Numbered from the stretch's first letter, positions 1 through 64,000 are shown. The stretch: 64,000 nucleotides of DNA from an uncultured Alphaproteobacteria bacterium (GCA_963792485.1 CAWBWL010000008.1:168871-232870); one strand, 5' to 3'. Made by a program: numbers and translations. The notes: generated by a model from the sequence alone, not told the origin.

Positions 1-312
1 CATGTCATTGGAGCAGAACCGCACTTTGCGGATCACCGGCACCGGCCGGTAGACATGCAGCGGACGGTAATAGTCGTGGCGCGGATGCACATTGCCGAAG
101 CGGAACTCAAAGCCGATGCGCGGGCCGCCATGATAGCGCGGATGACCTTGAAATACATGGCCGCGCGGATGATGGCCAATGCGCGGGCCGCAATGAACGC
201 CGCCCGGATGGCCGCATTTCACGTAGCTGCCAGCTTGGGCGGATATGCTGCCAAAGCCCAGCGTAAGTCCGATAACAGCGGCAATTGCCGCAAGTTTGGA
301 GAAAAATCTCAT
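1..312 (-). CDS. Secreted His/Gly/Pro/Arg-rich hypothetical protein, partial (runs off the window start)
   Basis: Minus-strand ATG at 310-312 with RBS GGGAGG 7 nt upstream. N-terminus MRFFSKLAAIAAVIGLTLGFGSISAQA is a signal peptide. The plus-strand ORF 55..360 is its mirror image. Confidence 0.4.
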   Translation of the reverse strand, partial: MRFFSKLAAIAAVIGLTLGFGSISAQAGSYVKCGHPGGVHCGPRIGHHPRGHVFQGHPRYHGGPRIGFEFRFGNVHPRHDYYRPLHVYRPVPVIRKVRFCSNDM

Positions 313-401
313 GAGGAGCCTCCCTGTGATGAGACAGACAACATAGTTAACCTAACATGAATGGCGCAGAAAAGCGCTGTTCATTTTCGGTTCATATCAG
401 C

Positions 402-860
402 TCACAGCGGCTTTTTGAGAAGGTGCAGAAGGTAGTCGTCGGTCCCCGGTAGATCATCCTCGAACGCCGTCACCCTGCCGCGAACCGACGCGCCTGCCGC
501 GTGCACGGAATTCTTGTCGCCCGACACCAGCGGATGCCAGTCAAACAAATCACGGCCTTCATGGATCAGCCGGTAAGCGCAGGTTTTCGGCAGCCATGCG
601 ATGGTCCCGACATTGTCCGGCGTCAGCTGCACGCAGTCGTGAACTTTTCGGGTGCGGTTGGCATAATCTCGGCAGGAGCACGCGCCGGAATCAAACAGCC
701 GGCAGGCAACGCTCGTCCAGACAATCTCGCCCGTGTCCTCATCCTCAAGCTTTGACATGCAGCATTTGCCGCAGCCGTCGCACAGCGATTCCCATTCGGC
801 CGGACTCATCTCGGTCAGGCCTTTGGTTTTCCAGAAGGGCAGCGTGCTCATGCCTTCCAT
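402..860 (-). CDS. ycgN: YcgN/UPF0260 family cysteine-cluster protein
   Basis: Full-length similarity to E. coli YcgN, including CDGCGKCC and the WLPxTCAYRL motif. Confidence 0.85.
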
Positions 861-1012
861 TTAACCCGATGAACCGCAAATGAATACGGTTTTCAGCGGA
901 ACTTCAGAACAGGCGCGATAGTTGTGCGCAATCCCGGTGCGGTTCTCGCCCAAACCCGATTTTCGACGCATTTTGCCCGATAGTTGGGTCAACTAGAAAC
1001 ATAAGGGAGTGC

Positions 1013-3154
1013 ATGATGCGCTTGAACAGATCACTTTTGGCCCGGACGCTTTTGGCAAGTGTAGCCGCCGCTGCCTTGCTTGCAGCTGTCCCGGCAAGCG
1101 CCTTTCAACCCCTGCCGCGTCCGGACGGCCCGTCATTGATTGTCCGCGTCCAAGCCAGCGCCGCCGACGCCGAGGCCGCGCTGAACGATGCGATCGCCAA
1201 GCTCGAGGCGGCAAAGGCTGAAGGCGCAGATACCTCTCAACTGGAGGCCGCTGTAGAGGCCGCCAAAGCCAACCTGGCCGCCGCCCGGGAAGCAGAAGCA
1301 GGCGCGGCTAAAGCTGCCGAAGAAGCCGCTGCCGCGAAAGCCGCCGAAGATGCAGCTGCGGCCAAAGCTGCAGAAGAGGCTGCCGCAGCCAAAGCTGCCG
1401 AGGAAGCCGCTGCCGCGAAAGCCGCCGAAGATGCAGCTGCAGCCAAAGCTGCCGAGGAAGCCGCCGCGGCCAAAGCTGCCGAGGAAGCCGCTGCCGCGAA
1501 AGCCGCCGAAGATGCAGCTGCAGCCAAAGCTGCCGAGGAAGCCGCCGCCGCGAAAGCCGCCGAAGACGCAGCCGCGGCCAAAGGCGCCGAAGACGCAGCC
1601 GCAGCAAAAGCTGCCGAAGATGCGGCGGCTGCAAAGGCCGCTGAGGACGCAGCTGCTGCGAAAGCTGCCGAGGATGCTGCCGCCGCGAAGGCCGCTGAGG
1701 ATGCCGCTGCAGCAAAGGCAGCAGAGGAGGCTGCAGCCAAAGCTGCCGCTGACGCAGAAGCGGCAAAAGCTGCGGGCGATGCCGAGGCCATTAAAGCGGC
1801 TGAGGAAGCTGCGGCCAAGGCCGCTCAGGACGCGGAGGCTGCAAAAGCCGCCAGCGACGCCGCCGCCGCTAAAGCAGCGGAAGAAGCGGCTGCCGCAAAG
1901 GCGGCTGAGGATGCCGCTGCTGCGGCAAAGGCCGCAGAGCCAGCGCCCGCAGATCCCGCCGCGCCCGCACCTGTTGAGCCGGCGGCAACGCCCGCCGAGC
2001 CTGCCCCGGCCCCGGTGCTGGAGCAATTGCCGGAGGCCCAGATGCAAGATGCGGCCCCCATGCTCGACAGCGCCAAGGAGGTGTTGGCGCCCCCGCCGCC
2101 GCCAGCCGAAGGTCAACCTGCCCTGCCCGCGCCTGCGCCTGTCGATCCTGCCCTTGCAACAGCGCCGCCGCCGACGGACGACAATAATGCCCGCGAAGCG
2201 CTTGAATCCATCGTCATCCAGGCGATAACCCAGGAGACTGGCGAGCGCATTAACGAGTTCCCGCCCGCCCCTCCCCCGCCGCCGCAGGAGGAAGTGGTCA
2301 AAGTCATCGACAACCGCACGATCTTCACTATCAACAACATCACCTATGTCGAAGCGCCGGAAACCCAGCGCCTCGTGCGCCAGGACGATGAGGTCATCAT
2401 CGAGCGCCTGCCGCGTCAGCGCACGCGTGAGACGATTGTGCGCGAAAACGGCGTGCAGGTCGTGACCATCAAAAACCGCTGGGGCGATGTCATCCAGCGC
2501 TCGCGCATTCTGCCGGATGGCCGCGAGGTGATCCTCGCCTATACGCCGGAGAATGACCGCGAGGAGTATGTCGAATGGCGCGACCCGGTCTATGACCTGC
2601 CGCCGCTGCGCCTGCGAATTGATGTGCGCGACTACACGCTGGACGCCCGCACTGTCGAAGAAGACGATGACGAGGAAGTCTATTACCGCTTCCTCGAACA
2701 GCCTCCGGTCGAACGCGTCGAGCGCGTCTATTCGGTGCTCGACGTCAAGCGCTCCGCCCGCGTGCGCGACAAGGCGCGGCGCATCGAGATGGGCAACATA
2801 ACCTTCGGCTTCGGCACCGCCGATATTGAAGAAGACCAGATCGACAAGCTGCAGGGCATGGCCGACGCCATGCTGAAGCTGATCAAGAAAAACCCGGCGG
2901 AAACCTTCCTGATCGAAGGCCACACTGACGCGGTCGGCTCCGAGAATGCCAATCTCGCTTTGTCCGACAAACGCGCCGAAAGCGTCGCCATCGCGCTCGC
3001 CAACGTCTTCGACGTGCCCTCGGAAAATCTGACCACACAGGGCTATGGCGAACGTTATCTGAAAGTGAAAACGGACACGAAAGAGCCGCTCAACCGCCGC
3101 GTCGTGTTCAGACGCATCACGCCGCTGGTGACGCCGGTCGCGAGCGCGCAGTAG
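1013..3154 (+). CDS. OmpA-family protein with signal peptide, long Ala/Glu/Lys-rich tandem-repeat region, Pro-rich linker and C-terminal OmpA domain
   Basis: RBS AAGGGAG before the ATG. N-terminal signal peptide. C-terminal TFLIEGHTDAVGSENANLALSDKRAESV...RRVVF is a classical OmpA_C peptidoglycan-binding domain. Confidence 0.85.
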   Translation: MMRLNRSLLARTLLASVAAAALLAAVPASAFQPLPRPDGPSLIVRVQASAADAEAALNDAIAKLEAAKAEGADTSQLEAAVEAAKANLAAAREAEAGAAKAAEEAAAAKAAEDAAAAKAAEEAAAAKAAEEAAAAKAAEDAAAAKAAEEAAAAKAAEEAAAAKAAEDAAAAKAAEEAAAAKAAEDAAAAKGAEDAAAAKAAEDAAAAKAAEDAAAAKAAEDAAAAKAAEDAAAAKAAEEAAAKAAADAEAAKAAGDAEAIKAAEEAAAKAAQDAEAAKAASDAAAAKAAEEAAAAKAAEDAAAAAKAAEPAPADPAAPAPVEPAATPAEPAPAPVLEQLPEAQMQDAAPMLDSAKEVLAPPPPPAEGQPALPAPAPVDPALATAPPPTDDNNAREALESIVIQAITQETGERINEFPPAPPPPPQEEVVKVIDNRTIFTINNITYVEAPETQRLVRQDDEVIIERLPRQRTRETIVRENGVQVVTIKNRWGDVIQRSRILPDGREVILAYTPENDREEYVEWRDPVYDLPPLRLRIDVRDYTLDARTVEEDDDEEVYYRFLEQPPVERVERVYSVLDVKRSARVRDKARRIEMGNITFGFGTADIEEDQIDKLQGMADAMLKLIKKNPAETFLIEGHTDAVGSENANLALSDKRAESVAIALANVFDVPSENLTTQGYGERYLKVKTDTKEPLNRRVVFRRITPLVTPVASAQ
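1290..1925 (+). repeat. Imperfect tandem array inside the OmpA-family gene (about 54-bp unit encoding AAKAAEEAAAAKAAEDAA, more than 10 copies)
   Basis: Visible periodicity in both DNA and the translated protein. It also generates spurious long ORFs in the other frames. Confidence 0.8.
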
Positions 3155-3193
3155 GCAACACAACTAAGGAAGGGCCGGACCAGCTCCGGCCCT

Positions 3194-3556
3194 TCAATCC
3201 TCCTCCTCCTCCACATGAAACCGGTGCAGCACCCTGTGCAACACCGGCGCCAATATCAGCCCCGCCACCGCAAATATCAGCAGCCCGCAGAAAATCGCAT
3301 ACACCCCCGCGAAAATCTTCGCGCCGTCGCTGGTCAGCTCCCCGACCGGCCCCATGCCCGATAGGATCATCGCCGAATTGAGAAAGGCGTCCACCGGCTC
3401 CATCCCGGCGAAATAGACATAGCCGGCCATGCCGATGGCGAGCGCCGCTGCGACCGTCAGCGACCCGGCGGTGATGTTGAAGGCGAGGCGCGAGCGGAAC
3501 TTCGCCTTGGGCGCCAAAGCCTCGCCACGTTTTTCGAAATGAAACAGATTTCGCAT
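3194..3556 (-). CDS. Small integral membrane protein, possibly ion-channel (Ion_trans_2)-like
   Basis: Two predicted TM helices flank a pore-helix-like segment DAFLNSAMILSGMGPVG, and the tail is acidic. The family assignment is tentative. Confidence 0.35.
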   Translation of the reverse strand: MRNLFHFEKRGEALAPKAKFRSRLAFNITAGSLTVAAALAIGMAGYVYFAGMEPVDAFLNSAMILSGMGPVGELTSDGAKIFAGVYAIFCGLLIFAVAGLILAPVLHRVLHRFHVEEEED

Positions 3557-3639
3557 GCCGCCTCCATCTTGCCGGGTCTGCGCCGTAGCGTTTAAGTGCC
3601 TTCAGCATTTCACAAAACCAAATCAGGCACAAAACATCC

Positions 3640-4161
3640 ATGAAACGTTTGGAACTCGCCGTTGAATCCCTGCTTCTCGCCTCGCGCTGGCTGCTGGTCG
3701 TTTTCTATCTCGGCCTCGCTTTGGCGCTCGCCGTCTACGCGCTCACCTTCGCCAAGAAACTTTACGCCTTCATGCTCAGCGCCCTGACACTGGACGAGGC
3801 GGACTCGATCCTGTCGATGCTCTCGCTCATCGACGCCGCGCTGGTCGCGAGCCTTGTCGTGATGGTGATGATCTCGGGCTATGAGAGTTTCGTGTCGCAG
3901 TTTGACGCCGAGGACGATGTCCACTGGCTCGGCACAATCGATTCCGGTTCGCTGAAAATCAAAGTCGCATCGACCATCGTCGCCATCTCCTCCATCGACC
4001 TTCTGCAAATCTTCCTCGACATCACAAAATATGAAAACGACAAGATGATGTGGGCGACGCTCATGCACCTCGCCTTTGTGTTTTCGGCGCTGATCCTTGC
4101 TTATGTCGACCGGCTGACGAATGCCGGGAAAGCGGCGAAGAAGGGGCAGGAGACGATCTGA
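3640..4161 (+). CDS. yqhA: YqhA/UPF0114 family membrane protein
   Basis: Strong similarity to E. coli YqhA (SRWLLxPVYxGL ... SGYENFVSQ ... WLGK ... LTFVLSA). Confidence 0.8.
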   Translation: MKRLELAVESLLLASRWLLVVFYLGLALALAVYALTFAKKLYAFMLSALTLDEADSILSMLSLIDAALVASLVVMVMISGYESFVSQFDAEDDVHWLGTIDSGSLKIKVASTIVAISSIDLLQIFLDITKYENDKMMWATLMHLAFVFSALILAYVDRLTNAGKAAKKGQETI

Positions 4162-4170
4162 CCACCAGAG

Positions 4171-4533
4171 ATGCAGCGCATGGCAAAACACAGAATCTAT
4201 ACGATGAGCTTCGCAAGCGTTTATCCCCATTATGTCGCAAAAGCCGAAAAAAGGGGGCGCACAAAAGCGGAGGTCGATCAGATCATTTCCTGGCTGACCG
4301 GCTATGGCCCGAAAGAGCTTGAGACCCAGCTGCAAACGCGCACGGACTTCGAGACATTCTTCTCAGACGCCCCGGTCATGAATCCCGCGCGCGCCTTGAT
4401 CAAGGGCGTCATTTGCGGCGTGAGGGTCGAGGACATCGAAGAGCCGGTCATGCGGGAAATCCGCTATCTCGACAAGCTTGTTGACGAGCTGGCGAAGGGC
4501 AAGGCGATGGAGAAGATTTTGCGGCAGGGGTGA
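4171..4533 (+). CDS. DUF2200 domain-containing protein
   Basis: [34 protein letters not shown] matches the conserved DUF2200 N-terminus. Confidence 0.7.
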
Positions 4534-4552
4534 CTGCTGGGCGGCCTGCCGC

Positions 4553-4831
4553 CTACTGAAAAATCCCCTCCCCGCTCTGATCAATAATCAGCTGCGCCTT
4601 CACAAACGCAAACTGCTCGGCCTCATCCTTCGACGAAAACAAATCCGCGCGCACGAATTTGTGCTCTTTGGTCACGCCGCCAATCTCCTTTGTGATCAGT
4701 CCGGCAAGCCGCCACTGCCCGCCTTCCTTGATCGGCGTGGCGACAATGGAATAGCCCTTATACTCCTGCGCCGCGCCGGCTTTGACACCCGCGCCATCTC
4801 CGCCGCCAAAAATCTTCTTGAGCCAGGACAT
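4553..4831 (-). CDS. HlyU-like small protein (Rhizobiales 'transcriptional activator HlyU' family)
   Basis: 92 aa with MSWLKKIFGGG N-terminus and a conserved central/C-terminal pattern, as recalled for HlyU-type proteins. Confidence 0.5.
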   Translation of the reverse strand: MSWLKKIFGGGDGAGVKAGAAQEYKGYSIVATPIKEGGQWRLAGLITKEIGGVTKEHKFVRADLFSSKDEAEQFAFVKAQLIIDQSGEGIFQ

Positions 4832-4948
4832 CAGTCTCTCCGCCGTTCACGAACTGTTGACAGACTAAAGCCTGATAGGACGGGGAAGCAAGCGGCGTTG
4901 CTGTGCTAGTCTGATTCCGCGGGGGCGCAAATTAAGGAGACTGGTCCA

Positions 4949-5902
4949 ATGTTCAGCCCTTCAACGCCTCAATCCAACTTGATTTTTCTCGACCGGCGCA
5001 AGTTTCTGGCGCTCGCCGCCACGCTCACTGCTGCAGGCCTTCTGCCGGACAGTGTGCTGGCGCTCGCCGGTCCATATGCGTTCAAGCAGGGCGCCTATGA
5101 CGTCACTGTTGTTACCGACGGCACGCTGAAGCTCAACATTGCGCAGGTCTTTCCCGGCGCCCCCGTTGAGGATGTAAAGAAACTTCTCGGTCCCGCCGTC
5201 GCAGGTGACGAGGCGAGCGTCGAGGTCAATGTCCTGCTGCTCAAATCCGGCAGCGACGCAATCCTAATCGACACCGGCGCAGGCGGGGCCATGTCGCCGA
5301 CGGCTGGTAAACTGCTCGAAAGCCTGAAAGCGGCAGGCACGGAAGCCTCCGCCATCACCAAGGTGATCTACACCCACGCCCACCCGGACCATCTGTGGGG
5401 ATCCGTCGGCAAGGACGGCGCATTGACCTTCCCCAACGCCTCGTTCCACATGGCCGAGACCGAGCACAATTTCTGGGCCGCGCCGGACCTCGTCTCCAAA
5501 ATGCCGAAGGAAATGCAAGGCATGGTACAGGGCATTCAGGGGCAATTGACCGCCATCAAGGACAAGCTGACCTTCTTCAAGCCCGGCGCGGAAGTGGTCC
5601 CCGGCGTCATGGCGCTCGACACGGCGGGCCACACGCCCGGCCATGTCTCGTTTGAACTGGCAGGCGGCGACGGCCTCATCCTGACCGGCGACTGCATCAC
5701 CGCTGCCCTCGTTTTCTTCGCCCATCCCGACTGGAAATTCGGCTTCGACGCCGACCCGGACATGGCCATCGCCGCCCGCAAAAAGCTGCTTGGCATGGCG
5801 GCATCCGGCAAAAAGAAAATGCTCGGCTACCACTGGCCCTATCCGGGGCTGGCGATGGCGGAGGCAAAGGACGGCGCGTTTGTCTATGTGCCTGCGAGTT
5901 GA
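4949..5902 (+). CDS. MBL-fold metallo-hydrolase with Tat signal peptide
   Basis: RRKFLALAATLTAAGLL twin-arginine signal; HAHPDH metallo-beta-lactamase motif. Confidence 0.8.
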   Translation: MFSPSTPQSNLIFLDRRKFLALAATLTAAGLLPDSVLALAGPYAFKQGAYDVTVVTDGTLKLNIAQVFPGAPVEDVKKLLGPAVAGDEASVEVNVLLLKSGSDAILIDTGAGGAMSPTAGKLLESLKAAGTEASAITKVIYTHAHPDHLWGSVGKDGALTFPNASFHMAETEHNFWAAPDLVSKMPKEMQGMVQGIQGQLTAIKDKLTFFKPGAEVVPGVMALDTAGHTPGHVSFELAGGDGLILTGDCITAALVFFAHPDWKFGFDADPDMAIAARKKLLGMAASGKKKMLGYHWPYPGLAMAEAKDGAFVYVPAS

Positions 5903-6100
5903 TTTCGTTGACCGGGTGTCCCTCTGGGTGCCCGGTCAAATGAAGGAACATTGACGCAGCTGCCGGTTCGCGGCCCCCTCGAGTTTGGGTCAGACAAACT
6001 GTGCATGCCTGCGATATCCCATTGAAAAATAATGTGTTTGGGCGCAATATGCGCAGAACGCGATTTGCACTGGAGCAGACAGATAGTGGTATCGGAATCC

Positions 6101-6955
6101 ATGAGTAACCTTTCCCGCGCACTCCACGTTTGCGGGTTGGCAGCGATTTGTCTACTCGCCTTTGCGGCACCGTCCGCCGCCGCTGATGACAATCTGAACG
6201 CTGAGGACAAGCTGAAACTGAGAATGGGATTGGGCGTGGGAACCGCGCCGGATTATATCGGATCTGACGACTACACAGTGATCCCTTTTCCAAATTTTGA
6301 ACTCAGCTATGCAGGCTACGCCTTGCGCTCCAGCCGCCTCGGCGTTGAAGCCGATCTCGTCGGCATAACCGGCCTTGATGCAGGCCCCATCATTCGCTAC
6401 GACCGGGGCCGCTCTTCGAGCGTGGATGACAGTGTGGTCGCGCTTCTCCCGGAGGTGGATGGTTCGATCGAACTCGGCGGCTTCGTTGGCGCAGGCCTGC
6501 CTTTGAGCGTCATCGGCCTTGACAACTCGTCCATCATTACCGGGCGTGTCGAGTATTTGCAGGGCCTTGGTGGAGGCCATGAAGGCGCAACGATTGGGGC
6601 ATCCGTCGGCTTGGTCTCCCCGGTAACAGACTCCCTGACGCTGATCAGTTCGCTGTCCACCACCTACATGTCCGGCAGTTATGCCGACAGCTATTTTGAT
6701 ATTTCCGCCGCTGGCAGTGCGGCGAGCGGCCTGTCTGTCTTTGACGCTGACAATGGCTTCCGTGACGTCGGGATAACCTTTGTGGCCAATTACGAATTGA
6801 ATGAAAACTGGTCCGTCAACGGCGTCGGAAGCTTCACCCGCCTCATCGGCGACGCCGCCGCAAGCCCGATCGTCGCAGAGCGCGGCTCAAGCAACCAGTT
6901 CCTCGGCGGGCTTGGATTTCAGCTATACGTTCAAGTGAAGCGGCAGGCGGCCTGA
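6101..6955 (+). CDS. MipA/OmpV family outer-membrane protein
   Basis: Signal peptide, then LKLRMGLGVGTAPDYIGSDDY and an alternating beta-strand pattern typical of MipA/OmpV. Confidence 0.6.
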   Translation: MSNLSRALHVCGLAAICLLAFAAPSAAADDNLNAEDKLKLRMGLGVGTAPDYIGSDDYTVIPFPNFELSYAGYALRSSRLGVEADLVGITGLDAGPIIRYDRGRSSSVDDSVVALLPEVDGSIELGGFVGAGLPLSVIGLDNSSIITGRVEYLQGLGGGHEGATIGASVGLVSPVTDSLTLISSLSTTYMSGSYADSYFDISAAGSAASGLSVFDADNGFRDVGITFVANYELNENWSVNGVGSFTRLIGDAAASPIVAERGSSNQFLGGLGFQLYVQVKRQAA

Positions 6956-7040
6956 ACAGAGGCTCAGGTGACAAAAACCGCGCCCGCGCCCGCCAGTGAA
7001 CCTTCAGAAAAAACCCGGCATCGCTGCCGGGCTTGATGTC

Positions 7041-9092
7041 TCAACTATCCAAAAAGCTCCGCAGCTTCCTGCGACCTGCTCGGATGCTTCAGCTTCCTGC
7101 AGCGCCTTCGCCTCGATCTGCCGTATCCGCTCGCGCGTCACGCAGAACTGCTGGCCGACTTCTTCCAGCGTGTGGTCGGTGTTCATGCCGATGCCGAAGC
7201 GCATGCGCAGGACGCGCTCTTCGCGCGGGGTGAGCGAGGCGAGGACGCGGGTTGTGGTTTCGCGCAAGTTCGCCTGGATGGCGGCGTCGATGGGCAGCAG
7301 CGCGTTTTTGTCTTCGATGAAATCGCCGAGATGCGAATCCTCCTCGTCGCCCACCGGCGTTTCGAGGCTGATCGGCTCCTTGGCGATTTTGAGAACCTTG
7401 CGCACTTTCTCAAGCGGCATGGCGAGCTTTTCGGCCAGCTCTTCCGGCGTCGGCTCGCGGCCGATTTCGTGCAGCATCTGGCGGCAGGTGCGCACGATCT
7501 TGTTGATCGTCTCGATCATGTGCACCGGAATGCGGATGGTGCGCGCTTGGTCGGCAATCGAGCGCGTGATCGCCTGGCGTATCCACCAGGTCGCATAGGT
7601 CGAGAATTTGTAGCCGCGGCGGTATTCGAATTTGTCGACCGCCTTCATCAGGCCGATATTGCCTTCCTGGATGAGGTCGAGGAACTGCAGGCCGCGGTTG
7701 GTGTATTTCTTGGCGATGGAAATGACGAGGCGCAGGTTGGCCTCGACCATTTCCTTCTTGGCGATGCCCGCTTCGCGCTCGCCCTTCTGCACCTGATTGA
7801 CGATCTTGCGGAATTCGAGAACCGGAATGGCCGTTTCCTGCGCGATTTCCTGAATCTCGGCGCGGATGCCCTTGATCGTCTCTTTCTCGGACTTGGTGAA
7901 TTCCTTCCAGCCGCGCCCGGCCAGGTTTGACACCGACTGCATCCAGTTCGGATCGAGCTCGGAGCCGGAATATTCCTTGAGGAAATCCTCGCGCTTGACG
8001 CCATAGCTCTCGGCAAGACGCAGCAGGCGGCCTTCGTTCTGCACGAGCCGCTTGTTGATGTCATACAGATGCAGCACCAGCGCCTCGATGCGGGCATTGT
8101 TGAGCGACAGCGACTTGACGGCGGTGACCAGCTCATCCTTCAGCTGCTTGTAGCGGCGCTCCTGGCTGGTCGACAGATTGCCGGTGGCCGCCATGCGGTT
8201 CTCGACCTGCTGGTCCTGCAGCTTGCGCAGCTTCTTGTAGGTGTCGGCGATCGTGTCAAGGATTTCCATGACCTGCGGGCGGATTTCCGCTTCCATCGCC
8301 GCGAGCGACAGGTTGACCTCGTCCTCTTCTTCTTCCTCTTCCTCGATCTGGATGCCTTCGCCGCCGACATTGGTGATGTCTTCTTCGTCGCGCCGCGCAT
8401 TGTAGCGCTTGGTGCGCTCGTCAATGCGCGCCGCGCACTTCTTCGGCCGGCCGCTCCACCTGCGGCGCAGCCTTGGCTTCCGGGCCGGCATAGGTGGTTT
8501 CGAGATCAATGATCTCGCGCAGCAGCGTGCGGCCTTCGTTCAGCTCATCGCGCCAGATGATGATCGCCTGGAATGTCAGCGGGCTTTCGCAAAGGCCCGC
8601 AATCATCGTCTCGCGGCCGGCCTCGATGCGCTTGGCAATGGCGATTTCGCCTTCGCGCGACAGCAGCTCGACCGCGCCCATTTCGCGCAAATACATGCGC
8701 ACCGGATCGTCCGTGCGGTCGGTCGGCTCTTTCTTGGTGGTGACGGCGACAACGGCCGAGCCGGTCGCCTCGACAATGTCGCCGACTTCCTGCTCTTCCT
8801 CCTGCGCCTCTTCCTTCTCTTCTTCCGCGCCCTCTTCCTCTTCGACGACATTAATGCCCATGTCGGAGAGCATGGACATGGTGTCCTCGAGCTGGTCGGA
8901 GGTCACTTCCTCCTGCGGCAGCACGGTGTTGAGTTCGTCAAGCGTCACATAGCCGCGCTTCTTGGCGGCCTTGATCATCTTCTTGACCGCATCATCCGAA
9001 AGGTCGAGAAGCGGACCATCCGTCGTGGTTTCACGCTCGGTCTCGGCTTCTTCTTTTTCTTTCGTCTTCGTTGCCATGAAAGAATTCTCCAA
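7041..9092 (-). pseudogene. rpoD: RNA polymerase sigma-70 factor RpoD, interrupted by at least two 1-bp indels (about 7085 and 8430-8500)
   Basis: N-terminal regions 1.1/1.2 (ORF 8421..9092) and regions 2-4 (ORF 7004..8509: [38 protein letters not shown] ...) lie in different frames. The C-terminus [18 protein letters not shown] is readable only after removing one base near 7085. Confidence 0.9.
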
Positions 9093-9333
9093 TCGAGCGC
9101 GCGGACAGGGGCGGAAAACGGCCCGCCTGCCTTTAGCCGGTTATGACCCTTGACCTGTTAAAGCGCGATTAACCTTGATTTTCCCCCGCCGCAGCCAGGG
9201 GCATGCCTATAGAAATGTGGTTTCAAACCTGTTTTTCAACCGGCGGACCGGGATTCTTGGCGCCGGGCGGCGTGATTCCCTCATTTTGCCCGCGCGTCAA
9301 GGCCGATTCCATGATTCGGGGGTAAAAAGCGAA

Positions 9334-11259
9334 TCAATTCGCGGACTTGGACCCCACCCGCCCGGACATGACGCCGAACCCGTCGAGCAAAGCTTCGGTG
9401 GCGTTGGCGTTGTGCATTTGCGCGCGAATGTCGAGAAGCCGCTCGAAATTCTCGTCATTTGCCTCTGCCGCAAGCGCTGCTTCGGCAAAGCGCAGCTCCT
9501 TGTTGAGGTTGCGCGTCAAATGGTGCAGGTGCAGCGCCTGCCGCCACGCTTCGCGCACATCTTCAATCGCCGCGTCAGGCATGGCCACCCAAAGCTGCGA
9601 GCGCGCCACGAGCCCGGCGAGTATGTCAAGCGTCGGCCCCTGCCCTGCGCCGCTGAGCAGCTTCTCCAGTCCGCCATTAGAGCTGAGATCGGCAACAGCA
9701 AGCACCGATAGCATGGCGCTGTGCAGACTTTGCAGATCACCGTTGGGCAGTTCGATGTCGGTAAAAGCCGCAAAATCCTCTTCAATCAGCGCCGGATGAT
9801 GCACCGCCATCATCAGGATCGCCGCCTCGCGCAGCGCCACGCCCGCTTGCGGCCCGCGCACCAGCGCCGAGCGCGTCGAGATTTTCCGATACCGCGAACC
9901 GCCCCTTGGCCTGTCCCGGTTTCGAATAGCCTGAAGATGCGGCGCGCTCGCCGGCATTGCGCGGCCGCTCATTGGTGCCAAAGAACGAGCGCATGCGCTC
10001 GCGCAAATCCTGCGCATAATGGCGGCGGATGCTTTCGTCCCCAATCGGCGCAGTCACAGCCCGCAGCCGCTGTTCCAGCTCCGCGCGCCGCTCGGGTGTA
10101 TCAAAGCTTGCCAGCCGACGTTTCGCGCGACCAGATCATGTCGATCAGCGGCCGCGCTTCACTCGAGAACTTGCGCAAACGTCTCCGGCCCGCCGGACTT
10201 GACAAGATCATCCGGGTCCTTGCCGTCCGGCAACAGCGCAAAGCGCAGCGACTTGCCGGGCTTCAAAAGCGGCAGCGCCATATCCGCCGCCCGCAGCGCC
10301 GCGCGCATGCCCGCCTGATCGCCGTCAAAACACATCACCGGTTCAGGCGCCATGCGCCACAACAGCTCAAGCTGGTTTTCCGTCAGCGCCGTGCCAAGCG
10401 GCGCAACCGCGTGATGGAATCCCGCCTGCGCCAGCGCGATCACGTCCATATAGCCTTCAACCGCAATAACGAGGCTCTTCTCCTGCACGGCTTTGCGGGC
10501 GCGGGCAAAATTGTAGAGTATCTGCCCCTTGTGAAACAGCTCGGTCTCCGGCGAGTTGAGATATTTGGCAGGCGCGTCCGCCGCCATTGCCCGCCCGCCA
10601 AACGCGATCACGCGCCCGCGCGAATCTTCAATGGGATACATGATCCGGTCGCGGAAGCGGTCATAGGAGACGGGTATATCATCGCCAAACACGACAAGCC
10701 CGCAGGCTTCGATCTGGTCCTTTGCAATGCCTCTTCCAGCCAGGAATTCTTTCAGGCCCGACCGGGTCTCCGGCGCATATCCAATATGAAACGCGCTCTG
10801 CGTCTGCGCCGTCAGCCCGCGCCCGCGCAAATAGGCCCGCGCTTTCGCCCCCTCCGGCGCTTGCAATTTCTCCAGAAACCAGCCCGTGGCAAGCTTCATC
10901 ACATCATGCAGGCTCGCCCGCTCCTGCTCGCGCTTTTCGGCGTCCGGATCCCGGTCCGGCAGCGGCACGCCTGCCATGATGGCGATCTGCTCGACAGCTT
11001 CTGGAAAGTTCAAACCCTCAAGCTCAACCAGAAAACGGAAATGATCGCCGGACACGCCGCAGCCGAAGCAATGATAGCGCCCTTTGCGGTCCTCGCAGTG
11101 AAAGCTCGGCGACTTCTCGCCATGAAACGGACAGCAAGCCCAATGATCGCCGCGCCCCGGGTTCGACTTTTTCTTGTCAAACGTCACCCGCTTGCCGATG
11201 ACCGATGATATCGGCACCCGGTCACGGATTTCCTCCAGAAATGTAGGCGTAAAGCGCAT
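9334..11259 (-). pseudogene. dnaG: DNA primase DnaG, frameshifted around 10044-10160
   Basis: Zn-finger CPFHGEKSPSF, the TOPRIM region and the C-terminal helicase-binding domain are present but in two frames. dnaG-rpoD is the classical operon order. Confidence 0.85.
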
Positions 11260-11504
11260 GTTGCTCCAATAGCGGCGCCGGGACCCGGCTTCGGCTAAAT
11301 GTGTCTGCTACAGACAAATACATCCCCTGTCGCGAGAAAGCGACCTTGCAAGCTGTCCGAATCCCCCAGTTTATTTCGCCCGGCGACACCGCCGGTAACC
11401 ATTCATCCCGATTATTCACGTGACGTGATTATTGCTTCTTGCAACTTACTTGGCCTGCTGCCACAACCACTGCGGCACATCTCATGCAAATTCAGGGGCA
11501 GTTC

Positions 11505-13367
11505 ATGGCAATACGCATCGGCACTAACGGCGCCAACACGATCAGCGGCACAAACCAAAGCGACATAGTCTTCGCATTTGGGGGTGACGACCTCATCAGC
11601 ACCGGTGCTGGCAATGACTGGGTTTTCGCCGGCGCAGGCAATGACCAGATTTTCGCGGGCGACGGCAATGACTGGGTGTTTGCCGGGACCGGCAATGACG
11701 TTGCATCTGGCGGCAATGGCAATGACTTTCTTTATGGCGAAGCCGGAAACGACGTGCTCGACGGCGGCCGCGGCAGCGACATTGTCGATGGCGGCTCAGG
11801 CAGCGACACATTGATTTTCACCGATGCCGAACGCGGCGGCCTTGACCGCTACATCGGCGGCAGCGGCCAGGACTCGCTTGTGCTGGAGTTCGCAGCAGGG
11901 CGCTGGGCGGATGCTGCCGTGAAGGCGGAAGTCATTGCCTATCTCGACTTTCTCGCAGCGGGCGGCGCCGGCAATTTCACCTTCACGACCATGAACCTAA
12001 TCGTCAGCAGCGTAGAAGCGCTCGTCGTAAAGGTTGACGGCATCATCATCGACCCGCGCGCAGGCGGCAACACAGCGCCAACCGGCGTCGCCGACAGCTA
12101 CAGCACCGGCGAAAACGGCATTCTCACCGTCTCCCCCGCCACGGAGCGCGGCACGCTTGTTGACAATGACAACACTGGCACCGGCGCTTTCACGGTCGAG
12201 CTGGTCACAGGTCCGGCCGACGGTGCGCTGACGCTCAATGCCGATGGCACGTTCAGCTTCAATCCCGGCGCCGCGTTCGACTACCTGAATGCGGGCCAGT
12301 CTGCGATTGAGACTTTCACCTACCGGATCATCAACAACGCGGGCGCGTCCGGTCCAATTGCCGTGACGCTCAATATCACTGGCGCAAATGATGCGGCGGC
12401 AATCACCGGTAACTTGTCGGGAGCCATGAAAGAGGACAGTGTCGAAGAAGACAACGAAACCTATATTCTGACCACAAGCGGTCAAATCAACGTCGCGGAC
12501 GCCGATGCCGGACAGGCAGGCGTTGGCAATGCTGGCACATATGAAGGCGATTACGGTACACTGGTCCTCGCGTCTGACGGCAGCTGGGAGTACACGCTGA
12601 ACAACAGCTCGCCCGCCGTGCAGTCACTGGGCGAAGGCGTCACAGTCACGGACTCGTTCGAAGTAACCTCCATCGACGGCTCGGCAACACAGTCCATCAG
12701 CATAACGGTCGAAGGCACAAACGATTATCCAAGCCTGTACGGCGAAATGACAGGCACTGTGAACGAGGATGGGTCCACGGAGACCAATGAAGCCGGGACT
12801 TTGACGGCAACCGGACAGATCATTGTTTTTGACGACGATACCGGTGAATCGGGAGTTGCCGGAGCTGACGATCATCGTAGCTTATACGGCACGCTGGCTG
12901 TCGCTGAGGACGGAAGCTGGACCTATACTTTGGACAGCAACCTAGCCGAAATTCAGGCCCTCAGGGGTGGGGAAATCGTTGTCGACGCTATAATCGTCCC
13001 GACAGTCGACGGAACGGGAGCCACGGTCGCCATTATCATTGAAGGCGAGAACGATGCCGCGTTTGTTGATGGAATTTTCTCCGACACAATCACGCTGGCC
13101 TTTGAGGACACAAGCGCCGAAGGCTTCGTCACAGTTTCAGACGTGGACACAGGTGAAAGCGGCGTCGTGGCTGGCACCTATGCAGGCCTCTATGGCGATC
13201 TCACAATGGATGCCGACGGGCTCTGGATCTACCAGATTACCAATTTCGATCTTCCATTCGACGAAGCGACGACGTCGGTTTACGAAGGCTTCGCGGTTGA
13301 GACGCTGGGCGGCGACGTATTCAGCATCGACATCACAATCCAGCAAGACGGCTTCATCCTCGGCTAA
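11505..13367 (+). CDS. RTX calcium-binding repeat / VCBS-repeat protein, probable type I secretion substrate
   Basis: N-terminal GGxGxDxxx nonapeptide repeats (GNDWVFAGAGNDQIFAGDGND...). Downstream are repeated xDxDxGESG ... YGTLxxxxDGSWxYTL blocks typical of VCBS domains. No signal peptide. Confidence 0.7.
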   Translation: MAIRIGTNGANTISGTNQSDIVFAFGGDDLISTGAGNDWVFAGAGNDQIFAGDGNDWVFAGTGNDVASGGNGNDFLYGEAGNDVLDGGRGSDIVDGGSGSDTLIFTDAERGGLDRYIGGSGQDSLVLEFAAGRWADAAVKAEVIAYLDFLAAGGAGNFTFTTMNLIVSSVEALVVKVDGIIIDPRAGGNTAPTGVADSYSTGENGILTVSPATERGTLVDNDNTGTGAFTVELVTGPADGALTLNADGTFSFNPGAAFDYLNAGQSAIETFTYRIINNAGASGPIAVTLNITGANDAAAITGNLSGAMKEDSVEEDNETYILTTSGQINVADADAGQAGVGNAGTYEGDYGTLVLASDGSWEYTLNNSSPAVQSLGEGVTVTDSFEVTSIDGSATQSISITVEGTNDYPSLYGEMTGTVNEDGSTETNEAGTLTATGQIIVFDDDTGESGVAGADDHRSLYGTLAVAEDGSWTYTLDSNLAEIQALRGGEIVVDAIIVPTVDGTGATVAIIIEGENDAAFVDGIFSDTITLAFEDTSAEGFVTVSDVDTGESGVVAGTYAGLYGDLTMDADGLWIYQITNFDLPFDEATTSVYEGFAVETLGGDVFSIDITIQQDGFILG

Positions 13368-13418
13368 TCGCGCTGCGACTTGCATTGATCTAAAGCGCCG
13401 CCTGCGGGCGGCGTTTCT

Positions 13419-13877
13419 TTATCCGAGCAACGCTTTGATAACCCCGCTCGCTTTGCCAAAATCCATCTGCCCGGAAAACTGCGCCCGCAGTTCCGCCATA
13501 ACCTTGCCCATATCCTTGATCGAGGCCGCGCCTGTCTCCTTGATGATGGCGGCGATGGCTGCCTTCGTTTCCTCATCCGACAATTGCCTGGGCATATATC
13601 CCTGAATGATCACAATCTCGGCCCGCTCCTTGGCAGCGAGTTCGGGCCGGCCGGCCTTGTCATAGATCGCCGCTGATTCTTCGCGCTGCTTCACCATTTT
13701 GGTGAAAAGCTGCAACAGTTCATCATCGCTCGCAGCTTCCTTGCCAGTGCCCCGGTTGGCGATGTCGCGGTCCTTGATCGCCGCCTGCATCATGCGCAGC
13801 GTCGAAAGCCGGTCTTTCTCGCCAGCCTTCATGGCAGTCTTCACGTCCTCGGTAATTTTCTCGCGCATATCCGGCAT
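13419..13877 (-). CDS. GatB/YqeY domain-containing protein
   Basis: Full-length similarity to the YqeY family. Confidence 0.85.
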   Translation of the reverse strand: MPDMREKITEDVKTAMKAGEKDRLSTLRMMQAAIKDRDIANRGTGKEAASDDELLQLFTKMVKQREESAAIYDKAGRPELAAKERAEIVIIQGYMPRQLSDEETKAAIAAIIKETGAASIKDMGKVMAELRAQFSGQMDFGKASGVIKALLG

Positions 13878-14026
13878 CCTCTTTTCGCCGCGTGCAATAA
13901 CATGGTTGACATTAAGCGCAAGGAATTGACCCCTTCCCTCTGCTCCACTATGGGATCGGCCTTAGCCAGACAGATTCCGGAAAAGAGCGCCGCTGCGATC
14001 CTTCGCGCGCGCCAGATGAAAGCCGC

Positions 14027-15238
14027 ATGATGAGCGAGACACAGGCAAAGACCGAAGGATGGACCGCGCACAAGCCGACCGCTCTGCTTGTGCTGGCGGA
14101 CGGCACGGTCATCGAGGGCAAGGGCGCAGGCGCGACAGGTTCGGTCGCCGCCGAGGTCTGTTTCAACACTGCGCTGACTGGCTATCAGGAAATTCTCACT
14201 GATCCCTCCTATGCCAGCCAGATCGTCACTTTCACCTTCCCGCATATCGGCAATATCGGCGCCAATGACGAGGACATTGAGGATTTGCACCCGGCCCGCC
14301 GCTCCGGCGCGGTGGGGGCTATTTTCAAGGCGGATATCACCAATCCATCCAGCTACCGCTCCGCCCAGCACTTTAATGACTGGCTGAAGAAGCGCGGCAT
14401 CATCGCACTGAGCGGTATCGATACCCGTGCGTTGACGACGCTGATCCGCGAAAAAGGCATGCCCAACGCCGTCATCGCGCATGACCCGTCCGGCAAATTT
14501 GACGTGGACGCACTCAGGAAACAGGCGCGGGCGTGGTCAGGCCTTCTCGATTTGGACCTGGCCAAGGACGTCACCTCTGGCCAGAGCCAGAGCTGGAGCG
14601 AAGGCGCATGGGTCTGGAACGAAGGCTTTGCCGCTGCTGATGACACGGGCATCCACATTGTGGCGCTCGATTATGGCGTCAAGCGCAACATATTGCGGCT
14701 CATGGCAGGTCTCGGTGCGAAGGTCACCATTTTGCCCGCTTCGTCTAGCGCCGAAGACGTATTGGCGCACAAGCCCGACGGCGTGTTCCTCTCCAATGGC
14801 CCAGGCGACCCAGCTGCGACCGGCGCATACGCCGTGCCTGAAATCCGCAAATTGGTTGAAAGCGGCATTCCACTGTTTGGTATCTGCCTCGGCCACCAGA
14901 TGCTGGCGCTGGCGCTGGGCGGAACAACCCTGAAAATGCATCAGGGCCATCACGGCGCCAATCATCCGGTGAAGGATTTCACCACCGGCAAGGTCGAAAT
15001 CGTCTCAATGAACCACGGCTTTGCGGTCGATAGAAAGTCGCTGCCAAAGGGCGTCGAGGAAACCCATGTCTCGCTGTTTGACGGCTCCAACTGCGGTTTG
15101 CGCTTGACTGGCAAGCCGGTCTTCTCTGTCCAGCACCACCCCGAGGCGTCGCCCGGTCCGCAGGATTCGCACTACCTCTTCCGCCGCTTCTTCAACATGA
15201 TCCGCGAAAAGCGCGGCGAGCCAGTGCTGGCGGAGTGA
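14027..15238 (+). CDS. carA: Carbamoyl-phosphate synthase small subunit
   Basis: Canonical CarA N-terminus, and a glutamine amidotransferase domain with GICLGHQ and HHPE motifs. Confidence 0.9.
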   Translation: MMSETQAKTEGWTAHKPTALLVLADGTVIEGKGAGATGSVAAEVCFNTALTGYQEILTDPSYASQIVTFTFPHIGNIGANDEDIEDLHPARRSGAVGAIFKADITNPSSYRSAQHFNDWLKKRGIIALSGIDTRALTTLIREKGMPNAVIAHDPSGKFDVDALRKQARAWSGLLDLDLAKDVTSGQSQSWSEGAWVWNEGFAAADDTGIHIVALDYGVKRNILRLMAGLGAKVTILPASSSAEDVLAHKPDGVFLSNGPGDPAATGAYAVPEIRKLVESGIPLFGICLGHQMLALALGGTTLKMHQGHHGANHPVKDFTTGKVEIVSMNHGFAVDRKSLPKGVEETHVSLFDGSNCGLRLTGKPVFSVQHHPEASPGPQDSHYLFRRFFNMIREKRGEPVLAE

Positions 15239-16850
15239 TCAGGACGACAGCCGGATCAGCGAAATCTTGTCGGCGATCTTGGCAAATGCATCATCCAGCA
15301 GCGCGCGGTTGGGCACGTCAATATAGTGATCAGCGTCGCTCGCGCAGTCTTTGAGCATATTGCCGGTTGTGACATTCGGCTCTTCCAGGCGGATCGTGTA
15401 GATCTCCACGCCGTCATTCTTGGCGTTCGTGCAGGCCTGCAGCGTCTTGTCGTTCATCGCATTGGTCACCTGCGAAGACGAGCCGCCAGACAGGCCAAGC
15501 CGGCCATCGGCGAGATATCCGAAACTCGTATAGGCTGAGCCGAGCGAGTTGGAGATCTGCCCAAGATTATTGGTGCCGTCGGTCAGCAGAACGAGAATTT
15601 TTCGCACACCCGGGTTATTTTCCGGTTGCCCCTCTTTGAACGGCGCGCGGGAGGAAAGCACGCGCCAGCCCCAGGCAGCGCCCTTCGATAATGTTGGTGT
15701 AGCCAAGCGCCTGCAGGGAGTCCACCTTGGATTTCAGCGCGCTGAAATTTGTGCTCAGAGGCACAATCGGCTGCACGTCGCAGCCGAAATTCGGACCCTT
15801 GCCGACTGGATAGCCACCGTAAAATGTCTGATTGCTAAGGTCAGGCGTAACTGCGCTCCAAGCTGAGCGACTCCTCGATCTGGCTGGAAAAGTGAGGCTC
15901 TTGAAGCTGGCGGCGTACACCGCGCCATAGCGCTCCATCCGCTCAGTGGCGGTTCCCTGCGCGATTGCCGCCGCGCCATCCGGCAGATAGGAGTTGGGAA
16001 AGCTTCCGGTGTCCGGCTCATCATTGGCAAAGGCTGGAATGAACAGCGTCTCGGGATCTGCGGCGTTCGGTTCTTCGTCATTTACGTCATAAGGGTCTGC
16101 CGCCGTTGACGCCCGCGCTTCGACGCAACCTTCCCATTTCACGCCCATATTGCGCATGAGTGCAAACCGGCTCACGCCCGGATCGAGGTCGCTCTGGTCT
16201 ATTGGGCTCTTGGCAAGGGCGTCGATCCAGTCGGCCGGGTCGCGCTTTACTTTCCCGTCGCCATCATACTCCGGTCCGAACTGCGCGCCCACATTTACTT
16301 TGCTGGAGAACGGCACAAGCGCAAACTTGAGTGAGCCGGCGCGTGTGTTTTGTGCGGCCATTGTGTCAATCAAACCGTTGACCGCGTCTTTCATCGCCGC
16401 AAGCTTGCCGCCCGACATGGAGCCGGTCGTGTCGAGAGCCAGGGCAATCTCATAGTTTGCATAGATGATCTCGGTCGATGCGGTGCTGGTAAGATCGACG
16501 GTGGAGACACCGAGCACGCCGCCGAAATGCACAGGCGCGACAGCATTGACCGAAATGCTGACGGTTTTTCCAGAGCGCACAACTGACAGGTTCGAGAAGC
16601 TGATCGAGAGATTGGCGCGCAGAAACTTCTCTGCGATTTCATCTGCCTGCGCGTCGGTTATCTTGTCAGCCTCATGCGCAACGGCAAGAACCGCGCTATC
16701 CACTGCTGTCTGCAGATCAGACTTGAGGCGCAGAATGTTGGAGTAATCAACTGCAAGACCGACGCCCATGAGCAGCGGCACAGAAATGACAGCAGCCATA
16801 ATGGCGAACTGACCGCTTGTGTCACGCAGAAACCGCCTGATTGCCTTCAC
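15239..16850 (-). pseudogene. TadE/TadG-like Flp-pilus-associated protein with vWA domain, frameshifted near 15690
   Basis: N-terminal TadE-like segment (RRFLRDTSGQFAIMAAVISVPLLM), then a vWA domain (ALDTTGSMSG ... ILVLLTDGTNN) that continues in a second frame. Confidence 0.7.
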
Positions 16851-16973
16851 CTTGATCCGCTCCGCCTGAATAATTCCGGCAGGCTAGCGCGAAAACGCGA
16901 AGAGAAGCCTAATTCAGGTCAGAAACAGCCGAAAAATCATGCCGATCGGTAAACAAATCCTGAAGATCAACCG

Positions 16974-17912
16974 TCAAATGTCGGCGTTAAACGTGTCACA
17001 CGCCTCAAGCTTGCCCGATTGAATGCCGCGCTTGAGCCACTCAACACGCTGTGCAGACGTGCCATGGTTGAACGCGTCCGGCACAACATAGCCCTGCGTG
17101 CGCCGCTGCAGCGTGTCATCGCCGATCTGTTGCGCGGCATTCAGCGCCTCTTCAAGATCGCCGTCTTCGAGCAAGCCCTTCTGTGCGGTGGACCGCGCCC
17201 AGATGCCCGCAAAACAATCCGCCTGAAGCTCGACGCGGATTGACATTGCATTGGCCTCGCTCTGCCCCATCTGCTGGCGCATCTGGTTGAACTTCGGCAA
17301 AACGCCGGTGATGTTCTGCACGTGATGGCCCACTTCGTGCGCCAGCACATAGGCGCGGGCAAAATCGCCCTTCGCGCCGAACTGCCGCGACAGCTGGTCA
17401 TAGAACGACAGGTCAATATAAAGCTTCTGGTCGCCCGGACAGTAGAAAGGCCCGGAGGCCGCGCTCGCAAAGCCGCAGGCCGAGCGCACCTGCCCGTCGA
17501 AGAGCACCAGCGTCGGCTCGGGATAGTCTTCGCCGAGCGATTGGAAAACACCGGACCAGACGTCCTCGGTTTCGGCAAGAACCACGCCGACGAATTTCTT
17601 CATCTCGTCCGCCCGCGCCGGATCAACGGGCGCTCTCGGTTCGCTCTCCGTCACCGAACCGCCGCCATCCTGCCCGACCAGCACTTGCAGCGGATCAATG
17701 CCGCAGGCTTTCAGGGCGAAAAACAGGATAACCAGCATCACAATGCCGGAAATGCCGCCGCCGCGCGCCGAGCGCATGCCCGAGCCGCCGCTGGGCAGGC
17801 GGAACCCGCCACGCCCGATGCCGCCGGAAGACCCGGACCCATCGCGCTGGTCCTCCACATTCTGGCTCTCACGCCGGCCTTTCCAAAGCATTGCATGCAC
17901 TCCCGAATTCAA
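16974..17912 (-). CDS. ypfJ: YpfJ-family putative neutral zinc metallopeptidase
   Basis: TM anchor, then the conserved YpfJ core including HEVGHH. Confidence 0.8.
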   Translation of the reverse strand: MNSGVHAMLWKGRRESQNVEDQRDGSGSSGGIGRGGFRLPSGGSGMRSARGGGISGIVMLVILFFALKACGIDPLQVLVGQDGGGSVTESEPRAPVDPARADEMKKFVGVVLAETEDVWSGVFQSLGEDYPEPTLVLFDGQVRSACGFASAASGPFYCPGDQKLYIDLSFYDQLSRQFGAKGDFARAYVLAHEVGHHVQNITGVLPKFNQMRQQMGQSEANAMSIRVELQADCFAGIWARSTAQKGLLEDGDLEEALNAAQQIGDDTLQRRTQGYVVPDAFNHGTSAQRVEWLKRGIQSGKLEACDTFNADI

Positions 17913-18097
17913 TTCCTTGGCCTGACTTATGGCAGGAATTGGGGAGCAAGTTCAATAGGCCGCGATCTGGACAGGGCCAGACGAAATCACGGCGGGCGGG
18001 CCTCTGGAGAGAACCCGCCCGCCGCGCCCCGCGCCGCAACACCTGAACTGACAGCTCGCCTCAGTTGGCCATCGAGGCGATGCTGCCGGTCAGGATA

Positions 18098-18652
18098 TCA
18101 CTTCGGCAGCAGAACCTTGTTGACGACATGAATGACGCCGTTCGACTGGTTGACGTCGCCGATGGTCACTTTCGACGCGCCGCCGCTTTCATCAAGGATC
18201 AGGATTGAATTGCCGCGCATTGTCGCCGTCAGCGCGTCGCCGCTGACCGCACTGAAATTGTACTTGCCGCCATTTGCCTTGATGCGCTTCTTCAGCGTCG
18301 CCGCCGACAGCTTACCGGCAACCACATGCGCGGTGAGAACCTTGGTCAAAGTTCCCTTGTTCTCCGCCTTCAACAGCGTGTCAACGGTTCCGGCGGGCAG
18401 CGCGGCAAAACCGGCATTGACCGGCGCGAACACGGTGAAGGGACCCGCGCCCTGGAGCGTCTCGACCAGGCCCGCAGCCTTGACGGCGGCAACCAGCGTT
18501 GTGTGGTCCTTCGAATTCACGGCGTTCTCAATGATGTTCTTTTCCGAGAACATCGGCGCGCCGCCGACTTCGACCATCGCGGCGAAAGCGGGCGCGGCGA
18601 GAGAGGCTGCAATGGCGAGCGCCGCAGTGGTGCGAACGAGTGATTTGATCAT
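18098..18652 (-). CDS. Fasciclin (FAS1) domain protein with signal peptide
   Basis: TVFAPVNAGFAALPAGTVDTLL ... GVIHVVNKVLLP are fasciclin H1/H2 motifs. Confidence 0.85.
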   Translation of the reverse strand: MIKSLVRTTAALAIAASLAAPAFAAMVEVGGAPMFSEKNIIENAVNSKDHTTLVAAVKAAGLVETLQGAGPFTVFAPVNAGFAALPAGTVDTLLKAENKGTLTKVLTAHVVAGKLSAATLKKRIKANGGKYNFSAVSGDALTATMRGNSILILDESGGASKVTIGDVNQSNGVIHVVNKVLLPK

Positions 18653-18949
18653 GGAATATGTCCCTGTGTGAGAGTTGAAAAGGTGAACTGAAAGCCCCAT
18701 CCTCGTGCGGCTCAAAAGGGCAAACGGAACAGCGCTTGATCAAGTTTCAAAACCGCGGACACGCTTGCATCACGAAACCGTGTCCTCGAAACTGCCCGCC
18801 GCTTGCCCTGAAATTGAACGATGAGATCGTCTCAACGGGCATATCTGGGAATATATGTGGATGGATCCGGGGCATGTGATGGGGTGAGAGGCGGTTTGGC
18901 GAAGCCACTCTCCACCTGACTTCCCCCCTCCGCCGCGCAAGAGCGCGGC

Positions 18950-19006
18950 CCCTCCCCCACAAGGGGGGAGGTTAAGCGCCGCGCCCATTCTCCCCCCTTG
19001 TGGGGG
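18950..19006. repeat. Pair of oppositely oriented GC-rich hairpin units (CCTCCCCCACAAGGGGGGAGG / CTCCCCCCTTGTGGGGGAG), REP-like
   Basis: The two units are reverse complements of each other. A related unit (CTCCCTCCCCCTTGTGGGGAGGGAG) recurs at 36670-36695. Confidence 0.6.
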
Positions 19007-19743
19007 AGACGGCTGCGAAGCAGCCAGAGGGGGGAAGTCAATCCAGACAGCACTTGAATTTTTCTGCATTTTCCCCCATCCTCACACGCAGGGATTGGGG
19101 AACGGCGGTGAAAACACCATCTGCCAAAACGCGAAAACCCAGAGCGGCAAAACCCGCCGCGCCTTCCCCCGCGCCCGCCGCGAACGCCGAGGCTCCCATC
19201 GACGAGCCGCTCACCTTCGACGATGACGGCATCAAGCGCGTGCAGGACATTATCCGCAACGCCCGCGCCACATGGTTTGCCCTGCTCGGCGCGCTGGTCT
19301 TCGCCTCGGTGACGCTGGCGAGCGTCAAGGATATTTCCTTCTTTGTGGACACGGTGGAAACCAAGCTGCCCATCGTCGGCATTTCCGTGCCGGTCGTCTC
19401 GTTCTTCTGGGCCGGCTCGCTGCTGATCGCCGCGCTCTACGCTTACTTTCACCTCTATCTGGAGCTGCTCTGGCAGGCGCTGGGCGATTTTCCGGCGCGT
19501 GACAAAACCGGCGCGCTGCTCGCCGACCGGATCGAGCCGCGGATCGTCGCCGATACGGCCATGTTCAGGGGTGAAGCGCGTTTTGGCGAAGCCAAACGAA
19601 GGTTCTGCGATTTGGCTTTTCCAGCGAGTGAGGACAAATGGTCTATGGTCAACAAATCGTGCCAGTCGCAGGTTTTGAAGTCCGAACGCGTGGAGCCATT
19701 ACAAAGGGCGGGGCGACGGATGAGGCGATCCTTTACCGCTTGA
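19000..19743 (+). CDS. Hypothetical membrane protein; true start probably downstream (about 19108)
   Basis: Long ORF with a Pro/Ala-rich N-terminal region and two hydrophobic helices (ATWFALLGALVFASV..., VVSFFWAGSLLIAALYAYF). No homolog recognised. Confidence 0.35.
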   Translation: MGETAAKQPEGGSQSRQHLNFSAFSPILTRRDWGTAVKTPSAKTRKPRAAKPAAPSPAPAANAEAPIDEPLTFDDDGIKRVQDIIRNARATWFALLGALVFASVTLASVKDISFFVDTVETKLPIVGISVPVVSFFWAGSLLIAALYAYFHLYLELLWQALGDFPARDKTGALLADRIEPRIVADTAMFRGEARFGEAKRRFCDLAFPASEDKWSMVNKSCQSQVLKSERVEPLQRAGRRMRRSFTA

Positions 19744-20347
19744 CCTTGAGATAATTCTGGCAAGCCTCCGCCCGGTTCTTGGCTGACAAGCGGCTCAAAA
19801 TGGCGTCGACATGCGAATTGACCGTCGACGGCGCAACAGCGAGGCGAAGCGCGATTTCCTTGTTGGAGAGCCCTTCGAGAATGAGCCCCATCACCCTGTC
19901 CTGCTGCTCGGTCAGCAGACTCGCTGCCTGCCAATTGTTTGAGGCCTGCATAGCGTAGGCCGCAACCTCCTGCGGCAGGTAAGTTCCCCCGGCGAGCACA
20001 AGAGCTATGGCCGCCTCAATGGTCTCGCTGGCAAGCGACTTTGGAATGATGCCGCAGACATTCATCGCAAGCAGCTTGAGAACCGTCTGCTTGTCGTGCG
20101 TTCCTGTCAGAACCACCAGCGGCATGCCAGGATGCTGCTCCAAAAGGGTCCGTATCCCGGCAAACGGTTCCGACCCCGGCATGTTCAAATCACAAATACA
20201 AACGTCAAATTCCTTACCGGCGCATGCAAAGGCTTTCGCGTAATCCTCACACAGTGTGACATCCGACCCCGGCCAGCACCGCTCGATTGTCGCTGCGAGC
20301 GCCGCGCGCATCAGCGAGTGATCGTCGCAGACAAGGAAGGATTTCAT
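19733..20347 (-). CDS. Two-component response regulator, receiver plus LuxR/FixJ HTH
   Basis: Receiver domain with DD ... D ... K pattern. C-terminal LTEQQDRVMGLILEGLSNKEIALRLAVAPSTVNSHV is a LuxR-type HTH. Confidence 0.85.
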   Translation of the reverse strand: MKSFLVCDDHSLMRAALAATIERCWPGSDVTLCEDYAKAFACAGKEFDVCICDLNMPGSEPFAGIRTLLEQHPGMPLVVLTGTHDKQTVLKLLAMNVCGIIPKSLASETIEAAIALVLAGGTYLPQEVAAYAMQASNNWQAASLLTEQQDRVMGLILEGLSNKEIALRLAVAPSTVNSHVDAILSRLSAKNRAEACQNYLKVKR

Positions 20348-21691
20348 TTCGGCATCTCGATGTAAAACGCCGAACCATTTGCCCATCTCTCGTCGAGACC
20401 GGCGGTTCCGCCATGAAGGAGCGCGATGCGGCGCACGGAGGCGAGGCCAAGGCCAAACCCGCCCGGGGCTGCGCCGGACCCTTGAAAATAGTCTTCAAAA
20501 AGCGACAGCCGGTCAGCTTCGGATATGCCTTTGCCGTCGTCAATTACCCATATTCGGAAGCCTTTTGCTCCGGCCGATTTGATTCCCACCAAAACTCGCT
20601 CAGCGTTTGCATGCTTGACCGCGTTTGAGATCAAATTCGAAACAGCTCGCACCAGAAGCCCGCTATCGACCAGCGCCGCTCGGGAGGATGCGACCACACG
20701 TAGGTCCACCGGCGTATCGCATTCAGACTGCTGAGCTGCCCGTGCAAGAATTGGCCCCAGAGACTGCATCACCAAATCGGCGCGAACCGCGTCTGATTCA
20801 AGCCGCAGATAATTTGTCATGTGCGAAACGAGCCCGCGCGCCGACGACAATGCGCTGTCTATCGCCTCGGCCGCCTTCTCCTGCTCAGGCGCGAGCGGCT
20901 TGACCTTCAATTGTCTCACAAACAGGCTGGCCGCTTGCAAAGGCTGGCCGAGATCGTGCGACGCGCTTGCGATGAAGCGGGTCTTGGCGTCCCGCGAAGC
21001 CGTCACCTCGTCATGCGCCGCCTTCACCAAAATCATGTCGCGTTCGCTTCGCCTGCGGCCCTTGATGGACTCAACTACGGCTTTGCGGAAGACCCCCGCC
21101 CCGTAGATCAGCATCAGGCCATAAATCAGAAACATTGCCGACAAGATCGGCCATGCCGGATTACCGGACAGATACAGCTGGATCGCGAATGCGCTCAAGA
21201 ATGACAATGACGCTGATCCTGTTCGCCGACACGTTGTCGGGGTCCACAACAAGCTGAAGCGGGCCGTAGCCGACACAAAACGCCAGCGCCACCAATTGGT
21301 GGGTCTGCGTCCCGTATGGGAACAACAAAAAGATTGCGCCGACAGCCACTGCGTCGAACACATGCGTGAAACGCTTGTCCATCCGCCGCCAGACGCGGAT
21401 TGTCTCATCCGGTCCCGGTCGGCGAATGAAAAAGGCGATGCAAAACAGCGCCGACATTGAGAAGGCGACTGCTGTCAGCCAAATCCAAATTTGCATCCTG
21501 CCGGCCGGCGCGAGGTCGCGATACGAAAAGTAAATGACGATTACCACCAGCCAGTAGGCCGAATGGCCAATAAGCGTCATCGCCGGATTGAAGATCGCCA
21601 AATGCGCTTCAGTCTCGACCTTCTGCCCAGCTGTGATTGTATCGGTCCCCGCCATCGCGGTCAGGATGAAATCATATGCGCGCGAGGTCAA
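20344..21691 (-). pseudogene. Sensor histidine kinase (membrane), frameshifted near 21200. Its stop overlaps the response-regulator start.
   Basis: HisKA H-box FIASASHDLGQPL and HATPase_c G-boxes (DDGKGI, GGFGLGL). The N-terminal membrane segment lies in another frame (ORF 21161..21691). Confidence 0.75.
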
Positions 21692-21825
21692 GCTCTGACC
21701 AAACGGCCTCCCCCGGACTTATCCCCCAAAATCGCACCAGCTTCTCCCCCGTTCGGGGAATACTTTGAGCGGCGGCGGAATGTAAATTCGGTTCTCGAGT
21801 GGGCTAACTCAAAAGGAACCGGAAA

Positions 21826-22983
21826 ATGAAACACGTCAAAATCAAACTGGTCGGCCTGATGACCGCCATCCTGCTTTGCTCGGGCCAAGCCCATTCTGCG
21901 AGCCTTCAATCCGTGCCGGATGTTTCCGGAAGTGAAGGATTTTACGGGGACGCCGCCCAGAAAATGGCTTGCGGAAACATCCCCACATCGGGATATGGAC
22001 TTGGCTTCGGCTTCCGGAGGTTTCAATGGGGCGCAGCCGACGTCCTGAAGGCAAACCACTACCAAACAACGACCACGGGAATAAATTCCACTGTGGCACC
22101 ACATCCTGACCTGCAGCGCGGCATGTATGGTTTTGCGGTTGTTGGAATGGCGCCATACGACCCGCATGGAAGAGTTTTTGTTCTGGGCGGGATTGGCAGT
22201 TCCGGATTTGTCGGAGAGTATTTCAAGTACGATTCCTCCGGATTTACTACGCCATCAAATTTGGCTGTTCCGGCTGCCCCGGATGCAACTACCAAGTTCG
22301 CGGCAGGTCTTGTCTCCGGGCGCACCGGCCTAGGCGCGTCGGTCATTGATGGAACCAATTTTCTTCTGTTTGGCGGCTACGATTCCGGTGGAATGCGATC
22401 CGAAGTTTATTCAGTTAATGTCGGCAACTCACTCACCACACCTCATACTTGGACTGCAAAAGCGGCAATGCCAATCCCGCTCAAAAGCCCCAGAGCCTTA
22501 CCATCCGGCGCGTCTGGGACGATAAACTTGGTATACGTCGTTGGCGGCGGGACTGCGCCGGGGATAGACAACAATAACCGGAGAATATTCCGCTACAATG
22601 TCACCGGTCCCTATGCAGACCAATGGTTTGCAGTGAAAGATTCCGCCGGAAATGACTTGATCATTCCCGGCACGAGACAAGTCGAGATCGCCAGCGTTCA
22701 AGGGGCAATCATGATCCTGACCCAATCGGAAGATGAGCAAGGTATGGTGGCTTTTCGGGTAACACACCCAAACAACGAAGTCGCCGCCGGGCCTGGCATG
22801 CTTGGCTCAGCAAAAGGAGCAACTTTGACTGCAACAAATTTTCCTGTTCCGCTTCGTTCACGCAGTGGGTTCGGTTTGCTGCGCTGCAGTCCTGACGCAT
22901 GGGTCGTGGGAGGGGCCACGGGACATGGTTCAACCTTCAGCAATCGCGGAAAACATTTGGACAAACTGAGGCGTTTTCCGTGA
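21826..22983 (+). CDS. Secreted hypothetical protein, possibly a beta-propeller (Kelch-like)
   Basis: Signal peptide MKHVKIKLVGLMTAILLCSGQAHS. Repeated GG-containing blocks (VLGGIGSSGF, LLFGGYDSGG, VYVVGGGTAPG). Local GC is clearly below the flanks. The fold assignment is weak. Confidence 0.45.
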   Translation: MKHVKIKLVGLMTAILLCSGQAHSASLQSVPDVSGSEGFYGDAAQKMACGNIPTSGYGLGFGFRRFQWGAADVLKANHYQTTTTGINSTVAPHPDLQRGMYGFAVVGMAPYDPHGRVFVLGGIGSSGFVGEYFKYDSSGFTTPSNLAVPAAPDATTKFAAGLVSGRTGLGASVIDGTNFLLFGGYDSGGMRSEVYSVNVGNSLTTPHTWTAKAAMPIPLKSPRALPSGASGTINLVYVVGGGTAPGIDNNNRRIFRYNVTGPYADQWFAVKDSAGNDLIIPGTRQVEIASVQGAIMILTQSEDEQGMVAFRVTHPNNEVAAGPGMLGSAKGATLTATNFPVPLRSRSGFGLLRCSPDAWVVGGATGHGSTFSNRGKHLDKLRRFP

Positions 22984-23029
22984 ATGCTGCAATGTTTTGA
23001 TTACGGCTGCAAACAAGACATTTGAACCA

Positions 23030-23054
23030 AGGGCGGCGTCTTTACATCGCCGCC
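23030..23054 (+). terminator. GC hairpin (GGGCGGCG-9nt-CGCCGCCC) downstream of the secreted-protein gene
   Basis: Perfect 8-bp stem. The trailing T-tract is weak. Confidence 0.35.
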
Positions 23055-23199
23055 CTATCCCCTGTAAATTCCATTCCGCTCAGGGCCCCTTCCCCTCCCC
23101 GCCCCCTTCCCCTATACGGCCCGCTTAGCCCATAGAATCCTTTCGCGAACCCGACCGGTCCTCCCCGGTGCGGGCTCTTGCCATAACGAAAGTCGCAAT

Positions 23200-26100
23200 A
23201 TGCCCAAGCGGACAGACATCAAGTCGATCCTCATCATCGGCGCGGGGCCGATCATTATTGGTCAGGCCTGCGAGTTTGATTATTCGGGCACGCAGGCGTG
23301 CAAGGCGCTGAAAGCGGAGGGCTACCGGGTCATTCTGGTCAATTCCAATCCGGCGACCATCATGACCGATCCGGAGCTGGCGGACGCGACTTATATTGAG
23401 CCGATCACGCCGGAGATTGTCGCCAAGATCATAGCGAAAGAGCGGCCCGACGCGCTGCTGCCGACCATGGGCGGGCAGACGGCGCTGAACACGGCTTTGT
23501 CGCTGCGCCGCATGGGCGTTTTGGAGCGCTATAATGTCGAGATGATCGGCGCGAACGCCGAGGCCATCGACATGGCCGAGGACCGGGCTTTGTTCCGCGA
23601 GGCGATGAAGCGGATCGGGCTGGAGACGCCGCGCTCCATGCTCGCCAACGCCACGGATGTGAAGGACCTTGACCGGCAGGCGCACAAGGCCAAGCGCGCC
23701 GCGCTGAAGGACACGCTGTCCGGCGAGGCGCTGGACGCGGCGCTTGACCGGCTGGAGAATGAATGGAACCTTGGCGAGAGCGACCGCAAGCAGCGCTATA
23801 TCAGCCATGCCATGGCCATCGCCGCCCGCGCCATTGACGAGATCGGGCTTCCCCTGATCATCCGCCCCTCCTTCACCATGGGCGGCACCGGCGGCGGCAT
23901 CGCCTATAACCGCTCGGAGTTTTTCGACATCATTGGAAGCGGCCTCGACGCCTCGCCGACCACCGAAGTGCTGATCGAGGAATCGGTGCTCGGCTGGAAG
24001 GAATATGAGATGGAAGTGGTCCGCGACAAGGCGGACAATTGCATCATCATCTGCTCCATCGAAAACCTCGACCCGATGGGCGTGCACACCGGCAACTCGA
24101 TCACCGTCGCCCCGGCGCTGACGCTGACCGACAAGGAATACCAGATCATGCGCAACGCCTCCATCGCGGTGCTGCGCGAGATTGGCGTCGAGACCGGCGG
24201 CTCGAATGTGCAGTTCGCGGTCAACCCGGCGGACGGGCGGCTCGTCGTCATCGAGATGAACCCGCGCGTCTCGCGCTCGTCCGCTTTGGCGTCGAAAGCC
24301 ACCGGCTTTCCCATCGCCAAGATCGCCGCGAAGCTCTCGGTCGGCTACACGCTGGATGAGCTGGAGAACGACATTACCGGCGGCGCGACGCCGGCCTCGT
24401 TCGAGCCGTCGATTGACTATGTCGTCACCAAAATCCCGCGCTTCGCCTTCGAAAAATTCCCCGGCGCGTCGAATGTTCTGACCACGGCGATGAAGTCGGT
24501 CGGCGAAGTCATGGCGATTGGCCGCACCTTCCAGGAGAGCCTGCAGAAAGCTCTGCGCGGCCTCGAAACCGGCCTCACCGGATTGGATGAAATCGAAATC
24601 CCCGGCATCGGCACGGGCGACGACCGCAACGCCATCCGCGCCGCATTAGGCACGCCGACGCCGGACCGGCTGCGCATGGTGACGCAGGCGATGCGGCTCG
24701 GCCTCACCAATGAGGCGATCCACGATTCAGCTGCAAGATCGACCCCTGGTTCCTCGAGCAGCTGCGCGAAATCATCGACATGGAAGCGCGCATCCGCGAG
24801 CATGGCCTGCCGCGAAGACGCGGAAAATCTGCGCATGCTCAAATCCATGGGCTTTTCCGACGCCCGCCTCGCCGCGCTCACCGGCAAGCGCGGCTCGGAA
24901 GTCGCCAAGCTGCGCAACAGCCTGAAAGTGCATCCGGTCTACAAGCGCATCGACACCTGCGCCGCCGAATTCGCCTCGCCGACCGCCTATATGTATTCGA
25001 CCTACGAGACGCCGTTTGTCGGCGAAACGCAGCTCTGAAGCCAAGGTCTCGGATCGGAAGAAAGTCGTCATTCTCGGCGGCGGTCCCAATAGAATTGGCC
25101 AGGGCATCGAGTTCGATTATTGCTGCTGCCATGCCTCTTTCGCGCTGCGCGAGGCGGGCTATGAATCGATCATGATCAACTGCAATCCGGAAACCGTGTC
25201 CACCGATTACGACACGAGCGACCGGCTGTATTTCGACCCGCTGACCGCCGAAGACGTGCTCGAAATTCTGCGCGTCGAGCGGGAGGCGGGAACGCTGCAC
25301 GGCGTCATCGTCCAGTTCGGCGGCCAGACGCCGCTGAAGCTCGCCGACGCGCTGGAGCGCGCCGGCATTCCGATCCTCGGCACCACGCCGGACGCGATTG
25401 ACTTGCCGAAGACCGCGACCGGTTCCAGAAACTACTCGTCAAGCTCGACCTCACCCAGCCGCAGAACGGCATCGCCTATTCGGTCGAACAGTCGCGCACC
25501 ATCGCCTCCGAGCTCGGCTTCCCGCTCGTCGTGCGCCCGTCCTATGTCTTGGGCGGCCGCGCCATGCAGATCATCAATGATGAAGGCATGCTGCAAAGCT
25601 ATCTGCTCGACACCGTGCCGGGCCTTGTCACCGAGGACATCAAGGCGAAATATCCGAACGACAAGACCGGCCAGATCAACACGCTGCTTGGCAAAAACCC
25701 GCTGCTGTTCGACCGCTATCTCACCGACGCCGTCGAGGTCGATGTCGATTGCCTGTGCGACGGCGAGGATGTCTATATTTCCGGCATCATGGAGCATATC
25801 GAAGAGGCCGGCATCCATTCCGGCGACTCGCGCCTGCTCGCTGCCGATCCACACGCTCTCCGACAAGGTCGTCGCCGAGCTTGAGGAGCAGACCGCCGCG
25901 CTCGCCCGCGCCCTGAAAGTCGGCGGGCTGATGAATGTGCAATACGCCATCAAGGACGAGCAGGTCTACGTTCTCGAAGTGAACCCCCGCGCCTCGCGCA
26001 CCGTGCCGTTCGTCGCCAAGGCCATCGGCCTTCCGATCGCCAAAATCGCCGCCCGCGTCATGGCCGGTGAAAAGCTCAACGAAGCCATCGCCCATTACGG

Positions 26101-26688
26101 CGAGCGCGTCGACCAGAAGAAGATGAAACATGTCGCGGTGAAGGAAGCCGTCTTCCCCTTCGCCCGCTTCCCCGGCGTTGACATCCTGCTCGGCCCCGAA
26201 ATGCGCTCCACGGGCGAGGTCATGGGCCTCGACCGCGACTTCGCCATGGCCTATGCCAAAGCCCAGCTCGGCGCCGGCGTGGACCTGCCGCGCTCCGGCA
26301 CGCTGTTCGTCTCGGTCAAGGACTAGCGACAAGCCCCGCATCCTGCCCGCCGTGGACACGCTGGCCAAGCTCGGCTTCAAAATCATGGCCACCACCGGCA
26401 CGGCGAATTTCCTGAAGGAAAACGGCATCGCAGGCCGAGAAAATCAACAAGGTCCTCGAAGGCCGCCCCCACATAGAAGACGCCATCCGCAACCGCCAGG
26501 TCCAGCTCGTGTTCAACACGACGGACGGCGCGAAAGCCGAGAGCGACAGCAAATCCCTGCGCCGCGCGACGCTGATGCAGAAGGTGCCCTATTCAACAAC
26601 CCTCTCCGGCGCGCTGGCGGCGGTGGAGGCGATTGCGGCGCTGAAGGCGGGGAATTTTGAGGTGCGGCCGCTGCAGGATTATGTGTGA
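23200..26688 (+). pseudogene. carB: Carbamoyl-phosphate synthase large subunit, interrupted by at least six 1-bp indels
   Basis: Colinear with CarB along the whole length (both ATP-grasp domains, oligomerisation domain, MGS-like domain). The frame changes near 24730/24795, 25030, 25415, 25845 and 26320. The stop TGA is at 26686-26688. Confidence 0.9.
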
Positions 26689-26692
26689 GGCG
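26625..26692 (+). repeat. Direct repeat, left copy (3-prime end of carB)
   Basis: About 68 bp, GTGGAGGCGATTGCGGCGCTGAAGGCGGGGAATTTTGAGGTGCGGCCGCTGCAGGATTATGTGTGAGGCGG. It matches 30000-30067 with about 6 mismatches. Confidence 0.85.
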
Positions 26693-26773
26693 GCGCTTCG
26701 CCGCTATTTCTACCAAACGACTTAAGCCACCTTTAATTCTTCAACGCTACGTAGGCGCTGGGGGAGGCTGACT

Positions 26774-27163
26774 ATGTCACTCAATATCCGCATCAAGGAT
26801 TTCGTCAACGCCCGCGAAGTTGACAGCGGGATTGTGCTCGATTGGATGAGCGGCGTGCCGATGACGCTTGAAGTTCTCATCTGCGAACGTGTCAGCGCCG
26901 AATTTGAACGTTTGCGCAATTACCCGGATCAAGGGCTTCCGGACTTCCATCCGCTGGTCGCGTGGGTCAAATCAGCGGATTTTGCGGCACTTCACGACAA
27001 AAGGCTGAAAGACGCGCAAGAAGTCGCGCTCGCGGGATTCATCTCGGGCTCCTTTTTCGTTGTCGTTGACGGAAAGCAGATTGAGGATCTGGGCAGCGAG
27101 CTGCGCCTTACGCCAACCTCCAATGTTCGCTTCATCCGCCTTGTTCAGTTAAAGGGAGGCTGA
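26774..27163 (+). CDS. Hypothetical 129-aa protein, first gene of the inserted cassette
   Basis: RBS GGGGGAGG before the ATG. No recognisable family. Its stop lies 3 nt before the next start, whose GGAGG RBS sits inside this gene's 3-prime end (translational coupling). Confidence 0.55.
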   Translation: MSLNIRIKDFVNAREVDSGIVLDWMSGVPMTLEVLICERVSAEFERLRNYPDQGLPDFHPLVAWVKSADFAALHDKRLKDAQEVALAGFISGSFFVVVDGKQIEDLGSELRLTPTSNVRFIRLVQLKGG

Positions 27164-27166
27164 GTA

Positions 27167-29806
27167 ATGTTCGGCAAGCTCAAGAACGCGCTCTTCGGCA
27201 CGCAAAGAGAAGAGCCGCGCTTCAGCGCAGCGCCCCCCGTGAGGAAAGCCTTCGGCATGGCATCCGTGCCGGTGGTTGCCCGCGCCGCTGTCACGCCTCA
27301 GGTCGAAGCACTGAACATTGGGCCAGTTTCTCAGGCCCTCTATCCGGGCAAGCGTGAAGATGCGCTGTTTCTGGAATGGGTTGACGCGGTTAACGCCCAT
27401 TTGCGGCAGATAAAGGATCGCGCCCCGGACCCGGATGCCCATGTCATTCGCTGGATTGCAGTCAGATTTTTGGGCAACAAGACGGCGGATTTGACAGAAT
27501 CGAACCAGACGCTTTTCGGGAGCGCACAAGAGCCGGCATGGGTTCGAAAAGCCATTGAGACAATCAATTCGGTAACGCCAAAGGGTCTGGGCTTCGGCAA
27601 TTACATGGGCCCCGATATCGTCACCGGCAAGAAGAAGTTGCTTTCCCGCGGCGAAGCCGAAAGGCTGTTGAAACTGCTCGACCGACCGCCGCTGGTCATT
27701 GAGGCTTGGAACGGCCTCTCGCCGCCGCTGGCTGAACTGCTGCGCTTTGACACGCTGGACGATGCCGCGTCGCTTCTCGCGCATCTCGGCACGGCCACTT
27801 CGGCCAGTCCGTCGGGGACTTGGGAGAAAACGGCGCAGGCGCTTGCCAAGAAGGCGGGAGCCGACGTCGTAAGAGAGCGTTTGACGCAATGGCTGTCGCT
27901 GCTTGCGGACAAAAGCCCTTCGCCAAAAGACGTGCGCGACGCCTCACTGCTTTGGCACATCGGATACCAGATGACGTTGCTTGCCAGGCTGCGCGACAAC
28001 GGCGTTTCGCCGACACATGCGGCGGCGCTGGCTTTCCTTGAATATGACTTCAAACCGGTTGCGCCCGTCATGCACCCCGATATGGCAAATGCCTTCCCCG
28101 CCAGCGACGGGCAGCCGATGGTGCTGTCCAAGGAAAATGCCAACCGGGCGCGCGGCGCAGTCTGGCTGCTGTCCGGTTTGGGAGGAACACAGCCGGCCCT
28201 GTTCGAGCGCCTCGCGCTTGCAAGTTTGAACAAGTATGACTTGGGCGGCACTTATAACACACGGCAATTCTGCTCGCAGGCGCTGGCGAATGCCTGCATT
28301 TTTGCGCTGGGCCGTGACGGTTCGCCGGACGCAATCATGGCGCTTGGCCGCATCCGCCGCCGCATCCGCGATGCCCGCATCGCCGCGCAGGTTGACAAGA
28401 CAATGCAGGCGGCGGCTGCCGCCGTTGGCATGTCGGCAATTGATCTTGAAGAGACGGCATTGCCGGATTTCGACATCGGACCTGAGGGCTGGACCGAATG
28501 CATCGACGGCAACGAACTGACGTTGGAGATCAAAACAGGCGGCGCTGAGATCATTTGCACATCCCCATCCGGCAAAGCGCTGAAAAGCCTGCCGGCGGCA
28601 GTCAAATCCACGGAAGCCTGCAAGGACATGAAGGCGGCGGCGGACGAGATTGACGCCTTGCTGCCATTGATCCGCTGGCGGCTTGAATCCTCGTGGCTCG
28701 GGCATCGCAAATGGTCGCTTGAGAACTGGCGCGAGCGCTATGGCGAGCATCCTGTTGCCCGCGCGGTGGCCGCCCCGTTGATTTGGTGGATCGAGCGCGA
28801 AGGCCGGATGACTTCCGCAATGTGGCGCGAAGGAAAGTTTTCCGATGTCGGCGGCGGCGAAGTGGCGACCGGTGGCGCCACCGTCCATCTGTGGCATCCA
28901 ATTGAGGACATAGCGGGCAATGTTATGGCCTGGCGGCGGCATCTGGTCAAAAACCGCATCGTGCAGCCATTCAAGCAGGCCCATCGCGAGGTTTATCCCT
29001 TGACCGATGCCGAGCGCGAAACCGGAACATTCTCCAACCGCTATGCGGCGCACATCCTCAAGCAGCACCAATATATGGCGCTGGCGAAATCACGCGGGTG
29101 GAAGGCGAGCCATCGCATGAATGTGGATGCGCCCAACGATGCGCCGGTGATGATCGATCTTCCGGCTTGGAAAATCTGGGCTGAGATATTCATAGAAGGC
29201 GCGGGCGGTGATGATCCAGAAACCGTTGACTCCGGCGCCTATGTCTATGTCTCGACCGACCAGGTCCGCTTCCATGGCGCTTCGGGCCGCTTGAACCTTG
29301 CCGAGGTTCCGCCACTGGCATTCTCGGAAGTGATGCGGGATTGCGACCTGTTCGTCGGGGTCGCCTCCATCGGCGCTGATCCGAACTGGAATAACGGCGG
29401 CGCTGATGCGCGCCGGCCGAACCAATGGGAGCGCCACGCAGCGGACTATTGGCACCGCATGTCGTTTGAGACCCTCTCCGAAAGCGCCAAACTGCGCAAG
29501 GAGCTGGTTGCCGAGTTGCTGCCGTCCATGACAATCGCGCCTCTGTGCGAAATCCATGACAAATATCTGCGCGTGAGGGGCAAGTTGCGGACCTACCGGA
29601 TTCACTTCAATTCCGGAAACATTCTGATGGAGCCAAACGACGCCTATCTTTGCATCGTTCCAGCCAATGTCGCGCCTTCCGGCGACAAAATCTACGTGCC
29701 GTTCGAAGGGGACCGGCTTCTGTCAATCATCCTGTCCAAAGCGATCATGCTGGCAAATGACAGCGCAATTCGAGAACAGCATATAATGAACCAGATTTCA
29801 CGCTGA
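27167..29806 (+). CDS. Large (879-aa) DUF4132-like protein (MolR C-terminal-domain family)
   Basis: C-terminal half carries motifs I recall as DUF4132 hallmarks: HLWHPIE ... IVQPFKQAHREVYPLTDAER ... FSEVMRDCDLFVGVASIGADPNWNNGG. The N-terminal 450 aa has no recognised domain and no WGR motif. Confidence 0.55.
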   Translation: MFGKLKNALFGTQREEPRFSAAPPVRKAFGMASVPVVARAAVTPQVEALNIGPVSQALYPGKREDALFLEWVDAVNAHLRQIKDRAPDPDAHVIRWIAVRFLGNKTADLTESNQTLFGSAQEPAWVRKAIETINSVTPKGLGFGNYMGPDIVTGKKKLLSRGEAERLLKLLDRPPLVIEAWNGLSPPLAELLRFDTLDDAASLLAHLGTATSASPSGTWEKTAQALAKKAGADVVRERLTQWLSLLADKSPSPKDVRDASLLWHIGYQMTLLARLRDNGVSPTHAAALAFLEYDFKPVAPVMHPDMANAFPASDGQPMVLSKENANRARGAVWLLSGLGGTQPALFERLALASLNKYDLGGTYNTRQFCSQALANACIFALGRDGSPDAIMALGRIRRRIRDARIAAQVDKTMQAAAAAVGMSAIDLEETALPDFDIGPEGWTECIDGNELTLEIKTGGAEIICTSPSGKALKSLPAAVKSTEACKDMKAAADEIDALLPLIRWRLESSWLGHRKWSLENWRERYGEHPVARAVAAPLIWWIEREGRMTSAMWREGKFSDVGGGEVATGGATVHLWHPIEDIAGNVMAWRRHLVKNRIVQPFKQAHREVYPLTDAERETGTFSNRYAAHILKQHQYMALAKSRGWKASHRMNVDAPNDAPVMIDLPAWKIWAEIFIEGAGGDDPETVDSGAYVYVSTDQVRFHGASGRLNLAEVPPLAFSEVMRDCDLFVGVASIGADPNWNNGGADARRPNQWERHAADYWHRMSFETLSESAKLRKELVAELLPSMTIAPLCEIHDKYLRVRGKLRTYRIHFNSGNILMEPNDAYLCIVPANVAPSGDKIYVPFEGDRLLSIILSKAIMLANDSAIREQHIMNQISR

Positions 29807-29999
29807 TCGGCGTCTCGCTGATACGAACACTGTGGCGGAAGCCGGCGCACTGCTTCACCGCACTTCCGCCTGCCATTCCCGCTGCATCCGCACTTTGCCG
29901 CCCAGCGTCACCGTCACGATCCCCTCACACGTCCACGCCGGCCAGCCGCCATTCGGGCGCATTTTGCCGGTGAACAGGAGATATTGCGCCTTGCTGCAG

Positions 30000-30067
30000 T
30001 GGAGGTGATTGCGGCGCTGAAGGCGGGGAATTTCGAAGTGCGGCCGCTGCGGGATTATGTGTGAAGG
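30000..30067 (+). repeat. Direct repeat, right copy (degenerate carB 3-prime terminus, non-coding here)
   Basis: GTGGAGGTGATTGCGGCGCTGAAGGCGGGGAATTTCGAAGTGCGGCCGCTGCGGGATTATGTGTGAAGGCGG. Confidence 0.85.
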
Positions 30068-30074
30068 CGGACGG

Positions 30075-30377
30075 CTACCCCGCCCGCGCCTCAATCCGCT
30101 GCATGCCCTCTTCCGAGACCGTCGCCAGATCATAGTTCGCCTGCAAATTCATCCAGAACTGCGGCGTGGTGCCAAAATAGCGCGCCAGACGCTTGGCTGT
30201 GTCGGCGGTGACTTCGCGCTTCTCACGGATGATTTTTTCAATTCTGTCGCGCGGCACAAACAGCGCTCTGGCCAGCGAACCGGCGGTCAGCTGGTAGTCG
30301 GGAAGAAAGTCCTCCCGCAGAATTTCTCCGGGATGCACCGGGCGGGGTGACAGCTCATCCATGCGCGTTCCCCTCAA
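30075..30377 (-). CDS. higA: HigA-family antitoxin (XRE-type HTH)
   Basis: HPGEILREDFL ... LARALFVPRDRIEKIIREKREVTADTAKRLARYFGTTPQFWMNLQ is the canonical HigA/VapI HTH. Confidence 0.85.
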   Translation of the reverse strand: MRGTRMDELSPRPVHPGEILREDFLPDYQLTAGSLARALFVPRDRIEKIIREKREVTADTAKRLARYFGTTPQFWMNLQANYDLATVSEEGMQRIEARAG

Positions 30378-30658
30378 TGGTAATCAACAATTTCAACGTC
30401 ATAGGCATCATTGTCCTTCCAGACAAAGCATATCCGCCAATGGATATTGATTCTGATCGAATATTGTCCGTCTCTGTCGCCGCTCAATCCCTCCAGATGA
30501 TTTGAGGGCGGAACCCGCAAGTCTGAGATATCAGCGGCGGCATCCAGCTGGGCCAAACGCCGCTGCGCCCGCGCCACAATGTCGCCGGGAAATCCTTTGA
30601 CATGCCGGCCTGCCCGCAGGGCTTGTACTCGCTTGTCCTTGATATTTCTGATCAATGC
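30374..30658 (-). CDS. higB: HigB-family toxin (RelE/ParE superfamily, plasmid-maintenance killer type). Probable TTG start; overlaps higA by 4 nt.
   Basis: C-terminal LEGLSGDRDGQYSIRINIHWRICFVWKDNDAYDVEIVDYH closely resembles Proteus HigB. The N-terminus IRNIKDKRVQALRAG aligns with HigB MIKSFKHKGLKLLF. No in-frame ATG at this position, so a TTG start is assumed. Confidence 0.7.
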   Translation of the reverse strand, partial: ALIRNIKDKRVQALRAGRHVKGFPGDIVARAQRRLAQLDAAADISDLRVPPSNHLEGLSGDRDGQYSIRINIHWRICFVWKDNDAYDVEIVDYH

Positions 30659-30912
30659 AACGTATCCTAATAAGATACAAAAATCAAGTCCGAATTTTCT
30701 AACTTTCAGTTGCCCATTTGTTGCCAAAATACAACTCCCCTCTCCCGCCTTCAACCTCCCCGCACATTCCCCTTGCGTCACCATGCCGTTGCGCCTATCC
30801 GCCCGCCTCCCGGATGACACCGTCCGAGCCGAACGCGGTTCAAGCTCGTGAGCTTGGCCGACGCGCCCCCGCTGGGTGAGCGTGTGTTGAGGCCGGAAGA
30901 GGACGTTTGGGA

Positions 30913-30987
30913 TTGGCATGTAGCTCAATGGTTAGAGCGCTGGCTTCAGGTGCCAGAGGTAATAGGTTCGAATCCTGTCATGCTGCC
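30913..30987 (+). tRNA. tRNA-like sequence 1 (canonical D-arm and T-arm, anticodon-loop TTCAGGT = CAG, short variable loop, imperfect acceptor)
   Basis: TAGCTCAATGGTTAGAGC D-arm; CTGGC/GCCAG anticodon stem; GGTTCGAATCC T-arm; CCA present at 30985-30987. A CAG anticodon on a class I scaffold is abnormal. Possibly a pseudo-tRNA, or a tRNA hit by the same indel problem. Confidence 0.35.
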
Positions 30988-30988
30988 A

Positions 30989-31062
30989 CTGCGAAATAGC
31001 TCAGTTGGTTAGAGCAACAGATTAAGGTTCTGTCGGTCGAAGGTTCGATTCCTTCTACGCAC
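30989..31062 (+). tRNA. tRNA-like sequence 2 (canonical D- and T-arms, anticodon-loop TTAAGGT, acceptor stem not pairable)
   Basis: TAGCTCAGTTGGTTAGAGC; ACAGA/TCTGT anticodon stem; GAAGGTTCGATTCCTTC T-arm. The 5-prime TGCGAAA cannot pair with the 3-prime TACGCAC. Confidence 0.3.
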
Positions 31063-31414
31063 TCCGCAGTCTGAAAAACTGCAATCAGCCTATGAAGCTG
31101 ACTTACCAAATGAGCCCTTCGGGGAAGTTTGTTCCAGACTTGGAACCATCTGCGGGCTTCGGCTCAAGGGCGGGAAAAAGAAAGGAACAGCGGCGGCTTT
31201 GCCAGCGTTTTGGCGGAAGCGGCGCGCGCATTCAGGTCCGGCTTTGGGCGCGCCCATAGCTTCGCCTTTATCGCCCGCGCCGGTGAACTCTTAACCCGCA
31301 AGGCCCCCGTCACGGCTTTCCCGAAGGGTGTTCGCGCTCCGATCAACCCTTAACCCCAACAACACAGGAAACACACGACCCATGCCATGAGCTGACGTGC
31401 ATATTGAAAGGACC

Positions 31415-32581
31415 ATGACGATGACCGAGACAAAGAAGATTTTCACCCGCACCCGCATCACCGTGCCGGAAGGCGAGCGCGCGCTTGTGCTGGTCAACGG
31501 CAGGTTCGACGCGATCCTGCGCCCGGGCCGCCACGCAATCCCGTCTCTGTTCTCCTCCGTCAAGGTCGAGGCCTTTCAGCTCGTCAACGCGGCGTTCGTG
31601 AGCCCGTATGAGCAGGCGCTTGTGGCAAGCCGTCCGGATCTGGTCTCCGAGCACTTCACGGATGTGCGCACGTCGGCGGACGAGGTCGGCGTGATCTACC
31701 GCGACGGCAAGTTCCTTGTCGTGCAGAAGCCGGATGCGCGCCAGCTGTTCTGGACAGATGCCGGGCCGTGGAAGGCTGAGCTGATCGACGTGTCGGTCTC
31801 GCTCGAAGTGCCTGCGAAACTGGCGCAGCGCATCGGCGTGAGCGACCGCGTCAAGCGCTTCAGCGTCGAGGACGGTCAGGCGGGCCTGCTCTACATCGAC
31901 AACGCCTATGTGCGTTTGCTCGATGCGGGCGCCTACGCGTTCTGGAACGTTGGCCGCACGGTCTCGGTCAAGATCGTCGACACGCGCCAGCATGCGCTGG
32001 ATGTGACGGGGCAGGAAGTCTTGACCCGCGACAAAGTCTCGCTGCGTGTCAACCTGGTGGCCAAATACGCCGTGGTTGATGTGGTCAAGGCCGTGTCGAG
32101 CGTGAAGGATTATGCGGATGCGCTTTACCGCGCCTTGCAGCATGCCTTCCGCCAGTCGCTGTCGGCAAAGTCTTTGGATGAAATCCTCTCCCGCAAGGGC
32201 GAGGTCGATCTGGAGGCTGCAAAGCAGGTGCGCGATGAGATGGCGGCCATCGGTCTGGAGGTCGGCGACATCTCGATCAAGGACGTCATCCTGCCGGGCG
32301 ACATGCGCGACATGCTGAACAAGGTCGTGAACGCGGAGAAGGAGGCGGAAGCCAACGTCATCCGCCGCCGCGAGGAGACCAACGCGACGCGCTCCCTGCT
32401 CAACACGGCGAAGATCATGGCCGAAAACCCGGTCATGCTGCGCCTGAAGGAGCTGGAAGCGCTCGAAAAGATCGCCGACAAGGTCCAGACGCTGACCGTT
32501 CACAACGGCACGCAGGGCCTGCTCAACGATCTGGTCAGCCTCGGCGCGCCCAAGCCTTTGAAGCGCGCTGGCGCCAAGTGA
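31415..32581 (+). CDS. SPFH/band-7 (stomatin-prohibitin-flotillin-HflK/C) domain protein
   Basis: Central SPFH-like region followed by a long coiled-coil / Ala-Glu-rich C-terminus. RBS AAGGA before ATGACCGAG. Confidence 0.7.
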   Translation: MTMTETKKIFTRTRITVPEGERALVLVNGRFDAILRPGRHAIPSLFSSVKVEAFQLVNAAFVSPYEQALVASRPDLVSEHFTDVRTSADEVGVIYRDGKFLVVQKPDARQLFWTDAGPWKAELIDVSVSLEVPAKLAQRIGVSDRVKRFSVEDGQAGLLYIDNAYVRLLDAGAYAFWNVGRTVSVKIVDTRQHALDVTGQEVLTRDKVSLRVNLVAKYAVVDVVKAVSSVKDYADALYRALQHAFRQSLSAKSLDEILSRKGEVDLEAAKQVRDEMAAIGLEVGDISIKDVILPGDMRDMLNKVVNAEKEAEANVIRRREETNATRSLLNTAKIMAENPVMLRLKELEALEKIADKVQTLTVHNGTQGLLNDLVSLGAPKPLKRAGAK

Positions 32582-32790
32582 AACGACCCGCCCCGGCCGG
32601 AATTGGCCGGGGCGGCACCCATCTTGCCGCATTCCGACTTTTGCGTTAATACTTTCGTATCGAATTTGAAGACCGAACGAGATGCCCCGCGATTATTCGC
32701 AAGCTGACGCTTCCCTCAAAATTTCGATCCAACCGCTGGTCAGACCTTGTGTGGCCGGCACGTCAACTGCGAAAAAGGAAATAAAATCAA

Positions 32791-33000
32791 ATGGCTACAG
32801 GAACCGTAAAATGGTTTAACGGTCAAAAAGGCTTCGGCTTCATTCAGCCGGACGCCGGCGGCGCGGATGTGTTTGTGCACGTCTCGGCCGTCGAGCGCTC
32901 AGGTCTTGGACAGCTCAATGAAGGCCAGAAAGTCAATTATGAGCTGGTGCAGGACAAGCGCACCGGCAAGACTTCGGCAGGCGAACTTTCCGCCGCCTGA
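32791..33000 (+). CDS. cspA: Cold-shock protein, CspA family
   Basis: [18 protein letters not shown] ... DVFVH are the RNP1/RNP2 motifs. Confidence 0.9.
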
Positions 33001-33020
33001 TCTGATAACGCGGCGCGCGG

Positions 33021-35182
<2,162 letters not shown>

Positions 35183-35195
35183 TCGAAAGGGTGCG

Positions 35196-35275
35196 ACGGC
35201 GGTGTGTGGGTCGGCGTTTGGGCTGGGGCCTAATTTCCGGATCAGCTATGCCACGAGCGCCAACCTATCCTGCGA
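35196..35275 (+). repeat. Degenerate duplicate of the aatA 3-prime coding end (would encode ...[17 protein letters not shown]...), directly abutting low-GC DNA
   Basis: Compare 35057-35128 with 35196-35263. GC content drops sharply from about 35264. Confidence 0.75.
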
Positions 35276-35380
35276 ATAATTATCGTATGAATAAATATGT
35301 CATTATCCAACTTGCCTCAATGGCATAATTTCCAGTGCAAATAAGTGTTGTTAAAGCGCAAGAGAATAAATAGCGGTTCT

Positions 35381-36424
35381 TCATTCTAATATCTCGTGAC
35401 AAGCTTCAATCTTGCTTGCATTCGTTTTTGGTTGATCCGATAGTTGCATCTGCATACTGTCTGTTGACTTGTAGCCATGCTCGGCGAAAGCCATTTTGGC
35501 TTTCGTCGTTTTACAAGAGAGCCGCTCGCTGCCGCCCGCCAAAAACCAAGATGTGGTCCATGTGTCCCATGACGGGATGAGGCCTTTATAGCCGATTGTT
35601 TTGAGTTTGCGGGCTCTCTTGTGCGCATGCATCGTCAGTTCATCACTCCCTATGGATGCGACCATTCCCGGGCTGATCATTCGTTGGCCTACTCCCGTTT
35701 TGTAGGTTACGGTCCAGACCTTGTTTGGGTGATGATCGAGAAGATATTTCACTGCCATGCGATCTTCCGCAACGTTCATATCTCTGAAAGCGAATGGCAA
35801 ATATCTGTTCTGACTGAATTGCTCACCCTTAGACCTTCCGCCTACAGTGAGTATCTTGATTACCTCTTTGCTCTCTATGAGGCCCGATTTCAGGAGGATT
35901 GCCGAAACAGTGACAGGGCCAAGTTCGGCGATCACAACCTTCCCGTTGATCTTGATTACGTCGGCTATCTCAGAAAGCATCTTGATGTCATTTGCATCAA
36001 CTTTCGATGCCGCATCAAATGGCATACGCCGCTTCGGCCCGTGGTAAACAGGCCAAGCTCCCAAGTTCAGCTCTTTAAGCCTTACTTTCAAATTAGCATG
36101 AACTTGGCTGGTGCTTGAGCCGCCATTGCCAAAAATAGAGACGATTCCAATGACTTTAATACAGCCCAATTTTTCTAGCCGTGAATACATGTAGAGCGAA
36201 ATTGAGTCATCAATCTCCCCCATACGGGTTGCATCAGAGACTATGAGAGTTGGTAATGTCAGCGCACTTGCACAGCTTGGCTTTGATCCGAAGAAGTGCT
36301 CTTCAAGACCATTTGCGAACGCAAATCCTACATTCCCCGCAAGCATCGCAGCGATAAACAATTTGATTCTGATCACCGGCAAGCCCCCGCTTTGGCGGAG
36401 AAATATCAGCGCCGTCTCATTCAA
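35381..36424 (-). CDS. Secreted hypothetical protein in low-GC islet, possibly nucleoside hydrolase (IUNH)-like
   Basis: Signal-peptide-like N-terminus. LIVSDATRMGEIDD and VIGIVSIFGNGGS loosely resemble the IU-nucleoside hydrolase Asp-cluster and GN motifs. Low GC. Confidence 0.4.
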   Translation of the reverse strand: MNETALIFLRQSGGLPVIRIKLFIAAMLAGNVGFAFANGLEEHFFGSKPSCASALTLPTLIVSDATRMGEIDDSISLYMYSRLEKLGCIKVIGIVSIFGNGGSSTSQVHANLKVRLKELNLGAWPVYHGPKRRMPFDAASKVDANDIKMLSEIADVIKINGKVVIAELGPVTVSAILLKSGLIESKEVIKILTVGGRSKGEQFSQNRYLPFAFRDMNVAEDRMAVKYLLDHHPNKVWTVTYKTGVGQRMISPGMVASIGSDELTMHAHKRARKLKTIGYKGLIPSWDTWTTSWFLAGGSERLSCKTTKAKMAFAEHGYKSTDSMQMQLSDQPKTNASKIEACHEILE

Positions 36425-36537
36425 TCAATGCCAAGTATTACAGAATCACGGCGATGCACCAGCCGCCGCCCGCCAGCGGCATTGATGTGCCAGGATGGGT
36501 CCGTTGTTAAATGGATCATCAGCGGAGCCATCCACCA

Positions 36538-36594
36538 TGGACACGATCACCGCAATCGGACTTGATATCGTAAAGAACAGTTTTGCGGCGGGGC
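36538..36594 (+). mobile_element. IS110-family transposase N-terminal stub (about 18 codons only)
   Basis: MDTITAIGLDIVKNSF matches the hallmark IS110 N-terminus (M..ITxIGIDLAKNxFQVHG). Similarity ends where the repeat block begins. Confidence 0.4.
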
Positions 36595-36595
36595 T

Positions 36596-36900
36596 GTGTG
36601 CATCCTTCGAGACGGCCCCAAGCGGGGCCTCCTCAGGATGAGGACGTTGGGTGGGTTTTGATCTCAGCAGGCGGAGCGCGTCTCCCTCCCCCTTGTGGGG
36701 AGGGAGGAGCGCGGCGGAGTGCGTCCTTCGAGACGGCCCCAAGAGGGGCCTCCTCAGGATGAGGGAACTTGGGTGGCGCTTCGCCGGTGGTTAGGGGTGT
36801 TGCCAAATCATAATTCCCCAAGCTCCCCTTCCTTGATGCGCCACCGCCCTCCCTCATCCTGAGGAGCGGGCAAAGCCCGCGTCTCGAAGGACGCACCCCG
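36596..36900. repeat. Composite REP/MITE-like repeat block: one 46-bp unit present twice direct (36601-36646, 36721-36766) and once inverted (36848-36894), plus a GC hairpin (36670-36695)
   Basis: The unit is CGTCCTTCGAGACGGCCCCAAG(C/A)GGGGCCTCCTCAGGATGAGG. The hairpin is CTCCCTCCCC-CTTGT-GGGGAGGGAG. Confidence 0.75.
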
Positions 36901-36902
36901 CT

Positions 36903-37229
36903 TCACCCGCCCTCCATGGCCGTAATCAACTCCGGCACTTTCACCGAGACAATGTCCCACAATATTGCATCGTCTATGCCGAAATAGGCGTGGGCGACGA
37001 TATCGCGGAAGCCGATGATGCGACGCCAGTCCACATCGGCAAGCCCGGCGCGGGCAGCGGGCGGAATATGCTTGGCCGCCTCGCCGATGATTTCAAGATT
37101 GCGCAAGACCGCATCGCGGACCAGTTCATTGCCGGCGAAATCGGGTCTGTCCATGCCAAATGTGAAGCGGACGACTTTTGCCGCCGCCGCGCGCATGTCG
37201 TCCTGGTACAGCTGCCACTCACGCGACAA
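36903..37229 (-). CDS. hepT: HepT-type toxin (DUF86 / HEPN nucleotidyltransferase-substrate-binding family)
   Basis: Rx4HxY HEPN motif in RDIVAHAYFGID. Gene is 108 aa and overlaps the upstream gene by 11 nt. Confidence 0.8.
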   Translation of the reverse strand: MSREWQLYQDDMRAAAAKVVRFTFGMDRPDFAGNELVRDAVLRNLEIIGEAAKHIPPAARAGLADVDWRRIIGFRDIVAHAYFGIDDAILWDIVSVKVPELITAMEGG

Positions 37230-37506
37230 ACAGCGCGTCCCTCTCGACGCTGTGGCGCATCTGTGGCCGCAGCGCGTCTTCGGTCACCAGATCAACCGGA
37301 ACGCCGAGCGCGTCTTCCAGATGCAGCTTCAAATCCATGTAGCGGTCATAGGTGGCAGCGCCCTCGAACCGCACCAGAAAATCCACATCGCTCCCTGCCC
37401 CTGCCACATTGCGGGCCGCAGAGCCAAACAGCCGCAGCGAGGCGACGCCAAGCCGCGCAAAGGCGGCATCGTTTTTGAGTTTGGACAAGATGAGCGCGCT
37501 GTTCAT
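37219..37506 (-). CDS. mntA: MntA-type nucleotidyltransferase antitoxin (minimal NTase)
   Basis: GSAAR ... DVDFLV is the GSx9-13DxD NTase motif. Gene is 95 aa and lies immediately upstream of hepT. Confidence 0.8.
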   Translation of the reverse strand: MNSALILSKLKNDAAFARLGVASLRLFGSAARNVAGAGSDVDFLVRFEGAATYDRYMDLKLHLEDALGVPVDLVTEDALRPQMRHSVERDALFVA

Positions 37507-37854
37507 GAGAGAAGTGTAGCAAAACTTGGGCGTAGAAACAAATGCCGGGCCAATGGCTTCAAAGGGGCTTCACGCGCCCCTGCCGCGTAAACCTTTCCCC
37601 GCCTTCCGCCGCCTTTCCCTGCACCGGTATCCCCCACACAGCGGCTTCCTCACTCTCCCTCACCGACATCGCGGATCAAGGCTGGTGCGGGATTTGACCT
37701 CTGTCCGGGGGATGAGATTTCAGCCAACGAAAATCTCTCGAATTTTTTATCCCAATCTTTTCAATGCCTTGTCAGATTTTTGGCTTCTTTCTTTGGAAAT
37801 TTCATCCCCGCCCTCAAAACCTCTCCCATACTCATGCCAGGAAAGGAGCGCGCG

Positions 37855-38274
37855 ATGAGAGAAGAACGCCATGACATACTGCCCCGCATCATCGCGCTGC
37901 TGCTGAGCCTCGCCATGATCGCAGAGCGCGTTGCGCGCCACCCGCTCGCCCTGCGGCTTACTCTTTGCGATATCCTTCTGCCGGCCCAATTCGCCGCGCT
38001 CACTCTTCTCGATTTCCCGGATGACGATGGCCGCTCGCATACCTTGCAGCAGACGCCCAATGTGCCGGAAACCGGCGGCAGCGCCACAACCCTCATCCAT
38101 CTCGCAATGGTCTTTCGCGCCATCGCCGCCGTGCTCATGCATGCCTGCCTCACCAGCGGCACGCCGCGATCCGCCAAGCCGCGCTATGCGCTCGCGCTTT
38201 CACTGAACCTTCCCGCGCGCCCGGTGCGGCGCTGCTTGCCGAACTCACTCGGCTTCGTCCACGACACCTCTTGA
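37855..38274 (+). CDS. Hypothetical protein
   Basis: ORF with a hydrophobic N-terminal segment. No homolog recognised. Coding status uncertain. Confidence 0.25.
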   Translation: MREERHDILPRIIALLLSLAMIAERVARHPLALRLTLCDILLPAQFAALTLLDFPDDDGRSHTLQQTPNVPETGGSATTLIHLAMVFRAIAAVLMHACLTSGTPRSAKPRYALALSLNLPARPVRRCLPNSLGFVHDTS

Positions 38275-38601
38275 CGAAGCCGCGGCCCCGGCATTGAAAT
38301 TCTGAAGCAATCCGCCCGGCATCCCGCGCGGCAACGATCCCGCATGAATTACGGCGGCAGAAACCGAGTCCCGCAAAGCGGGAAACATATTTTGCGCGAA
38401 GGACGTTGGCAAATGGCAGGCGGACGCATTCGACCTCATGGCGCGGGGCGGCAGGCATCGCAACGGGAAATCGCGGGCGACACTTGCATCCCTAGCCGCA
38501 TAATGAAACGATAGACCTTGCCGCCCGGGAGAGGCGGCAGATGCGACGGCTGCACGCCGGCCGCCGCTCCTGTTTCAACACGAAAATGGGAGGTCACAAT
38601 C

Positions 38602-40652
38602 ATGGGAAAACGCGCCGGAGGACGAGCTTCGGGTCCGAAATGCATCGCCATTGTCGGGCCCTTCGCATCAGGCAAAACCTCGCTGTTCGAGGCGATACTT
38701 GAGCGCACCAAAGCGATAGCGAAAGCCGCCAAGGCCGGGTCCGGCAACACGGTCGGCGACAATTCTCCCGAAGCCAAAGCCCATCAGATGAGCGTCGAGG
38801 CCGCCGTTGCGACGACCTCCTATATGGGCGAAAGCCTGACCTTCATCGATTGCCCCGGCTCGGTCGAATTCGCGTTTGAAGCCGAACCCGTCCTCGCCGC
38901 CGCCGATATGGCCATTGTCGTCGCCGAGCCCGACGAGAAGAAAATCCCCGCGCTGCAATTGGTCCTGCGCCGCCTCGAAGACCTCGGCCTGCCGCACATG
39001 CTATTTTTGAACAAGATCGACAAGGCGTCCGGCTCCGTGCGCGACATATTGAAACTCCTGCAGCCGGCCTCCAAAACCCCGCTGCTTTTGCGCCAGATCC
39101 CGATCTGGAAGGACGGCATCGCCATCGGCACGATCGACCTTGCCTCCGAGCGCGCCTATGTCTTCCGCGAACACGCCGAAAGCGAAGTCATCGCCATTCC
39201 CGACGCGGACAAGGCGCGCGAGGTGGAAGCCCGCTATTCCATGCTCGAGCGCCTCTCCGACCATGACGATGCGCTGATGGAACAGCTGCTCGAAGACATC
39301 CCCCCGCCCATGGACGAGGTGTTCGACGATCTGGCGGCGGATTTGCGCGATGGCTCCGTCGTGCCGGTATTTATCGGCGCCGCCGAAAACGGCAATGGCA
39401 TCACGCGCCTCTTGAAAGCCATCCGCCATGACGGCCCTGACGCCGCGATGACCGCCAAGCGCCTCGGCGTCAAAGCCAACGGCCCGGTCCTGCAGGTGAT
39501 GAAGACAATCCACACTTCGCATGCCGGAAAATTGTCCGTCGCCCGCGTTTTGTCGGGATCGGTCTCGGACAGCATGGAAGTTATGGGCGGCGGCGCATCG
39601 GGCAAAGTCTCCGGCCTGTTCACGCTGATGGGCAAGGACGCAAAGAAAATCTCCAGCGCCCAGACCGGCGACACGGTAGCGCTCGGCAAGCTCGACGCAA
39701 TTGCCACCGGCGCAACGCTTGGCTCGGCCAAGGAACTTGCAACCGCGCTCAACGGCACCGCCAAACCCGCGCCAGTCATGTCCATCGCCGTCCGGGCCAA
39801 AGAGCGCAAGGACGAGGTCAAACTCTCCGCCGCCCTGCACCGCATCGCCGACGAGGACCCCTCGCTCTCTGTCGAGCATAATCAGGTCACCGCCGAAACG
39901 ATCATTGGCGGCCAAGGCGAAATGCATCTGCGCGTGGCCTTGGAAAGACTGTCCGGCCGCTACGGCGTGGCGATTGACACGCACGAGCCGCTCGTCGCCT
40001 GGCGCGAGACGATCAAAGGATCAACCCAAGTGCGCGGCCGCCACAAGAAACAGTCCGGCGGCCATGGCCAGTTCGGCGACGTCGTCATCGAGATCAAGCC
40101 GCTGCCGCGCGGCGACGGCTTCGTCTTCACCGACACAGTGACCGGCGGCGTGGTGCCGAAACAGTATATCCCTCGGTCGAGGAAGGCGTGCGCGACTATC
40201 TGAAGAGCGGCCCGCTCGGTTTCCCGCTGGTCGATCTGGCGGTGAACCTCTCGGAAGGCTCGTACCACACGGTCGACTCCTCCGACATGGCGTTCCAGCT
40301 GGCGGCGAAAATCGCCATGAAAGAGGGTCTGTCCGCCTGCGGCTCGGTTCTACTGGAACCTGTCATGAAAGTGACGGTCACAACCCCCGAAAGCGCCATG
40401 GCGAGCGTGACCACGATTCTGACCCAGCGCCGCGGGCAGATATTGGGCTTCAACCCGCGCGAGGGCTGGGACAATTGGAACATCATCGAAACGCTGATGC
40501 CGCAATCGGAACTCAAGGGTCTGATCGTCGAACTGCGCTCGGCAACCTCCGGCGTCGCCGGCTATACTGCGGTGTTCGACCATATGGCGGAACTGTCGGG
40601 GCGTCTGGCGGACGAGGTGATCAAGGGGCACGGAGCAAGAGCTGCGGCCTGA
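38602..40652 (+). pseudogene. Elongation factor G-like GTPase paralog, frameshifted near 40175
   Basis: P-loop GPFASGKTS. EF-G domain II-V similarity (RGRHKKQSGGHGQFGDVVIEIKPLPRGDGFVFTDTVTGG ... YLKSGPLGFPLVDLAV ... EPVMKVTVTTPE). The C-terminal 154 aa are in another frame. RBS GGGAGG. Confidence 0.7.
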
Positions 40653-43056
40653 TCAGGCGCGGCGGGCCTTGTTCACGGCATCACGCCTGGACTTGGCTTC
40701 GCTGAGCGCTTCCTGGCCCTTCAGCCGCCGGCTGGTCTCGCTGAGCAGGAACGCCGGAATCTGAGCCGACGGGATCGGGCGGCCGAAATGGAACCCCTGC
40801 ATCTGGCTGCAGGCCATGGTCGACAGATACAGCGCCTGATCGGCGTTCTCGACGCCCTCAGCCGTGACGGAGAGGTTGAGGATTTTGCCGAGCCGCGCAA
40901 TGGTCTCAAGGATATCACGCGCCGTCTTGTCCTTCTCAATGGAGCGGATGAACGACTGGTCGATCTTCAATTTGTCGAACGGGAATTTGAGGAGATAGGA
41001 CAAGCTCGAATAACCCGTGCCGAAATCGTCGAGCGAGGTCATCACGCCGAGCGCTTTGAGATCGTTCAGCGCCGTCAGCGCCTCCTCGGTGTTGTCGACA
41101 AACAGGCCTTCGGTGATTTCGAGCTCAAGCCGGGCGGGCGTGAGGCCAGTGGCCTTCAGCGCATGTTTGGCCGAATTGACGATCCGGCGGTTTGTGGAAC
41201 TGCTGCGGCGACAGATTGACCGAAATCGTCATATGCTCCGGCCAGGCCGACGCCGTGCGGCACGCCTCCATCAGCACCCAGTCGCCAATCTCGCAGATCA
41301 GCCCGGTCTTTTCGGCAAGCGGAATGAAATCCGAAGGCGGCACCTGGCCGCGGGTCGGGTGGTTCCAGCGGATCAGCGCCTCAAAGCCGCTGGTCGTGTC
41401 GTCAAGCGCCGAGACAAGCGGCTGAAAATGCAGCTCGAACTGATTTGCCGCCAGCGCCCCGCGCAATTCCTGCTCAAGAATTCGGCGGTCGCGCACAATA
41501 TCGTCCATCTTGGTTTCAAAGAAGCGGAACGTGCCCTTCCCTTCTTCCTTCGCGCGGTAGAGTCCGAGATCAGCGCTGTTAAGCAGCGCTTCAACGCCGG
41601 CTCCGTCCTGCGGCGCGATGGCTATGCCGATCGAGACGCCGACCGAGACGACATGGGCATCAATTTCAAAAGGCTTGTTGATCGCCTCAATGATCTTGTC
41701 TGCCAATGCCGACAAAGAGCGGACCGAAATTTCATTGCGCAAAAGCACGCCAAACTCGTCTCCGCCGAGTCGGGCCACCACGTCGGAGTCGCGCAATGCC
41801 TTCTTCAGGCGCGCGCCGACTTCAACGAGCAGTTCGTCGCCAACCTTGTGCCCTTTGGTGTCATTGATCAGCTTAAAGCCGTCGAGATCGAGATAGAACA
41901 CCGAAAACTGAACGCCATCCGACAGGCGGCGGCTTTCAAAGCAGCGCTCAATGGCTTGTGAAAAATGCGTGCGGTTGACGAGGCCCGTCAGCGCGTCATT
42001 ATGGGCGAGATAGGCGATGCGCTCATTGGACTGCTTGTCATGCGTGATATCAGATGCGACGCCCCGATAGCCGGTGAACTTTCCATCCTTGTCGACGAGT
42101 GGCTTGCCGCTAAGCGCAAACCAGACTTCGCTGCCATTGCCCTTGGCGACATTCAATTCCAAGCCATTGAACGGCTTCCTGGTCTGAATGGATTGCAGGA
42201 ATTTGGCAAAACCCTTACTCCGGACATGTGCAGATTTCCGCAAGTCCAGCAGCTTTTCGGCGTTAGCCGCCATCTTGATGACGTCTTGCTCAATGCCTGT
42301 GGCTTGGTGAAACCGCTGCGAGCCGCGTGTCATCGTGCCGCTGGCTTCTGTTTCCCAAAGCCAGTCGCTGGCGCCTTCCTCAAAATCATTGAGAAGAAGG
42401 CCAATGATCGATGCTTGCTCCTCGACCTTTAAGGCGGAAATCTTGCTTGCGGCAAACATTCGCGCCACCGTCAAACTGGCTGTCAGCAATGAGCCGTAAT
42501 ACATCAAAAGCAGCGCGCCGACGGTAATATCCCCGGGGCCGCGGCTCATGGTCAAAGCGACCAAAAAGCTGCCGAAAATCCCTGACAAATAACCCACCAG
42601 CGCGTGCGGCACCATGTAAAGCGCGAAACATCCGCCGCCCATCATGCCCCCGACAAAGCCCACAATGATAAGCTTGGTGGCCAGATCACCGCCCGGATAA
42701 GCCAAAAGTGGAACGGCGCCCCAGAGGAGACCCAAGAGCGTTGAATTGATCGCCACTTTACTGATCGTGCGTTCGGAAACGCGGTTTGGAAACGGCCTTG
42801 CCTTGGACTTGCGCCACGAATGATAGCCGCTGAACGCCATGGCGTAGATTAAGGCGGTCCAGACAAACACGCCAAACGCGAACGGCATTCCGGAGAAGGC
42901 CATGCAGATGATCGTAGCATTGACTGCGTTTCCCGCCATCATCAATGGAGTTACGCCGATCACAGCTTTTAGCTGATGCGCGCGGAACTCCGCCGGATCC
43001 TTGGCCTCACTGCCAGCTGACAACGAAAACCGGTCCCTCAAATGTTGAAAAATCAT
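40653..43056 (-). pseudogene. Membrane-anchored PAS-GGDEF-EAL c-di-GMP signalling protein, frameshifted in the EAL domain (about 41050-41230)
   Basis: Multiple TM helices. GGDEF domain (RLGGDEFGVLL). EAL domain split across ORFs 41125..43056 and 40653..41045 (EALIRW ... DDFGTGYSSLSYL). Confidence 0.8.
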
Positions 43057-43401
43057 TCCAAACGCGTCCCGCCTGCCGCTTCCCCAAGCGGTTGAGGCGA
43101 TTTTGCACGCGCATATTTAACCCATGGTAATGCGAGAGCTTCAGATTTGGCTCGTGGTTAGCGCGGGATTAACAAACGTCAGGCTGTGATATCGGACAGC
43201 TGCGAAAAAAAGCCCGGCGCAAAGCCGGGCTTAAAGTTTTGGGGGCGCCGTTTCCAGCAAAACCTCCAGAGGGGAACACTCACGGAGCGCGGTGGGAGGA
43301 GGAGATGCGCTCCTGAGATCATTGTCAGGTATTTGTCCAGCTGCCTGTTTTCAATGCACGCTTTCGCATTTCAGCATTGCAAATTTGCCGAGGCTATGCC
43401 C

Positions 43402-44298
43402 CTAAAACGACCAGCTGCGCGCTTTTGAGAACAGGAAGTCGCGGAAAACGTTGAGCTTGGCCGCCGATTTCATCGCTTCGGGGTAGCAGAAATAGGTGTC
43501 GAAGGAAGGCTGCTCCATTTCGGGCAGGACCTGCACGAGCCCGGACTCCTTGTCGACCAGATAGTCCGGCAACAGGCCAATCCCGATGCCGCGCTGGACG
43601 GCGCCTTTGACCGAAAGGAGATTGTTGATCTGAAAATGCACCGGGCGCGGCTCGTTGTCGGGGCGGCCAATAGTCTCTAGCGCATTGATATCCTTCAGAT
43701 AAGTCGGCGCGGGTTCGCCGAAATTTACGATCCGGTGTTTGTCGAGTTCGCCGACGCTTTCCGGCTTGCCATAGCGTGCGATGTAAGACGGAGCGGCGTA
43801 GGCGTGGAAATGCACTGTGAAAAGCCGTCGCTGAATGAGGTCCGGCTGTTGCGGCTGGCGCAGGCGGATGGCGCAGTCGGCCTGGCGCATGTTGAGATCA
43901 AGCTCCTCATTGTCGAGAATTAGCTGGACCTGAATGTCTGGATATTGCTCGACGAACTCTTGCGCCCGCGCCGCCAGCCAGCCTGTGCCAAGTCCGACCG
44001 TGGTGGTCACCCGCAACTTGCCGGTTGGTTTTTCCTTGCTCTCGGTGAGGAGCGCAGTCGCATTTTCAAGCTTCATCAACACGTCATGCGCCGTGCGGAA
44101 CAGAATCTCGCCCTGTTCGGTCAGGATCAGCCCGCGCGCATGGCGGTTGAACAGCGAAACGCCGACATCTTGTTCCAACGAGGAGACTTGCCGCGAGATC
44201 GCCGACTGCGACAAATGCAGCTTATCGGCGGCATGGGTGAACGAGCCAGCCTCGGCTGCGGCGTGAAAAATCCGCAGCTTGTCCCAATCGAGTGGCAT
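43402..44298 (-). CDS. LysR-family transcriptional regulator
   Basis: N-terminal HTH (LRIFHAAAEAGSFTHAADKLHLSQSAISRQVSSLE) plus the LysR substrate-binding domain. RBS GGGAGGGA. Confidence 0.85.
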   Translation of the reverse strand: MPLDWDKLRIFHAAAEAGSFTHAADKLHLSQSAISRQVSSLEQDVGVSLFNRHARGLILTEQGEILFRTAHDVLMKLENATALLTESKEKPTGKLRVTTTVGLGTGWLAARAQEFVEQYPDIQVQLILDNEELDLNMRQADCAIRLRQPQQPDLIQRRLFTVHFHAYAAPSYIARYGKPESVGELDKHRIVNFGEPAPTYLKDINALETIGRPDNEPRPVHFQINNLLSVKGAVQRGIGIGLLPDYLVDKESGLVQVLPEMEQPSFDTYFCYPEAMKSAAKLNVFRDFLFSKARSWSF

Positions 44299-44329
44299 GG
44301 TCCCTCCCAGGCGCGGCGCGGCCGCAGTG

Positions 44330-45298
<969 letters not shown>

Positions 45299-45440
45299 TT
45301 ACTCTTTAGGGGCGGGCTTTTTCCATGCCTTTGTCCGGCCTGAAATATTGTCCGGCAGATAGCGTTACAAGGGTGAGCCCCGCAAGAAAGATTGTTCGAT
45401 CCTTCGCCAGACATCACAGAATAGAATGCTCAAGGGGCGG

Positions 45441-46493
45441 TTACCTCATCAGCTTTCGGTAAATCGCATTGAGCGCCGCTGCCTCGCCTTCCAGCGGAAA
45501 GTTCTGCTCAACATGCTCCCGCGCTGCCTGTCCGAAGCGATTGGCATGGCCAATATCCTTCAAAAAGAGCTCGATTGCCGCCGTTAACGCCGCAAGATCA
45601 CCAGCGGGGGTGACTATTCCCGTTTCTGGTGTCACCATTTCCGCATACGCCCCGGCGTCACTGGTGACCACAGGCGTCCCGGACGCCATGGCCTCAAGCG
45701 GCGTCAGGCCAAAGCCCTCGTTGCGCGACGGCGCGACAAAGAGCGAGAAGTGCCGATACCAAAGCTTCATGTCTGAAACTTCGCCAAGGAACCGGATGCG
45801 CTCGCCGAGTCCCTCGTCCTCGATACGGCGCTTCAACTCAGCTTCAAACGATTGATGCCCTGCAGTCGCTCGGCCGGTGATGATTGCCGTCCAGTCCGGA
45901 TATTTTGGAAGGAGCGCAATCATCGACTGCACGAATAGATCGGTGCCCTTCTGATGCCGGATGCGACCCGCGCACCCAATGGAGTATTTGCCCGGTAAGC
46001 CCGAGGCTGCGTAGTGATCGCCAGCCGTCACCGGCGGATGGAACGCCGCCGCGTCAATGCCGTGCATGACCACGTCATGCGGCACATCAAGGAACCTGCC
46101 GGAGCGAGCGCTGGTGGCGACGACATGATCCATCCTGCGGATCAGCCATTTCGTGAAGGACTTGTGCTGGCGCTGCGCCGCTGAGGTGAACATGACCTTG
46201 AGCGGCATTCGCAAGACATCGCGGGCAATGATTCCGCCGATCATCTCAACATTGCGGCGGGCATGCCAGACTCTGAACCTTTCCGGCCTCGGCCGCCGCC
46301 AAAGCCTCCAAATGTCGCGAAATCTCACATGCGGAAGATCTGCCGGAAGCCCCGGACCCAATGCGGCAATCTGGCAGTCTAATGCGCGCTGCGCAGGGAT
46401 AAGCTGGACGATTGTTGATGTGACGCCCGAAAGTCGCCGCTTGAAATTCGGTGCGATGACCTCGATGCCTTCAATATCCAGTTCGGAAGTCAT
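45441..46493 (-). CDS. Glycosyltransferase family 4 (group 1), LpcC-like
   Basis: GT-B C-terminal domain with the EGFGLTPLEAMASGTPVV motif. Confidence 0.75.
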   Translation of the reverse strand: MTSELDIEGIEVIAPNFKRRLSGVTSTIVQLIPAQRALDCQIAALGPGLPADLPHVRFRDIWRLWRRPRPERFRVWHARRNVEMIGGIIARDVLRMPLKVMFTSAAQRQHKSFTKWLIRRMDHVVATSARSGRFLDVPHDVVMHGIDAAAFHPPVTAGDHYAASGLPGKYSIGCAGRIRHQKGTDLFVQSMIALLPKYPDWTAIITGRATAGHQSFEAELKRRIEDEGLGERIRFLGEVSDMKLWYRHFSLFVAPSRNEGFGLTPLEAMASGTPVVTSDAGAYAEMVTPETGIVTPAGDLAALTAAIELFLKDIGHANRFGQAAREHVEQNFPLEGEAAALNAIYRKLMR

Positions 46494-46966
46494 TAAATAA
46501 ACTTGACGTTCTCGATCTCATACGCTCGCGCTCCGCCCGGGGCCTGAACTTCGATCACATCGCCCTTGGATTTGCCGATCAGGGCACGCGAGATGGGTGA
46601 CGAAATGGATATGCGCCCAGCCTTCACATCCGCTTCCTGATCACCGACGATTTGATAGACCTTCTTCTCTTCCGTCTCATCGTCAATCAGCGTGACCGTC
46701 GCGCCAAACACGATCCGGCTGCCGGTCAGTTTGCTCACGTCGATGATCTCCGACCGCGCAAGCAGGCTCTCGAGCTCGCTGACACGGCCTTCGTTGAGGG
46801 ACTGCTGCTCCTTCGCGGCATGATATTCCGCGTTTTCCGACAAATCGCCATGCGCTCGCGCCTCGGCGATCGCCTCGATGATGCGTGGACGCTCATCCTG
46901 CTGACGCCTGCGCAGTTCTTCCTTGAGCTTTGCATAACCACCGACGGTCATTGGCACCATTTCCAT
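46493..46966 (-). CDS. greA: Transcription elongation factor GreA
   Basis: [18 protein letters not shown] ... [17 protein letters not shown] ... canonical GreA. Confidence 0.9.
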
Positions 46967-47115
46967 CGAACACGTCCCTAAAAGCCCGTTTTCAGACGGG
47001 AAAATCACAAAAAGAAACGGCCCGGACTTGCAAGGTTCGGGGCCGTTACTGACAAATCAGATGTTTTATAGCACTCGCCAAGCGGATTTCACAAGAAATT
47101 CCGCAGTGAAGCCTG

Positions 47116-47688
47116 TCAGTTGTGCGCGCTTAACAGCTTGGCCAGTTCCGCATATTCCGGGCATTCGCCTTTGCAGCGGGCCTTGATTTCCAAAAGCTGA
47201 CCCTTAGCGCCGGAAATGTCGCCCATTTGAATGAGCGCTTCGCCGAGATATTCGCGCACCAGGGTGTAGTCCGGGTCGACCTCCAGCGCCTGCTTATAAT
47301 AGGCCAGACCGACCTCGATCTGGCCGGATTTGCGGTAGGAATAGCCGAGATAGTTCAAAACGCGCTTGTCACGCGGGTTGGAGACATAGTTCAGCGTGGT
47401 GATTGCCTCATCATAACGGCCGTCAAGCGCATATTCCCGTCCGGCATTGTAAAGGCTCTCGTCATCCAGCGAGCCTTGCTGCGCATCCTGGCAAGCCTTC
47501 TTTGAGATGTTCCAGACGCGCCCGTCTTTCTTGCATTTCGCCTTGGCCTCCACCTGCTTTTTCGTCAGCGGCTCTTCGGTTGCCGCAGGTTCAGAAGACC
47601 CGCCGCTCGCCGCCGCCAAGGCCATTGGAGCAGAGAATACCGTTGAAATCAGCGCGGCGAGCATGATTGTTCTGACCTGAGTGATCAT
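47116..47688 (-). CDS. Secreted tetratricopeptide-repeat protein
   Basis: Signal peptide, TPR-like helical repeats, two Cys pairs. Confidence 0.65.
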   Translation of the reverse strand: MITQVRTIMLAALISTVFSAPMALAAASGGSSEPAATEEPLTKKQVEAKAKCKKDGRVWNISKKACQDAQQGSLDDESLYNAGREYALDGRYDEAITTLNYVSNPRDKRVLNYLGYSYRKSGQIEVGLAYYKQALEVDPDYTLVREYLGEALIQMGDISGAKGQLLEIKARCKGECPEYAELAKLLSAHN

Positions 47689-47774
47689 TGATCGATTCCT
47701 CGTCTAAAGCCCTTCTCCTCCTCAAAATAACGGTTGCGGACCCAATAGCCAGTCACGTTAGGGTGAAGTTTCTT

Positions 47775-48206
47775 TCAGAGCGCTGACCGCAACTCTTTGC
47801 GCCACATGAATTTCAGCCCGGACCAGATGTCATCCACAGCGCAGACTTTGACGTCGACAAGGCCCATGGGGAGAATGACTTCGCGCAAAACGTCTTCGGT
47901 GATGTCAGTCGGAACTTTCGAGGACTTTTTCGGCCAAGATATCCAGAGCATGCCGTCAGGAAGCAATTGTGCGGCAATCGGCGCAAGAAAATCCTCAAGC
48001 CTGGCGCGGCTGGTTTCGAACCAGTGGATGACGTCGATCCGGCGAAGTCCTGTTGATTGGGCGGGGGCGTCGAAGGCGGTCACCTCCGCAAAGCTGGGGA
48101 AATGGGTGATCTCGATCAGAACTTGCGGGACAGCGACAAGAATGGCCGATTGGCCGTCTTTGAAGCCGAGCTTTTTTACAAGTGGATTGGGCGAGTATCC
48201 GGCCAT
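47775..48206 (-). CDS. DUF3052 domain-containing protein
   Basis: MAGYSPNPLVKKLGFKDGQ ... matches the DUF3052 N-terminal pattern. Confidence 0.65.
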   Translation of the reverse strand: MAGYSPNPLVKKLGFKDGQSAILVAVPQVLIEITHFPSFAEVTAFDAPAQSTGLRRIDVIHWFETSRARLEDFLAPIAAQLLPDGMLWISWPKKSSKVPTDITEDVLREVILPMGLVDVKVCAVDDIWSGLKFMWRKELRSAL

Positions 48207-48210
48207 GGCG

Positions 48211-49467
48211 TCAGGCCGGCGATGTCAGCGCGTTACGCGGCCCGCTTCGAAGCCCGAACGACAGCACAACCGCCAAAGCGATCAACAGCGATGCGGCGTA
48301 GAACGGAAGGCCGGGAAGGTTCAGGCCTTTCGACGGATCAATGGCGAAGGCGAAGGCGAACGCAAAGGCCCAAGGCGCGACCATGCCCGACAAGCCCATC
48401 AGGCTGGCATTGGCGCCCTGCAGCCTGCCTTGCTCATCCGCATCAACCTCCAGCGTCATCAGCGCGGTCGCCGCAGGCTGCGCCAGACCCCAGAGCGCCA
48501 TAACCGGAACGCCGAAGAGGAACAGCCAGCCGGTTGGGGCAGCGCCGTAAATCCAGAAACCGGCAGCGCCCATCAGAAGCCCGAGCGCCAGGGCGCGTTT
48601 TTCTCCGAGCATTTTGACCACGGGCCGCACCAGTCCCGCCTGGACAATCATCGACGTCACGCCAACGCCTGCGAGCACCAATCCAACCTCGCGCTCCTGC
48701 CAGTTATAGCGGAAGCCCATGTAGAGCACGGCGCAGGCGGGCAGGACGTGATGCGAGAACTGGAAGATGAAGTTGATCGCGCCGAGGCGCGCGAGCTGGC
48801 TGGTGCGCGAGAGGAGTTTCAGGGAAGCGAAAGGATGCGCGGATTTGAGTTTGAACGGGACGCGCAAATGTCTGGGCAAGGATTCCGGCAGGACAAAATA
48901 GCCATATAGAAAGTTCGCAAAACTCATGGCGGCGGCGGCAAAGAACGGCAGGCGCAGATCATAATGACCCAGCACCCCGCCCAGCGCCGGGCCGAGCACG
49001 AAGCCGAGGCCGAAAGCCGCGCCAAGCATGCCGAACGCCCCTGCCCGCTTGTCGGGTTCGGTGATGTCAGAGATATAGGCCTGCGCGGTTGAGACAGTTG
49101 CGGAGAATACGCCGGCAAACACGCGCCCGATGAAGAGCACCCATAGCGCAGGCGCGAGCGCCATGATGAGATAGTCCACACCAAGGCCGAGATTGGACAT
49201 CAGGATGACCGGCCGCCGTCCATAAGTGTCGGCGAGCGCCCCCATGACGGGAGAGGCGATGAACTGCATCAGCGCCCAAATCGACATGAAAATGCCAACC
49301 ATCTGCGCCGCGCTGTAATAGGCCCCGCCCATCAGTGTCAGGATCAGCTTCGGCAGCACCGGGATGATGATGCCGATCGACAGCATGTCGAGGAGCACGG
49401 TGATGAAGATGAAGACAAAGGCGGGCGAACGGGCTGCGCGGCCTGAAGGCGCGGAAGAGTCGGACAT
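48211..49467 (-). CDS. MFS transporter (TetA/TCR-like, 12 TM)
   Basis: LDMLSIGIIIPVLP ... and GALADTYGRRPV are MFS motif A-like. Confidence 0.85.
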   Translation of the reverse strand: MSDSSAPSGRAARSPAFVFIFITVLLDMLSIGIIIPVLPKLILTLMGGAYYSAAQMVGIFMSIWALMQFIASPVMGALADTYGRRPVILMSNLGLGVDYLIMALAPALWVLFIGRVFAGVFSATVSTAQAYISDITEPDKRAGAFGMLGAAFGLGFVLGPALGGVLGHYDLRLPFFAAAAMSFANFLYGYFVLPESLPRHLRVPFKLKSAHPFASLKLLSRTSQLARLGAINFIFQFSHHVLPACAVLYMGFRYNWQEREVGLVLAGVGVTSMIVQAGLVRPVVKMLGEKRALALGLLMGAAGFWIYGAAPTGWLFLFGVPVMALWGLAQPAATALMTLEVDADEQGRLQGANASLMGLSGMVAPWAFAFAFAFAIDPSKGLNLPGLPFYAASLLIALAVVLSFGLRSGPRNALTSPA

Positions 49468-49605
49468 GAAAAGCTTTCTGCATTAAGCACGTGAAACTAA
49501 CCGCCGCCTGCGAAAAAACAACTGCCGGCAGCCCCTGATCCTGACATGCCTTGTCCGCAGCATCGCCTTGACTTAGACAAACCTCCCGTTCCCGGAAATC
49601 TTGAC

Positions 49606-50547
49606 ATGACCCATGCCCGCGCCAATTTGCTGCTGCTGACCGCAGGCGCCATCTGGGGCATGGGCTTTGTCTCGCAGCAAACCGCGATGGATCATGTCGG
49701 ACCCTGGTTTTTCATTGCCATCCGGTTTGCCATTGCCGCGCTCGCCATGCTGCCGCTGGCGCTGCGCGAACTTGCCGGCGCCGGACGGCGGGTGACGGGC
49801 GATGAGTATGGAAAATTCGCACTGATCGGCCTGTTTTTCTTTTTTGGCAACGGCGCGCAGCAGATCGCCTTGATGACGACGTCGGTAACGAATGCCGGTT
49901 TCCTGACAGCGCTTTACATCATCCTCGTGCCGATCCTTGGCATAGTGATTTTCCGCCAGCTGCCGCACTGGGTCATCTGGCCAGCGTCAGCGCTCGCTTT
50001 GTCTGGCATCTTTCTGCTGTCAGGCGGCAAGCTTGACGCGCTGAGCGCCGGGGATTTGCTGACCATTTTGTGTGCGGCCTTTTGGGCGGTGCAGATCATG
50101 CTTGTTGGCCGGTTTGGACAGGCCAGCCGACTGCCGGTGGCGCTGACTGTCGTGCAATTTGCAGTGACAGCGCTGATGGCCGGCATTGTGACGATTTTCA
50201 TGGAGCGGGTTGAACTTAACGCCGCGCTGCTCGCAGCGCCGGAAATCCTGTTTTCCGGCGTGGTGGCGGGCGGCATCGCATTTACACTGCAAACCGTCGG
50301 CCAACAGCACACGAGCGCGCCGCAAGCGGCGATATTCCTGTCATCGGAAGCCCTGTTCGCGGCGTTTTTTGGCGTCTTGCTGGTTGGAGACCGCCTTGTG
50401 CCAATAGCTTGGCTCGGCTGCGCGCTGATTTTCGCAGCGATACTGGCGACCGAGCTTGTGCCCGGATGGCTCGCCAGACGGGAGGACAATCAGGCCCGGA
50501 AAAAGAACGCTGCGCCAGGGGCGGTCAGCACAAAACCGACCAGTTGA
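49606..50547 (+). CDS. DMT-superfamily (EamA) transporter
   Basis: Two EamA repeats, 10 TM helices. Confidence 0.8.
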   Translation: MTHARANLLLLTAGAIWGMGFVSQQTAMDHVGPWFFIAIRFAIAALAMLPLALRELAGAGRRVTGDEYGKFALIGLFFFFGNGAQQIALMTTSVTNAGFLTALYIILVPILGIVIFRQLPHWVIWPASALALSGIFLLSGGKLDALSAGDLLTILCAAFWAVQIMLVGRFGQASRLPVALTVVQFAVTALMAGIVTIFMERVELNAALLAAPEILFSGVVAGGIAFTLQTVGQQHTSAPQAAIFLSSEALFAAFFGVLLVGDRLVPIAWLGCALIFAAILATELVPGWLARREDNQARKKNAAPGAVSTKPTS

Positions 50548-50655
50548 ACTGCCCGGCTGCCCGCCCCGCCTCCAAATCACCACAGCAATTAAAACAATTG
50601 ATGAGGTTCCGTTTACGATTTGCGAATATTCTAACGGCTGTTTTGGGGATGTACC

Positions 50656-51567
50656 ATGTACCGGACCGCCTTGGCGCTGACGCTGACAAGCGCCTTCATT
50701 CTCGCAGCCTGCACGACCGACAGCGTGATGCGCCCGGATGTGGACCTCGGCGCACAGACCTCTGCAATGCCGCGCCCTGCCGGGCCCGAAGAGTTTCAGG
50801 GCGCTGACCCGGACCCCGACCAGATCGAAGAGCCGCAGGATTATGCGATGAGCGTGCCGCAGGAGCCGGAGTATTCTTCGCCCGCCCAGATCGAGCCGGT
50901 GCCAGTGGAGCCAGAATATGTTGAACCCGCGCAGCCGAAGCGCAAAGGCTTCATCGCGGCGGGTTTCTCGCGCATGATCGATCCGCTCAGCCGCAGCGAA
51001 GAGCGCGATGGGCTTCCGGCAGAAGAAGTGCAGTGCCGCAAAAAGCTTGACCGCATGGGCGTAGTCTATCGCGACCTGCCAACAATTCACGGCAACGGCG
51101 ATTGCGGTATTGCTCACCCGGTCGAAGTCTCGCGGCTTGGCGGGGGGGTCAAGATGCAGCCATCGGCGACGCTCACCTGCGAAATGGCCGAGACGCTGGC
51201 GCGCTGGTCGAAGAAGGAACTGGTCCCCGCCGCGCGTGGCCGTTATCTGTCGGGCATTGACACCATTCATCAGGCCTCCAGCTATTCCTGCCGCTGGGTG
51301 AAAGGCCGCGTTGGCGGCACATTGTCAGAACACGGCAAGGGCCAGGCCATCGACATCGGCAAGATCACGCTGAACAATGGCAAGCAGATTGCGGTGCGAA
51401 AGAAGGCATTCTGGAAGTTCCGTGAGAAAGGCCTGCTGCAAAGCGTGCGCTCCGACGGTTGCGACTATTTCACGACCGTGCTTGGGCCGGGGTATGATGC
51501 TGACCATAAGGACCATTTCCATTTTGACATCAAGGAACGGCGCAATGGCGGCCAATACTGCCGTTAA
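50656..51567 (+). CDS. Extensin-like C-terminal-domain lipoprotein
   Basis: Lipobox LAAC. Pro/Glu-rich linker. Conserved C-terminal domain (CGIAHPVEVS ... CRW ... DHFHFD). Confidence 0.8.
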   Translation: MYRTALALTLTSAFILAACTTDSVMRPDVDLGAQTSAMPRPAGPEEFQGADPDPDQIEEPQDYAMSVPQEPEYSSPAQIEPVPVEPEYVEPAQPKRKGFIAAGFSRMIDPLSRSEERDGLPAEEVQCRKKLDRMGVVYRDLPTIHGNGDCGIAHPVEVSRLGGGVKMQPSATLTCEMAETLARWSKKELVPAARGRYLSGIDTIHQASSYSCRWVKGRVGGTLSEHGKGQAIDIGKITLNNGKQIAVRKKAFWKFREKGLLQSVRSDGCDYFTTVLGPGYDADHKDHFHFDIKERRNGGQYCR

Positions 51568-51661
51568 AGACGCTTTTGCTTGCCTGGCTGTCGCCGAAGC
51601 TACCTTCCCTTTTGCCTTTCAGAAGCTAGCATGCGCTCAATGAGCACGTGAAGGAACGCGC

Positions 51662-52861
51662 ATGATAGTCAAGGACGCACGCACATTTGTCGTCGGGACA
51701 CCCGACGGCATCGGCGGCAAATACTTCATCTTTGTGAAGCTTGTGACCGACGGCAATGTCGTTGGTTACGGCGAGGCCTATAACGGCGCGTTTGATCCGC
51801 ATTTGACATCGAAGCTGATCGAAGATGTCGCGGCGCGGTATTTGATTGGCCATGACCCGCACGACATCGAAATGTTCTTCCGCCGCGCCTACTCGTCCGG
51901 ATTTACCCAGCGGCCTGACACCACGATGATGGGTTGTGTGTCGGCGCTGGAAATGGCCTGCTGGGACATTGTCGGCAAGGAAGCGGGCCAGCCCGTGCAT
52001 AAGCTGTTGGGCGGGCGCGTGCATGAGTCGCTGCGCTGCTATACATATCTCTATCCGAAATCCGGACCGGTATATCCCAAAGAGCCGGTGAATGTTTACA
52101 ACGATCCGGACATGGCCGCCGAAGCCGCTCTCGCCTGCCTCGCGCAAGGGTTTGACGCAGTGAAGTTCGACCCCGCCGGCGCCTACACAGCCTTTGATCC
52201 GCATCAGCCGCGTCTTGACGACGTTGACCTTTCGGCTCGCATGGTCGGCGCCGTGCGTGCCGCTGTCGGGACAAAGGCCGACATTCTGTTCGGCACGCAC
52301 GGCCAGTTCACTCCGTCCGGCGCCGCACGCCTTGCGCGCGCCATCGAGCCGTTCGACCCGCTCTGGTTCGAGGAACCGGTGCCGCCGGACAATATGGAGG
52401 CCATGGCCGAGATCGCGCGCAAGACTTCCATCCCGATCGCCGCAGGCGAGCGGCTGACAACGAGGTTCGAATTCGCCCGCCTCATCGAGCTGCGCGCCGC
52501 CTCAATCCTGCAGCCGAACGCTGGCCGCTGCGGCGGCATATTGGAAATGAAGAAAATCGCCGCCATGGCCGAGGCGCATCACATCCAGATCGCACCGCAT
52601 TGCTATTGCGGCCCAATAGAAGCCGCCGCCAATATCCAGGCGGCGCTGACCATGCCGAACTTCCTCATCCTTGAGGCGATCAAGACTTTTGACGGCTTTC
52701 ATGCGCAGCTTCTAGAAAAGAAGCTGTCCCTTGAAAACGGAAGGCTGATCCCTTCGCAGGAACCGGGGCTCGGCGTGACGCTGAATGAGATAGTGGCCGA
52801 AGCGCATCCCTACACGGACAATGACCTGCATCTGACAATGCAGCAGACGCCTCAATCTTGA
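51662..52861 (+). CDS. Mandelate racemase/muconate lactonising enzyme family dehydratase (enolase superfamily)
   Basis: Capping domain plus TIM-barrel with the metal-ligand pattern (KFDP ... EEP ... ERL). Substrate unknown. Confidence 0.85.
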   Translation: MIVKDARTFVVGTPDGIGGKYFIFVKLVTDGNVVGYGEAYNGAFDPHLTSKLIEDVAARYLIGHDPHDIEMFFRRAYSSGFTQRPDTTMMGCVSALEMACWDIVGKEAGQPVHKLLGGRVHESLRCYTYLYPKSGPVYPKEPVNVYNDPDMAAEAALACLAQGFDAVKFDPAGAYTAFDPHQPRLDDVDLSARMVGAVRAAVGTKADILFGTHGQFTPSGAARLARAIEPFDPLWFEEPVPPDNMEAMAEIARKTSIPIAAGERLTTRFEFARLIELRAASILQPNAGRCGGILEMKKIAAMAEAHHIQIAPHCYCGPIEAAANIQAALTMPNFLILEAIKTFDGFHAQLLEKKLSLENGRLIPSQEPGLGVTLNEIVAEAHPYTDNDLHLTMQQTPQS

Positions 52862-52872
52862 AACTGGATATC

Positions 52873-53796
52873 ATGCAACAGCAAAAATACGCCTTTATCG
52901 GACTTGGACATCTCGGCGCAAACTTGGCCGGCAGTCTGCTGCGCGGCGGCTTTGACGTCACCGTCTATGACCGGGACGGTCAGGCCTTGGAACGCCTTGC
53001 CACGCTCGGCGCGAAAACCGCGGCCTCTCCATCAGAGGCGGCCAGCTACGCCGGAAACGCCATCACCTGCCTGCCTTCTCCCACTGTTTCCGAGCTTGTG
53101 CTCGCCGGACCCGGCGGCTTGCTCGAAGGCCTGCCGCAAGGCGGAACATGGATCGAGATGTCCACCAATGGCCGCGACGAGATCCTGCGACTCGCCGCGC
53201 TCGCTGCATCCAAGGGCATCCATACGCTGGAGTGCCCCGTAACGGGCGGCGTCCACCGCGCGGCGGCCGGTGAGATCACCGCGCTGGTCGGTGGTGACAA
53301 AGCGCTGTACGAGGTCCATCTGCCCGCTGTTTCCGCCATGACGGGCCGATCGTTTCATATGGGAGAGATCGGCTCGGCTGCTGTCATCAAAGTCATCACC
53401 AACATGCTCGCCTTCATCCATCTGGCGGCGGCGGGCGAAGCGATGATGCTGGCCAAGAAAGGCGGGCTGGACCTTGCCCAGGCCTTCCACGCAATCGCCG
53501 CGTCCTCGGGCAATTCCTTTGTCCACGAAACCGAGACGCAGCTGGTCCTTTCGGGCTCCTACAATATTGGCTTCACAATGGACCTTGCCCTCAAGGATCT
53601 GGGCTTTGCGCTCGGCATGGGCAAAGAGTTCGGCGTGCCGCTTGATCTCGCCGCGATAGTGACCCAGGCGTTCATACGCGGCAAGGCCGCTTATGGCGGC
53701 GACGCGTGGTCGACCAAGCTGATCAAACTTTTGGAAGACGTCACAGACACGCCGCTGCGGGCGGAGGGCTTTCCGGAAACCTTAGCCCCGGCCTAA
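52873..53796 (+). CDS. NAD(P)-dependent 3-hydroxyacid dehydrogenase (HIBADH / 2-hydroxy-3-oxopropionate reductase family)
   Basis: FIGLGHLGANLA Rossmann motif plus the NAD-binding_11 C-terminal domain. Overlaps the stop of the upstream dehydratase. Confidence 0.85.
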   Translation: MQQQKYAFIGLGHLGANLAGSLLRGGFDVTVYDRDGQALERLATLGAKTAASPSEAASYAGNAITCLPSPTVSELVLAGPGGLLEGLPQGGTWIEMSTNGRDEILRLAALAASKGIHTLECPVTGGVHRAAAGEITALVGGDKALYEVHLPAVSAMTGRSFHMGEIGSAAVIKVITNMLAFIHLAAAGEAMMLAKKGGLDLAQAFHAIAASSGNSFVHETETQLVLSGSYNIGFTMDLALKDLGFALGMGKEFGVPLDLAAIVTQAFIRGKAAYGGDAWSTKLIKLLEDVTDTPLRAEGFPETLAPA

Positions 53797-54516
53797 GCCA
53801 CGACAATTGGCGAACCTTTGCTGACTCGGCGATAGAGATCGACCACGTCCTGATTGATCATGCGCACGCAGCCGGAGGACATGGCCTGGCCGATTGTCCA
53901 CCATTCGGGCGAACCGTGCACGCGGTAGCCGGTGTCGGCGCCGTTTTTGTAGATATACATGGCGCGCGCGCCGAGCGGGTTTTCAAGGCCGCCGGGCTGG
54001 CCGCCTGCCCATTTGGCGACTTCCGGCTTGCGGGCGATCATTTCCTTTCGGCGGTGTCCAGACTGGCCATTCCTTGCCGTGATTGATTAGAGCGCGGCCT
54101 TGCCATTCAAACCCGGCCTTGCCGATGCCGACCCCATAACGGATCGCATCACCGCCTTCCTGCACGAGATACAGGAACTTCTCCGCCGTGATAACAACGA
54201 TGGTGCCCGGCGCTTCTCCGGTCGGGTCGACCACAACTTGCCGCCGCCATTTCGGGTCGACCTTCTGGTACGGGATCGCTGGAAGCGTGAAGCCGCCATC
54301 GACGAAAGAAGCATACATGGCTTTCGGATTCTGGACATAGGGATCAACAGAGATCTTCGGACGCACGGTGCCCGTCGGCATCATGTCCTGCATGCCTTCC
54401 GGATCAAAAGCGACTTCGCGCCCGCCGACAACGCAGCCGGACAAAGCGAGCGAACCCAGACCCAAAAGCGCCTTGCGACGCGATATGCCGTTATGCCACG
54501 CGAATTTCTCAGACAT
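53793..54516 (-). pseudogene. L,D-transpeptidase (YkuD domain) lipoprotein, frameshifted near 54030
   Basis: Lipoprotein signal LLGLGSLALSGC. Catalytic HGSPEWWTIGQAMSSGCVRM is in the second frame (ORF 53793..54041). Confidence 0.8.
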
Positions 54517-54713
54517 TTGTCCCATTCCCAACCAGCCGACCCAAAAACACTTATCGGCCATTATGGTTTCCGAAGTGTGAAACCCTTTGACGGCAGAACG
54601 CGGCTATTTTGCGGTTTCAACACCAATCCGGCGCCTCCCTGTCCGAAGGGAGACGCCGGTTTTACGGCGGTCAGGAGTGGGGCGCTGAACTGGCCGCCGG
54701 TATGGGGCAAACC

Positions 54714-55031
54714 CTAGAGGCGGCAGCGGCGCTCGTAGCCGTTACGATTAATGTAGGTGTCGGAATGCGGGTCGTAGCTGCGATAGCGGGCAAGACAGCG
54801 GGCCACATGCGCATCCCATGAGTCGACATAGATCACCTGGCCGTGGCGGCGGTGACCGTGGTGGCCATGGCTGCCAACAATGGCGCCGAGGACGAAGCCG
54901 CCCGCGCCGGCGAGAATGGCGGCTTCTTCACGCGACAGACCTGCGGCGCTGGCTTGATTGACGGAGCCGAAGCCTGTGGCCAGAACCGCGGCGGCGAGGA
55001 GCGAGACGGAGAGTTTTTTCGTGATCGACAT
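54714..55031 (-). CDS. BA14K-family secreted protein
   Basis: Signal peptide. C-terminal RCLARYRSYDPHSDTYINRNGYERRC is the BA14K signature. Confidence 0.7.
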   Translation of the reverse strand: MSITKKLSVSLLAAAVLATGFGSVNQASAAGLSREEAAILAGAGGFVLGAIVGSHGHHGHRRHGQVIYVDSWDAHVARCLARYRSYDPHSDTYINRNGYERRCRL

Positions 55032-55123
55032 GACAGACTTTCCTTTTGAACCCTGGAAGGAACGGCTCATCCGCGCCTATGATGTTAAGTCGCGGGGAGG
55101 GTCGGAATGGTTCGAAAGAAAGT

Positions 55124-56071
55124 TCAGATTTTTTCTGTGACGCCTTCGGGGAGCCTCGAGCGCCGGGTTGAACCCCGCGTCAGCAGGGCGATCAGCCCGG
55201 CGGCGACGATCAGCAGCGCGCCGCCAATCGTGGTTGTCTTTGGTGTTTCATTGAAGATCAGCCAGCCCCAGAGGGTCAGCCAGATGAGGCCCGTATACTC
55301 AAACGAGGCGGCAGTGTTGGCGGCGGCGTAGCGATAGCCGTTGGCGAGAAGCACCGTGCCCGCTGCGGCGACGATCCCGCACGAAGCCATGAGAACGCCA
55401 TCCACTGGGTTCGGCCAAACCCACGCCCGCACGAGGAATTTTAGCGAAGGATGGTCCGGCACCGGCAGGTCCGCAAATTGAAACAGCAGCGCCATGGCGG
55501 CCGCAGCGAGGAAGAACACGCCGTTCTGGTACAGCGACAGAACCGGCCCTGACGCCGAAGCGCCCACCTTTCGGGCCATGAGCTGCGAGAAGGCGTAGGT
55601 GGCGCCAGCCAGAAGTGACAACAATGCGGCGGGCTCGAATACGCCTCTGCCGGGGCGCAGCATGATCAGAACACCGAGAAGCCCGATGGCGACGGCTAAC
55701 CAGACTTTCCAGTTGGAGTGTTCGCCGAGATAGGGCCCGGCCATGATGACAACAAACAGCGGGACAGTGAAATATAGCGCCGTTGCGTCGGCCAGCGGAA
55801 GCGCCGGAAAGGCGAGATAATAGACCGCATAGGAGACGAACAGGATCAGCGCGCGCGTGGTCAAAAAGCCTACATTGCGGGTGAGCGCGGCAAGATCGCC
55901 AGCATGCAAGACCAGAGCGAAAAGGATCGGCACGGCGATGATCGTTCGCAGGACGATGACTTCGCTGAGCGGATAGGAGCCGGACACATATTTCAGCAGC
56001 ACGTCCTGCAGCGTGAAAACGAACGCCCCGGCGCACAGCGAAACCACACCTTTGAGCGTCGTGCCCGCCAT
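55124..56071 (-). CDS. DMT-superfamily (EamA) transporter
   Basis: 10 TM helices, two EamA repeats. Confidence 0.8.
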   Translation of the reverse strand: MAGTTLKGVVSLCAGAFVFTLQDVLLKYVSGSYPLSEVIVLRTIIAVPILFALVLHAGDLAALTRNVGFLTTRALILFVSYAVYYLAFPALPLADATALYFTVPLFVVIMAGPYLGEHSNWKVWLAVAIGLLGVLIMLRPGRGVFEPAALLSLLAGATYAFSQLMARKVGASASGPVLSLYQNGVFFLAAAAMALLFQFADLPVPDHPSLKFLVRAWVWPNPVDGVLMASCGIVAAAGTVLLANGYRYAAANTAASFEYTGLIWLTLWGWLIFNETPKTTTIGGALLIVAAGLIALLTRGSTRRSRLPEGVTEKI

Positions 56072-56223
56072 TTCAAACCCCTGCCCTATATGCGAAGCTT
56101 AGCCGGTTCGCGGCGCATTATAGCGTGGTACTCGCGACGGCGGCGGCCGCAAAAACGGCGCGAACTTGCACTCGGGGGCAAGTGGGGTATGGTTCCAAGG
56201 GCGCAATGACACGGGAGACTGCC

Positions 56224-56622
56224 ATGAACATGGGCCGGCTGATCGCATCTTCGTTTGTTCTCGCACTGACATCCTGCACCGTCGTGGTCGACGAGCCCGC
56301 GCCCGGCCCCGGCGTTTATCCGCCCCCGCCCGGCCCGCGCCCCGGAATCTGCACGCGCGAATACCGCCCGGTCTGCGCCGTGCGCCCCGGCGAGCGGCAA
56401 ACTTTTCCGAATGCGTGCGCAGCCGAAGCGCAAGGGTTCCGCATTGTCAACAGTGGCGAGTGCCGCCCGATCCGTCCGCCGCAATACGATGAAGGCCCGG
56501 TCGCATGCCCGCAAAACTACAGACCTGTCTGCGCGCGGCAGGGCAATCTGCTGCGCACCTTCCCGAATGAATGCCAGGCGGAAGGCTCGGGCTTCAGGGT
56601 GATTGACGATGGGGAGTGCTGA
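56224..56622 (+). CDS. Lipoprotein with two tandem Kazal-like domains
   Basis: Lipobox LALTSC. Two copies of C-x3-YRPVCA-x6-7-TFPN-x-C-x-AE-x-GFR-x5-GEC, which is the Kazal Cys spacing. Confidence 0.65.
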   Translation: MNMGRLIASSFVLALTSCTVVVDEPAPGPGVYPPPPGPRPGICTREYRPVCAVRPGERQTFPNACAAEAQGFRIVNSGECRPIRPPQYDEGPVACPQNYRPVCARQGNLLRTFPNECQAEGSGFRVIDDGEC

Positions 56623-57291
56623 ATCCGCCTGACAGTCATGGCGCATCCAGCAAATCCTGTTTGCGCACAATCGTCCGCAGTCCATCGACTCTTTGCGCGA
56701 CCGGCACAGACTGACCGACCTGGCAAGCCTTCCCCGTTACCACGCCCCGTTTCCGGTCTGGTCATTGAGGGGTAGTTGCAGGAAACAGGGTGTGTGGTCC
56801 TGCCTTCTGTAATTTTTGTATGTGGCATCGCCACACACCCTGCCAGTGTGCTTGCCCGGGGTGAGGGAACGCCGCACGCCGAAGACGGTGGGTTGACTGG
56901 GCGGCCGCACGAAGTGCCGCGCACTGGCCTCAGCTTGTCAAAGCTGAGACGGGCGCCCCGGCTGTGGAAGCCAAAACGCGCCAACCCGGATTCCGTCCTC
57001 AGGGCTGACCTACGCCCGTCCTCACCGGGGCCTGGTCTTGTGGCTCATCGCCAGCGGGACTGCCGACCTAATCCCGCTCACCAGCACCGCCGCCCTCCAC
57101 GACGCCCGGTTCGCGAACCGTGTCCCGCCAAGAGCGATGGGGCAAGTATCCATCAGATTTGGAGGCTGGGTATGAGATTTCGCAGACCACTTTATAAGCC
57201 ATTGAAAAGGCGTGGACTTATTTTTTCTGAGTGGATTTTTATCCCCCAATATTGAAGAAGCGGCACTGCGCGAGGAAACACGCGCCAAGTC

Positions 57292-57495
57292 TTAATCCAT
57301 CAGAATAAACGTCACCTTCAGATTGACGCGGTATTCGATGACCTTGCCGTCCCGGATCGACATTTTCTGGTCCTTGACCCAGGCGCTTTCGACATTTTTC
57401 AACGTCTTCACCGCCCGCGCCACGCCCTGCGCAATGGCATCGTCAAAGCTCTTGGTCGAAGCGGAAATGATTTCGGTGACGCGTGCGACTGACAT
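57292..57495 (-). CDS. Dodecin-family flavin-binding protein
   Basis: MSVARVTEIISASTKSFDDAIAQGVARAVKTLKN ... canonical dodecin. Confidence 0.85.
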   Translation of the reverse strand: MSVARVTEIISASTKSFDDAIAQGVARAVKTLKNVESAWVKDQKMSIRDGKVIEYRVNLKVTFILMD

Positions 57496-57701
57496 GATGT
57501 CCTCCCTTGGGTTGCAATGGAGAAAGTGTCAGCCGCGAATGGGGCGGGAATGTGGGGATCAACGCCCCGGATCACCGGCCTTGCGGAACAGCTGCCAAAC
57601 ATTGCGCAGAATTCCGCCGACGACCTAGCCGGCGCCGGTAGCCAGCAAGGTCAGCGCGATGCCGTTTGCGGTCCGGAAGCCGCGCAAGAGGGGTTTCGTG
57701 G

Positions 57702-58094
57702 CTATGAAAGTTTTGCTCCAAGTTCGGTGCTTACTTCGACGGCGGCGTCGTCATCTGCTTCGCCATAACGCCGCGTGCAGGACGCGCCTTTCATAAACGG
57801 ATATCTCAGCAGGACCGGAGCCACCATTTTCAAAAGCGCGTCCGCATCCGGGCCGTAAAAATAGAAGGAGCCATCGCTGTTATCCATGGCGATTTCGTGG
57901 CCGTCATACTCGGCGGGAAAGGCTTCATGGAGAGCTTCGTCCAACTCAAAAAACGGGTCATCCGAAGGTAAGCCGTAACCGAACCGCACAATGAGCGCCT
58001 GCTTTGGTATATTCCGGATATCCGTCTCGCTTTGCCTCGATGACACTTCGGAGTCCGGGCCAAACCGGCCAAAAAGCTTAGATAAAATGCTCAT
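57702..58094 (-). CDS. Hypothetical protein
   Basis: Last gene of a three-gene minus-strand operon. No homolog recognised. Confidence 0.45.
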   Translation of the reverse strand: MSILSKLFGRFGPDSEVSSRQSETDIRNIPKQALIVRFGYGLPSDDPFFELDEALHEAFPAEYDGHEIAMDNSDGSFYFYGPDADALLKMVAPVLLRYPFMKGASCTRRYGEADDDAAVEVSTELGAKLS

Positions 58095-58168
58095 ACCCCA
58101 CCCGCCCCGCAACAGAATGCTTCGTCTCTATCAGAGCGTCAGCGCAGAACACAACTGCGAATTGGCCC

Positions 58169-58759
58169 TCACCGCCCGTTGACCAGCCCCAATATCAGCC
58201 GGTGCACAGCGCCGCCGTCGGACATTTCGACCTTATCAAAGGCGCGGGACTTGGCTTTATAAGCCTCGTTCGCCGCCTTGACGCGGTTCAGAACTTCAGT
58301 GCGGATCAGCCTGCAGCCGGGGTCGTTTTCGATGCGCAGGCCGGTGGTGGCGGTAATGATGTCTTCCGTCATGGAAAGGATGTCCGCGCCGTGGACCTTC
58401 TCATGCGCGGTGATGCCTGAAATGAAAGTCTTCCACAGCCGGGCAGTGTCGCCATCAAGTTTCGCCTTGGGCCTTGGCACCGTGGTAGTGATGGTGAGGA
58501 ACGGGATGGCGGATTTCAGCACGCAGGCGCTGCCATCGGGCTGGTAATCCCGACGCCATTTCAGATCCCAGTTTGTATGCGCAATAGCGCGGACCTTGCC
58601 GATCAGAGGGCCGCGCTCGCCGATGGAAGTGTAGAGGTCGATGGGGGCGGAGCCGGAGACGGCGTAGGTTTTGGTGACGAATTTCGGCTGCCATTCGGCG
58701 GCGTGGGCGGGGGTGAGAAGCAGGAGGAGAAAAGGGATGATCGAATGGCGGAGCTTCAT
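58169..58759 (-). CDS. DUF922-like secreted protein with HExxH motif (putative Zn-dependent peptidase)
   Basis: Signal peptide. ITAHEKVHG HExxH motif. The DUF922 assignment is from memory. Confidence 0.55.
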   Translation of the reverse strand: MKLRHSIIPFLLLLLTPAHAAEWQPKFVTKTYAVSGSAPIDLYTSIGERGPLIGKVRAIAHTNWDLKWRRDYQPDGSACVLKSAIPFLTITTTVPRPKAKLDGDTARLWKTFISGITAHEKVHGADILSMTEDIITATTGLRIENDPGCRLIRTEVLNRVKAANEAYKAKSRAFDKVEMSDGGAVHRLILGLVNGR

Positions 58760-58845
58760 GCGCCATGAAGTAACATGAAGCATCGGGCATGTCGCGTGCT
58801 CCGGCTTTCCTTTGGACGAGATAAGTCGCGGGGCGTCACACCACT

Positions 58846-59868
58846 TTACCCTGCTGACTTTATCGGCGCGCCAATCGCAATCGCGTAAATCGGCGCGCAG
58901 GTGATGCGGCTCGGAAGTTCGAGCAAGTCGAACAGCGGCTCGTGACTCAAGGCGGCAGTGGGACAGGCAGCCAGCCCGGCATCGGTCGCCGCAAGCAGCA
59001 TGTTCTGTCCGATGTGGCCAGCCTCGATCAAAACGACGCGATATGCATTCGGGTCGTCATATTTCCACATCGTCCGTTCAAAAAATGCGGCGAGGACAAT
59101 CAAGCAGGACATTTCGCCGGCCCAATCCTGATTGCCGATCACATCGCCAAGTTTCTCCGGCAGTTCACCCGCCAGACGGCCCAGAGTGTGGTCTATGGCT
59201 GAATAGTGATAAATTCCTGGGGCAAGGCCGTCGACCTTGCGCGCGAAGAGATAGGCTTCATAGGGGTTCCGGCCACCGCCCGATGGCGTCATCGACAGCG
59301 GCAGCTCCGTCACCGCGTTCTTGACCGATCCCGTAATGCCCATTCCGGAAAAGAGAATGTCCGACACGGCTTGCAGCGGAACGGCCGCGCCGGAAGGCTC
59401 CCGGTCTGACCGGCGGCGCGCCATGAGTCGAATGAGTTCCGATCTTTCGGAGGATTTGGCAAGCGCCGGTCCCGGCTCCAAGCCCGAATTGTCCGCGTAC
59501 AAATCAGGGAAGCCGAGACGAGTGGCACTCGCCATCTGTTTGGCCTCGCCCTGTTCGAGCGATTGATAGGAATTGCCCTGAACGCTGAAATGGAAAAGGG
59601 CGGCGGGCAGGCCCCATGCCCATTTCTCCTGAAACTCCCGCTCGGCTGCATCTTCCTTCGAGTCTGCGGCGACCATTGCCCCAAGCTCGACATATGCCCG
59701 CGCGTCGTCTGTCGCCAGCCCATCGGCCTCGGTCCATTCCTTGTTGTCGTTCAGCACGTCCAGCAGCGCGCCCGAACTTTCAAAGGCGGACTTCTGCAAA
59801 AAGTTGAAGCCCGCGACGCTGGTGTCGGCGAGGCTGAAAACCAGGGCGGACGAGGTTCGGTTTTTCAT
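58846..59868 (-). CDS. SagB/ThcOx-family (nitroreductase-fold) dehydrogenase
   Basis: TPSGGGRNPYEAYLF and the C-terminal nitroreductase-like region match the SagB-type dehydrogenase signature. There is an about 150-aa N-terminal extension. Confidence 0.7.
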   Translation of the reverse strand: MKNRTSSALVFSLADTSVAGFNFLQKSAFESSGALLDVLNDNKEWTEADGLATDDARAYVELGAMVAADSKEDAAEREFQEKWAWGLPAALFHFSVQGNSYQSLEQGEAKQMASATRLGFPDLYADNSGLEPGPALAKSSERSELIRLMARRRSDREPSGAAVPLQAVSDILFSGMGITGSVKNAVTELPLSMTPSGGGRNPYEAYLFARKVDGLAPGIYHYSAIDHTLGRLAGELPEKLGDVIGNQDWAGEMSCLIVLAAFFERTMWKYDDPNAYRVVLIEAGHIGQNMLLAATDAGLAACPTAALSHEPLFDLLELPSRITCAPIYAIAIGAPIKSAG

Positions 59869-59900
59869 GGCACGTTCGAATCAGCTTCTGGAGGAAAAAT

Positions 59901-59930
59901 GCCTCCCCCGTGCGGGCACGGGGGAGGCAG
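59901..59930 (-). terminator. Intrinsic terminator (on minus strand: CCTCCCCCGTGC-CCGC-ACGGGGGAGG followed by CATTTTTCC) between the small ORF and the SagB-like gene
   Basis: Perfect 12-bp GC stem followed by a T-tract in the direction of transcription. Confidence 0.6.
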
Positions 59931-59935
59931 GCGGG

Positions 59936-60031
59936 TCAGACCTTGTTGAACCTCATGCCGGGCTTCACGAAAATGGACAGGGACCTGCCCGCAGCAGGAG
60001 CGATCTTTGGGAGATGAATGGTCTTGGTCAT
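59936..60031 (-). CDS. Candidate 31-aa ORF (MTKTIHLPKIAPAAGRSLSIFVKPGMRFNKV) upstream of the SagB-like gene
   Basis: ATG preceded by an AAAAGG-type RBS. It is followed by the intrinsic terminator, then the SagB-like gene starts 68 nt after the stop. No Cys/Ser/Thr enrichment. Coding status unproven. Confidence 0.2.
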   Translation of the reverse strand: MTKTIHLPKIAPAAGRSLSIFVKPGMRFNKV

Positions 60032-60243
60032 TTTTTTGCCTTTTCTGGGTTGGGTTAACAACGACCTTTTTTAGTTGTGTATCTGCAATAGTTGCAACTT
60101 GAAATTGCTTCTTTACGTAAGGAAAATTTGCGCACGATCAGCGGCTCGTGTGCTGAATTCGCTTATTTCAGCGGTCAGTAGAATCGGTGCAAATACCAAA
60201 TTCGTAGAAGGGGAGAACTTCTATGAACAAGGGGTTAAAAAGA

Positions 60244-60455
60244 TGATTAACACAAATGCAAGAGAGCTAAAAGTCAACATATTCCCTTCGCCTAGCCTAT
60301 CGTCGAGCGTAATCCTGCAAGATATTGTTCGTGGCTTGAATGAAGCGAAAAAGTTCGCCGAAATGCATTCTGATCGGGAAATACTATATTTTATATCAAT
60401 GGCACTTCATTGCACCAAAGAGAAACTATTACTCTCTATATATGATAGTAATTGA
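60244..60455 (+). CDS. Hypothetical 70-aa protein in AT-rich islet
   Basis: GC about 35% in a roughly 62% GC background. RBS AAGGGG before ATGATTAAC. Divergent from the XRE regulator gene. Confidence 0.3.
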
Positions 60456-60483
60456 GTGCATGATCAAAGTATTAGGAGATTTT

Positions 60484-61218
60484 TTATGGAAACGCAAGAA
60501 CTTCTGAAGCCTGATGAAATTTTACCTTGCGCATTGCTTTCCAGACCTTTGTTCTCTTTGGCACGGCAGTAATATAGAAACTCACTTTGCCATATTCGCT
60601 ATCAGGAGAAACATCGGCCAAACCTGCGTAGATGATATCTGAAGACGCCACCACACGCCCGACAAGGAAGGTGGGTGGCGTATTTTTTTTCAAATCGACG
60701 CCGATAAAGAACGCCAAGCCATCCCGGAAAACTATGATTCCCGAATGCACGCCCCGCCCACGCGGATGTAGGACGCCAGCAACGCCTCCCGGCCTTGTTA
60801 TCCGCCTAAAACTAGTAACACCTCCCTCACGCTTTACCGCCATCAATGAGCAAGCAACGAGATTTGGATCTTCGGGCACAGAAAAGTTGACGTAATACAA
60901 CCCATCGATTAGCGCCGGCCGGGTTGACAACCTCTCAGCTGAAACCACGCGTTCGATGAACTTCCTCTGCCGGTCCGTCAGCGCCTCAATATTCCGAAAA
61001 TCCGTTTCAGGATCCGCCTCCCGAAACAGCGTTCCGACATCCACCTGAAAATACGCGCAGATATTGTCGATCACCCGCTCGTTTGGCAGGTTCTTGCCGG
61101 TCACATAGCTGTTGAACTGCTGCCTGTTCAGCCCAAGCTCGCGCGCAACGTGGGCGTGGCTTTTCTCTTTCGCACACAGCCGGCGAAGATTGCCCGAGAA
61201 AATAGCGCGTATCGACAT
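60484..61218 (-). CDS. XRE-family HTH transcriptional regulator with an uncharacterised C-terminal domain of about 150 aa
   Basis: LRRLCAKEKSHAHVARELGLNRQQFNSYVTGKNLPN is a HTH_3 motif. The C-terminal domain is not recognised and has no S24 peptidase motif. Confidence 0.7.
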   Translation of the reverse strand: MSIRAIFSGNLRRLCAKEKSHAHVARELGLNRQQFNSYVTGKNLPNERVIDNICAYFQVDVGTLFREADPETDFRNIEALTDRQRKFIERVVSAERLSTRPALIDGLYYVNFSVPEDPNLVACSLMAVKREGGVTSFRRITRPGGVAGVLHPRGRGVHSGIIVFRDGLAFFIGVDLKKNTPPTFLVGRVVASSDIIYAGLADVSPDSEYGKVSFYITAVPKRTKVWKAMRKVKFHQASEVLAFP

Positions 61219-61391
61219 TGACTGTCTGGGATAGTGCCCGCCCCTGTGAGAACTTGTCCGGCCAGGACTCTTTTGATTTTATAGTCTGGCCTGCCCTTGG
61301 GGAACTATAATCCACAAAAAACGTTCCCGAAAACCGGACTTAGGTTGCATTTTTTGCGAATCAAGTTTGCGGCGCGCGCATCTGGCGAGCA

Positions 61392-64000
61392 TTAACGCCC
61401 CGGCCTTCCCGTCTTCCCCGGCCGCCGCTTCGCCCGCTTCGCATCCCCCGCATCCTCATACGACCCCGCCCCGGCCCGCTCGCGCCGCACCGGCCTGACA
61501 TCCGAACCCAGCGGAACTTCCGTCCGCCCGACCGTCATCTCGTCCAGCTTGTTCTTGCGGAACAGCCCGCCGCCCTGCGAGCCGGCCGTCCGGCCGCGTG
61601 ACGGGCTGCCGGTTTCCATCTCCCGCGCCATCGGGTCATCGGCGATCGCAAGTTCCGTCTCCCTCAGCCGCTTGATCTCGTCGCGCAGCCTTGCGGCGGT
61701 TTCGAAGTCGAGGTCGGTGGCGGCGAGGCGCATTTGTTTTTCGAGATGCTCGATATGGGTCTTGAGGTTCGCCCCCATCATCGCGCCCTGTTCGGCGAAG
61801 CCGGAAATGTCGGCGCGCACATGGTCGCGCTCGTAGACCGAGCCGAGAATGTCGCCGATATTCTTCTTGATGCTTTCCGGCGTGATGCCGTTTTCGAGAT
61901 TGAACTGCGCCTGCTTCTCGCGGCGGCGGCTGGTCTCGGCCATCGCCCGCTCCATCGAGCCGGTGATATGGTCGGCATAGAGAATGACCTTGCCGTCAAC
62001 ATTGCGCGCCGCGCGGCCGATGGTCTGGATCAGCGAGGTTTCCGAGCGCAGGAAGCCCTCCTTGTCGGCGTCGAGAATGGCGACCAGCGCGCATTCGGGA
62101 ATGTCGAGCCCTTCGCGCAAAAGGTTGATGCCGACCAGCACGTCGAATGTGCCGAGCCGCAGGTCGCGCAGGATTTCGATGCGCTCCAGCGTGTCAATGT
62201 CCGAATGCATATAGCGCACCCGCACGCCATGCTCATGCAGATATTCGGTGAGGTCCTCGGCCATGCGCTTGGTCAGCACCGTGACGAGCGTGCGGTAGCC
62301 CTTGGCCGTCGTTTCGCGGATTTCGCCGAGCACATCATCGACCTGCGCCTTGGCGGGGCGCACCTCGACCGGCGGATCGATCAGGCCGGTCGGGCGGATC
62401 ACCTGTTCGGCGAACACGCCGCCGGACTGCTCCAGCTCCCACTTGCCTGGCGTGGCGGAGACGGCCACGGTCAAAGGCCGCATCGCGTCCCATTCCTCGA
62501 AGCGCAGCGGGCGGTTGTCCATGCAGGACGGCAGGCGGAAGCCGTATTCGGCCAGCGTCGCCTTGCGGCGGAAATCGCCCCGGTACATCGCGCCGATCTG
62601 CGGGAATGGTCACATGGCTCTCGTCGATGAACACCAGCGCATTGTCCGGCACATATTCAAACAGCGTCGGCGGCGGCTCGCCGGGCTTGCGGCCGGTCAG
62701 ATAGCGCGAATAATTTTCGATGCCGGCGCAGGAGCCGGTCGCTTCCAGCATTTCAATGTCGAACGTGCAGCGCTGCTCCAGCCGCTGCGCTTCAAGCAGA
62801 CGCCCGGCGCGGTTCAGCTCCTCCAGCCGCATTTTCAGCTCGGCCTTGATGCTCTTCACCGCCTGCTGCAGCGTCGGGCGCGGCGTGACATAATGCGAGT
62901 TGGCGTAGATCTTCACCTGCTTGAGGTCGTCGGTCTTCTGGCCGGTCAGCGGGTCGAACTCGGTGATGCTTTCGATCTCGTCGCCAAACAGGGTGATGCG
63001 CCAGGCCCGGTCTTCCAGATGCGCCGGGAACAGTTCGAGCGTGTCGCCGCGCACCCGGAATGAGCCGCGGGTGAAATCCATGTCGCGGCGCTTGTATTGC
63101 TGCGCCACCAGATCGGCGAGCAGCTGCCGCTGGTCGATCCGGTCGCCGACCTTCATCTGGAAGGTCATGGCCGTGTAGGTTTCAACCGAGCCGATGCCGT
63201 AAATGCACGAGACTGAGGCGACGATGATGACATCGTCCCGCTCCATCAGCGAGCGCGTCGCGGAATGGCGCATCCGGTCGATCTGCTCGTTGATCGAGCT
63301 TTCCTTCTCGATGAACGTGTCGGTGCGCGGCACATAGGCTTCCGGCTGGTAATAATCGTAATAGGAGACGAAATATTCGACCGCATTGTTCGGAAACAGC
63401 TGCTTCATCTCGCCATAAAGCTGCGCCGCCAGCGTCTTGTTCGGCGCGAGGATAATGGCCGGCCGCTGCGTCTCCTGGATCACCTGCGCGGCGGTGAAGG
63501 TCTTGCCCGAGCCGGTGACGCCGAGCAGCACCTGGGTGCGGTCGTCATTGGCGATGCCCTCGACCAGATCCCGGATCGCCGTCGGCTGGTCGCCGGACGG
63601 GTGTGAACTCGGTGACCATCTCGAACCGCACGTCGCCTTCGGATTTCTCCGGACGCGCGGGCCGGTGCGGCGTCCACTTCTTGCCGTTCTTGAACAGCGG
63701 ATTGCCGGACTCGATCAGGGCGGCCAGCGCCTCGACGGTGGCCGTCACGCCGGACGGCAGCCTCGCGGCGTCCTCAAGCGAAATATCCAGGCCGGCGACC
63801 GGATTAAGTCCGGCGGCGGCGCGGGTTTTCGGATCGGACGAGCCGCCAATGGACGTGCCGCGCGAGGTGCGCAGATTGCCCGTCGCCTTCTTGATATTGT
63901 CCGCCCGCGCCGCGTCATTCGGATCAACCGGCTTTTCCCGCTGCGCAGCCTTCTCCGCCTTGACCCGGTGCGTGCCAGCCTTGGAGCGGATCTCGCGCGT
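61392..64000 (-). pseudogene. uvrB: Excinuclease ABC subunit B, at least two frameshifts (about 62340-62590 and 63530-63600). The N-terminal extension may continue past the window end.
   Basis: [10 protein letters not shown] Walker A, helicase motifs, the beta-hairpin region and the C-terminal UvrB/UvrC interaction domain ([11 protein letters not shown]) are spread over three frames. Confidence 0.9.

Follow-up and report, generated by a model that had tools for sequence, protein, structure and literature searches.

In the genomes of rhizobia, intergenic repeats number in the dozens; both their sequence and their secondary structure are conserved, their function is unknown, and they confound the prediction of small RNAs (sRNAs) (PMC2573895). 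The element described here resembles its closest counterparts among such repeats (rhizobial RIME1/RIME2, Sm-repeats, and AB/C palindromes, and enterobacterial REP/BIME) in being dispersed, intergenic, palindrome-rich, mosaic in build, and of unknown function. RIME-type palindromic units are approximately 100–200 bp long and occur in mosaic combinations. In contrast, the element spans approximately 330–510 bp, contains a five-helix covarying domain of constant length, and shows strand-specific G·U pairs. A second likeness is to the trans-acting sRNAs of alphaproteobacteria, such as ar14 and ar15/AbcR, which are also intergenic and structured, end in a hairpin, and have several paralogues per genome; however, the RNA of the element is 2–3 times longer and matches no Rfam model, its near-identical copies number up to 15 or more and interrupt assemblies, and close relatives differ in whether they have it.

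PATE-like IS605 omega-RNA elements, IS110 bridge-RNA regions, and MITEs share with the element that they are short, protein-less, multi-copy, and polymorphic for insertion, and that RNA or single-stranded DNA (ssDNA) structure is central to them. The element differs from these RNA-bearing insertion sequence (IS) derivatives and MITEs in that it has neither terminal inverted repeats nor target duplications and no similarity to known RNA families, and from the IS derivatives also in that no TnpB, IscB, or DEDD recombinase is linked to it at its 12 complete copies. Bacteria have few structured RNAs of more than 300 nt, the majority of which have proved to be ribozymes, scaffolds, or guides. Among these, raiA, ROOL, GOLLD, and OLE resemble the element in exceeding 300 nt, in containing multiple covarying helices, and in having no known function and no linked protein, but they are single-copy or phage-borne and widespread, whereas the element is narrow in its distribution and behaves as a repeat. 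At least 15 near-identical copies in one genome, a patchy presence among close relatives, and no linked protein gene set it apart from other large RNAs.

The locus lies in a window of 64,000 nt, which is the whole stretch of DNA analyzed here, between the genes for a Kazal-domain lipoprotein and a dodecin. An earlier sequence-only reading had singled out this gap as an unusually long, GC-rich, non-coding block between convergent genes and as a candidate structured RNA. The block measures 669 nt, exactly from stop codon to stop codon, and its length is indeed unusual: no other gap in the window is as long according to a crude gene map based on GC3, in which the other convergent gaps measure 0–381 nt. 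The description as GC-rich, on the other hand, has to be dropped, as the block contains 60.1% GC compared to 59.7% in the window; inside the block, the left 518 nt reach 64% and the right 151 nt only 46%. The complementary segments quoted in the same reading are real, with GGTGTGTGG (56789–56797) and CCACACACC (56831–56839) inside a perfect 12-bp stem and CTCAGCTT and AAGCTGAG forming an 8-bp hairpin (Table 1).

The block was correctly called non-coding. None of its frames has a Pfam match, the stop-free pieces of the six frames have no match at E ≤ 10 among 5.8 billion proteins, back-translated ORF probes gave no match in genome and metagenome contigs, and the spurious ORFs of the block and of the MAG copies described below matched no record when used as protein probes. 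A degraded ORF, which the sequence-only reading had named as the finding that would speak against an RNA, was not detected by BLASTX-type searches (Pfam, tblastn with ClpS, and the six-frame search). We therefore regard it as very improbable that the block is a decayed protein-coding gene, such as the clpS gene that is present in this gap in two relatives. Weak codon-position GC periodicity in two 120-nt intervals would be in keeping with such a gene, but tblastn with the ClpS proteins of these relatives finds nothing in the block, the Pfam and six-frame searches (E ≤ 10) are empty, and a non-coding repeat accounts for most of the block.

The junction was compared in relatives, defined as contigs that encode homologues of the Kazal protein at 72–79% identity and in which the gene order BA14K-EamA-Kazal-dodecin-DUF922 is retained. 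In eight of them (L014–L017, L020, L021, L023, and L024) only 3 nt separate the stop codons of the Kazal and dodecin genes, and in two (L018 and L019) clpS occupies the Kazal/dodecin gap. The DNA homology of the window to the syntenic relatives breaks exactly at 56622 and resumes at 57292/3. Because the relatives have either a 3-nt gap or clpS and homology ends at the gap edges, the whole 669-nt block is, by this comparison, a lineage-specific insertion. The notion of a unique conserved intergenic RNA had to be abandoned, as most relatives have an empty orthologous gap. The junction itself is an indel hotspot, occupied by 3 nt in eight contigs and by clpS in two, whereas the window and L022 have the repeat element there.

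L022, a syntenic metagenome contig, holds the element at the same site, in the tail that follows the Kazal stop codon. It is 97% identical to the window over 39 nt (56729–56767, module A) and 87% identical over 78 nt (56781–56857, the big hairpin), whereas its flanking genes are only 74–78% identical to those of the window and are thus less conserved than the shared pieces of the element. According to EamA identity, L022 is nearest to L021, in which the site is empty, and the window is the outgroup to all relatives; there must therefore have been more than one gain or loss of the element at this site.

Contigs of the same species (99.6–99.9% identical to the window) contain both ends of the block, but its interior is never assembled. 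These contigs end at 57220/1, 57275, and 56753. The stops of the Logan contigs at 57220/1 were considered as a boundary of the repeat, and this was rejected, as the stops lie 29–30 nt from strain SNPs and thus represent k = 31 bubble ends; the SNPs that bound the bubble ends are at 57250, 57274, and 56723. In the two ends of the block that these contigs cover (56623–56768 and 57182–57291), SNPs are approximately 5-fold denser than in the genes on either side (6/256 nt vs. 20/4569 nt, p = 0.002). Five of the six block sites (57243, 57250, 57251, and 57274 in the right spacer, and 56723) fall in spacers outside the element, one (57212) falls in the upstream region of the element, and none falls in the structured RNA.

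The repeat family was found by a pattern scan (CAGGGTGTGTGG-N20-45-CCACACACCC) of one genome per species. The hairpin pattern together with the element is present at 26 contigs or loci of three Rhizobiales MAGs: 15 contigs of the Phyllobacteriaceae VAR_69_metabat_408, eight of the Phyllobacteriaceae OTE_70b_metabat_404, and three of the Rhizobiaceae JTS-AC116. Many of these copies are approximately 40–300 nt from the end of a contig, with a flank that is unique to each, and several are identical across the hairpin and its surroundings; this position at contig ends is the signature of near-identical repeats that break the assembly. In all, 12 copies are fully assembled and 14 lie at contig ends (13 of the 15 VAR_69 copies are cut off in this way), and alignment of the 12 shows a common non-coding element of approximately 330–510 bp. 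One of three alternative end modules (A, B, or C) is followed by small hairpin inserts that are not always present, by the big hairpin, which is invariant, by a middle part in which two subtypes (type 1 and type 2) differ, and by a conserved far end. Module A was seen only when attached to copies of the element.

An nhmmer profile built from 23 MAG copies matches the core of the block with E = 5.2e-34. The alignment contains two insertions specific to the window (approximately 56853–56935 and 56995–57026), and blastn of the window against the MAG copies covers 56726–56855. Because the profile match extends over 56729–57239, most of the 669-nt block is, by homology, one diverged copy of the dispersed element. 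A second copy of the block or the element was not found inside the 64-kb window by a repeat search or with a covariance model. Of ten complete copies, at least six are located between convergent stop codons, sometimes 0–40 nt from both, and a co-directional gene, which is dodecin in the window, often lies upstream and ends 0–500 nt away. The element thus behaves as a dispersed repeat, both in occurring at many loci with unrelated flanks and in its presence or absence at an orthologous site (empty in eight contigs, filled in the window and L022).

Searches of plasmid, phage, and viral collections gave no match to the block or to the full copies, and the JGI metagenome contigs, a collection that lacks the L022 contig, gave 0 matches to a long exact pattern present in L022. 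The distribution of the family appears to be narrow, with very few genomes from a few Rhizobiales lineages. No description of the element was found in the literature, which was searched both for its sequence and for the topic. No transposase-size ORF was found beside it at the 12 fully assembled copies, no inverted repeats pair its two ends, and no target duplication is visible when filled and empty junctions are compared. A MITE was tried as an identity and rejected, as terminal inverted repeats and a target-site duplication were not found and the ends are mosaic (modules A/B/C).

Two further observations concern the words and neighbors of these copies. The hairpin words CAGGGTGTGTGG...CCACACACCC also occur in approximately 25 Amycolatopsis contigs (L027, L028, L030, L033–L035, and others) and in three Ktedonobacter contigs (L025, L047, and L052). 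These matches have only the hairpin words in common with the element, and they may represent an unrelated conserved GT-rich hairpin of those genera. In addition, a second, REP-like repeat, a perfect 15-bp palindrome (TTTAACCTCGCCCCGCAAGCGGGGCGAGGTTAAA), lies beside several of the MAG copies (L029 1726–1759; flanks of L046, L049, and L051).

We consider it probable, at roughly 70%, that the 669-bp gap is an insertion and that its core has diverged in sequence but kept the structure of a dispersed and probably mobile repeat, which encodes an RNA with multiple helices. The repeat belongs to related soil bacteria of the Phyllobacteriaceae and Rhizobiaceae. The predicted RNA would be approximately 360 nt long on the minus strand of the window (approximately 290–420 nt in other copies) and would run from the −10-like box through Ha/Hb, the three-way junction (Hj, H3, and H4), and the variable domain to the terminal hairpin and UUUCC. 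The features of the window copy are listed in Table 1.

Table 1. Features of the Kazal/dodecin gap and of the element copy within it (positions in the window; parts of the element are read in the minus-strand sense)
Feature	Positions	Strand	Basis and details
Kazal-domain lipoprotein gene	56224–56622	+	Pfam Kazal_1 and Kazal_2; left flank of the gap; two Kazal domains
Whole intergenic block	56623–57291		Stop to stop; lineage-specific; ORF and Pfam analysis, homology breaks in syntenic relatives
Left spacer	56623–56728		No homology to other copies or relatives
Diverged copy of the repeat element	56729–57239	− (RNA sense)	nhmmer profile, blastn
Module A (ACCACGCCCCGTTTCCGGTCTGGTCATT)	56729–56767	−	One of three alternative end modules; 97% over 39 nt to L022
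Terminal long hairpin, then UUUCC	56781–56842	−	12-bp stem, 56831–56842 with 56786–56797, plus inner stem UGCC/GGCA
Variable-length middle domain	56843–57026	−	Alignments, nhmmer insertions; includes the hairpin at 56929–56948
5′ structured domain (helices Ha/Hb/Hj/H3/H4)	57027–57156	−	R1 match, covariation, MFE fold
Three-way junction	57032–57084	−	Hj, 57080–57084 with 57032–57036; H3, 57072–57078 with 57053–57059; H4, 57050–57052 with 57042–57044
Helix Ha enclosing Hb	57091–57136	−	Ha, 57130–57136 with 57091–57097; Hb, 57119–57122 with 57098–57101
Conserved upstream motifs	57145–57175	−	−10-like hexamer, 57145–57150; box, 57170–57175
Right spacer	57240–57291	−	Polymorphic among same-species contigs; small hairpin just downstream of the dodecin stop codon (GCGCG 57268–57272 pairs with CGCGC 57281–57285)
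Dodecin gene	57292–57495	−	Pfam Dodecin, E = 1.5e-23; right flank of the gap; lies 150 nt upstream of the predicted RNA and in the same direction

The sequence-only reading had ascribed extensive secondary structure to the block. For the plus strand, on which it had been proposed, this does not hold (z = −0.73 vs. shuffles), and the local folding energies of this strand are ordinary compared to those of shuffles and of other 669-nt tiles of the window; for the minus strand it does, with z = −2.72 for the whole block. The delimited RNA, 56775–57140(−), has z = −3.95, and 0/100 shuffles fold as well. The minimum free energy (MFE) fold of this RNA alone contains Ha, Hb, Hj, H3, H4, the long variable domain, and the terminal hairpin. 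The RNAalifold energies of the family are also lower in the minus sense of the window than on the other strand, at −85.9 versus −61.1 kcal/mol for type 1 and −114.9 versus −95.9 kcal/mol for type 2.

A covariance model (R1) was built from eight type-1 copies only, in which Ha, Hb, H3, and H4 were assigned by hand as its four helices; the window sequence was excluded. R1 matches the 5′ domain of the window copy, 57027–57156(−), at full length (37.2 bits, E = 5.7e-8), and it also recovers three type-2 copies, which were absent from model building, at 30–36 bits. Plain MAFFT alignment followed by RNAalifold misaligned the variable hairpin of the mixed subtypes and gave a weak consensus; the covariance-model alignment was used instead, and covariation was counted on its 14 rows (14 copies including the window). 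On this alignment, which is fitted to the structure of the model and thereby favors pairing, whose helices were first drawn from type-1 sequences, and which represents approximately 5–6 independent lineages or subtypes (three MAGs and the window), 99.6% of the 282 cells of the four helices are paired and 16 of the 22 pairs show double changes, values reached by 0/500 shuffles. Controls with slid partners are 44–52% paired, and the covariation score is 0.52 compared to 0.06–0.11 in the slid controls. When Hj is added, pairing is found in 98.0% of 347 cells and double changes in 19/27 pairs (again 0/500 shuffles), while the slid controls are 40–54% paired and the score is 0.47 compared to 0.05–0.11. 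Compensatory changes thus exceed both the shuffle and the slid-partner controls, as is expected of structured RNAs in general. The alignment also contains 45 G·U cells, and 99.6% of cells pair in the minus sense compared to 84% on the opposite strand.

Changes on both sides affect five of the seven pairs of Ha and one of the four pairs of Hb, with 100% of cells paired, and double changes affect all seven pairs of H3 and three of the four of H4. Hj closes the three-way junction with CUUUG/CAAAG in type 1 and with CUGGU/ACCAG in the window. The length of the 5′ domain is nearly constant (130 nt in the window, 130–134 nt across copies). The middle domain, in contrast, is approximately 65 nt long in type 1, 95–160 nt in type 2, and approximately 185 nt in the window, where it forms a self-contained long irregular hairpin in the MFE fold. 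No module of the family is more conserved than the terminal hairpin, which resembles a terminator; it shows strand asymmetry, with A-U and G·U alternating at stem pair 2, and its inner stem varies among GCC/GGC, GUC/GAC, and GUC/GGC.

The window copy retains every helix of the family. That each helix is kept through compensatory changes of its own argues that this copy is under selection for its fold and is not decaying, and we infer that selection acts on the RNA fold. The structure is conserved, with compensatory changes, across the copies of the family. The proposal of a structured RNA stands in a modified form: the compensatory changes and the non-coding nature of the block speak for it, but the RNA lies on the minus strand, occupies approximately 360 of the 669 nt, and belongs to a copy of a dispersed repeat.

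A −10-like hexamer lies upstream of Ha in all copies (GATACT in the window, CATAAT in most others), and further upstream is a box that reads TCATAC in the window and TTATCC(A)C in most copies. The spacing between hexamer and box is fixed at 19 nt in 13/13 complete copies, and a second TTATCC(A)C-type box is located approximately 65 nt further upstream. From their sequence and spacing, these conserved boxes look like a regulated promoter. A scan with the sigma70 consensus gave no promoter on the RNA-sense strand. At the other end, nothing more than UUU(U)CC, a short U-tract, comes after the terminal hairpin. Transcription of the RNA would start at a promoter of the element itself, or the RNA would form the 3′ untranslated region (UTR) of the upstream co-directional gene, which is dodecin here; since the upstream neighbor is often a co-directional gene, it could equally be a 3′-UTR product.

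The sequence-only reading had found no consensus motif of RNase P, tmRNA, SRP, or 6S by eye, and Rfam 15 agrees, with no match in the region at the gathering threshold. At E ≤ 10, the block yields only chance hairpin matches. Ten loci with full MAG copies, as well as two copies searched at E ≤ 10, matched no family of this set, which includes riboswitches, the group II intron, HEARO, ar-sRNAs, and IS605-related motifs. A housekeeping RNA or any other Rfam family was rejected as an identity, as none scores at the gathering threshold. A hammerhead-like or group II-like reading of the motifs UGAUGAG and GUGUG was likewise rejected, as type-2 copies do not conserve these motifs and the reading has no Rfam support. 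The element family, missing from Rfam, is a candidate for a new structured-RNA family of approximately 290–420 nt.

Several explanations compete with a mobile repeat that specifies an RNA, or specify it further. A REP/BIME/RIME-like intergenic mosaic repeat without a stand-alone RNA, whose hairpins act in cis as a bidirectional terminator, as an mRNA stabilizer, or as ssDNA sites for a trans-acting transposase, would have much in common with the element. Dozens of structured intergenic repeats are known from rhizobial genomes (PMC2573895). The element, too, is intergenic, often between convergent genes, and has a mosaic build (modules A/B/C and optional small hairpin inserts), and its G·U pairs have a counterpart in the G·T wobbles that are possible in ssDNA. 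We nevertheless hold this explanation to be unlikely: a five-helix domain of constant length (130–134 nt) that contains a three-way junction and shows compensatory changes in each of its helices goes far beyond what a terminator or a REP hairpin needs, the element is 3–5 times the size of RIME, and its conserved unpaired motifs and the upstream box at fixed spacing suggest a transcription unit. A type I toxin-antitoxin-like locus, in which a highly structured mRNA encodes a small toxic peptide, seems hardly credible, even though the element is multi-copy, approximately 400 nt long, strongly folded, and intergenic; the possible 25-aa ORF (MIRVNVAKAGALVA...) after GGGA in type-1 copies is missing from the type-2 and window copies, varies in length, and is not hydrophobic throughout, and the two subtypes and the window copy have no small ORF in common.

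Two further explanations place mobility in the foreground. The repeat might be the non-coding end of a longer IS, for example of the IS110/IS1111 type with a bridge/seek RNA or of the IS605 type with an omega RNA, in which case the window copy and the complete short copies would be solo or miniature derivatives. The absence of an adjacent transposase-size ORF at 12/12 fully assembled copies, the empty Rfam result despite the inclusion of HEARO and IS605-related motifs, and an RNA of approximately 300–400 nt, which is longer than bridge RNAs (approximately 180 nt), make such an origin rather improbable. Yet it would agree with the 13/15 VAR_69 copies that are cut by contig ends and whose full length is unseen, with an RNA that reads toward one boundary of the element and has a strong hairpin at its end, and with a conserved structure that fits a guide or scaffold RNA; terminal inverted repeats are absent from the element, as they are from the IS110 and IS605 families. 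Of the 26 MAG copies, the 12 that are complete have no recombinase or nuclease gene beside them, and neither does the copy in the window. Alternatively, the element could be a protein-less mobile RNA element with the RNA as its mobility determinant, for example one that is retro-mobilized in a SINE-like manner or a stand-alone guide or scaffold that recruits a recombinase encoded elsewhere. This would explain selection on the fold in a selfish, recently amplified repeat, and we regard it as doubtful.

As for what the RNA of the mobile repeat does, we give the most weight, though well short of even odds, to a role in the spread or maintenance of the element itself, in which the RNA would guide an enzyme whose gene lies elsewhere or be its scaffold. 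It is almost as likely that the repeat instead carries a family of host trans-acting regulatory RNAs, and a mainly cis-acting role as a terminator or mRNA-end element is rather doubtful; the remaining weight falls on other functions. Copies of the repeat would persist between convergent genes because insertion there is harmless, and the big hairpin may double as a terminator between such genes. An RNA that serves the spread of the element would represent a new kind of RNA-centered mobile element, and one that serves the host would represent a new multi-copy riboregulator family in Rhizobiales. Long, seemingly "empty" gaps between convergent genes in such genomes can hide unannotated RNA-bearing repeats, and these repeats fragment metagenome assemblies.

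Some observations concern other parts of the window and its neighborhood. An ORF of 130–136 aa without a Pfam match, 57702–58112(−), lies between the dodecin and DUF922 genes; it is missing in L014–L017, and L020 has a 121-aa ORF in that position. In an ENA contig (L009 5–164), a 99%-identical dodecin is fused to a 79%-identical nitroreductase-like segment and the intervening genes are skipped, so that either the genes are arranged differently there or the contig is a chimera. The crude gene map contains two further gaps of more than 600 nt (59869–60483 and 33498–34105), neither of which matches the profile or model of the element. The start of an ORF at 37789–37834(−) gives a weak nhmmer match (E = 0.005) to the upstream GGAT..ATG..GGAGG module of the element, which may be due to chance. 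The Rfam gathering matches in the window are an ar15 (AbcR-type) sRNA at 43205–43319(−) and two adjacent tRNA genes at 30914–30986(+) and 30990–31062(+).
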